Source: Callorhinchus milii
Taxonomy: Eukaryota
Length of the DNA: 64,000 bases
Direction: 5' to 3'
NCBI RefSeq assembly: GCF_018977255.1
Contig: NW_024704753.1
Location: 868,001-932,000, forward strand
Shown: in pieces, positions 1 through 64,000 of the stretch
Layout: every line of letters starts with the position of its first letter
Numbering within the stretch: position 1 is the stretch's first letter
Translations under genes and position numbers: made by a program
Notes under the pieces: generated by a model
The model's database searches: none
Seen by the model: the letters and a program-made list of their open reading frames with translations, nothing else
Told to the model about the DNA's origin: nothing

Positions 1-234
1 TGCATTGCACAGCACTTCCCATCACACACAGACTCAGCGAGTGAGCCTGAGTCATCTCGCCTCTTGCCCCCAACCCCCTCACATTTGAGTCCTGTGGTCT
101 CCACAAGCTCCCCTCTGTGGCTCCAGGTTGTTGGGAAATACAGCAGAAGTTCTAACCGACTACATTTACTATCGTCCTATTACTGACATCTGTGAAATGC
201 AAAAAGAAAGGCAAGATTTTACTTGTTTGGATTT

Positions 235-475
235 CTTCTTTGGAACTCCATCACACAGTCACTTCACCTCGCTCCCACCCGCACCCCCCTCCACCCGCTT
301 CATTCGAGGCCCATCTCAAGACCCTGTTCTTCGGCCGCACCTTCAGCCATCCTCCTGCCCCCACCATTCACCCCCCCCCCCCCCACCGCCCTCCACCTCT
401 CCTGGTCCCATTCCCCCAGCTCGGGTCCAAATCCCTGACTGTCCTGAGCCTTGGGACGTCCTCCTGACCCGAAAG
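235..475 (+). mobile_element. L2-type LINE 3' end
   Basis: TGGAACTCCATC...CTCAAGACCCT.TTCTTCG...CAGCTCGGGTCCAAATCCCTGACTGTCC..GCCTTGGGACGTCCTCCTGAC, the same family as 4590-4930, 27325-27650 and 34300-34575. Confidence 0.7.
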
Positions 476-685
476 GCCCCGTGCGACTGTCACTACGCAC
501 GGCCGCTACACGTTGCAGTAAATCCTGCGCGGTGTTTTCGAGACGTCCTGCGACATGAAAGGCTTTGTATCAAACTCAAACGATTATTATTGTTCCATTA
601 GCAAAAGTAATCAATGATAATCAACTGGGACCCGAACAGCTTCAGCGCTGGGTATCTGAGGACGTTGGGGCATTGCCTGGGGCAG

Positions 686-699
686 CCAGCAGGTGGCGC
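686..699 (+). promoter_or_regulatory. CTCF core motif
   Basis: CCAGCAGGTGGCGC matches the vertebrate CTCF core CCASYAGRKGGCRS. Confidence 0.55.
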
Positions 700-1369
700 T
701 TTATGACCATGATAACAGTGCCATTGACTTGGAAGGTGACCATACGCTCCCCCGATGGTGGTGACTGTGGACTACGGCGAGAGTTTGGAGCGAGAAAGGT
801 ATTTGGTTTGGGACACCAGGAGATACAAGACTGTACAACATGGAACAGACCCCTCGGCCCAGCCAGCTTGCGCCGGTGCTTATACTCCAGACATTCCTTT
901 CTCCCTCCTACACTCTTCCCATTTCTCCCACGTGCGAAGGTCCAGCTTCCTCCTCGAAGGCATCTACACTTATCCGATTTAACCACCGGAGCTCTCTAAT
1001 CCCATTAGAATAATAGCAATGACCTTTTCACGCGAGACGGCGCCTCATCACGTCCCTCTCTCAAAGACGTCTCAAAGCGCTTCGCAGGATATACTGTAAA
1101 GTGAATTGACTGTAGATTTTGTCGGCTCTCTCTCTCTCTCTCTCTCCCCGTCGTGTCTGTGCTGGTGCCCGCTCCCTGTATTGGAGCGTGATAGTATCGC
1201 GCGTACATAAAAGAAATGACAATTCTCGACCGACCGAATACTTTCAAGAAATAAAAGAGATTTTCAAATGATTTGAGAGAAGCTTTGGCGTTTCTCACTT
1301 CCTTCCCCATTCCGCGCGTCACTCAAGACGTTACGTGATATTCCACTCGTCGTATGGCTGGCACTGGCT

Positions 1370-1670
1370 GTCACCACACCCAAAAAACAGTCACCACACC
1401 CAAAAAACAGTCACCACACCCAAAAACCAGTCACCACACCCAAAAAAACAGTCACCACACCAAAAAAACAGTCACCACACCCAAAAAAACAGTCACCACA
1501 CCCAAAAAAACAGTCACCACACCCAAAAAAACAGTCACCACACCCAAAAAAAAGTCACCACACCCAAAAACAGTCACCACACCCTAAAAAACAGTCACTA
1601 CACCGAAAAAAAGTCACCACACCGAAAAACAGTCACTATACCAAAAAAATAGTCACTACACCGAAAAGAA
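1370..1670. repeat. ~20-22 bp minisatellite (CAGTCACCACACCCAAAAAA)n
   Basis: About 14 tandem units, visible directly, with variable A-run length. Confidence 0.95.
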
Positions 1671-1699
1671 CAGTTAATACAGCAACAAAATGTGAAGGA

Positions 1700-1798
1700 G
1701 TTTCGGCTGTTTTTGGGGCGGAACCAATGCGCCGGAAACCTCCGGCGGTGCGGACTGGAGAGCGATGGGACCGGAACAGCGGGAACAGCCGAGTGGGT
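1700..1798 (+). promoter_or_regulatory. Probable TSEN2 promoter and non-coding first exon
   Basis: CpG-rich; GGGGCGG GC box next to CCAAT, CCGGAA ETS cores, and a GTGGGT donor-like site at ~1793. Confidence 0.5.
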
Positions 1799-1816
1799 GT
1801 CCGACACACAGACTCT

Positions 1817-2352
1817 CCCCCCACACACCCCCACACACCCCATACCCCCCTCACACCCCCCAACACCCCCCACCCCCCACAGCCCCACCCCCCAACCCCC
1901 ACACCCCCAACCCCCTCATACACCCCAACACCCCACCAACCCCACACACCACCAACACCCTCATACACCCCCCACCCCCCAACACCCCCACACCCCCACA
2001 CCCTCATACACCCCCACCCCCCCCCCACACCCAATACTCCCCTCACACCCCAACACCCCCAACACACACCAACACTCCCTCATACACCCCCCAACCCCCC
2101 CACACCCCCCCACCACACACCCCCACACCCCCCCCAACCCCCCCACCACCCCCCACACCCCCCCCACCCCCCCCCCACACCCCCCCACACCCCCCCCCAC
2201 CCCCCCCACCACACCCCCAACACCCCCCACACCCCAACCCCACCCCCCACCCAACACCCCCCCCCACCACCACCCCCCCACACCCCCACCCCCCCACCCC
2301 CCACCCCCCCCCTCACCCCCCCCCCCACACACCAACACACACACACCCCCAA
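1817..2352. repeat. C/A-rich low-complexity tract (G-rich on the minus strand)
   Basis: Almost entirely C and A; it accounts for the Pro/His- and Gly-rich ORFs in the track. Confidence 0.95.
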
Positions 2353-2723
2353 CTCCCCGTTTGTTGTGTTTTATCAACAACAATAAACAACAATAATCTT
2401 TGCCTTTGATATTTTTGACCCGGGGCCACATCAGGTCCTATCGAGGCGTCTCCAAGCGCTTCCCAGGACACCTCCTCCCACTCTCCGCGTAGCGACTGCG
2501 CTCAGAGACGTCCCCACAAACAGCCGCGGACGGAGCGACCAAACCTATCATTTCTATTTACCGTCAGGACACCGGAGGAGCGAGCGCAGACTCGGGAAAC
2601 TTGCCGAGGGTTTCACCGTGTCCTGACCCGCCCGGGAGTCGAACCCGGGTCTCTTACGCCCCGAGCTACGAGGCTCCACTCTTACCTACGGTGAAGAAAG
2701 CCCGAGGTTCGGGTCGGGAGCCG

Positions 2724-5700
2724 ATGGCGGAGGCGGTTTTCCGGCCTCCGAAGCGGAGACGCCGGGTTTACGAGGCGTACGAGGCTCCGTTTCCGGTGCC
2801 GCTCAGTCAGGAGGAGAGCCTCGGGAAGGAACCCCGGCATTACGAAGCCGAGATCCTAAACAACTACGTGATCGTCAGGAAGCCGGACGATATCACAGCG
2901 CTTTACGGGCAGGTACCGAAAACAAACCCCCCCCCCCCCGGGTCACCTCACCGTGCCTCGACCGTCACCCACCCACCCCACCCCCACCCCCGGGTGCGTC
3001 CTTACGTACCGTCTCAAGACCCGTCTCAAGACCCTCCGCTTCGACTGTTCCTTCGGTCACCCTCCTACCCCTACCCTCCCCCCACCCCCCCCCACTCCCT
3101 CCCGCCCTCCACCAGCTCCTGATCCCAATCCCCACCTCAGGTCCAAATCCCTGATTGTCCAGAGCCTCGGGACGTCCTCCTGACTTGAAAAATGCCGGGT
3201 AAATTGTATTTGTTGTCGTCTTATGTAAAGGTGGTGGTCTCTCCTCTCTCTCTCTCTCTCTCTGTCTCTCTGTGTTTAGGGGTACTTTGGGAAAGGGTGC
3301 TATCGAGGAGCAGACCCGAGTACAATATCTCAGACCCCGCTTTGGCCGCCAAATGGAAAGGTACATGTCTTTTAACGACGGATTTCTCCTGGTTTCGTTA
3401 CTTGCTTTGTGGCTTTTCTCGAGAGTAAAAATATTCCCACACAGCAGCCAGCAGCATCATAATAATAATAATAATATTAATAATAATAATAGTAATAATC
3501 CTTGCATTTGATGTAGCGCCTTATCGTGTCGTTGAGATGTCTCCAAGCGCTTCATGATTAGAGAATGGTCTCATTTGTGTTGTTCATTTACTATGAAATA
3601 TAAATTTAAATGCAAATGTAATGCTGCCACTTGATTTTCACGTTGGCTGAAAAGACAGACACGTACACAGACCGAGATGTTAACTCCCGCCTTTCTGTAC
3701 AGACGCCGCTGCTCTACACTTGCCGATCATTTCGTCAAAAAAGTGAGTTCCTCTGGGCTGTGTGTGTAACTCCCGCACGAGCCGAAGATTGTTTCTTGTT
3801 TGATTTGCCGTCTGTCGAGGTCTAGGACGTGGCATCACGGAGCGTAATCCCTGCTCCCTGTCCACGTTCCGGCTCTAAACTGTTCAGTTTGCGGACAGAT
3901 TTGCGGTTAAATATAAATTCGGGATCCCAAATGCCGGGAACTTGATCGCTCACTCCACGACTGTTTGTGGGGACGTCGCTGTGCGCAATTGGCTGCCGCG
4001 TTTCGCCCGCAAAATACACAGTCACTCCACTTTACAGTATATTCTGTGAAGAGCTTTGGGACGTCTCAAGGACGTGATAAGGAGCGACATCAAATGCAGG
4101 GATTATTACCCTCCGCCGTGTAATTTGCAGGTATCAGCACCACGTCGAGTGGGCAAAGGGGCTGCTGCAGGCACAGGAGCTGGAGGACAGTCACATTGAG
4201 AGAATCCTCACCAGCTACACGGCAGCCGTCACCTTTCCCGGCGACACCCCCGAGACCGACAGCAGAGACCTGATCTCCGACTCCGGAGTCTCCGTCAGGG
4301 AACCTTCAGCCGGAGAGGGAGAAGGACCCGCGGCCAAGAGCTCCTGTGGGAAGAGATCGCGAGTGGAGGAGGCCGAGTGCTCTCACCCCTCGCCGGCAAA
4401 CGGACACGAGGACCGGGCGCCGATCGCTGGAGACGTCACTATGAGGGAGGCCAAGGGCGGGGAGGACGGACGCTGGTTGGATCACGAGCTGGTGCTGGTG
4501 GAAGTCGAGGAGGAGTCGGTGGGGAGCGGAGACGAGGACATGGGCAGTGCGGTGAGTCCAGCGATCTGATACCGACACCCACACCCCCCCCCTCCCCACC
4601 TCCACGCTCCCTCCGCTCAGCGGACTCCGGGCTGTTCCGTGTCCCCCCCCGCCCCACCCCACCATCGGTAGTCAAGCCTTCAGCCACACTGCTCCCACCC
4701 TCCGGAACTCCATCCCACAGTCCCTCCGCCTCGCCCCCTTCAAGGCCAGTCTCAAGAATCTCCTCTTCGATCGTGCCTTCGACCACCCTCCTACCCCCCA
4801 CCCTCCCCGCCCTCCACCCCTCCTGATCCCAACCCCCAGCTCAGGTCCAAATCCCTGACTGTCCAGCGCCTCTGCACGTCCTCCCGACGTGAAAGGCGTT
4901 GTGTAAATGTAATGTGTTGTTGATGTTGATTCCCAGAGTGAGGGGAGGGGAGTGAGAGGGAACTGTAACTCAATAGATGTTGGTTTGTTGGTTTGATAGA
5001 ATTATTTGTGTTTCTGCAGCTGAGACGGAGTGCGAGGTTGGTGTGCAGGAGGAACCCATTCAGGATATTTGAGTATCTGCAGCTCTCGCTACAGGAGGTG
5101 TGTGTATGTGTGTGTGTGACGCTGTTTATAACCACTGAACCTTTTCTACACTACAGCCTTCTTCCTCAATGTCACCTCTTTCCGTGTTGATGCAACACTG
5201 CACGTAAAGTGTAAATAAATCTATTTTCTGGGCACAGATTCCAATTGTTAAAGTACATACTTTCTGTGTTTATAATAATCCTTACATTTAAACGTAGTTC
5301 ATTATCACGTTGTTGAGATGTCTCCAAGTGATACAAAAACTCATAACTCACATCTCCTCTGTGCTGAACTGCACTGATCATGTTCCTCTCTGTTGTATTT
5401 CGGGTTCAGGCTTTTTTCCTGGTTTACGCCCTGGGCTGTTTGACGATTTATCACAATGAGGTGAGTGACGTTTGGCCTCTGGTCTTCGCTGCCAGTTGTG
5501 CAAGTAAAACCACGTCTCTCTCTCTCTCTCTCTCTCTCCCTCACTGCCCCACCACCAGCGGTAGCTCCCCCCGCCCCCGCCCTCCACCCCAAGCGCTACC
5601 CCTGCAGCCAGTGTCCACGTTGCGTGTTGCTGCCGCGTGTGCGTTGCCGTTGCCACGTGTGCACGGTATTATGTACGCGCCATTGCAATGTGCGCTGATT

Positions 5701-7509
5701 GACTGTTTCAGGAGCCTCTGAGCATTGCCAAGCTGTGGGAGGTGTTTGGCCTGATTCAGCCTGGCTTTAAAGCCAATTACATGGCCTATCACTACTTCAG
5801 GAGCAAAGGCTGGGTACCAAAGACTGGCCTGAAATATGGCACAGACCTTTGTGAGTGTTTACCTCATCAATTTCATTGGTACCTTGTTATTGTTATATAC
5901 GTGTCAGCCTCGTCAGGCTCTCGCTTCTAGGTCAGAAGGTTATGGGTTCAATCCCCACGTTAGGACTTTAGGCTTCAGTCTACGCTGATCCTCCAGAGCA
6001 GTAATGGGGGTGATGTCTGAAGTAACAGGGGAATAGGATTAGAGAGCTCCAGTGGTGGAGTGAGAACCAGCACAGACACGATGGGGAGAGAGAGAGAGCA
6101 GGGAGTAGGATTAGAGAGCTCCAGGAGGGGAGCGAGCACCAGTTGGGTGTGTTCTACACGGTATTTATCCCAGGGTTTTGTGTGCTAGATTGTGAGTGAC
6201 TTTGCCGTTATGTTTCAGTGCTGTATCGAAAAGGACCACCATTTTATCACTCAAGGTAAGAATCGCTTGTGATGGGGAGCTTTGTCGGGTGGGGGTGGTG
6301 GGGGAGGCTGGTCGGGTTAGGGTTAGAGCCTTGTGTGACTGTGTGGCCTGGGTGCCTGATCTCTCTGTGTCTCCCCTCAGTTACTCTGTGGTGGTTGAAA
6401 TGACCGATGACACGTTTCAGAGTCCAGCACTTCGTCCCTTTACCTGGAAGTCGCTCGCGGGTTTAAACCGGATCACAGGCAACGTCTCCAAGGTGAGGGT
6501 CACACCGCTGCCGATGCTGTGCATTCTTCCCAACCATCGCTCCTCCACTGTCCCCTCCCCACCTGCTGCCCAGTCCTGGGGGTCTCTGTCCCTGGTGGTC
6601 TCAGCGCTGGGCAGTGAGCGTGTGAGCAGCGAGTGTTCCCTGCTTATTTTACTGTTCAATAATAATAATAATCCTTGCATTTGAGACGTCTCAAAGTGCT
6701 TCACAAGATACACTGTAAAGTGGAGTGACTGGATGTTTTGTCGGTGAAACACGGCAGCCAGTTTACGGACAGCAGCGTCCCACAAACAGTCGTAGAGCGA
6801 GTGACCCATTTTATTTGAGGAGAGAGGATTCGGGGGGATTGTTGGCTGGACGCCGGGAGAGAGAGAGAGAAACTCCCTTCTCTTTTTGAATAGCGCCACA
6901 GGATCTTTAACGTCCACCTGAACAGGCAGACGGGGACCTCGGATTAATGTCTCATCTGGAAGACGGTGTCTTTGACAATGCAACACCGCCCCCCCCCACC
7001 CCACCCACACCTCCCTGCCCCGCCCCCCCCCCCACCCCCAGCGCTGCACTGGAGCCTCAGCTCAGCCTGTGTGATTCCAAGTCCTGACGTAAGGGTTCGA
7101 ATCTACAACCGTCTTGAGTCCGAAGCAAGAGAGAGGGAGAGAGGGCGCTACCCACCGCGCCAGGCTGACACACGCAGTCCCTCACACGGCATGTTCTCTC
7201 CCACAGGAGTTGATGCTGTGTTATTTAATCCGACCGTCGGACATGGGTGAGGAGGAGTTGGCGTCTCCGGACTGTATGAGGAGGATCAAGGTTCAGGTCA
7301 GTGAGCGTTTCTGAGGGGGGGAAAGACGTTTCCCCCGTCCCCACTGTGTGTTGTCGCCTTTCCATCCCCCCCCACCCACCACCACCTCCCCGGGGTCGGT
7401 CCGTACGTACGGCATTCCCAAATTTATTCCCGTCTCCTTGGGGTTTCAGGAAGTGATCGTCAGCCGCTGGGTGTCTTCCCGGGAACGCACCGATCAGGAC
7501 GAGATGTAG
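2724..7509 (+). CDS. TSEN2: tRNA-splicing endonuclease subunit Sen2 (11 coding exons; apparent 1-nt frameshift in coding exon 2)
   Basis: Exons 2724-2912, 3280-3360, 3703-3742, 4131-4551, 5020-5097, 5410-5460, 5712-5850, 6219-6255, 6381-6492, 7207-7296 and 7450-7509, all GT-AG. They translate to [17 protein letters not shown]...GYFGKG/VLSRSRP...[20 protein letters not shown]...[37 protein letters not shown]...NVSKELMLCY...[14 protein letters not shown], matching vertebrate SEN2 with the catalytic Tyr/His/Lys motifs present. Confidence 0.96.
4590..4930 (+). mobile_element. L2-type LINE 3' end
   Basis: Same family sequence, ending in the GCGCC..ACGTCCTCCCGACGTGAAAGGCG stem-loop and a (TTG)n tail. 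Confidence 0.75.
6655..7060 (-). mobile_element. Deu-domain SINE
   Basis: Reverse strand reads CAGATGAGACATTAATCCGAGGTCCCCGTCTGCCTGTTCAGGTGGACGTTAAAGATCC (Deu-domain-like), then the common tail ...AAATGCAAGGATTATTATT. Confidence 0.7.
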
Positions 7510-9037
7510 AGTGTCGCTGGATGGATCGAGCGCTTGAGTGGGTGTTGATGGAGGATTGAATGGGTATTAGTCAAGGATTGATGGATTATTGATCGAGCCC
7601 ATTAATCGTGGACCAAATTAAGTTAAGTAAGTGAAGACGGTGGCAGTGAATATAGTTCAGAGGAAATAGCAGACGTCTCTCTGGTTGATTAGCGGAATAA
7701 TGAGGCTGTGACTCTCAACCCGCTGCTTATTCAACGGCTATTCTAACAGTGACACTCTCGCTGTAAGGGATGCGGGCAGATTGAGTATCTGTGAGGTGTA
7801 TGTTGCATGGCTCAGTTTGCGTGCTGTTTACCCAGCACGGAACCAATAATTTATGGCCTGGGTGCAGGCGGCTTGTTGAGGGAGTGCTTTTATGGAGATA
7901 AAGTGTTTTTTCTTTCATTAAAAATGACTTAAACTGAGAGCGGCACGTTCTAAAGGTTTTATGTGGAGTCCCGTGGCATCGCGGTTCGCCCTCGAATTAG
8001 AATTAAAAACAAACCTCATTAAGGCTGTGCGTGTGACAAAGGCTACGTATCAAATTGTCCTCGTCGCCCACCGCCTTCCACTCACAGATTGCGGCTTTCA
8101 TCCATTATGCATTTACCTTTCATGCCTAATCGCTGCTCATTCCGCATTGTCGCTCGGACACAAAAGCTTTGCTTTATGCTGTCTGCCTGAGCGCTAAGTG
8201 GAAATTCTTGACAGGGGACGTGGCCAGGGAGGGGAGCGGAGCAGAACACTGCAGAGGTTTGTGTCGGATTCTGATGGGCTGAATATTTAATGGGACGGCC
8301 TCCGACAATCTGAGTGTAAAGAGCTTCGTGTCGAAACCTCTAAAAGAGCCTCACGGAGTTTCTGTCTGCACTGGGCTCTGCTCCCGACAGGCAAACTCAG
8401 CCGAGGTCCCGCAAAACAGCGACCAGGCAGCGATGGCTCATCTGGATTGTTGGCCGAGACAATCTGCTCGTCTGAAGGACAGTGTCTCTGACAAGACAGC
8501 GTTGCTTCCCCGTCCCTCAGCCCCCCACCCCCCCTCGCCCTGCATCCTCCTGCCCTGTGCTGCAGCGTCAGCCTGGACTGTGAGCGCACAATCTAGATGT
8601 GGGGGGCCTGAACCCACATCTGACCCAGAGCGAGAGCAGCGAGCGCCCAGACACACACACACACCTGAGTAACAGGCAGACGTTTCTGTCCTGAGGATTG
8701 ACTGTTTGGTTGTTCATATGATTATGATTATCACATATAATACACACACGTTGTATTGTATGGTTATCAGCACCTGGGGACGTGCTCCCGATGTGAAAGG
8801 CGCTATACAAATATAATTTGTTGCTGTTGTATTACATATAATACACACGCACATTAACATGGTTCTTATGTATAATACATTCACATTTCGCCCACAAAAT
8901 ATACAGTCAATTCACTTTACACTCTATCCTGTGAAGCGCTTTGAGATGTCTCGAAGACGTGATAAGGCGCTGTATCAAGGATTCTGATTATTACTTTACA
9001 TATTCGCACGTGACATATATACAGAGGTGTCTGTGTG

Positions 9038-11511
9038 TTAAAGTTCCCTGTTCTCACCGCTGTCCCGCTCTGTGTCCACGATATAGAAGTAGCTCCTGCA
9101 CAGCTCCCGGTACAGGGTCAGATACCTGGAGCCTCGCCTGGTCCTGGGCAACACAAACCTCTCCGTGAACTCAGTCCTGCTCAGCTGCCGCCTGCTCTGG
9201 GCAGCCAACACACGGTTAATGAAGGTCAGGGCGAAGGCATAGCAATTGTGCTCAGATTCCTCGTACCTGGGGGAAGGGGTCCAGGGGAGAGGGGAGATAC
9301 ACAGTCAGGAATGGGGTAAAGATTTTAACGAAACAAAGAATTAAAAGCAGAATCCAACAATCCTACCCAGAAAGTTGTTACGGTCTGGAGCGCACGGCCT
9401 GAAAGGGCAGAGGAAGCAGATTCGATAATAACTTTCAAAAGGAAAAGGAAAAATGTGCAGGGGGATGGAGTAAGAGCGGGGGAGTGGGATTAGTTGGTAG
9501 CTCTTTCAAAGAGCCACGCACAGGCACGATGGGCCGAATAACCTCCTTCTGTGCTGTAAGATTCTAATCTATCTCTGGGATTTCCATGTGTGGGTGGGAG
9601 GTGTGGAATTCTCAGTTGGATTTGGATCCTCTTAAGCAACGGTGATGGGTTCCTACTTGTGTCCAGACACCCGGCCGACCAAAAAAAAAGAAACGGGGGA
9701 AGCTAGCAGAAATGTCCTTATACGCAGAGGACAGTGAGTGTCAAAATCTCCACCACAAACAAACCATAGACAGAGGCTGTAGCAAAGTTTATCCGGCTCT
9801 TTTAGAAAGCCTTGATCTTATAGAGTGGCGGAACAGGCTCGAGGGGCTAAGGGGTAAACGTTGAAGGGGTTACTGTCCGAGCCTTACCTGTGGGGAAGCC
9901 AGAGATCAGCCTGCGAGATCTGCTCCAGGTAACGATCCCACTGGTTCATCAGCCCGAACATGTCCGGCTGTACCAGGGCCACGCTGACGCACTCCTCCCA
10001 GCCACAGGCATCCCGCCCCACACCCGCCTCGGTAAAGTTATACACCACGCCTGTAACAGCAACAGGTGAGTGTTACAGTGAAAGGGGTCCCTCCCTTCCC
10101 TCCCCCCTCATTCCTCCTCCTCCCCACCCCCCCAGCCCCCCCACCAGGCAGGGTGTCCACACAAACACCACAGATGCGCTTTTCTAAAAGGTTTCCAAAG
10201 GATTAAATTATGATTTGAGGACCGGTTGATTCACCGTGGTCTGTATTCCCTCGAGTTTAGAAGCCTGAGGGATGATCCTGATTGAGGGTTTTAACATGAT
10301 AAAGGGAATCGATAGGGCAGCTAAACAGAAAATATTTCCTCTGGTGGGGAATATCCAGAACAAGGGGCATCATCTTAAAATTAGAGCCTGACCATGTAGG
10401 AGTGTAATCAGGAAGCACATAACAATTTTCCATCACATCAGCCCAAATCCTCTGCTCAGTGTAAACAGCTTTATGTCCCTCCACACAACTGCACCCTCTT
10501 GTCTCTGCTGTTACCTTACTGAATCTCAGCTGTACCCTGGCTGTGTTCTATGTAAAGTTTGTTGTTAAAAGCACGTTTAGGCTACACACAGTCACTACAC
10601 CTGTCAGCAATTTCCCCAGTGACATTTCCATGTCCAGTATTAAGCATTGTTATTATGAAATGTTGCCGTCAGTCTTGCTGTCTGATCTTTTCTGTCTAGC
10701 AATTGTTTCAACCGAGGTTAAATGTTTAGCTTGAAGGTAAATTTCACGTCAGAAACTCACCGCTGGTGTTTGAGATTCCAACGTGAAGGTCAGACCGTCC
10801 ATCGTATTCTCTGGGAAACAAGAGGAGATGGAGACGGGTTTAAAACAGCCTGAGACACACAAGCTCCGGGCACTTGGTTTGCAGGGTTTGAGAATCTCGC
10901 TGCCCGGGTCTCCAGTGCTGGCTCACCAGCGAGTCACTTTTTATTACTGTATGTTAGGCAGCTCCTGGGTATAGCATTCACCCCACCTTCCCCCCCACCC
11001 CCCGACACACATACTACAAGCGCTCACTGTTAAGTAGGTTGATTGTGTATTTTGTGGGTGAAACGCGGCAGCCAAAAACAAGCAGTCCTGGATTGAGTGA
11101 CCAAATTAATATTATTATTTGGAGGGTTTATTACCCCCAGAAAGCGATCTGCCCATCAACTAACAACCGGGTTCCTACTTACTGCTCGGGAAGCAGAGGC
11201 GTGTGGAGTATGGAAACCTGCCTAACATTTTGCCCCGGCTGGGAATCGAACCCGGATCGTCTCGCTTGCGAGGCGAGTGCTCTAACCACTGAGCTACCGG
11301 ACTCTTACCTGATAAAGGTCCCTTTGGTGGGTTTGACCAGGAAGGAGCACTTCTCGTGGTGCCCGTTGACAAAGGGGTTGGGGACACAGACGGGAGCGTC
11401 CCCCAGGCTCCTGGCTGCCAGCCCCTGCCCGCAGATCGGGCATTGCTCTGGCACGAAGAAGCAATACACCTCCTTCCCGCAGTGGTGGAACAGTATTATA
11501 CGGTTCTCCAT
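9038..11511 (-). CDS. MKRN2OS: MKRN2 opposite strand protein (4 coding exons)
   Basis: Exons 11511-11309, 10810-10761, 10050-9888 and 9266-9038 join in frame: MENRIILFHHCGKEVYCF..CPICG..PNPFVNGH..SFLVKPTKGTFIREYDGRSDLHVGISNTSGVVYNF..W..HNCYAFAL..*. The sequence and head-to-head position with MKRN2 match MKRN2OS (C3orf83). Confidence 0.93.
9340..9570 (+). mobile_element. CR1 LINE 3' end fragment
   Basis: GTCTGGAGCGCACGGCCTGAAAGGGCAG...ACTTTCAAAAGG...GCACGATGGGCCGAATAACCTCCTTCTGTGCTGTAAGATTCTA, typical of a CR1 tail. Confidence 0.65.
11030..11304 (-). mobile_element. tRNA-derived SINE (head abuts the MKRN2OS splice donor)
   Basis: Minus strand GAGTCCGGTAGCTCAGTGGTTAGAGCACTCGCCTCGCAAGCGAG..CGGGTTCGATTCCC carries Pol III A and B boxes, followed by the family body. 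Confidence 0.8.
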
Positions 11512-12732
11512 CTCCTGCCTCGGCTTTGGTTTGCGAGTGAGAAAGCCAACCGCAGGTGTCCTGAGTCAGAGAGAGGGGGAGGAAGTGTGCTGTTGGTTAG
11601 CGGGTACTGTCACTTTAAATACTTGCTTCATTCAATCCCCCCCTCCCCCCCCCACCCACCCCCGGGGGAGTGGGGTGGGGGGGTGGAAGTCATTCACAAA
11701 ACCAGGAGCCATTCAGGGTTGGGTGCTCACATCAAAGTGAAGCTACAACTGTTATATTCACAACATCTTTAAGATAGTAATAAAGAATCCCTACATTTGA
11801 TATCACACCTTACCACATCCTCTCACAGGACTTGACTGTAAAGTGTAGTGACTGTGTATTTCGCAGGCGAACGCGGGCAGGAGGAAAACAACTGATATTT
11901 CTTTCATCTGGAGGATTGTCGGCCGAGGAAATACTTCCCCTCTCTTTACAAATAGTGCTTCAGATCATTGAGCTGCAATCTGATTTTTACAGCACAGCGG
12001 GAAGGTGAACTGGGAATGTGGCTGGGAATTTGGGAAGGGGCCAACCTGGTTTCTGGATACAATAATAATTACACTAATTACTAATCCTTGCATCTGCTCT
12101 AGCACCTTGTCACGCCGTCGAGACCCCCCTTCAAAGCGCTTCACAGGGTGTACAGTAAAGGGAATTGACTGTATGTTTGCCACACACAGCCCAGTAAAGC
12201 CTGCGATAGTGGAGCAAAAGTGTAAAACGCCAGAAATCACGTACCTTTCGCGGTAAACATGGATGTCCCCACCGGCTGCGGTGATGCCAGGGTTGGGCGG
12301 GTATGTTGAGGATGTGTGCAGGTGCCCCGAGGCCACAAGAAACAGGAATACGACCCTCCAGCCACCAGAGACGACTCTGGAATGCACCACAGCTGTGGCC
12401 TCGACCGAGGCGCGGGGTGGACTTCTTCCTGAGTCCCGATATCACACCCACGTGAACTCTCCCGGGACTTCAGCCCCAACATCATGGACAACAGCACCAA
12501 CCTGTGGCGCAACCGTGTGATGGCTTTGGGCTTCTGTTACGTTACGTTACGTGCGACACAGTCAACTCACTCTGAAGCCGGTCCGAGGGCAGCGAGAGGT
12601 GTCCACGACCGGAGGAGGCGCTGTGTACTGTGGAGTCCGTGTCGCTCAGTGGGGTCGGAGAACTGGGCCGCGCGAGTCAGAGGTCCATCCCCGGGCGAAA
12701 CCTTCGGCCAGTTTCCTCACTCGGCCCACGCG

Positions 12733-13185
12733 GACGGACACGCACACGGACACGTGGACACGCACGCGGACACGCACACTGACACGTGGACACGCACGCG
12801 GACACGCATGCGGACACGCACGCGGTCACGTGGACACGCACGCGGACACGCACGCGGACACATGGACACGCACGCGGACACATGGACACGCACGCGGACA
12901 CGCTCGCGGTCACGTGGACACGCACGCGGACACACATGCGGACACGCACGCGGACACATGGACACGCACGCGGACACGCACGCGGACACATGGACACGCA
13001 CGCGGACACGCACGCGGACACATGGACACGCACGCGGACACATGGACACGCACGCGGACACGCTCGCGGTCACGTGGACACGCACGCGGACACACATGCG
13101 GACACGCACGCGGTCACATGGACACGCACGCGGACACGCACGCGGACACGCGGACACACACGCGGACGGACACGCGGACACGCCT
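12733..13185. repeat. CpG-rich minisatellite built from GGACACGCACGC / GGACACAT / GGTCACGT units
   Basis: Visible tandem 8- and 12-bp units between the MKRN2OS and MKRN2 5' ends. Confidence 0.95.
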
Positions 13186-13189
13186 GCGG

Positions 13190-13680
13190 TCACCAGCCCC
13201 GCAACGACATCACGTCCGGGCGATCGCAACCCGCTGCTGAATCCGGTGGCGCTTTTTTGACGCCGCGGAGGGTTCACTGCGGGTGAGCGGTGAAGGTGAG
13301 CGGCGGTGACGTCGGTGACGGTGCGCTCAGGGGGTGACGGCACAGGCGGCCGCGCGGGGGCGCCGTTTTGAGGCCGGAACCTCGCGTCCGCGGCACCGCC
13401 TGAGGGGGGAGGGCCAGAGCCGCCGCACCGGAAGTCACTGTGGGGGAAGCGGAATGCCAACGGACCGGCGATGAGCACCAAGCGGGTGACGTGCAGGTAC
13501 CGACCCCGAGCCCGAGCCCGACGGCCACCAGAGACCGAGGCTTCGGCCTAGCGCGGCCCCGCGACCACCGCCACCCCCCCACCCCCCCACCGCGGCCCGG
13601 AGCCGGGACCCGACCACCAGGGGCCGCCGCCAGGCCCCGGACCCCGGACCCCGGGCAGCGATCTCCCGCCATCAGCGCTC
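13190..13680. promoter_or_regulatory. CpG island / MKRN2-MKRN2OS bidirectional promoter
   Basis: Very high CpG content; TGACGTC CRE-like sites, ACCGGAAGT ETS/GABP site at ~13427 and GC boxes. It contains the MKRN2 ATG. Confidence 0.75.
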
Positions 13681-16600
13681 CCCCTCCCCCCCCCCCTCCC
13701 CCCCCAGTAACTGCTGCCCCCCCTCCCCCCCGTAACTGCTGCCCCCCCCTCCCCCCCCAGTGACTGCTGCCCCCCCCCCCCCCCCAGTGACTGCTGCCCC
13801 CCCCTCCCCCCCCAGTAACTGCTGCCCCCCTCCCCCCAGTAACTGCTGCCCCCCCCCTCCCCCCCCTCCCCCCCCAGTAACTGCTGCCCCCCCCTCCCCC
13901 CCCAGTAAGTGCTACCCCCCCTCTCCCCCCCAGTAAGTGCTGCCCCCCCCTCCCCCAGTAAGTGCTACCCCCCCTCTCCCCCCCCTGTTAATTGCTGCCC
14001 CCCCCTCCCCCAGTAAGTGCTGCCCCCCCCTCTCCCCCCCAGTAAGTGCTGCCCCCCCTCCCCAGTAAGTGCTGCCCCCCCCTCCCCCCCCCCCACTCCC
14101 GGCCTCTGGACACTGCACTTTGCTCTGTGGTCACGTCATCATCATATAATTATAATAATAATAATAATCGCGGAGTGTGACCCGGCGCCTCATCACGTCT
14201 CCGAGACGTCTCAAAGCGCTGCGCAGGATGTACCGCAAAGTGTAGTGACTGTGTGTTAGGTGGGGCGAGACGCAGCGCAGCGCCCGGCGACGTCCCCACA
14301 AACATTCGCGGAGGGATAGTGAGACCGTGTTGGTGTCTGGCTTCGCTGTTGCGTGTCGGCTGGGGGTGGGGTGGGGGGGTGGGGTGGGGTGGGGGTGGGG
14401 GGGTGGCGGCTGCGCAGTCTGTGCTGTGAGCGGTAATCAGTTGCCTGGTGACTCCTTGTGTTTAGGTACTTCATGCACGGGGTCTGTCGAGAGGGGAGTC
14501 GCTGTTTGTTTTCCCATGATTTGTCCACAAGCAAACCGTCCACCATCTGCAAGTTCTACCAGAAAGGGCTGTGTGCCTATGGGGTGCACTGCAGGTAGGC
14601 CACGCAGCACAGCATCCTACACTGACCGTAGCCGACCTGATATCTGCACTGTTGGCGACCGGCCCCATTGTGGGTACGAAAACGGTGTGGATATCAGCTC
14701 AGTGTGGCTGTGTGTCTATTTATTTACTCCCGACATATGTGCGTGTGCAACAGATGTGACTGTGCCAGTGTGTGTGTATTACTATACCAACACTGTGTGT
14801 TTGACTACCTGTGTGTGTGTTAGTGTGTGTATTACTGTACCAGCGCTGTGTGTTTGACTACCTGTGTGTGTGTGGACATGGATGATCTCTGAATATATCA
14901 GTGTGTTGTTTTTTCTCTTCGCCCACTGATAAGATACGATCACGTGAAGCTGCCTGGATTTCGAGCTGTCGCGCCCGCAATCCCGAGGGTTGTGCCCGTC
15001 TCTGTCACTCACAATGCCGTGCCCGTCCCTGTCTGCGTGGAGCCGGTTGTGCCGGTCAAAGCCACGGAACCGACGCGGTACAAAAAGAAACCGCTGGAGT
15101 TAAAAGACCGAGGTTAGTGTCCGCGCAGCACACGGTGTACTGGCCTTGTGAGGAGAAAGTTCTGCTCTCATTGCCAGGGAATCTGGACCTCTCTCAGTGA
15201 GACACACACACCAACCGCAATGATCATCGCTGGTTGAGGTGAGTTATTAGAAGACGAGAGGCTTTGTCAGGAACAGTTATTGAGGCTGTGATTGAAGTAA
15301 CGACATATCGCACACAAGGGAATTGTTTAAACACTTGAAGAGGAAAAGAGAGGAATGGAGAGGTTGACATTTTCACTCGCACATCTGGAGTTCGTACAAA
15401 CTGGGATGGATGTGGGTTGCAGAACCTCCCTGCGGCCACTAGAGAGAGCTAGAGGTTTACTGCAGCCCCTGCCTGGGCGCTCATGAGGATAATAATAATA
15501 ATAATAATAATAATCCTTGCATTTGATATAGCGCTGTTCACGTCAGGAGGACGTCCCAAAGCGCTTCACAGAACACACTGTAAAGTGAATTGACTGTATA
15601 TTTGTGGGCGAACGCGGCAGCCAATTGCGCACAGCAATGTCCCACAAAGTGTCGTAGATTGAAAATGACCAATTTATTATTGTTTTGGGTTTTTTTTGGA
15701 GGGATTATTATTAGGCTCTGTGTGGAGTAAGGAAACTTGCCCGAGGTTTCGCCCTCTGCCTGGAATTGAACTCAGGTCTCTCACTTGCAAAGCGAGTGCT
15801 CTAACCACTGAGCTACAGGATGGGATTGTAATAGAGACGGGGTGGTGGTGGGGGGGGGGGGTGTTGGGGGTTAACCCTGGCCATCCTCTGCTATAACTGG
15901 GAGTCCCGGAGCTCGCTGGATTTGGGGTTTGGTCCCCCGCGTACAACCAAACCAATAATCATACTAATTATAGTTAATTATAACTATACATGAATTAAGA
16001 TTAATTATAGTCATGTATTATATTAATAATTATTAATTAAAACATGATTATGATTAATCATCCAGGGCACTGGGAGAGACTCCCATCTCTGTAACAGAAT
16101 CTTTCACGTGAACCCAACTTTTGTTTTTCATGTACTCAATTAAAGAGGGGGGTCATAGTGGGGAAGGGACTAGTGATGAGAAGGGGGTAAACATTCTCTC
16201 AAACTGGATCCTGTGACGTTTGGCAATAACTAAAACCTTTTCCTCTTTTCCTAGACCTTTGCAACCGGTCGGCAGAGAAATCGAAGCTGTTTCCTTTGCC
16301 CCCGGGGTCTCAGGCTGGGGTGAAGCCGTTGTCAGGGCCGGTGCTGCCGGACGTAGCCGGCTTTGTGTTCGAGAAGCCGCCCCCACCCTCGTACCTGGCT
16401 GCTGTACGGAGCGGGCTGGACCACGTGCCGGGGCCGGTGATGGTGGGAGGGGGCGTCCCACAGCAGCTGTGCCCATTCGCGGCCGCCGGGCAGTGTAATT
16501 ACGGGGAGACCTGCCTGTACCTGCACGGGGAGCGGTGCGACGTGTGTGGCCTCCAGGTGTTACATCCCACTGACCTGGAGCAGCGCAGAGAGCACGAGCA

Positions 16601-19600
16601 GGTAATGGCAGCCAGCCCAGGGGTGTCTTCTCCCCACCACATCTCTTGTGCAGTCACGCACAAGTACCATTGAGCGCAAACCGGTACAGTCACGTACACA
16701 ACTGCAGTCACGTCTGTCGCACAGATGCGTGCTCTGGTTTGTAGACCCTTGGCGAGGAGATCTTCCCCCCGACGAGCGATTGTCTCTCCCGCTCCCGACA
16801 CTGGGAGACGCTCCCCCTCTCGCGCCTCTTTGCTTGAGTGACCGACTGTAGCTCAACCTCGTGTGAGCATCGGTGGGGGATTTGATGATGGAGGAATCAC
16901 AGTGGAGGGAATGAGAAGTATATGTATCTGGGGAGGGATTTGTCAACCTGGACACCAGAGAGAGAGAAACTCCTCTCTGTTTCAGTGGTATTTTCACAGG
17001 ACAGTCACAGATACGACCAGATCTGATGTCTCTGGCAATTAAGTGCTCTTACTCTGCTCTCCACCCTCCACCCCACCCACCCCTCCCATCAGCACTGCAC
17101 TGGTGTATTAGCATGAGTTTCAACTTGGGGTTCAAACCCACAACTTTGTGAACCCCAGGGACTTGTGCCCATAATGCATCGAGCCTGTCTCTGGTATGAT
17201 GTGATGTGGCTAATCTGTTGCATTCTGTGCCAAACAGTTGTGTCTCCGTGCCTTTGAACAAGATATGGAGAAGGCGTTTGCTGTGCAAAAGAGTGAAGAT
17301 AAAGTTTGCAACATCTGTATGGAGGTAGTTTATGAGAAGCCCATCCTGTCAGAGAGGAGGTTTGGGATCCTGTCTGACTGTATCCACCCGTACTGCCTGT
17401 CCTGTATCAGACAGTGGAGGTGCGCCAAGCAGTTTGAGAATAAAATCATCAAGTGAGTCACATCTCTCTGTGGTTTGGCCACGCTGTAATAATAACAATG
17501 ATCTCTTGTGTGTTTGATCCACACCGATAATGCCAAAGCATCTCCGAGAGCCTCGGGAGCAATGGATTAGCCGTCAAGTGTAGTGACTGTTTTTGAAGCC
17601 GTAACCAGCACAAACATGATGGAGGAATGACCTCTTCCTGTGCTCTGCGATTATAACGTGTTTTGAACAATTGTGATCTCTCAGTCTAAACCCTTGTCGT
17701 CCTAGTGTTTGTTTAGAGCAATTGCCGAGAGCACAAGCAAGCGAGAGGACTCGGGTTCGATTCCCGGGCAGGGAAAAACCTTAGGCAAGTTTCCTTACTC
17801 CACACACGTTCCTCCGTTTACCCAGTAGTAAGTAGGAACCTAGTTGATAGTCGATTGGCGATCGGTTTCTGGGGTAATAATCCCTTTAAAAAATACAATC
17901 ATTTTATCACTCAATCCACAGCTGTTTATGGGGCGCTGCTGTGTGTAATTGGCTGCCACGTTTCTCCCACAAAATTCACAGTCACTACACTTTACAGTAT
18001 ATTCTGTGAAACGTTTTGAGACGTCTCAATGATGCAGACGTCTCAAAGGTGCTACATCAAATGCAAGGATTATTATTATTAATAATAACCTCTGTGTGTG
18101 TCAGGTCCTGCCCTGAGTGCCGGGTGGTGTCTGAGTTTGTGATCCCCAGTGCGTACTGGGTGGAGGAGCAAGAGGAGAAGGAGAGACTTATCGAAGCCTT
18201 CAAGCAGGGAATGAGGTGAGTACAGTGGGTTTGGTGGCATTGGGAAAGCCACTAACACATACTGCCAGCCTGGCAATTGTACACACAGTTACAGCACCGG
18301 TCAACCAACATCAACAACAGATCACATTTGTATAGCGCCTTTCACGTCATGAGGATGTCCCAAGGCGCTGGACAGTGAGGGGTTTGCACCAGAGTTGGGG
18401 GTTGGGATCAGACAGGTGTGGAGGTCGTTGGAGTTGGAGGGAACATGACCGAAGGTGCGGTCGAAGAAGAGGGTCTTGAAAACGTTAAGAGCCTCCCCAA
18501 GTCAGGGTTGCAAATGGCTTGAGCTTTTCCTGGTTATAGTGTGTGTGCGAACCAACAACAACGACGACTTGTATTCATGTCTCACCTTTCAGTGGTTCTG
18601 CTGTTATCTATGTTATATACAACAGTAAATAGACCTCAGTTTATTAACAGCTGAATCTAAATTCTTCTCTCATTACGTTGCAAGTTTGGACAAAGCGTTC
18701 ATTGGGGCTCAGAGAGCAGGTCCCATGTCCTGCTGTTTGCTGCAGCTATAAATACTGGCTCCGGTTCATTTATAGCCCTGCTCTGGGATGGTGGTCAGCA
18801 GACCACAGCCAGCAATCATCCACTTAGCTCAGTCTCTCTGCTGGGCCAGGAATAGAGCCCAGGCAGGGGGTGCGTTCCCGACCACCACCGGAGCAACAGA
18901 CAGTTTGATCCCCTCTGTGAGAGCCATGTTCCCTCCATGCACCCAGAGTGATCAGCCTGTTAAACATCAGGGTGCGGAGGGGTGGGGGTCACTTGCAGAA
19001 TTATTTCTGGGTGTTTCACTGGCTTCCATCCCCCAGAGGATAAGAGTTCAAAATCCTCGTCCTCGCTTTCAAAGCCCTCCGCGGCCTGGCTCCTCCTTAC
19101 CTCTGTGACCTGCTCACCCCATAGCAGCTATTCTCCTTTTTTTCTAACGATTTTCCCTCTTGTTCCCTGTACAGCAAAAAATCCTGTAAGTATTTCAACC
19201 AGGGCAAGGGGAGCTGCCCATTCGGTGGCAAGTGCCTGTACCTCCACGCTTACCCAGACGGCACCTTGGCACAGCCGGAACTGCCACGAAAACAGCTCAG
19301 CTCTGAGGGCAACGTCAGGGTAAATCATCTTCAGCCTCGTTACTGCGCGGTTACTCACCTCCAAGTTAGAAGGTTGTGGGTTCAAGTCCCCACTTTGGGA
19401 CTTGGAATCATAGTCCAAGCTGATGCCCCAATACAGCGCTGGGGGGAGGAGGTGTTGCACTATTAGAGGTGCCGTCCTTCAGATGAGACGTTAAACCGAA
19501 GTCCCCGTCTGCTGTTAAAGATCCTGCGGCGCTATTCGAAAAGAGAAGAGAGTTTCTCTCTCCCGCTGTTCTGGCCAACAACCCCCCGAATAAAATTGGT

Positions 19601-19987
19601 CACTCACTGAAACGACTGCCTCGTTTCAACCACAAAATACAATCACTATACGTTCCAGTATATCCTGCGAAGCACTTTGATATGTCTCAACATGATAAGG
19701 CGCTATGTCAAATGCAAGGATTATTCTTCTTATTATAAGTGAACTAGCTGGTGGTTTAATGTGCAGAGGAGGCTGGTGCAGTAACTCTCCTCTTCCTCCT
19801 GCAGTTCCTTCACTCGGTGCGACTCTGGGATTTTATTGAGGAACGGGAGCAGAGGGACGTGTTGCCACCTCGCGAGGAGGAGGAGGAGGAAGAGGAGGAC
19901 ATGGCGGAGCTGAGCCACATCTTCTCCCATCTCTCAGGAACGTCAGAGCGTGGGGAGAGCCAGGCTGAGCAGGCCGTCTTATTGTAG
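13471..19987 (+). CDS. MKRN2: Makorin-2, C3H zinc finger/RING E3 ubiquitin ligase (8 coding exons)
   Basis: Exons 13471-13496, 14466-14594, 14934-15112, 16255-16601, 17238-17452, 18105-18215, 19175-19319 and 19805-19987. Motifs: [19 protein letters not shown] (C3H), [52 protein letters not shown], and a final C3[22 protein letters not shown]. Lies tail-to-tail with RAF1. Confidence 0.97.
13672..14098. repeat. C-rich minisatellite (C-run CAGTAA[C/G]TGCTG C-run)n in MKRN2 intron 1
   Basis: About 14 units, visible directly. Confidence 0.95.
15491..15820 (-). mobile_element. tRNA-derived SINE, young subfamily
   Basis: A/B boxes, a TGC anticodon-like loop and an (ATT)n tail; nearly identical to 39415-39755. 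Confidence 0.85.
17695..18087 (+). mobile_element. tRNA-derived SINE, full length
   Basis: GGGTTCGATTCCC B box, body GGCAAGTTTCCTTACTCCACAC...GTTTACCCAGTAGTAAGTAGGAACC, common 3' tail. Confidence 0.8.
19335..19735 (+). mobile_element. Deu-domain SINE
   Basis: GGGTTCAAGTCCC B box, GGTGCCGTCCTTCAGATGAGACGTTAAACCGAAGTCCCCGTCTGC Deu-like core, common tail. Confidence 0.75.
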
Positions 19988-20729
19988 ATTCTATAAACCC
20001 TAAAATGGCAGCTGTTCCTTGTAACTGGTACCTACGTTCAGCCGTGCGAGCTCCACGCTCTTTAGTTCTGGACTCATTGGAATGGGAGTCACAGCCTCCA
20101 CTCCCACCACACACCACATTTCGGTTTTATTCACGGACAGTTCATAAACCCACGGCAGATTGCTTTTTCACTGATCGATTGGCTTGGAAGTAATTCAGCC
20201 CTTTCTCCCCCACCCCAATCCCTCCAGTTTTATCTGAATAACTCCCTCCTCTCCCCCCCACCCCCACCTCTGTCCCTGGGAGCTCAGGGTGGGGGAGCCT
20301 GGTGCTGGGATTCTGTTCTTGGTTGTCATTGAGTTGGGGACGTTCTCTCGCCTTCTTCCCCCCCCTCCTCCCCACCCCCTACATACGCACACTCTAGTGC
20401 TTGGGTGTTGGGCAGGGATGGCATTACCCCCTCTGCAAACTGGAACCCCTTACTAACACACACCCTCCAGGTTCACACATGAAGAACATCAGTCTGGGTC
20501 AGATACACACAGACACCACTGAAGAAGACTCCTCCCTGACCCACCATCTTCCACCTGTTTTTCTCTGTGTTTCTCGGCTAAAACTTTTACCTGGTCTTAG
20601 TGCGAGAGACCACTTGGTGGGACGAGACGTCAAGTGGACATCAAAACTCCCACTGCGCTATTTGAAAAGGGAGTTTCTCACTCTCATGTCCTGGCCAACA
20701 ATCCTTCAGATAAAATCATTCATTTCCAT

Positions 20730-21155
20730 AAACACAAAGTCGTTGGAACATGAGGCAGGTCAGGCAGCATCCATGGATAGAGGAAAATTAGTTAATGTTT
20801 CAGGTCTATGACCTTTCGTCAGAACTAAAAAACAATGTGTTACGGTTATAAAGAGGAATCTTAGACACATCTGTTCGTTCTATAATCCCCCGATTGCCTT
20901 TTGAATTGCACCATCACCACCTCAATTTCATCATCTTGTCCTCCAGCATCGAAAAAAATTTCCTTTTGCTTTCCCGACCCCTTCTCTGCTTCTCCGTTAT
21001 CTGCTCCTTTAAACATCCCCAAGTCCTGACAAAAGATCAGACCTGAAATGTTAACTCAGTTACCTTTCTCCATGGACGCCGCCTGACCTGCTGCACGTTC
21101 CCAGCAACTTCTGTGTTTACACCAGATTGCCAGTACATCTGCAGTACTTTGCCAT
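20730..21155. mobile_element. Penelope-like element remnant with inverted termini, inserted into a Deu-SINE
   Basis: Arms 20730-20826 and ~21023-21118 are approximate reverse complements, each with a CTGAcrA-stem-GAAA motif. Flanked by the 14-bp direct repeat TCATTCATTTCCAT (20716-20729 and 21156-21169). Confidence 0.7.
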
Positions 21156-22230
21156 TCATTCATTTCCATGGCTGTTTGTGGGATATTGCTGTGTGCAAAA
21201 TACACAGTAAAATCCCGTGAAGTGCTTTGAGATGGTTTGATGACATTGAAGTGAAATGCAAGGATTATTATAATGCGGAAGGTTTTTTTTTTCTGCGGGA
21301 AAAACTTGCCTGGATTTAGGAACTTTCCAAAATTTTGATGTTAAATTTTAAGAACAAAATGGTGGTGAGAGGCTGAGATGGAGTGGAATTTCACACTGCT
21401 CGATGATGTCAGGATTAACTATGTGTGGATGGCAGGCAGGGCTCGCCACAAGCTGTCACACAGGCAGCTCACAGCTATAACACAGCGACTCTCTCCCTCT
21501 CTTTACATCTGAACTGTTTTGTAGAATGCGTATTAAAGGAAATGAAGCAATATTATTGAATATACTGACATTTGGGAAATTGTTAAAAGTTATATATAGG
21601 TATTGCAGTGCTGACAGTCAGGACTCAGGGGCGGAGGGGAGGTGGAGAGAGGTGAGGTGGGGGTATCACGATGCCCTCTCTGGCTGTGTTCTGAGTGTGA
21701 ATGAGTGTAGCTGCCACTGATTGGGGAGTTTCTGACTTTACACAAATGACTGTCTTCTCCATTGTGTAGTAATGCTTTAAATAAATGTCTCCTATGGTAG
21801 AGAACACAGCTGTCCCCTCGCTCTGTTTCACAGTTGTACCTGCTGCCTGGACTGACGATTTAATTTCAGCTTTTTATCTTCAACTCCCCGTCCTCCCCCC
21901 ACCTCCCTACTATCCTTTCACAAACCATTAGATGTCTTAACACGGCCAATGAGGCTTCCTGGGGTAATGGGGGGGGGGGGGGGTAGAGTGGGGCTGACAG
22001 TTACAACAACAAGTTGCACCTTTCACATTGGGAGGACGTCCCAAAGCGCTGCACAGTGAAGGGTTTGCATCTCCATATCTCAATTCTTTAAGACTTTGGC
22101 ACCAACAAGTCCACAACAGTAATAATAATCCATGCACAGCCTTGAATCGCTTCACAGGTACATAGCTTAGCGCTGAGTTTGGAGACAATCAGAGACATAT
22201 TCCTGTAAAAGAATTAAATGTTTAACTTAT

Positions 22231-22236
22231 TTTATT
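22231..22236 (-). terminator. Probable RAF1 polyadenylation signal (AATAAA on the minus strand)
   Basis: TTTATT on the plus strand ~740 nt beyond the RAF1 stop, at the end of a U/GU-rich UTR-like stretch. Confidence 0.55.
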
Positions 22237-22976
22237 AAAACAAGCAGGAAGGACAATTTTACAGGAACCCAGGCGACCGCTGTACTTTCCTCACACAAAC
22301 CCCCCCCACCCCAACACCCTCCCCCCCCCCCACCCCCGAAACACACACACACTCACACACATACAGTCACACTCACGCAAACAAAATTAAAACTCCATTA
22401 TTTATAATCACTTCAACACTTGTATCAGACACTCACAGCTTTTACCACATTAGTGCATCTCGGAACTACTGTCAGTTTAAAATCTGTCGCAAGTTTGCTC
22501 GCTCTCTTGGCCTTTGTTTGAAAGAGAACCAGCCCACCAACACAGCACCTCATCTGTATAGCCAGTCTGTGGGCGAATTTGAGCGAGAGCGAGCGAGATG
22601 AAAAAACACCATCTCCGACCCAGCCGTTCTGAATTAAGTGCAAGTGACGTCTCGGAGCCGGTGACGAAGGCTGATGGCAGACGTTGAGCTGAGCTGAATG
22701 AAGCCGGTGGCTCGGCTGCTCCACTCTCTGGGCGACGGCCTGTGATGTTTTCGCTGTAAATCTGCTCGACGGGAGTTAAATGACCTATCGTTTGATCCGA
22801 ACAGGTTTGCAAACCAAACCTGACCAGTAGCAGCTTTTTATCAGGATCAATTTTTTTTTGCTAGGAGGTGGAGGAGTAAAGGCCCCTCTCCACCCCAGAC
22901 CCCCAGGTATTGTCCGCAGGGGGAAGCCACAATTCGCTCCCCCCCACCCCCCGCCTGCTCCCCCCTCTGAGCTCGG

Positions 22977-30589
<7,613 letters not shown>

Positions 30590-32277
30590 ACTGCTCAGGT
30601 AAGCTCGGAACCTGCCAATGTGCAGAGGACAGATTAGACTGAGCTCAGGTCCCAGCGGCTAGTCTGGTCCACTGCACGCTCGCGAGCTGAGGACAGGAGC
30701 TTTCACACAGGGTTATGGCAGAGGCCGGTAATTATTCAAAAAGTAATCAGATAGATAATAATAATAGTAATCCTTGTATTTGATACAGCACCTTATCACG
30801 TCGTTGATAAGGTGCTGTATTTGACCGTGCCTTCAGCTCCCCTCTCGACTCTCTACCCCCTCCTCGCTCCCTCCCTTCCCTCCCCTCACCCTGACCATTT
30901 CCCCCAATGCTCGGGTCCTGACCCAACTGTACAGCGCCTTGGGACGTCCTCCCGACGGGAAAGGCGCTCAATAAATGGAATCTTGTTGTTGTTGTTGAGA
31001 CGTCTCAAAGCGCTTCACAGATATACTGTAAAGTGAATTGATTGTGTATTTTGTGGGCGAAACGTGGCAGCCAATTGCGTACAGCAGCGTCTCCACAAAC
31101 AGTCATCAATTGAGTGACCAAATGGAATGGATTATTCAAGAGGGAATTGGAGAAAGCTGTTTGACAAAGAAATCAATCGCGCAGCATGAACCTCTCTCTC
31201 CCAATAGGTTTGTGGTCTCTCATAGACATACAATCAATGTCACAGTCTCCATGTTTACAATACCATTTACATTGATACAGCAGCTTTCACATCAGGAGGA
31301 TGTCTTAACGCCCTTTACACAGCTGGCTCACTATCCAAACCCAATGCAGGAAGGGAAAAGGAGGTGGGGCGTGGTGGGGGCGGGGGTGGTGGGAGAGATG
31401 ACCAAAAGTCTCAAGAAATGTTTAGCAATTGTTGCTTTGAAGGAAAATAACATTGTGGGCGAGTGAATGCAGTGGTGACAAATGTATCTGTCGTTGTGGT
31501 CATAATTTTGATTGGTGACAAAAAACATCTGGATAAAATCGCTGGTCGTACGGAGTCAGACTTCAGTGTGTTTTTTCCGTTTTTTGGGGGGGGGGGGGGG
31601 AGAAAAAAAAACTAAAAGGTTAAAGCCGTAATTTGTGAAGTTTACAGGACGACTTAAATGTCAGCCTGGTTTACTGTGGTTAGCAAAAGCCCAACAGATT
31701 CAAGGTTTAAACAGTTTACAGTTGACTGCATTCCTTACACACTGAATGTTACTGAGCGTACAATGGTGAGATTGACCAACTGTGCCCAAATATCCCTCAC
31801 CAACCCCTCACCCACCCCTCCATCCGTCACTCCCTCCCTCCCCAACCCCTTCCACTCTGCGCAGACCCAAACCATTCATCAGACCCCTCACTTCCAGCAT
31901 TGCAGCTAATGATGTTTTCTTCTAAAGTTAGTTTGAACACCGGTGGTTTATTTATACTCCAGGAAACCCACAGTATCTAAGCTCTCAACCTACCCGCCCC
32001 TCCCCCCGACCAGACCCTGAGCTGCTCTGTATATGTGTGTGTGTGTTTGTGTGTATGTGTGTATGGGGTGTGTTTGTGTAGGGTGTGTGTGTGTGTATAT
32101 CTGTGTGTGTGTGAGGGTGGTGTATGTATATACGGGGGGGGAGTAGCGAAGCTTTAAATGCAGACAAACGTACACTTGTGTTTCACTCTCTTCGCTTTGG
32201 GAATTTCCAGCGCTTGGATGAAAACAAACACTTGGGGCAAATGGAAACTTTGTCCAGGGTGGCGGGGGGGGGGGGGG

Positions 32278-32308
<31 letters not shown>

Positions 32309-32559
32309 CCGCCATGACTGGCCCACTGACAATCTCAACAACAGCAACTCACATTTACACAGCACCTTTCAACTCAAAAAGACGGCCCGACTCTAAGCAC
32401 ATCACACAGAACAGTATTAACCGGCATCTAACCTGTGCCAGTGACACGTCCCTCGAGTCAAGGAGAAGTACAGCCAATTCATCTGAATTTGAGATGAATT
32501 TGGAATGAGGAAAGAATATAAGGCAGGAAAAACCTGGGAGGAAAATTCTGTGATGGGGC

Positions 32560-32730
32560 GAGAGCAGGGAATGGGGTTAGAGTAGAGAGCTCCAGTGGGG
32601 GAGCGAGCCCCAGCACAGACACGATGGGGAGAGAGAGAGAGAGCAGGGAATGGGGTTAGAGTAGAGAGCTCCAGTGGGGGAGCGAGCCCCAGCACAGACA
32701 CGATGGCCTCCTTCTGTGCTGTAATTTCTA
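32560..32730 (+). repeat. Tandem ~80-bp duplication of a CR1-tail-like unit
   Basis: GAGCAGGGAATGGGGTTAGAGTAGAGAGCTCCAGTGGGGGAGCGAGCCCCAGCACAGACACGATGG twice; related copies at ~6030-6140 and ~23305-23380. Confidence 0.8.
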
Positions 32731-34299
32731 TAGCGTGATGATATAACAGTGGGACCTCTGGTATCTGTATCACTAAGCATACAATCCATCTCGTGCCCCA
32801 GGAAGCCTTGGTTCGATGCCCGCTTTAAGCATTTTCCCTCTCAGTGGCCACCCATTGGGATAACGATTTACCATAAACCAAATGAGTTAGTTACAAGATT
32901 GAGTCTAATAATGAGCCCCAGGTCTCCTAATCCAGCCATCTCCCTGGCCACTCTCCAGAACACAGATTACCAACACAGGCTTCAGGAGCTAAATAGCTGT
33001 TAAACATTCCCACGACACTGCACATTTAGTACATTAACCGCCTCAAATCATACCCATTTTCTGATCAGCGTCATTTTACCCCTGGTAATTATGGATTCTG
33101 CATCACAGGGCCAGAGCGACATTAAAATATTCTGCGGTAAATAAATAGGGAGAAATTATCTCCACTGGTTAGCGAGTCGGTAACTAGAGAACGCATCAAT
33201 CTAAGATCACTAAACAAAATACAAAGGCTAGGATTCTGTTTTTACACACACACACAACACAGAGATGCACACGCACACACACAGTTATAAGGACATGGAA
33301 CGCCCAACCAGAAACGCTAGTTCAAGCAGAATCCATCATAGCTTTTAAAAAGATTTGGAAAAATATCTGAAAAGGAAAATAAAAAACATCTGTGGGGGAA
33401 AGATCAGGAGTGGGACTAAATGGTCCTCTCAGAGAGTCAGCAAGGACACGATGGGCCGAATGGCCTCTGCTGTAACATTCTATGACTACTGTGTTCAGAA
33501 GAATAAGGAGGTTGCATGGGGTTTAGGACTCGTTCTGCAAGTTTACATACAACCTGATGTTTGTTTTCACAGAAAAGCCCCAAATTAACCCCTTCTTTAC
33601 TCTGTGGCAGTTCTGCCCAGGAGTGCTGTATACTGACTGTGAATCATATACTTATGGGAATGTTGGATATTACTTAAATCTTCAGTTAATTCTACAGTGT
33701 TGGAAAAGAGAATGGAGGTTCTTCATGTGCAACAATCCTCGTGATAACTTCATTTGCTAACAGGCTGTTTGTGGAAACTTGGTGTGCAGAAAGAGATGCC
33801 CAGTTTGTCATCAAAACACAGTCATTACACTCGACAACAATTCCATGTGAAGTGCTCTGAGATGTTGATGTGAATCCAGACATTAAGGTTCAGAAAACAA
33901 AACTGAGTTTCAAACTCTAATTGGCACAGTTGTAGCAGTGTGCAAGAACCACTAATTTATCTGGCTGATTGCTGTTCAGGACAGCGAGAGAAACTCCCTT
34001 CTCTAATCTTTTGTTGCCAGGTGACCCTGGGTTATATTCTCTCCCCCGTCCAAATTCAGCACAAATAGCGAAATGAATTGTCTGCTACTCTCACTCCCAT
34101 TTCTTGGTGGAACGTCTCTGGCTCCTGATCTCACCTCCAATAACGACATTCACTTCATTTCGAATTAATCTCATTCTGTAAAACGACTCGAGACGTTTCT
34201 TTTAGGTGAAAGGCGCTGTGTCAATGACAGTCGTTGCGGGTTGTTTTTTTAAAAAACATTCCACTTTCTACAAAGGTGCTTTAAAATAAAATCTACAGC

Positions 34300-34575
34300 C
34301 GTCGTTGTTCGGGCCTTCAACCTCTCTGCCGCCAACCCCTGGAACTCCATCCCAAAGCCCCTCTACCTCACCCCCTCCCTTGCCTCCTTCAAGGCCAGTC
34401 TCAAGATCCTCCTCTTCGACCGTGCCTTTGGTCACTTTCTTACCACCACCTTCCCTGCCCTCCATCCACTCCTGATTCCAACTACCAGCTCAGGGGTAAA
34501 TCCCTGACTGTCCAGCGCCTTGGGATGTCCTCCTGACGTGAAAGGTCGCTGTGTTAATGTAATTTGTTGTTGTTG
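34300..34575 (+). mobile_element. L2-type LINE 3' end
   Basis: Same family as 27325-27650, with a (TTG)n tail. Confidence 0.75.
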
Positions 34576-37500
34576 CTTGTACAAAACTCCGAACAGCAGC
34601 GCAGTTTGCTAACTCTCTGTCCCACGGAGACCTTACATGTGCACAGGCCAGTGACCTAACCCAAACCTATTACAGCGTAAGCAGTGTGCGTTCCTCATGG
34701 CCCCGATTCACACAGCACTCACAGAATGCAAATTTGCGTAACTCCTATTCATAAGGTTACACAAAGAAATGCCAGTGTCTGTAGGGCTGGATCCACGGTC
34801 CTCCCAGGGATGAATAGCTTGGGGATTGCCAGCGTGTTTTTAGGCAGTCAGAAGTGATCTGTGCAGCAATCATGTTGCCCGAAGCAACTGTGTAAAAGCG
34901 CCACAGATCTGCTTCGGGAAGTGTGCCTGATATTGCGGTTTGGGGGGGTCCACAATAACATAGCGGCCGTGCTAAACTCCATGTTTATTGGTACACCCTG
35001 CATTTGTACAACACCCTCCCCCAGTCCTCCCCACCTAAAACACACACACATGCCAACAACTCCGGGAGTAATAAATCCTTAAAAAAATAATAAATTGGGT
35101 CACTCAATCCACGACTGTTTGTGGCACACCGCTGTGCACAATTGGCTGCGTGTTTCGCCCACAAAATATACATTCAATTCACTTTAAGATGTCGCGAAGA
35201 CATGATAAGGCTCTACATCAAATGCAAGGATTATTATTATTATAACAACAATTTGCATTTATATTTATATTTCGCGCAGGACAGCATCTCAGAGCGCTTG
35301 ACAAATAGAGCGGTAAAGGTGGAGGGAGGGCGATCGGAAGAGGGTTGGAGAATAACTGCACAGTGTACACAACACCATCTCTCTTCTCACTGGTTACATA
35401 AGTGACCCCTGGTCACAGTTATCACTGGACATTCCGGCTGGGATCTTCAATGTGGTTTCTTACAATTCAATCACATGGCCCACAGTTTTCACAGCCTCCC
35501 TGAGTGTTCACTGAAGCCAGGGACTCTCTTCTGCCCTCCCCCCACTCTGTTTGACTGCTGACATTTAAGACGAATGGGGGAAGAGGAAAAAGAGAGAAAA
35601 AGAGCAACAGTACAGCACAGCACTGGCCTACTAGATTTTTTTGGTTGACCAACAAAGTAATCATAGAAATAACAAAATGTTTTGGATTTAATTAGGCTAT
35701 AAATCAAGAAATATTCAATCAAGAAACATTTATTTTGTTGGCCAACCAAAGAGGTTATTAATCTATGCCATTGACTGACTTAATGAATTATACTCGCTTT
35801 TAATGCCGTGCCATCTGAACATCTCACTCAATGAGGTAACTGTGTGTGGGGAATTTGCATAGGGGATGGGGGGGGTAAAGGGAATTATTGGCCAGGAAAC
35901 TTCCTGCTCGTCTCCCAAATAGCACTGTTAGATCCTTAAGGTTCCAACTAAACCTCTGTAACAAGCAGACTGGACCTCGATTTACCATCTCATCCAAATT
36001 ACTGCACCTCCAACAATGCAGCGCTCCATCAGTACTGCGCCACAGGAATGTGGAGTCCCTCTGCAAAAGAGAGGACCCGGACAGGGCAAAACCTTAGGCA
36101 AGTTTCCTTACTCCACATGCCTCTGTTTGCCTAGCAGTAAGTATGAATCCGGTTGATAGTCAACTGGCGGATCGAAGGGTAATCCCAAAAAATAAATGGT
36201 CACTCAATCCAAGACCGTTTGTGGTACACTGCTGTGCACAATTGGCTGTGGGCAATCTACTTTACAATATATTCTGTGAAGCGCTTTGTGATGTCTCAAC
36301 TTGATAAGGCGCTATATCAAATGCAACTATTCTTATTTTTTATTATTATTACATGACAGGCAAGATTAGGAGCCCAAATCCTGGCATGGGGCCCGAACAA
36401 ACCCTCTGACCCAGGCTAGAGCACTAGGGACTGAGCTAAACTATTAGCATATCGCAAATTGGTATTGATTCTTAATTGGATATTTCTTCCACATAAACTA
36501 CTCATACCATTATACTCCAATGCTCAACTCACAAACATGTGGGGGGTGGGGGGAGGCGCTCTATAAATGTAATTTTTTTGTTGTTGTTGAGGGAGGGAAG
36601 GAGAAGAGATTAACTCAATCTCAACATTTGGGGAGGTGGGTGGGGGTTAGAATATTTCAGTTGTGCGTCAGCTCTCTCATTTTGACATGTGTGAAATCTC
36701 AGCCTTGCGGCCAATTCACCAACTAAAAACCTCAGTCGCTACAGACCTGATAATTGTCTGACTCGCCACAATGATGTCAGAACACAGCCACAGAGAAACA
36801 GAAAGAGAATGTAAATAAAGCATTATAAAATAAAACTTGGTGTACTAACAGGGTCTGGTTAACAAAAAAAATCACATCACATGAATTTAAATGTTTCCTT
36901 CACACCCTAACTATCTAGTCACAACCTTCCTGTAATCAGCAGTGGATTATGCAAAGAAATTACTGGTACAAAAAAATTTCATTTTAATCGTGGGCGTTCT
37001 ACCCACAAAATATACACTCAATTCACTTTACAGTGTATTCTGTAACGTGCTTTGAGACATCTCGTAGATGTGATAAAGCGCTATAATATATCAAATGCAA
37101 GGATTATTATTAATTTGTGATTTCAACACACAATAGAGAGAGAATGTAAATAAAGTATAAGTCACTCTCACTCTTGTTTTGGAGTGGTGGAGTGGGAAGG
37201 TGGAGAGAGGAAAAGACATCGTCTTTACCTCTCTCCTTCTCTCTCCTCTCATATATATGCACATGATTCTGTACTGAAATACAAAAGATGTATGCACATT
37301 GGTACATTTTGGGAGAGTGCCTGACTGTGGGTGGAATTGCAATCGTTTGCAGTATATTAATGTTCCCTCTGCTGCCGTTGGTTAGTTGCTGCTGTAGCGC
37401 CAATGTAATAATAATGGTCGTGGACACAACTCACAGCCACAAGCTGCTGGCACTAATCCGCGGGTAGTAGAGTAATAGTAACTTTGCCACAACTTTTTTT

Positions 37501-38054
37501 TTTGTTGGGGGAGGAAGAGAGAGAGGGAGAGAAAGCAAGAGAAAAAGACTGTAAGAATGGAGTGGAGCTAAACTAACTCAGGCCCTCCTTATCCTCCTGC
37601 AGCAACAACCAGGAAAACTGGGAAGAGAGAGAGGGGCGAGGTGGGGATGGGGGAAGAGGGGGAGAAGGGGAGAAGAGGCGAGGTGGGGAGAGGGGAGAGA
37701 GGAATGTTAGAGGCGAGGGTTTCACACTAGTTTCAAACCCGCGCTGATCATTATTTCTCTATGAAATAAACAAACGCCAACTTACGCTGTGACTCTCTGT
37801 ATGTGATGTGATGTATGTGGTCGGTGGGTCAGGCGATCGCTTGTTCTCCTCCCCCCCCCCCACCACACCCACACACACCCCTTTCCCCCTCTTTCTTTTA
37901 AACTGCGAGAAGTGAAGCGAAATCAGTACAGATCCATTGCCCCACTTGAATCTCAAACTTTGCCCAACTCCTCTCTGAGCTCAGCTCCGCCATAACTAAA
38001 CCCCAAAGTTGTCGCCTAGTGACATCATCACAGCCCAAACTCAACCACTCTTAA

Positions 38055-38595
38055 CTCTCTTTCTCTCTGACTTTCTCTCTTTCTCTGACTTTCTCTCTGA
38101 CTTTCTCTCTCTCTCCCTGACTGTCTCCCTGTCTTTCTCTCTCTCTCTGACTCTCTCCCTGTCTTTCTTTCTCTGACTCTCTCCCTGTCTTTCTCTCTCT
38201 CTCTCTCTGACTGTCTCCCTGTCTTTCTCTCTCTCTCTCTCTGACTCTCTCCCTGTCTTTCTCTCTCTGACTCTCTCCCTGTCTTTCTCTCTCTCTGACT
38301 GTCTCCCTGTCTTTCTTTCTCTCTCTCTCTCTGACTCTCTCCCTGTCTTTCTCTCTCTCTGACTGTCTCCCTGTCTTTCTTTCTCTCTCTCTCTCTGACT
38401 CTCTCCCTGTCTTTCTCTCTCTGACTCTCTCCCTGTCTTTCTCTCTCTCTCTGACTGTCTCCCTGTCTTTCTTTCTCTCTCCCTGACTTTCTCTCTCCCT
38501 GACTTTCTCTCTCCCTGACTTTCTCTCTCCCTGACTGTCCCCGTCTCTCTCTCTCTGACTTTCTCTCTCTCTCCCTCTCTCTCTCCTTCTCTGAC
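38055..38595. repeat. (CT)n-derived compound minisatellite (CTCTCTGACTCTCTCCCTGTCTTT)n
   Basis: Visible directly; it produces the spurious ER-rich ORFs. Confidence 0.95.
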
Positions 38596-38723
38596 ACTCT
38601 ATCTGAGAAGTGTTGTGGTGATACCCTTTAGCTATTGCTGGCAGATTCAGTGGGATGCTGGGAGAAATTATTACGGATAAAACTTTTGTGTTTTTTGGGG
38701 GGGCGGTGTATTCCGAAATATAT

Positions 38724-38756
<33 letters not shown>

Positions 38757-39414
38757 GCCGCTTCCCCATGCGTGTCTGTCTGTCTCTGCTTAACTCTGGC
38801 CCCCACCCATCATCTCTACCAACCATCACCCACTCTCTATGCAAAGCACTGAGACACATTGGCTCCCCAACACCCCCCCCCCCCCACCCCCCACACACAC
38901 ACACACAGACGCACAAAAGAGTCCCACAGCTCTCAGCTTAAAAACGAAGGTAAAAAGCTTAAACCAAAAGCCACTGTTCTTCCCACTGCTTTTACTGAGC
39001 GTCCATCAAACTACGCCTTATTCGACTTTTTTTTTGATGGGTGGGGATTGGGGAGAGGAAGGGGCGTCAAACGTGGTAAGATTCAGGTGGGTTAGAGGTA
39101 GACCGATACCCCGCTAAATAATTGGTACCTGGTATTATATCGCCGAGGGTTCCGCCGTCGGTGCGCTGCGGGGGAGCAGCGCTCGGGTGAGGCTGAGCCG
39201 TTGAAATTAGACACTGGAGTTGGCTGATCCGGAATTGGAACCATGTTCAGCATTCTCCAGGAGCACTGGGGGGCAGTCAGTCAGTCAGTCAGTCAGTCAG
39301 TCACACTCCATCCGCACAGCATTCTCAGGATGGTTGGCAAATCAAACCAACCTGCGTGGCCCTTCCGTGTTTCTTTTTTNCTCTTCTCTCTCTCTCTCTC
39401 TCTGGAACCAATAC

Positions 39415-39755
39415 ACAACAATAATAATAATAATAATAATAATAATAATCCTTGCATTTGATATAGCGCTTTTCACGTCGGGAGGACGTCCCAAAGCGCT
39501 TCACAGAACACACTGTAAAGTGAATTGACTGTATATTTGTGGGCGAACGCGGCAGCCAATTGCGCACAGCAATGTCCCACAAACAGTCGTGGATTGAAAA
39601 TGACCAATTTTATTATTGTTTTTGGTTTTGGAGGGTTTATTATTAGGTGTGTGGAGTAAGGAAACTTGCCCAAGGTTTCGCCCTCTGCCTGGAATTGAAC
39701 TCAGGTCTCTAGCTTGCAAAGCGAGTGCTCAACCACTGAGCTACAGGACTCCACA
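39415..39755 (-). mobile_element. tRNA-derived SINE, young subfamily
   Basis: Nearly identical to 15491-15820, with a long (AAT)n tail. Confidence 0.85.
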
Positions 39756-41204
39756 TGTTCGTAATGTTTTGCCTGAATGTGAATAGAGCTTAACCCCCCC
39801 CCCCCCCCCACTTGGTCAGGCTCCCTCGCATTTTTTAATAAGCTGCATTTAGATTATTTCAGATCCATAACTGACCTATCTACCTCCTGCCCCTGTTGGA
39901 CTAGGTTTTTCATGCAGACTTCTAGCATTATAAAACGATGTTTGAAGAGGAACAATATAAAAGGGCCTGGGGGGGTGGGGAAGAGGAAGGAATGGGTTAA
40001 AATTGGGGAACTAGCACATTTGGTGAAAGATTAGAAGGTTGGGAAGAGAGAGCTCCTGTTCTTCGGTTGAGAGGTTAAACCGCGGTTTAGGTGGACATTA
40101 AAGATGCCGCAATCGGTTATTCAGTTCATAATAATAATAATCCGTCATTGAGATGTCTCAAAGCACTTCACGGAATATACCGCAAAATGAATTGACTATA
40201 GTTTGTGGAGACGAAACATGGCAGCCAATTGTGCATAGCAGTGACCCACAAACAGTCGTGGATTGAATGTTTTTTTACAAAACATGGCTGTTTGTGGGCA
40301 CTTGCTGTAGGCAAAATTGATCACGGGGTTTTGCCTGTAAGTACAGAATAAAATCACACTTGACATCAATCACCTAGCAAGCGCTTTGAGACAGTGACAT
40401 TATAGGCCCTATATCAAATTCATGGATTAATATTACATTTGATATTTCAGGCATCAAACTAAAGTTTAGCTCTGCATGATCCAGCTACTCTCTGCAACTC
40501 GTTTCACCGGGTATTCAGGTATTCATGCTTAAAACATCTCAGTTTAGCAAACGTTAGTGATTTCCCCCTCCCCCTACAGCCAACCACCCCCCCCCCCCCC
40601 CACCCCCGTCTTTCTGGTCAGCTTGAGGTTATGCTACCGCTTAAGTAATTGAAGAGTGTGCTCATGATTCTGTGTGGGTTATTTTTATATTTCAGTTCTA
40701 ATGCTCTCACAGCAGCTTGTGTTTTTCTCTCTATAAAAACTGCTTACACTTTCTACCAGCTCAGATGGAAAATAATGTGGCCTCTTACAAATGCCTTGGC
40801 AGCTTTCCAATTGCAAGAGGTACAAACAAGGCATTGCTTGTTACAGTATACTGTCCTGTAAAGCTGTGCTTACAGCAGCAACATTACATGCTTGCATCGA
40901 ATGCCACCTCATTTGCTCCCAACTTGTGCAAGATTCAGGCTGCAGCTCTGAGAGGCTCAGGCGTTGAACTCCCTTCCCAACCCTGGCCCAGGGGGAGGAG
41001 GAAACACCCACTGCAATAACCGGGTTGACCGGAACTCATTCGTTGTACACCTTTATAATAATAATTTATCAATGGCAAGCTGTACGGTGTTAGCTGGTTA
41101 GACCCAAAATATACAGTCAATTCACTTTAGAGTATATGCTGATAAGGGCTTTAAGATGTCTCGAAGATGTGATAAGGCACTATATGAAATGCAGATTATT
41201 ATTA

Positions 41205-41590
41205 TTACTTCAACAACAAACAACAGGGCGCTGGACAATCAGTCCTAAGGGGCTGGACAATCAGTGATTCGGACCCAATCTGGGAGTTGGAATCGGGGAG
41301 GTTGGAGGGCAGGGGGGGGACCGAAGGTACGGTTGAAGAGGAGGGTCTTGAGACGGTTATTAAAGGAGGCAAGGGAGGAGCGAGGTGGAGGGACTGTGGG
41401 ATGGAGCTCCAGAAAGTGGCTGACGGCCCACCTGCTAATGGTGGGGCAAGCGAGGCGGGGACATGAAGCAGGCCAGAACTCACTGAGCGGAAGGAGCGGG
41501 CAGGTTGGGTAGGGGGTTAGGAGATCTCAGAGGTAGGGGAGAGCAAGGCCATGGAGGACTTTGAAAGTGAGGACCAGGATCTTGAACTGT
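41205..41590 (-). mobile_element. L2-type LINE 3' fragment
   Basis: Translates FWSSIPQSLHLAPPL; same family. Confidence 0.7.
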
Positions 41591-44499
41591 AACAACACAC
41601 ACTCTGGGGTCCCCAAGCCTTGGCTCTTACCAACCTGCGCCTAATACTTACCAGAATTAGGTATACGGGATGCATCCCTCCAGGGAGAGAATGCGCATTC
41701 CATTCCAACAATCTATTTCTGGGATTTCCATGTTTTAAGTGGGATGCATGTAAATCTCAGCTTGGTTTGGATACTCTTAAATATGGTGATGGATTTCCAC
41801 ATGTGTCAGAAAACCCAGTTGACCAAAAAAAGATAATAATCCTTTCATTTGATAGAGTCCATCACCTTGAAACAACTCAAAGCACTTCTCTAGTAATATT
41901 GTTAAGTGTGGTGACTTTGTAAATCTGGCAGCCATTTTCTACAAAGTCGGTCCAAGTTCTGCCAATGAGCCAGGCTGGAGTATTGCGCACTGGCCTGGCT
42001 CAGTAACTGGACTACCAAGACTGCCACAGAGGATGGGCTCGATTCCGACATTCTGTTGCCGAACATGTCACCTTGGAGCCAGTTTAGCTCCAAGGATACC
42101 TTGCTTACTTCTCCACAAGGAGGACGCAGTCTGCAAACCAACCAAGTGGATTCCCAGCACTGAGTGTAGAAATGTGTTTTCACAAACTCGCAAATTCAGT
42201 CCATGATAGTGCAAGTTGTACTGAGCTTGTGAAAGGAATGGACTTGCAAGGCTAAATGGCCTAATCTTCCATGCTTTGTTTGAATTTTCTACCATGGTGT
42301 CTGTAACCCACGACATCCAAATTTGATGTGGTGTCCAAACAGAAGGAATACTATCAAATTCTGCTGAAGGTATTATATTCATGACAGTTGGGTAAACGTT
42401 CTCATCAAAATTAGATGCAATGCTTTTGATTCTCTAAAAAAAATTGAGGGTAATTTATTGTTCGACCATTGATGGGCTTGAGGATGTCATTGAGTGAGGA
42501 CAGGATGTCATTGCTCTGCTGTGCAACCCCCACTGTGCTCCCAGTCAAATACTCACCCAACACACAATGTCTAGGCTCACACAAATGGCCATTTGGGCAG
42601 AGGTCCTGGAGAATATGTTTGTTTACAGCATCTTTAAATGAGGAGGGAAGATTGGAGCGATTGCTGATATGGAATTCCACTAAATATTCTTTTTAAAACC
42701 CCTCATTTTTGCTCTTGAATCTGCTTGAATTTTTGAATAGATTGGATCTGTTCCAGTGTAGATTTTAGTTCTGGTTACATTTAGTCTGTTAAATTATAAA
42801 GAAAAACCTACAACCATCTTTCCTTTAACTTGGGAGTCTGGGAAGAATATAAATTTACCAGTGAAAGAATGGAAAATCAAAAACATTCTTACCAGCACAC
42901 CACAGGTTGTGTACACACACATCTTTTCAAAAAAAATTCTAAAAAGGGATTTTTAGCAACACTTCACATTTCTGTGTGTGTGCTGTGTGTGTGTGTCTGT
43001 TTGTGTGTGTCTGGGCGACTCTAGACTAGACTAGAAGGCTGATTTGTAGGCATCAGTCCAAGATCCACAGCTTCTGCATTACTTCAGGCCTTTTATATTC
43101 AGCTCCAGCAGAAGAGCAAGGATGCCACATGGTCTCATGAAGTCATCACTTTGGTATCTGTGGTGGCTGGAACCTGAAGACAGGGTGAGGTGACTGCAAT
43201 ATTTCATCTGTCCTGGTAAAGAGGCAGTCTGGCAGATTTCTGAAGTCTGATGCGTTTGCTGGGAGTGTAAGAGTTGGTCATATTCAAACAGAGCAACCAC
43301 TTCACAGGGCAAATGGAAAGCTCACCGGTGGCAATGCAGAGATAACTGACAATAAACCAGTCCGTCACCTACATCATCAAGGCATCCCTTGGACTTGTAC
43401 CAATAAATAAACTTCCTGAAAAGTTGAGATTCACCTCCCAGATAAGAGTAGGTGAAGATCCTATTGAGATTCCTAAATATATCCACTGCTGCAGAACTCT
43501 ATGTCTTTATTCACTTACTCCATTTTAATGCTTCCTTTTCCACAAGAGCTCCAAGACTTTATCCTGCGTCGTATTCAGCAGAGCACTATATAAATGCAAC
43601 TTGTTGTTTCTCCATTGAAATCTACAAAATCTAAGTTTTTAAGTTTTCAACTAAAACAATCCACATTAAAAAAGCGAGACAATGCATTAGTACACTTCCT
43701 TTCATCTATGCGGACAGTAGTTTTGAATAACTCAGGTGGAATCCGATCAATGACAGTCTTCTCTCCACTGTGTGAAGCTGTGTATTTCTGCTAGAAATAT
43801 CTCGGGATACAATATATAGTTTGGGACACAACATGTCAAGCACTAGCAGGATGGTGGAAGGCGAAGTAGATGGACCTTTGTCTTCTTTTGCCTATCAAAT
43901 TCTTATATTCATATTTGGACAATGCTAATGCAGCTCCTGGAGGCCACAGTACTACAGTGGGTATTCACATTCTCATTCAGATTGCCTTAAGGATGGCTGG
44001 CTGCGGAAATTTAGTTGTGTAACTGAAGAGGCTATAATGAGATTTTGATAAAGGCATATTTTAGTACAGAATAACATTTTACCCCTGACCTGGGAGTCCT
44101 GGATGGTGACATTGTCATGGTGACACACATGCCTGGAAAACACCCATTTCTGTCTGTCACTGATGCCATAAGCAAATGCCACTAGTTTTGTAATACCCAT
44201 TTAGCACATTACACAAAATGCTCACTATATTTCACAAAATAACAGACACAAGGCCATGGGCTACAGAGAAAGTCACTTCTTCTTTAGTGGTGTCCTAGCA
44301 AAGGATAAGTAAAAGGCCAGTTTAAAGTAATCTAGTTACAGAAGAGCATGATTCTTTGACAAGCTTCAATAGCCATTTGAGATAAAATAATCTGTACTCT
44401 AACAAGTTTGTGTGCAAACTTTTTTTCTTTCCTTTTTTTCTCTCTCTTCTGGTAATAATCCTGTTTACGTTCTTTACGTTACTGACTCACTGATCAGTT

Positions 44500-45140
44500 A
44501 ACATAACATGTAGGAGCAGGAGTAGACCATTCGGCCCTTTGAGCCTGCCCCGCCATTCAATCATGGCTGATCTTCTAATCTAACTCCAGCTAATAACCTG
44601 ACGCTGCCTTATCCCCATATCCCTTCATCCCTTTTGCAATAAGAAATCTATCTCTCTCAGTCTTGAATATGTTCGAGGACTGAGCGTCAACAGCCCTTTG
44701 GGGTAGTGAGTTCCATACATTCACTGCCCTTTGAGTGAAGAAGTTCTTCCTCAACTCAGTGCGAAAGGGCTGCCTCTGATTTTAAGGTTGTGACCCCTGG
44801 TTTTAGTTTCTCCGACCGGGGGAAACAATCTCCCACTATCTACTCTATCATTGCCCTTTGATGATCTTATAGGTTTCTATAAGATCCCCTCTAATTCTTC
44901 TATATTCTAGAGAATGTCGGCCCAAATTGCTCAGCCTATCCTCGTAACTCATCCCCTCCATCCCTGGTACGAACCGAGTAAACCTACGCTGTACCCCCTC
45001 CACGGCACGTACGTCCTTCCTTAAATAAGGAGACCACAACTGGACGCAGTATTCCAGGTGTGGTCTCACAGGGAGGGCCCTGTGCAGTGGCAGCGAGACT
45101 TCCCTACTCTCAGACTCTAATCCTTTCAGAATGAATGCCC
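44500..45140 (-). mobile_element. CR1 LINE 3' fragment (reverse transcriptase C-terminus plus tail)
   Basis: ORF VRPHLEYCVQLWSPYLRKDV..EGVQRRFTR..YEDRL..LEYRRIRGDLIETYKI is a hallmark CR1 ORF2 end. Tail reads ACATGTAGGAGCAGGAGTAGACCATTCGGCCC on the plus strand. Confidence 0.9.
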
Positions 45141-45699
45141 AACACAGCTGTTCTCTTAATTCGGTTTGAATGAAGATGTGAGACAGTGGCTTTGGTGAGG
45201 AGCGGAGAGCGCAGAGCACAGAGTAAAGACACCCAGTCGTGTTTCACAAGTTCATCGGTTTTTATTTTAAGAAGTTGGAAAAAAGGGGCAGGTCTTTCCC
45301 ACAGAGCAATGCCGCCCCCCGGTAACCTGGTAACCTGGTAACCAGCAGACGTGGGTTAAACCATTGCGAACTTCCCAAACCCCAGTAAGTAAACATCACC
45401 TTCTTTTCAACGGGGCCTAAAGAGTGAAACACTGGAAACACTCCCTGTGTGTGGGGGGGGGGGGGGGATGTGCCTATGACAGCGGTACCGTCCTGTGCCA
45501 CATGCTGTCCGCCGCCCATCTTAATTTGTCTCTGACTTTTTTTTTGGTACCGTTTGCAGATCCGCCATCGCTTCCGCGGCGCGGAAACCTGCACCGCTTA
45601 GGAAGATTTGGCGATTAATTTGCCCTCTTTATCAGGACGTACACTGCTCCCGAGTGCAGTTATTATTATTATTATTATTATTATTATTGTAAGTGCCAC

Positions 45700-47400
45700 A
45701 CTTCAGACCTGGGGACGACATGACCGCGCTTCACCACATCCCTGAGCCACGCGGGTCCGCAGGTGCTCCGCTGGGAATCGGGGGGGTTGGGGTACGGCTC
45801 AGCCACGATCCAACCGAGTGGCGGAACGGGCTCGAGGGGCTGAATGGCCTCCTCCCGTTCCGATGTCAACGCGCACACGTTCGAAGCGATGCAAACGCCC
45901 CTCAAATCCGACCCCCGAACGAACTACAACTCCCAACATTCCGTGGCTCCCGCACTGACTGACCTGAGAGGCTCCGGGGGGGCAGGTTCGGCACCGCCCG
46001 CGCTTATTGACACTCGAACCTAACACCCCCCCGCGAGGGAAGCTTCACCTGAGTGAGGGCACCAACCGCCACATCGTCGACGACCGTTGGGCTCTCGAGA
46101 CAGCGGCGCCCGCGAGACCCGCCCCCCCCCACCCTCCCGCCAATCATGCGCACTCACCATCCCGCTCTGCCGCTGATTAGCCCGGGGAAGGCGCAGGGTG
46201 AGGAGGCCGGTTGACTGACGTGCCGTCCAGCCAATCGGCATCGAGCACGGCGGGAGAGTCGGGCTCTGCGATTGGTCGCTGTTGTGCACGGCGCGGAAAC
46301 TAGCCCCGCGATTGGTCCATCCCGACGGCGGGAGGAAGGTGGGACACTTCGGCTGGGCAAGGCGCGGGGCGGGGGGGAGGGGAGACAGGGCTGACTGACG
46401 TGCCGTGCAACCAATCGATATCGAGCACTGCGGCAGAGTTGGGATCGGCGATTGGCCGCGGCGAGGCACGAGACTCGCGATTGGTCTACCCCGTCGGCGG
46501 GCGGTGGGCGGGAATGCGTGCCTCCCCGGATGATTGACGCGGCGAGTGACCAATGGCGGCAGCGGCGAGACGCTGCTGGCGCAGCGCGCCCCCACAGAAA
46601 AGCTGAGTCACGCCCCTTTAGCTCGGAGCTGGCTGCGGGAGGAGCGCCGTGTGCAAACCGCGTGCGTGTGGCGCACTGACTGACTTGACTTGACCGACTG
46701 CGAGCGAGCGAGCGAGGAGGGTGAGCGGCAGTGAGACGAGCGCGGGCGGGAGGAGCGGAGCAGATAGCCCGGGTGGGGGTCTCGGAAAAAAAAAAAAAAT
46801 CAGACGTTAAATTAAAGCAGCGAAGGAAGTGCTCGGTAAGGACAAGGTGTGGGTGAGAGAGAGAGAGAGAGCGAGAGGGAGCGGGTGGCTTCGGCGCGCT
46901 TTTGAAGGCAAGGCCTCCTCGGCCGTTAGTCGGCCGTTAGTCAGCTTCTCCCCCCCCCACACCCCCGGGAGCTGAGGTAAACAAGTCGGGTTTTTTTTTG
47001 ACGGCGCACTTCGGGCCTTGCTCGTCAGGCTCGTCAACTCGACCTCGCTCTTCTCTTTTTCTTTCCTTTTCCGGGTGAGGCCCCGCCGCCTGTCAGGCGC
47101 GGGCCCCGCCGTCTTTGGGTCGGGAGCGGAGGTGGGGGCGAGGGGGGGGGTCGGTCGGTCGCTCGCTCGGGGCCTTCTGACGTGTTGGGAGCCTGGGCCT
47201 GGGCTGACCGTTAAAATGGAGGGGCCGCAGCACGTGAAGGGGAGGGAGTAGGGCCCAGCTCGGGCCCGTGTTTCCCCCTCTCTCGCCCGCCCGCCTCTGG
47301 CCTTTGCTCACCGGGCACGAGTAGAAAGTGAGGCGCGGTGGGCCGTAAAGCGGGCGGGCGGCCAGTGCAGCGATGGGAGGCCTCTCGCTTGGCACACAAC
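45700..47400. promoter_or_regulatory. CpG island / RAF1-CNBP bidirectional promoter with non-coding first exons
   Basis: Dense CpG; multiple CCAAT/ATTGG boxes, TGACGT and GC boxes. Minus-strand donor ATG|GTGAGT at 46158/46157 and plus-strand donor CG|GTAAGG at 46836. Confidence 0.8.
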
Positions 47401-50400
47401 CCCCTCCCACACACACACACACACACACACGGTGCTGGGATTTGGGGCAGTGACTACGCCCTGTGTGGTGGATGGATTGGGGGGCGAGGAGAGGATTGGG
47501 GGGGGTGAGGAGTTGGCGTGTCCCGAACCCACGGTTGGATTTTTATTGTGCGATTAAAAGAGGGAAGAAAAAAAAAGACCTTTTTGGGGGGTACTCTTTC
47601 ACGAGTCCCTCCGCCTCTTCTCGCGCGCTTCCACCCCGCCCCGAGACATGAATGAACTTGGGCGGGGGGTGGGGTGTGTGTGTGGGGGGGGGGAGAGGGG
47701 AAGGGTTAGGGTGGGAACGATGAATGTATTTTATGCGATACGCATTTTTTTTTGGTAATGTAGAAATCCCGCATTTTGTTAACGATCGCCGGGAAGTCGA
47801 GCCCCTTTCGCTGCTCGGTCGCGACTGGTTTCGGGGGCCTGGGCCTGTCGCCCCGGCCTCCCTGCCGCTCGTCTGAACCGATCCCGGCCACCGCCATGTG
47901 GGGTTGGGTGGAGGAGGGCGAAGGGTGAGATTAATTTTCGCTCTCTGCACACGGTGGCCGGGACTTTCCGTCTCCGCCGGGGTGGCTGACAACTGGGGAG
48001 GTGTACCAGTCATTCGAGTAAGTTTTCATTTGCAATGAGAGGTACTGCCATTTTACAGCCCTGTGATGCCGCTACAAGGTGTCGGGCGTGTAATCTTAGA
48101 CACGGTACTATTTTAACTGTTACTCCCCCTCCTCCCCCAAGTTTCGCATTTTTAATATCTCTTTGCGGATTTTTCTCTCCTCCAGAAGGTGTTGGCATTT
48201 GATTCCATGAACATCCTTTAGTGCCTACGTGCCCATTTCTTCATGCCTGTCCCTTGAGTAATCAGGAGTGAGATTCATTGCTGAGTTCTTCCTTTCTTGC
48301 CCAAGATGTATAGATTGTTGTCAACTTTGGATCCTTGAGATCAGCTAAATCTGTATTAACCAGCTGATTGTACATTATTTGGTACTGCATTTTACATTTT
48401 TTTATATAGCATTAAAAGTTTGGCAAACTGTTTGGATCTGGAGAGAGTGTCACCTGACATACATTTTTCAGTGAAGAACCTGGTAAAATGGTAGACGTTC
48501 AGTGCCTTTTTTTGGTAAATTTATGCAATTCTATGCTCGTGACATAATCTCCAAAACTGAACAGGATTGTATGCAAAGATAGAAATGTTCCATCAGGTTT
48601 GAGTTTTTTTGAGTGATGTTGGGAGCTCCATGTTGGCTGCATTGGATTAAAGGGTAGGTAGAATAGTGCAGTGTGTATTTTATTGGCAAGGCAGGTTTGA
48701 ACCTGGCATACTAATTACCGATTGACCAGGACACTTAAAGATTTATGATATCAGTCTATTTGGAACAAAAATGTACATGGAACAGATCACTAGAGTTATT
48801 GTTTGTCACAGGATGGCAAAGCACTAACCTTACTTGTAAGTTCCCATTTTGACCAGTTCACAGAACTCTGGAAAAGTGAATAAATCTGTAGTTATTTCAA
48901 TGGTGGATCATATCAATGTTAAATTAACAGCAATGGTGATTAACAATATAATTATGGAAGGCCAGTTGGTTTGGGTATGATCAAGAGGGACACATTTAAG
49001 TAAGTTTAAATGCAGCTGAAAGATTGTTTGTAACCAAATGAAAATGGTTAAGATTAACTTTGTAAGTAGCTCTAGAAAAACAATTGACCTGTGATTCTGT
49101 TTAATTTGAAGACTTGTAAATACTTAACTCCTGTTTTATGTGGTTGATGTAGTGAAAGAGTGGCTGTGGCCTTGCAGAAATTATCATAGCCAGAATTTAA
49201 AATCTAAATATCCACAATGGGATCTTGTTTTTTTTAAAACCCATTCTCTTCTTATACTGAGGAAAGTAGCATTGAAACTTATCCAGTGAATGTATTGAAT
49301 ACAGGAAGGTTCACCTCCAAGGAACATCTGTGTATAAAGGTGCAGAAACTGAAAGTGGTTCTGCTGCTTGCCAGTTAGTCAACCAAATGTCAAAAATATT
49401 TTTGTTAGTGATAAATTTACTGCGTGTATATCTTTTTCATCATCATCATTTGGTGTAGCAATCACATTCTGTGCGATGGAGTCTGAATCTAAAGTTCAGC
49501 TTGGTCATACTACAGTATAACTAACTTTTTAAATGGTCCATCCATCTCATCCATTGTCTTGGTCTATCAAGGGCCGCTTACAAATGTTGTGATCCCAAAC
49601 AACGTGCTTGTGATTGCTCACACAATTGTGTCCTGGTTCCAATCAGGCTGTTTTTGGCATTCCCAAAGATAAATTAGACATTTGCCTATAGGAATACACC
49701 AAGGCAAAATATTCTATGGAGCCCTTCATTTGGGGTGACCTTATCTACTCATGGAATTCTCTTGTAGCAGTGCTGAACCTAAACATCCCACAGTTTAAAA
49801 ATTAGCTTTAAATGGAAATTCTACTGAGCAGAACAATGAGTATCTTTGCATTCAACAAACTATACAAAATGTATAGATGCTGTAAGGATACTTTTTGTGA
49901 TGGTTGTCTTGTTTTACCTAAAATCCTGCCATTTTAAAAAAATCTAGTTTATAGAAGATCCTGTGAAGTGCTTTGAAACATCTCAACCAAGTGATGAGGC
50001 GCTATATCAAATGAAGGGATTAAATTATTATCCTACGTTAACAGTATTATAAATGCAAATAGTTCCTTGTTAAAGTTGCTAGTCTGTACTATCATGCCTG
50101 AACTCCCTCAAGTGCATTATAAGTTTGATATTCTTGCGTGCATTGGCTCTAAATGAAAGATATGAGCTTTCATATCCCTTGGACTGTTTAGCGTTGTTGC
50201 TTGCTGGTAAAGCCTGCGATAATGTTGGTTTGGATATTTGCAATTTCAAATGATCCCAAATTATTTGATGCTGCAATGCTAAGTTATAGAGCTGGTATTC
50301 TGGAATGATGAGGTCAGAGGCACTTTTTCATTTCAACTTAAGGGCGGGCCTATGTGTCATCATTAAAAAAAACTTATTCCAATGGTTGAGTTAGTAACCC

Positions 50401-51309
50401 ACTGTACAGTGAGAAGCTGACAAAGCAGACCTGGTAGGCCCCAGGCCAGTTCCAAATATGTGATGAGTCTGGGCAGAAGGATCTGGGGCACTGACCTTGA
50501 TGCCCTCCGGGGGGAAACTGAGCCAGGGTTCCTGATCACTATCCAGTTACCTCTATGGGCTGGATGGTGTTCAGCTGTGTTGTACCCTTCACTTGAATAT
50601 CTTGCCAATACTGTCTGGTTTTGCAAATGAGGAATTACCACTTCAGCAAGATACCAGAAGGCAGCTGATGCCTGTAGAAACATACCCTTTATGAGTTAAT
50701 GCCTTCAGAATTGTTTCAGTCATCTGTTGCCTGAAAGTGCTGGAAATAACATTCTGATGAATCTATAAGCTATTCCACATAAATCATAATTAATGCCATT
50801 TGTGTTTCTCAGAAGGCTTTTATCATTTCTGTTCTGAGATGTGCAATTGTATGCAGCTTGCTCAGGGTGGTTTTGAATCTGCATCTTTACAGTATGTTTT
50901 TAAAATAAAATCACAGAACAAAAGGTGGGGTACACTGTTTTCTATGCTGCTTACTCCCCACTGCCCAAAGTTATCCTGAGGATAACTTGGGGCAATTTTG
51001 CTGAGTTGTCAACAGTTCTCTGGTGTGTTACTCAAGTTGGTGTTTTTCATGAATTGACTGTAAGGAAGCTGTTTGGCTTGGGAAGAAGGAATTGCTGTTT
51101 TAATCTTGCCCACGCCCAGCATGTATCAGCAGGCATCACTTGGCAATGATCGTGTTTTTTTTCTTTAACGCTCCCTGACTGAATGCTGAGGAAAATTGCA
51201 GCATTCAGTGTTTTCTGTGCTGAGATTAGTTGACTTAAACCTCCAAACTGGGCAAAAAATATGTTGGCTCTGTACCCACTGAGAAACTGGGTAGCTAAAT
51301 ATTAAACAA

Positions 51310-51420
51310 GAGGAAAAATACTGTAGATGCTGGAAATCTGAAATAAAAACAGAAGTCATTTGGAGCATTCAGCAGGTCAGGCATCTACGGAGAGAGGAAA
51401 GTGAGTTAATGTTTCAGGTT
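51310..51420 (-). mobile_element. Penelope-like terminal fragment
   Basis: Similar to the arms at 20730-21155 (GCAGGTCAGGCA..GTTAATGTTTCAGG). Confidence 0.55.
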
Positions 51421-51473
51421 ATTTTTAATGAATCTGAACCTCATTTGTCTTTTCAGACTGACCAGAATTCATC

Positions 51474-53267
<1,794 letters not shown>

Positions 53268-53700
53268 ACCTTAATTTGTTGCCCCTCCTTTTCTGATTGA
53301 TGGTTGTATTATTTCCTCTGAATCCTCTTCACTGGCCAAAGGTTGGCAGATAGAGGCTAGTCCCAGGCCAGTGAGCTTTACTCAAAATGTCAAAGGATGA
53401 AAGGGGTAGAAATCGACTTTCTGCATTTAACTACAAATGTTTATGTTTAGTTTGGTAGAGGTGTTATGTATAATGCTTTGTAAAAGAACCCCCTTTCCAT
53501 TGCCACTGGTGAATAGGGATTAATGAGTGGGAAGAGATGAGTCAGATCAGGAACCCTTTCCTGGGTTCTGGAAGTGATTCTGTGTGAGAGGAAACCAAAC
53601 CTGGAAGTGTCTGTGAAAACTTCCGCATGTGATTTCTTAAAACGTTGGCCTTTGAATTGTTTGACCTTGGAAGCAGTTCATTAATAAAAACCGACACCTG
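53268..53700 (+). other. CNBP 3' UTR with stem-loop and AATAAA at ~53683
   Basis: Follows the stop codon; TCACTGGCC/GGCCAGTGA inverted pair; resembles the mammalian CNBP 3' UTR as I recall it. Confidence 0.7.
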
Positions 53701-56700
53701 TATCGGGCCTTTGTAAACAGCTGAGTGTGAGTACATGGTAAACGAGATACAAAGAGCAAACCTGTCTACAGCTGAAAAGAGCAGGTGTTTTAACAAAAAG
53801 CATACGAGTAAGCAGCTTCCAGTAGCTGAAACCCGATAGTGTTGGAGATACAGATGTTCAAGCAGAGGTTTGAGTAATTTTTTGAATGTAGTTTAGGAAC
53901 TTACTATACCCATTATGAAATAGCGTAACAGAAACACATAGCAGACAGGATTGGAACTACACAACAGCAGTTGAATGTGTTTTCACAGAAATCAAGATGT
54001 TATTTTTGTATAATATTACAATTAGACTACTGTAAAGAATCATTTGCTTGAAATCAGTTTTTTTGACAGAAGGTGAAAGCAACTGAAGACCTAGAACTAT
54101 AGAAATGTAATTTTAAACTATCAATAAAGCTGGAGGAGGAAGGGGAAAGCTGCTCTGTGTGGTCTGATTTCACATTGCTTGGATAGTAATGCACCATAAC
54201 ATCTGGCTGACCAGAGAGATCATTTACAAAGGCCGGGAATCTTGACACAGCTCACTGGTTGCACTACTGAAGAGCCGACCAGACGCGGGGATGCTTTTAT
54301 ATTGGAAAATAGAACCAGAGCATTAGACCCCATGACTGCACATCTCGGTAGTAAATCTATCTCACAAACTTAACTCCTCACCTTTGATTTAGGCAAACAT
54401 GTCATTAGTAGATATTGATGAGATGGCTTCAGAAATTCAGGTAGTTTTTAAGTAAAATAATGAAAATGCATTGTTTTTTTTTCTCCCATTGGGTATTTGT
54501 TTAGAAATGTTCACTCCTGCTACAACTTGCACTTATATAGCGCCCTCCATGCAAGGTAGCCTTTCAGTGCTTTGAACAGTGACGGAGCTGGGGGAGGGGA
54601 AGTGGCCGTAAGCATAGTCTAAGAAGAAGGTTTTCACTCTTATTAGCACGTCACTGTTAATAGGGTTATATAATTGATACAGTATGAACAGTCAGTGGGA
54701 TCTCCGCTCACTGTAAGTGACCGCAGTGAGTAAAGGAAATAAGATGTTGGGTTCCATTGCTACATCTGTTATCTTTAGATCCTTAATTTACAGTGCTCTA
54801 GTTCACACTACGTGTATAGCCATCTGACATAAGCCCATAAGGGTGTAGGTCTTAGAGCAATGAGGCTGATCGGAGGGATGAACTGAGCAACAAACATACA
54901 TTTTGGAAAGCAATGGATAGAAGACAAAATAATTTTCATTTAAGAAATAATGTGTTGTGCGAGCAGGGAATTGCTGTTCGCTTGAGCTGTGTTCCCGGTG
55001 CAAAGCGAGCTGTTTACCAGCAGTCAGTAGGAACCTGCTTGTTAGTCAATTGGCAGATCACATTCCAGGGCTAATAATCCTTCAAAAAAAATTGGTCCCT
55101 TCAATCCATGAGTGGGGACGCCACTGGGCGCAGTTGGTTGCAGTGTTTTGCCTACAAAACACACAGTAGCTACACTTTACAGTGTCCTGTGAAACCCTTT
55201 GAGACGTCTCAAAGATGTGATTGTGCATTACTATAACAATATAATCAGACTTAACACATTGTACAGTGGCAGGGCAAAAACCTTTTACAATATGGGTCAC
55301 TTCAATCTACAACTGTTTGTGTGGACGTCGCAGTGTGCAATTGGCTGCTGCATTTTGCCCACAAATATACAGTCAATTCACTGTACAGTGTATTCTGTGA
55401 AGTGCTTTCAGATGTCTAGAAGATGTGAAAAGTGCTATATCAAATGCAAAGATTATTATATAATGAGTTACTGTGGATGTGCAGTAGATCACCGATTGTC
55501 CACCGTTCGACCAGTCTACTTGTCAATATGGAGGGGTTTAGAATGCAGTAAATAGAAACTTTTTATTGGTTGGTAACAATACAGTATAAATTTAGGATTA
55601 TTACCCAGCAATGGTGGAATTAACACATTAGTGGGACATGGACATACCCTGGTTTCTTGTCCAATTTTAGAAATACATGGTTCTATACAGTTCCAATAGG
55701 TTGTAAGCATCCAATCAGCACTGGCACACAACCAGGTGAAATTTAACCATGTGCAACTGGAAAATTAGCCCAGAGTTGGCACCATGAGAGAGGAACTTGG
55801 AGACACAGGTTGAGGACACCCGCAAATGGCAATAGAATGAAGGCAAGTGCTTAACAGTGAAGCGTTACCTGCTTCAAACCCTTCCATTTCCATGCATACC
55901 ACCTACACATGAAAATCCCAGAGGTAGATTGTTGGAATGACATGTGCTCTCTCTCACACTCTCCCCTGGAGGGTCACATCCTGTTTACCTAATTCCAGTG
56001 AGCGTTAGGCACAGGCTGGCCAGAGCCAAGGTTACCATCAGGAATGTGATCCCTCTTTCCAGGAGCAACACCTTGCAATCTTCATGCGAGTGTCACTGTG
56101 CCACGCCAATGAAGGGAGGGACGAGCCAGTTGTGAAAGGCTCTTATATTTGATGTGTTGGTACATGAAAGGAATAGAGTGAAATGTAAAGGCAGGACTGG
56201 GCTGTAAGGCCAGCACTGATCCCGTCACTTCCAGCTCGGGTTTCAGCGGTAAAAAACATCGCTTAACAATAATAATCCTCGCATTTGATACAGCACCTCA
56301 CCGCGTCTTCCAAGACGTCTCAAAGCGCTTCCCAGGATACACTGTAAAGTGCGTTGACTATATTTTGTGGGCGAAACCCGGCAGCCAATTGCGCACAGCA
56401 GCGTCCCCACAAGCAGTCGTGGATTAAGCGACCAAATTATTATTTTTATTTGAAGGGATTATTACTCACTTGTTTTAGCCCCCGTCAGCGCTCCGATACT
56501 AAGCAGAGCTCTATCACTGAAAAAATAGTTGTGTGACCGTACGACTGAGTGGGTAATGAGGTCAGTCTGTCACTGGAGTACTCGCATTCATACTCGACAC
56601 ATGATACAGTACCCTCACCGGCAGTCATTGCCTCCCTGTGCAGGAGGAATGCCACAGCAAAGCACATAGAACCAGCAGTCAGGTACATGGCAGAGACCTG

Positions 56701-57196
56701 TGATGTGAACAAGTCTGGATATAAACAACGATGGAACAAAATGGTAGGAGATCCAACCCAACCCGCCCTGTGCTTCCCACTCCTTACAAACCCACGACCT
56801 CCCTTCGCTTCACACACTGATTAAATTATTCGATGGCCCTCTTATTTCTTTTTTAATATATATGAAAATAAGGTGTTTTTTTTTCGCGCAGGTAAGTCGG
56901 GGCTATTCAGTTTGAGGACTCTCTATTGGGGCAACGCAGCACTGTTAACTCTTTATGTCACCTGTGAATTTAGCTGAATTATCTGAAACCAAAGTCGGTG
57001 CAGTTTAAAGAGACTAAAATCTCATCGCTGCGCAAAACACCGCTGCGGGTGACCTGTAGAAGCTTTCTTGCCGGGTTAGTTACCTGGAGTTGGGAGGACC
57101 GCGCGATGTGCGGTGTTTAAACTCCCGGAATATATTTAAAGCTGTCGATCTGCCCCCAGTTGTGTGTGTGTGTGTGTGTGTGAGAGAGAGTGAGAT

Positions 57197-60100
57197 ATGC
57201 TGAGTTCCAGCACAAACAGCCACAGCTATTGCGAGCTGAAGCTGACTAATCGTTCGGTAGTTTTCTCAGCAGCTTGCGGCAAGGTGAGGCTGCTGGGGAG
57301 GGCGGCCCCGCCGGGGGGGAGGCAGGTGTGTGCCCCGGGGGAGAGGCGGGGGGGAGCCGGGGAGGTGGACCGCAACAGCCACTCTCTCAACTTGCCGACG
57401 CCATCGGACGCGGTGGGAATCTCTGCGGAAACTCCTGTGAAGCGGCAGCCGGACAGAGGGACTGACCGTGAGGTACTGTCTCCACAACTGGACGCCACGT
57501 CAAGTCACCAAACGGTTGGGGATGTCTCTGACGGCTCTGTGGACACAGCAGTGGATGATGACAGTGGACAAGAAACAGAGGAGGAGAGCACATGGCTGAA
57601 GTGGGGCAGTCTGGCTCTGACGCTTGAGGCAGCTCCTGAGTGTGAGGTGAGCACTGAGGGGTGTCCTGGCCAGACTGGAGGGGAGCCAGGCGGGTGGTCA
57701 GACACAGGAGATACCTTGGGACCAGTTGACCCACAAGAGGAGATTATAAGAGCTCCTGAGAGCGACCAGGCCGCGGTAAATGTGGATGTTACACTTGATG
57801 ACAAGCAGATCACACGGCCCGAAGCTGCTGATGAGGATGGACTGAGATGGACAGAGGCATCTGATCAGGTTCAAGCCGATAGCTTCACAGAAGCTCACAA
57901 AGAGCTCACACCTGATGCATCGATTACCGCTGAGGCTAATGGAGAAATCGATTCATTTCAATCACCTCAAGGGGTCGGAGATGGGGTGGGATTCTCCCCC
58001 CAGCCCAAGGCACTTGGCCAGGGTGTTGCCCCGAACATAGAGCAGGGACAGGGGGAGAGGAGGGACATCTCAGGCTCCTCTGCCCCGACTTTGGAGGATC
58101 TGACTGAGGAGATCGCGGGGATCAGACAGAATGAAGCCTGGAGCCAGACTGAGATCAGACTGCTGGTGAGGAAGCTGGAGGAGTCCAGCTGTCAGGTTGA
58201 TAGTCTCCAGCGGGAGTTGGCCACAGAGAGGGAGAGGACCGGGCTGTATGTGGAGAGGATGGGAGTCCTGGAGAGGGAGGTGGGCGGCAGCTCGGCTCTG
58301 GCGGAGGTGCTGTCTGAGTGCAGGTGCAAAGTGGAACAGTTTGAGGAACTGAAAGAATCGTCAGAAGAGCTGGTGTACAAAGTAAGTAAAGTATATCTTT
58401 ATACTTTGCTCCATCTCATTGACTTTTCTGGTTACTGGGGTGGGTGGGGTGGGAGCACTTCTCCAATGACTTACTATGAGCGTATTTAAGTGACTACAGT
58501 AAACCTCACATAAGTCGTATCAGCTGGAATCATACATTTAACAAAGTCTTATGACAAAGTTGCTTAAGTCGTAACATGACGAATACACAACAACAAATTA
58601 CATTTGTACAGCGCCTTTCACGAGTCGTGTATTATAAAAGCTACCGATGTACACTTTCAATTCTAGTTGGTGTCGTCGTTTGCTTTTAATAATAATTTGC
58701 TGTGTTTCCTCAAAGGTCCTCGACAATAAAGCCATAGATTACATTTCAGGAATCTTTCACGATTATCTGCGTTATAGGGTCACTGATCAATCACACAGTA
58801 AAGGGTATTCAACCACATGAACCTTATCACAAAGGGTGGCTGGTATCTGGCAGGACTGGATGCCAGTGTGCCAACAGACGCAACGACCCTGCCAGCCTCC
58901 TCAGCCCAGCTCTCAGTTTGTGGCAACGTGGCTGCAAACAATGTCCTCATTTCTGGATTGAAAGAAATTCAAATGACGTTATTATTATTATTATTATTTG
59001 AAAATAGAAGAATTATTATTATGATTATTACTTGGAAATAGAAGTTTGTAATTAAGTGGTCTAGAGATATGAAATACAAAATTCAACACTTTCATATTGT
59101 TATGCTGTTCCATTGATTCTTTTTTTAAAAAAAAACCTCCATCACTTTTCTTCTTGCCAAATGTCTGTCCTTGTCTGCTGAAGGTGCTGAGGCAGTTTTT
59201 CAGGAGCCAGCAATCTGTGGTTAGATGTTGGGAGTACTGCCAGCAAACTATTCCACCGTGGAGATCATAGATGTGACTGATCGTGTCCTCAACTGATATT
59301 CATACACATTCACTCTCCAGCAGAGTCCAGTGGGCAGCCACCCTGAGTGTATGTTTCCCCACACTTGCCCATCCCAGGGCACTGACATCAATGTAGAACT
59401 GCTCTGATGGGAGATCTGCTAACTCAGCACAGACGTTGTGGTCTCTCTGCCTTTATGGTCATATCGTTTATAAAAAAACCTCTAAATATCATGTGTTGAA
59501 GTTGAGCTCAGCTGCGGTCACATTGTTTGCATGTTTGTTGGGTTGGGTCCCAAGGCACCACTGACGTTCAGTCCTGCCAAGCACCTCTGTGATAAGAGAC
59601 TTGTATTTGATGGAACACAAGTATACAGTCAATTTACTTTACAGTATATTCTGTGAAGCGCTTTGAGACGCCTAGAACACGTGAAAGCGCTATATCAAAT
59701 GCAAGGATTATTATTATTATAACTGATAACTTGGAGGAGGTGAAAACATGATTGTAACATTCACCAACCGAGACACTCAAGTCCAGAGAGCAAAACTGGC
59801 TGCTCGTTACACAGAAACCATTCAAGGAAAAGTCTGAACAAGACAAGGGAGTCAGCTCATGTGGATTTTCTCTGCTCTAGTTCCAGGAGTCCAAGGAGAC
59901 TGCAGTTCACTTAAGGGAGAGAATTACAGAACTGGAATCTCAGAATGTTATCAAGGAACGCAGAATAAAGGAGCTACGACATCAGTTGTCTGAATGCAGG
60001 AAAACCGTGGAGATTGCCCCGGTGCCAAGGCAGGCCAGCACCTTGAATGGAAGTGGGCTAGAAATGGTGGAGGAAGAGACACCGAAGCAGCGATGTTCCA

Positions 60101-60213
60101 GCAGAAGAAACGGACATGCAGTTTCAGCCTCCACCCAGCCCCAGAGAAGGCAATCTGCTGCTCACTCAGCACAGCCACCCACAGACACTACAAAAGTCTG
60201 TATCATTCTATGA
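57197..60213 (+). CDS. Uncharacterised ~505-aa acidic/disordered plus coiled-coil protein with C-terminal CaaX (CIIL); 2 exons, start uncertain
   Basis: Non-repetitive open frame 57197-58381 ends at a phase-0 AAA|GTAAGT donor. Acceptor TTTTCTCTGCTCTAG precedes 59881; exon 59881-60213 continues the heptad pattern (FQESKETAVHLRERITELESQNVIKERRIKELRHQLSEC) and ends TKVCIIL*. TATA-like TATATTTAAA at 57131-57140. Confidence 0.75.
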
Positions 60214-60254
60214 CTGGAAGAAACGGGGTCAACGTTTTGTGAACTAACACGTTG

Positions 60255-60545
60255 TGGAGTCCTGTAGCGTAATGGTTAGAGCACTCCCCTCACAAGCGAG
60301 AGGATAAGGGTTCGATTCCCGGCAGGGCGAAGCGTTGGCCAAGTTTCCTTACTCTACACACCACAAAAATGCGATCACTTTAATCCACAACTGTTTGTAG
60401 GAAATGAAGTGCGCAATTGGCTGACTCATTTCACCCACAAAAATATACAGTCAATTCACTTTACAGTATATTCTGCGAAGCCCTCTGAAACATCTCGAAG
60501 ACATGATAAGGTGCTTTATTAAATGGAGGGATTATTATTATTATT
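60255..60545 (+). mobile_element. tRNA-derived SINE
   Basis: GTGGAGTCCTGTAGCGTAATGGTTAGAGC..GGGTTCGATTCCCGG head, internal deletion, family tail. Confidence 0.8.
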
Positions 60546-61794
60546 TAACAACACACAAAAGAATTTGAAATTACATTCACTATTTCATTATTGATTTTCA
60601 AAGTGAATGAGATAAAATTCTCCGGCTGGACTGACCCTTTGAACTGAAAACTGACTGGAGGCCAGTTTAAGCCACAATATTCAAGATCACTTGTAACAAG
60701 ATCACTTATGGAGTCACAAGAGTCACTTTGCCTTATTTGCGACAAAGAATTGTGTTTTAACCCCAAATACTGGGGATAGCATAGAAACTTTATTTCTTAT
60801 TATGTCGTCTTTTAATCAAACATCAGACTCACATCAAATGGTAGCAAATAAAGTCTATTAATGGAATATTTTTCAGTTGAGAGAATTGTTCGTCCCTTGG
60901 CTAAACTCACAGTTCTCTCAATCAACCGAGAGAGAAGTTATGTGGTTCGGTTCAATTGTAATGTTTACCTGCAAGGCAAAGTCCTAACGGAGAGGGTGGT
61001 TCTTGCCAGACAGCGATATCAATGGCAAGATATGTGGTGTTAGCAGGATAGACTCCAGCAGTTACTCCAACGTACATTCTGGGGTCACCAAGCCTTGGCT
61101 TTTGCCAGTCTGCGCCTTATACTCTCTGGATTTGGGTGAGCAGGGAGCGTTCCTCCAGGGAGAGAGTGTGCATTCCATTCCAATACATAGGAATTTCCAT
61201 GTATAAGGGGAATGCATGGAATTCTGTTTGGTTTGGAGAATCTTAAGCATGGTGATGGTTTTTCCACGTACGTCAGACACCTGGCCGGCCAAAATAATAA
61301 ATTACTTCAGCAGCACTTCTGAAACACAAGCTTCCTTCTTTTCTCTCATTACGCATTTTACCCCTTCTGTACTTTATACAATGACAATTTAATATGGAGC
61401 ACATTTACATATTGGATTCCTTTCAAGCCAGTATTTAACTTGAACTCACTCCCGTCTAAAGGCCGATGTAGTGGAGTAGATGTTTATGCCAGCCTTTCGG
61501 GAGTGTAATGTTTCCCCCTTGACAGCAGAGCTATTAGTGGTTTATACTTTGCAGATGCTCAGGCAGTAATGTGATAGCCGATCCCATCTAAACCTGTCTT
61601 TCTAAAGTTGTCAGTTGGTATCCTAATATCAGGACTTACAGACAGAGAATTACAGACAGAGAATTAAAAGTTGGTAGAAAATAATTAACAAGCCTTTTGC
61701 TCTCTGTAGTTTAACCTAAAATTTACTTTACAGTAAAGGTACAGACTCTGCAGTTGCTTTAAAAAGAAAGATTTAATGCAGTTTCAAATTGTAT

Positions 61795-62045
61795 TGTCAG
61801 AGATGCCATCCTTTAGAGATGTTGAACTGAGGTCCCGTCTGCCTGTTCTTCATGTAGATGTTAGAGATCCCATGACACCTTTCAGAAAGATAAGGGCATT
61901 TTTCTCCTCTTCTCCTGTCTGACAATCCCCCAGATTATTCCAATAGACCAACTGTTTGTAGGAGCTTGCTGTGTGCAAAATGGTTGCCTCATTTGCTTAC
62001 AAAATGTCACTACCTTGGCTGTATGACTGTGAAGTGCTTTGAGGA
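61795..62045 (+). mobile_element. Degenerate Deu-domain SINE
   Basis: GATGTTGAACTGAGGTCCCGTCTGCCTGTTC..GATGTTAGAGATCCCATG plus the common tail. Confidence 0.6.
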
Positions 62046-64000
62046 ATTTCGATGTCATAATTCCCAATAGAAATACCATATCTCTTCAATCAACACCAAA
62101 CCCAGATTAAATTCATTTCTACTCCATTTTGTGGTGAAATTTCAACCCTGCTCAAAATAAATTTGAGTTTTTCATAAGAATATAAGAATTTGCTGGCGAA
62201 AGACCAAGGTCCACCCAATTTGCCTTCCACCATCCAGGCAGTCGCTTGACATGTCGTGTCCCAAGCTATATATTGTATTCCAAGATATTATTTTCCAACA
62301 GAAATCTATCTAATTTATTCTTGAAACAAACACTTTCTGCTTCCACCGTGTGTCTCCCTCGGGAGCCTGTTCCATGTTTACTACTCGCTCACTGAAGTAG
62401 TGTTTCCGCAGGCCTCTGGTTCCACTGTTCAGTACAAGTTAACAGTACAACAAACATAGAAAATTAAAGTAAGAGACAATGGGATTCAGAGTAGTATTTG
62501 AGTAACTTACTACTCCAATTGCCAGATCTATTTGTGCTCTTATATCAGTATCATTGACAAGACTGAAATTACATGGAAATGATATCATAGGAGGATGTCA
62601 TTTGACCTCTTAAGACTGAACCTAGATTTAAAACAACAAGAAAAATCTGTACCAAATCTATCAATGATGTTTGTCGTTGTCTGTGTGTTCAACACTGAAG
62701 CCATCAATCGATTTCTTTATAAATGACATGAACTGTAATACACCAGATATATAGTGAAACGTGAGGTTAATGAACCAATTGGTAGCTGGTTGGGTGGTGG
62801 GGGGGGGGGGTGTTGGGAGTTGCTTTTTCCTTTGTACTGGTGTATTCATTAGGAATGCTGAAGCTTGTGAGTCTAGGATCCTTATATACTATCAGTTCAC
62901 TTGCCTTCCACTCCAGAGGACACTGTTATCTCTGATATTATATTCTGATTTGTCTGTGATCAGCATTTAATGGCTTTCTGCAAGGATTTCAAAGCTGATG
63001 TTTTTGGTATCAGTGTGTGTGAGAGGGAGGCGTGAGCAATCAACCTCACAGTCTGTGAGCAAGTGCCAGGTGCACATCAAGTGCTTCTTCACAGCGACCG
63101 AAAATGGGTGAAATCAAGCAAAACTGGAGATTGCGGGAATGAATTTGGCAGAACATCAATTGCCTTCTCAGAGCTGGTAGGAGAGCTGCTCCCTCCGGCA
63201 ACAGTGTGGATCCCATGTGAAGTGAGTTGGGCTAATCTTGACCCAGTTCCCAGTGTGCAAGGCCATGGCAATAGGGGGCACCAAGTCCCTACCCTGTCCT
63301 CACAAAACTCTCACACTTGTCATCTCCAGCAGATGGGAGCAGGAGCAAGGTTCCCGGCTGATATTTCCCCTCCCTTGTCCAATGGTACTGAGGCCAACAA
63401 TACTGCCCCAACCAGCAGTCCAGGTAAAAAGGTACCAGTTTAGACCCAAACCCAACTTGTCTATGTAATGAAACAAAATATTTGCATTTGGTAAAGCACC
63501 TTATCGAACAGGAACCAAGTCTCAAAGCACTTCACACAAGTTACTTTGAAATGTTGTGACTTGCTACGTGTGGAAACACAGCAGTCTAATGATGAGGATC
63601 AATTTTGTAGTTTGGGATGAGGGAGGAATTCTGGCCATGATATCAGGAGAACTCGCCTCTCTTCAAAATACTTACCGACGGTTTTATTTTGAAGCGTTCA
63701 GCTGCCGCTCCGATCTTTGCTGAGTACTAAACGTGGCAGTATATTTTTCTCACCTTGATGAATCGGGAAGACAAATCAATTATTCATTTCAATGTGACAC
63801 CTAAAGCAGGTCAGGGCTTTGTGTTATCAATTTACCTTTATGATTAAGTGGGTATTAATTTGACTGTGGATATTTGTTGCAGTGAAAAGTGTCAAGAGCA
63901 TGTCAAGGGGAATTGGTACCATTGTAATTTTGCTCTGAGAAAACAGATTGACGTCCTGTTGAAGTGAGATGTTGGCTTTAGCTTGTACTCTCTGGGGGGG

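Follow-up and report, generated by a model that had tools for sequence, protein, structure and literature searches.

Background

Several described groups of proteins join a coiled coil to a C-terminal CaaX box. Spindly, CENP-F and the lamins do so; they are farnesylated and have much longer rods than the one described here, and the lamins carry an Ig-like domain in their tail. In the paralemmins (PALM1-3) the coil is N-terminal. Axin-type scaffolds dock both tankyrase and PP2A-B56 within a disordered region, the latter through the B56 motif of Axin. The published architecture of the paralemmins combines an acidic, mostly disordered chain and conserved cassettes with the coiled coil and CaaX box (PMC2148134). 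As formulated in PMC10970375, a PP2A-B56 docking motif reads [LMFI]xx[ILV]xE, lies in a disordered region and has acidic residues at positions 2 and 7-9, and the tankyrase motif is given as R-x-x-[GPAC]-[DE]-G (PMC6082341). For CaaX boxes with X = Phe, Ile or Leu the attached lipid is described as geranylgeranyl (PMC9857354). Prenylated tails with Ser at position -3 and Ile or Met at -1 from the Cys are reported to bind PDE6D with nanomolar affinity, to be released by ARL3 only and to be sorted to cilia (PMC5512577); the rule is restated in PMC8842248. INPP5E and GRK1 have a prenyl-Cys preceded by Ser(-3) and a hydrophobic residue at -1, and NIM1K and UBL3 have Ser(-3). The interactor data of PMC9857354 give Ser(-3) for 12 of 25 prenylated PDE6D interactors; as reported there, Ser-to-Lys mutants of NIM1K and UBL3 still reach cilia and FAM219A, a Ser(-3) bearer, was undetected in cilia, so that the motif predicts binding better than location.

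The gene LOC103185057 of Callorhinchus milii and its relatives, described here, resemble each of these systems in part. Their coil is C-terminal and no palmitoylation Cys lies beside the CaaX box, unlike in the paralemmins; with respect to Spindly, CENP-F and the lamins they differ by a rod of ~140 aa, by the lack of beta strands and by X = Leu. Ser(-3), as in the PDE6D cargoes, is present in 20 of the 21 full-length family members, but the Callorhinchus milii protein has Thr(-3). The family moreover has a predicted coiled-coil rod, in contrast to the enzymes INPP5E, GRK1 and NIM1K and the ubiquitin-like UBL3. In contrast to the Axin-type scaffolds the family has a predicted lipid tail instead of an RGS or DIX domain; its bony-fish orthologues carry candidate motifs of both docking types, the Callorhinchus milii protein neither. 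Only the gene model was known before. The family seems to be undescribed, as do the tail signature and the motifs, in that a literature search confined to the articles proper found neither LOC103185057 or six orthologue locus numbers nor a description of the family.

Results

Gene structure and transcripts

The window, i.e. the whole analysed stretch of 64,000 nucleotides of the Callorhinchus milii genome, and the DNA downstream of it hold the following features:

51474..53267, + strand: upstream neighbour with zinc knuckles, presumably CNBP (context only)
57197..58381, + strand: first coding exon (codons 1-395), with the acidic disordered region and the beginning of the coil
57197..58090, + strand: residues 1-298, predicted disordered, acidic, sequence not conserved (AlphaFold, alignment)
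58091..58381, + strand: residues 299-395, predicted coiled coil with a helix break at 363-366 (AlphaFold, alignment)
58382..59880, + strand: intron of 1499 nt, GT..AG, phase 0 (joints of RNA-like contigs)
59881..60213, + strand: coding exon 2 (codons 396-505 and stop), remainder of the coil to ~60015, poorly conserved linker and tail
60190..60213, + strand: C-terminal tail (T-K-V-C-I-I-L-stop) with the CaaX box, X being Leu and the Cys codon lying at 60199-60201
60214..60463, + strand: 3' UTR, minimum extent (X1 and X3 contigs)
L002:6254-L003:2437, L004:2462-2758, L005:4865-5242 and L007:5678-6877: downstream block with ISY1, an HDHD5-like frame, EFCC1/CCDC48 and a DUF4550 gene

Exon 1 measures 1185 nt (395 codons) and is directly followed by a GTAAGT donor, a pyrimidine-rich stretch ending in AG directly precedes position 59881, and the phase-0 join of the two exons yields a product of 505 aa with the C-terminal end DTTKVCIIL*. 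This structure, which the initial annotation had proposed, is borne out by contigs that bridge the 58381^59881 junction and extend 76 nt or more to either side of it in four of the seven RNA-like runs (X3, X5, X6 and X7, all from one study), the kinds of run being guesses and no run being on record as RNA. The joint is absent from the DNA-like run X8, which reads through the donor and covers the intron. From a second study, one contig begins exactly at 59881 with 32 unplaced letters (X1) and another stops exactly at 58381 with 43 unplaced letters (X2); no junction contig was seen in X4. Contigs of X1, X3 and X4 read through the CaaX box and its stop codon and on into the 3' UTR, AATAAA candidates lie at 60847 and 61296, and RNA-like contigs cover parts of exon 1 from 57388 onward. 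LOC103185057 is a real spliced two-exon gene. RefSeq lists the same 505-aa two-exon product as an uncharacterized protein (XP_042195612.1 / XP_007901581.1, the older record differing at residues 19-20), but as a prediction only and without name or function. Because that model already joins both exons, the connection to the CaaX box is not hidden from annotation, contrary to what had been supposed.

No listed contig covers 57197-57324, which includes the start codon, and as this holds for the DNA-like run too the stretch is uninformative about the start; the ATG at 57197 is the sole in-frame ATG before codon 355. The N-terminal region (57197-57650) is ~160-180 aa longer than that of three sharks (505 vs 328-349 aa), and its first 100 residues are basic (pI 9.1), unlike the remainder. 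It could represent an extension specific to the lineage or, in part, 5' UTR. Upstream, a T-rich stretch at 56862-56897 ends in CAG and is followed by GTAAGT, which would allow for a non-coding or short exon; no listed contig joint uses it. Low-depth contigs (RNA-like X1, X2 and X4) over the flanking intergenic DNA (55500-57094 and 60730-61587) may represent CNBP read-through, a longer 3' UTR or library DNA.

Genomic neighbourhood

The gene sits between CNBP and ISY1. The upstream neighbour, which we take to be CNBP from its sequence, ends ~4 kb upstream, and ISY1 follows on the same strand ~10 kb past the stop, outside the window. Beyond ISY1 lie CCDC48/EFCC1 and then the DUF4550 gene, presumably CFAP92/KIAA1257. 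Pfam matches were obtained for ISY1 (Isy1) and EFCC1/CCDC48 (CCD48); the frame that we take to be HDHD5-like had none. Further upstream in the window, an exon at 19125-19463 (+) reads as MKRN2 with a CCCH zinc finger, and exons with kinase motifs at 25166-26808 (-) presumably belong to RAF1. Each exon of LOC103185057 has one match only in its own genome (the counts are lower bounds), and no tandem paralogue lies in the window or in the 60 kb downstream.

The downstream gene set matches that of the chicken region. For chicken, a 227-kb region with six genes has been listed, namely RAF1, CNBP, ISY1, CECR5/HDHD5, RAB43 and EFCC1 (PMC6562611); no gene like LOC103185057 occurs in that list, which stems from an older annotation, so that its absence there only hints at loss. 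A gar record (P0019) is a fusion of the family gene with ISY1, which implies the same gene order in gar.

Distribution of the family

A phmmer search of 1.84 billion representatives recovered 14 proteins (one of them the query) at E <= 0.001, each through the C-terminal coil, and two profile searches, each of which scored only ~8000 candidates, added further members. The named members belong to Mustelus, Scyliorhinus, Cetorhinus, Chiloscyllium, Lepisosteus, Atractosteus, Polyodon, Megalops, Albula, Anguilla, Synaphobranchus, Arapaima, Scleropages, Denticeps, Alosa, Engraulis, Coilia, Tachysurus, Latimeria, Geotrypetes and Rhinatrema. Among the fishes the family takes in sharks, gar, paddlefish, eels, herrings, bonytongues, catfish and the coelacanth; among the amphibians it takes in caecilians. 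Their records read 'uncharacterized' or 'hypothetical' or bear automatic labels (myosin-, paramyosin-, Nuf2-, CCDC150- or CCDC186-like, ISY1). Amniotes, frogs, salamanders, cypriniforms, euteleosts, cyclostomes and invertebrates were not represented among the named matches of these searches, which, given their limited scope, is weak evidence of absence.

For the tree, one full-length model was kept for each species, which left 21 members, and their last 215 residues were used. The count leaves out duplicates or isoforms that keep the tail (P0003, P0010, P0011), five database models without the terminal CaaX box (P0006, P0007, P0014, P0019, P0022) and fragments (P0015, P0026, P0028, P0029). The cartilaginous fishes were grouped with a support of 100/99, the sarcopterygians fell on one side of a branch, the teleosts were grouped, and the caecilians, eels, bonytongues and clupeids were each grouped as expected, with some forks open. 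The tree broadly follows the species tree and is consistent with a single orthologous family. Four partial models (P0006, P0014, P0015, P0026), two of them from sharks and two from other contigs, break at the residue of the window's intron, and the intron position therefore appears to be conserved.

Judged by their sequences, these proteins form an unnamed family of jawed vertebrates, common to the cartilaginous, ray-finned and lobe-finned groups; with this span the gene is no orphan, and a restriction to a narrow lineage is not supported. With the split between human and elephant shark at ~470 million years ago (bioRxiv 767913), this is a vertebrate family ~470 million years old, without a name or a Pfam model and with misleading automatic labels, within the well-conserved RAF1-CNBP-ISY1 block. 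Should its absence from both amniotes and euteleosts prove true, work on the standard model organisms would never have brought it to light.

Comparison with named families

The proposal that the protein could not be assigned to a known family is supported: Pfam gave no match at cut-off for either exon, nor at E <= 0.01 for the whole protein, Foldseek gave 0 matches to the PDB, a PDB sequence profile recovered generic coils only (best E 0.01), and the neighbours in the ESM Atlas were generic coiled coils. None of three candidate identities was supported. The Paralemmin Pfam domain was absent in the 14 full proteins and in the 25 of 44 families listed for 12 C-terminal parts. A lamin or other intermediate filament is at odds with a predicted structure of helices 299-363 and 366-440 only, without strands; Pfam Filament gave a below-cut-off match in one member. 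Kazrin, CAGE1, CCDC27 and TSKS shared 126-148 of 256 Atlas features with the family, against 170 as is typical of family members; the Pfam copy used may lack such newest models as Kazrin and Ccdc27.

The coiled coil

AlphaFold predicts two long helices (299-363 and 366-440, pLDDT mostly >90), no beta strands and a disordered linker after residue 440. Among 19 relatives the mean identity to the Callorhinchus milii protein is 0.20 for residues 299-363, 0.41 for 364-440, 0.14 for the linker (441-498) and 0.53 for the tail (499-505). The coil had been read as continuing across the splice junction, and the heptad repeat is indeed unbroken there, with hydrophobic residues in 0.80 of the a and 0.72 of the d positions over 20 family rows, compared to 0.17-0.39 at the other positions. 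Both the coil and the CaaX box are kept throughout the family. After the helix break the members share the signature L-x3-L-x2-C-x2-K-V-E-Q-[LF]-E-x2-K-x2-S, and six residues are the same in 20 of 20 rows, namely Cys375, Glu383, Ser389, Leu413, Glu414 and Cys502. Of these, Cys375 and Ser389 occupy heptad a positions. The exposed residues K378-x-E380-Q381-x-E383-x-x-K386 are also nearly fixed, which suggests a partner-binding surface.

A two-copy model of residues 295-445 scored 0.39, against 0.01 for the best of 3 controls, although such a score for a coiled-coil dimer may mirror a generic likeness to solved coils. Its runs agree in at least 31% of contacts at a pLDDT of at least 64, and its best contacts (417-417, 410-410, 431-431) are parallel and in register. 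In calibration, 21 of 30 microbial homo-pairs came up to the score mark but 0 of 23 single chains did; for eukaryotes the counts were 17 of 29 homo-pairs and 0 of 30 single chains (animals 7/16; pairs without an older solved relative 1/7). The model supports a parallel homodimer of the predicted coil (residues 299-440).

The C-terminal tail

All 21 full-length members end in [S/T]-[K/R]-[V/I/L/A]-C-a-a-[L/F]. The Cys is present in 21, X is Leu in 19 and Phe in 2, position -1 is Val in 17, Ile in 2, Leu in 1 and Ala in 1, position -2 is Lys in 16 and Arg in 5, and position -3 is Ser in 20, the sole Thr being that of the Callorhinchus milii protein, which has Val at -1. Such an end is rare by chance: among 3247 stop-to-stop ORFs of the window and the 60 kb downstream, C-x-[VIL]-[LF] closes 10, and the full family tail occurs once, in LOC103185057 itself. 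The C-a1-a2-X pattern of GGTase-I substrates (X = Leu, Phe or Ile) recurs in every one of the full-length members, in agreement with the initial annotation, and the tail is likely a geranylgeranylation signal, with the lipid attachment predicted. There is no polybasic patch (1-6 Lys/Arg in the 25 residues preceding the Cys), and the last 12 residues hold no Cys besides that of the CaaX box.

A hydrophobic residue at -1 is found in all members, and with Ser(-3) the family tail resembles the published signature of high-affinity PDE6D cargo, the Thr(-3) of Callorhinchus milii excepted; that signature was derived with farnesylated peptides bearing Ile or Met at -1, whereas the family has mostly Val and a predicted geranylgeranyl group.

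The N-terminal region and its candidate docking motifs

The acidic, disordered nature that had been claimed for the N-terminal region is confirmed by a pI of 4.25 and an AlphaFold pLDDT mostly <50 for residues 1-298. Its sequence is poorly retained: the mean identity of 19 relatives to the Callorhinchus milii protein is 0.09, and when the region was compared by BLAST with three sharks, paddlefish, gar and coelacanth, no match fell below E 0.1.

Within the disordered region, L-[EK]-[SA]-I-x-E, an LxxIxE motif, occurs in all 14 ray-finned members and the coelacanth (15/21). In all but one of these 15 carriers (14/21) positions 8 and 9 are both acidic, as preferred in PP2A-B56 docking; the chance of such a motif in shuffled sequences is 0.001-0.008 per protein. 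A near-optimal tankyrase motif, R-[SC]-P-G-D-G, follows ~17-21 residues past LxxIxE in 11 of the 14 ray-finned members. The bony-fish members would accordingly be carriers of a candidate PP2A-B56 docking motif and, among the ray-finned fishes, mostly of a candidate tankyrase motif as well. The strict patterns, which were set after the alignment had been seen, are both absent from the four cartilaginous fishes and the two caecilians. Residues 1-297 of the Callorhinchus milii protein lack the B56 motif, and its only tankyrase-like site is a loose RAAPPG (shuffle chance 0.17). A block at residues 144-158 that by eye might have passed for a decayed B56/tankyrase block was rejected: its profile was matched or beaten by 459 of 1000 shuffles.

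Proposed mode of action and alternatives

We tentatively prefer, at not quite an even chance, the combined reading of a geranylgeranylated dimeric coiled-coil scaffold that is moved by PDE6D. By the established CaaX rules, and since X is Leu or Phe in all members, GGTase-I would very probably lipidate Cys502. The ~140-residue rod is predicted, with good probability, to dimerise in register, in which case one end of each dimer would bear two lipids, both on flexible linkers. It is somewhat favoured that the conserved Ser(-3) and the Val or Ile at -1 would give tight PDE6D binding; that release by ARL3 would then enrich the protein in cilia or photoreceptor-type membranes is doubtful. In the bony fishes only, the disordered N-terminus would likely dock PP2A-B56 and tankyrase and so make a membrane-tethered adaptor, and the Callorhinchus milii protein, without the docking motifs, would act via the conserved coil surface (residues 364-440). 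A far-reaching form of this proposal, which we think unlikely, would make the family an ancient, undescribed ciliary and possibly photoreceptor scaffold, a doubly geranylgeranylated coiled-coil dimer delivered via PDE6D/ARL3, that in bony fishes brings PP2A-B56 and tankyrase to the ciliary membrane and that was lost independently in amniotes and euteleosts.

An alternative is an ordinary prenylated scaffold of plasma membrane or endomembranes, paralemmin-like and without a link to cilia, in which the S-K-V before the Cys would serve efficient lipidation and processing or act as a phosphorylation switch. We hold such a scaffold to be quite possible, if short of probable: the architecture of acidic disordered region, coil and CaaX box is what it would have, a dimer with two geranylgeranyl groups would hold on to membranes without a carrier, and in the cases reported in PMC9857354 ciliary location does not require Ser(-3), nor does Ser(-3) ensure it. 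The conserved upstream residues, however, fall exactly at the positions described as contacting PDE6D (PMC5512577), while the adjoining linker varies, and a polybasic or nearby second-Cys membrane signal is missing.

There are two further readings. The lipid could be a handle for binding proteins, in the style of the farnesylated Spindly and CENP-F, with the coil as a motor or kinetochore/centrosome adaptor; the segment past the helix break loosely resembles what we take to be the Spindly motif, Pfam CENP-F_leu_zip has weak matches in 3 of the 12 members searched (best E 7.7e-5), and weak PDB sequence matches include the CEP57 and SAS-6 coils (E 0.02-0.3). The Pfam matches are, however, scattered over 44 unrelated coiled-coil families, the rod has only ~140 residues, and X = Leu predicts geranylgeranyl rather than farnesyl, which makes this reading very improbable. 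It is improbable, too, that the family represents a named amniote coiled-coil gene (kazrin, CAGE1, CCDC27 or TSKS) in diverged form, as orthologue or paralogue, by which it would be neither new nor lost: the ESM Atlas feature scores of 0.90-0.93 to these families for two members are in favour of this, but only one of the 10 best Atlas matches shared a family, the top match differed between two queries, there was no Pfam match, and no such protein was among the family-search matches.

Gene models and sequence differences

Three of the database models without the CaaX box (P0007, P0019 and P0022, from gar and eel) all depart from the family sequence at one point, directly behind the tail's S-K; the Val codon (GTN) there might be used as a splice donor. 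One of them runs into ISY1. This break is either a recurrent prediction artefact that hides the CaaX box or a real read-through isoform. The Callorhinchus milii contigs, unlike these models, run straight through the tail. Between 57675 and 60147 the contigs contain seven coding differences, of low depth and too few to test: the three in or at the edge of the coiled coil (codons 290, 332 and 435) are all silent, and the four in the disordered parts all change the residue.
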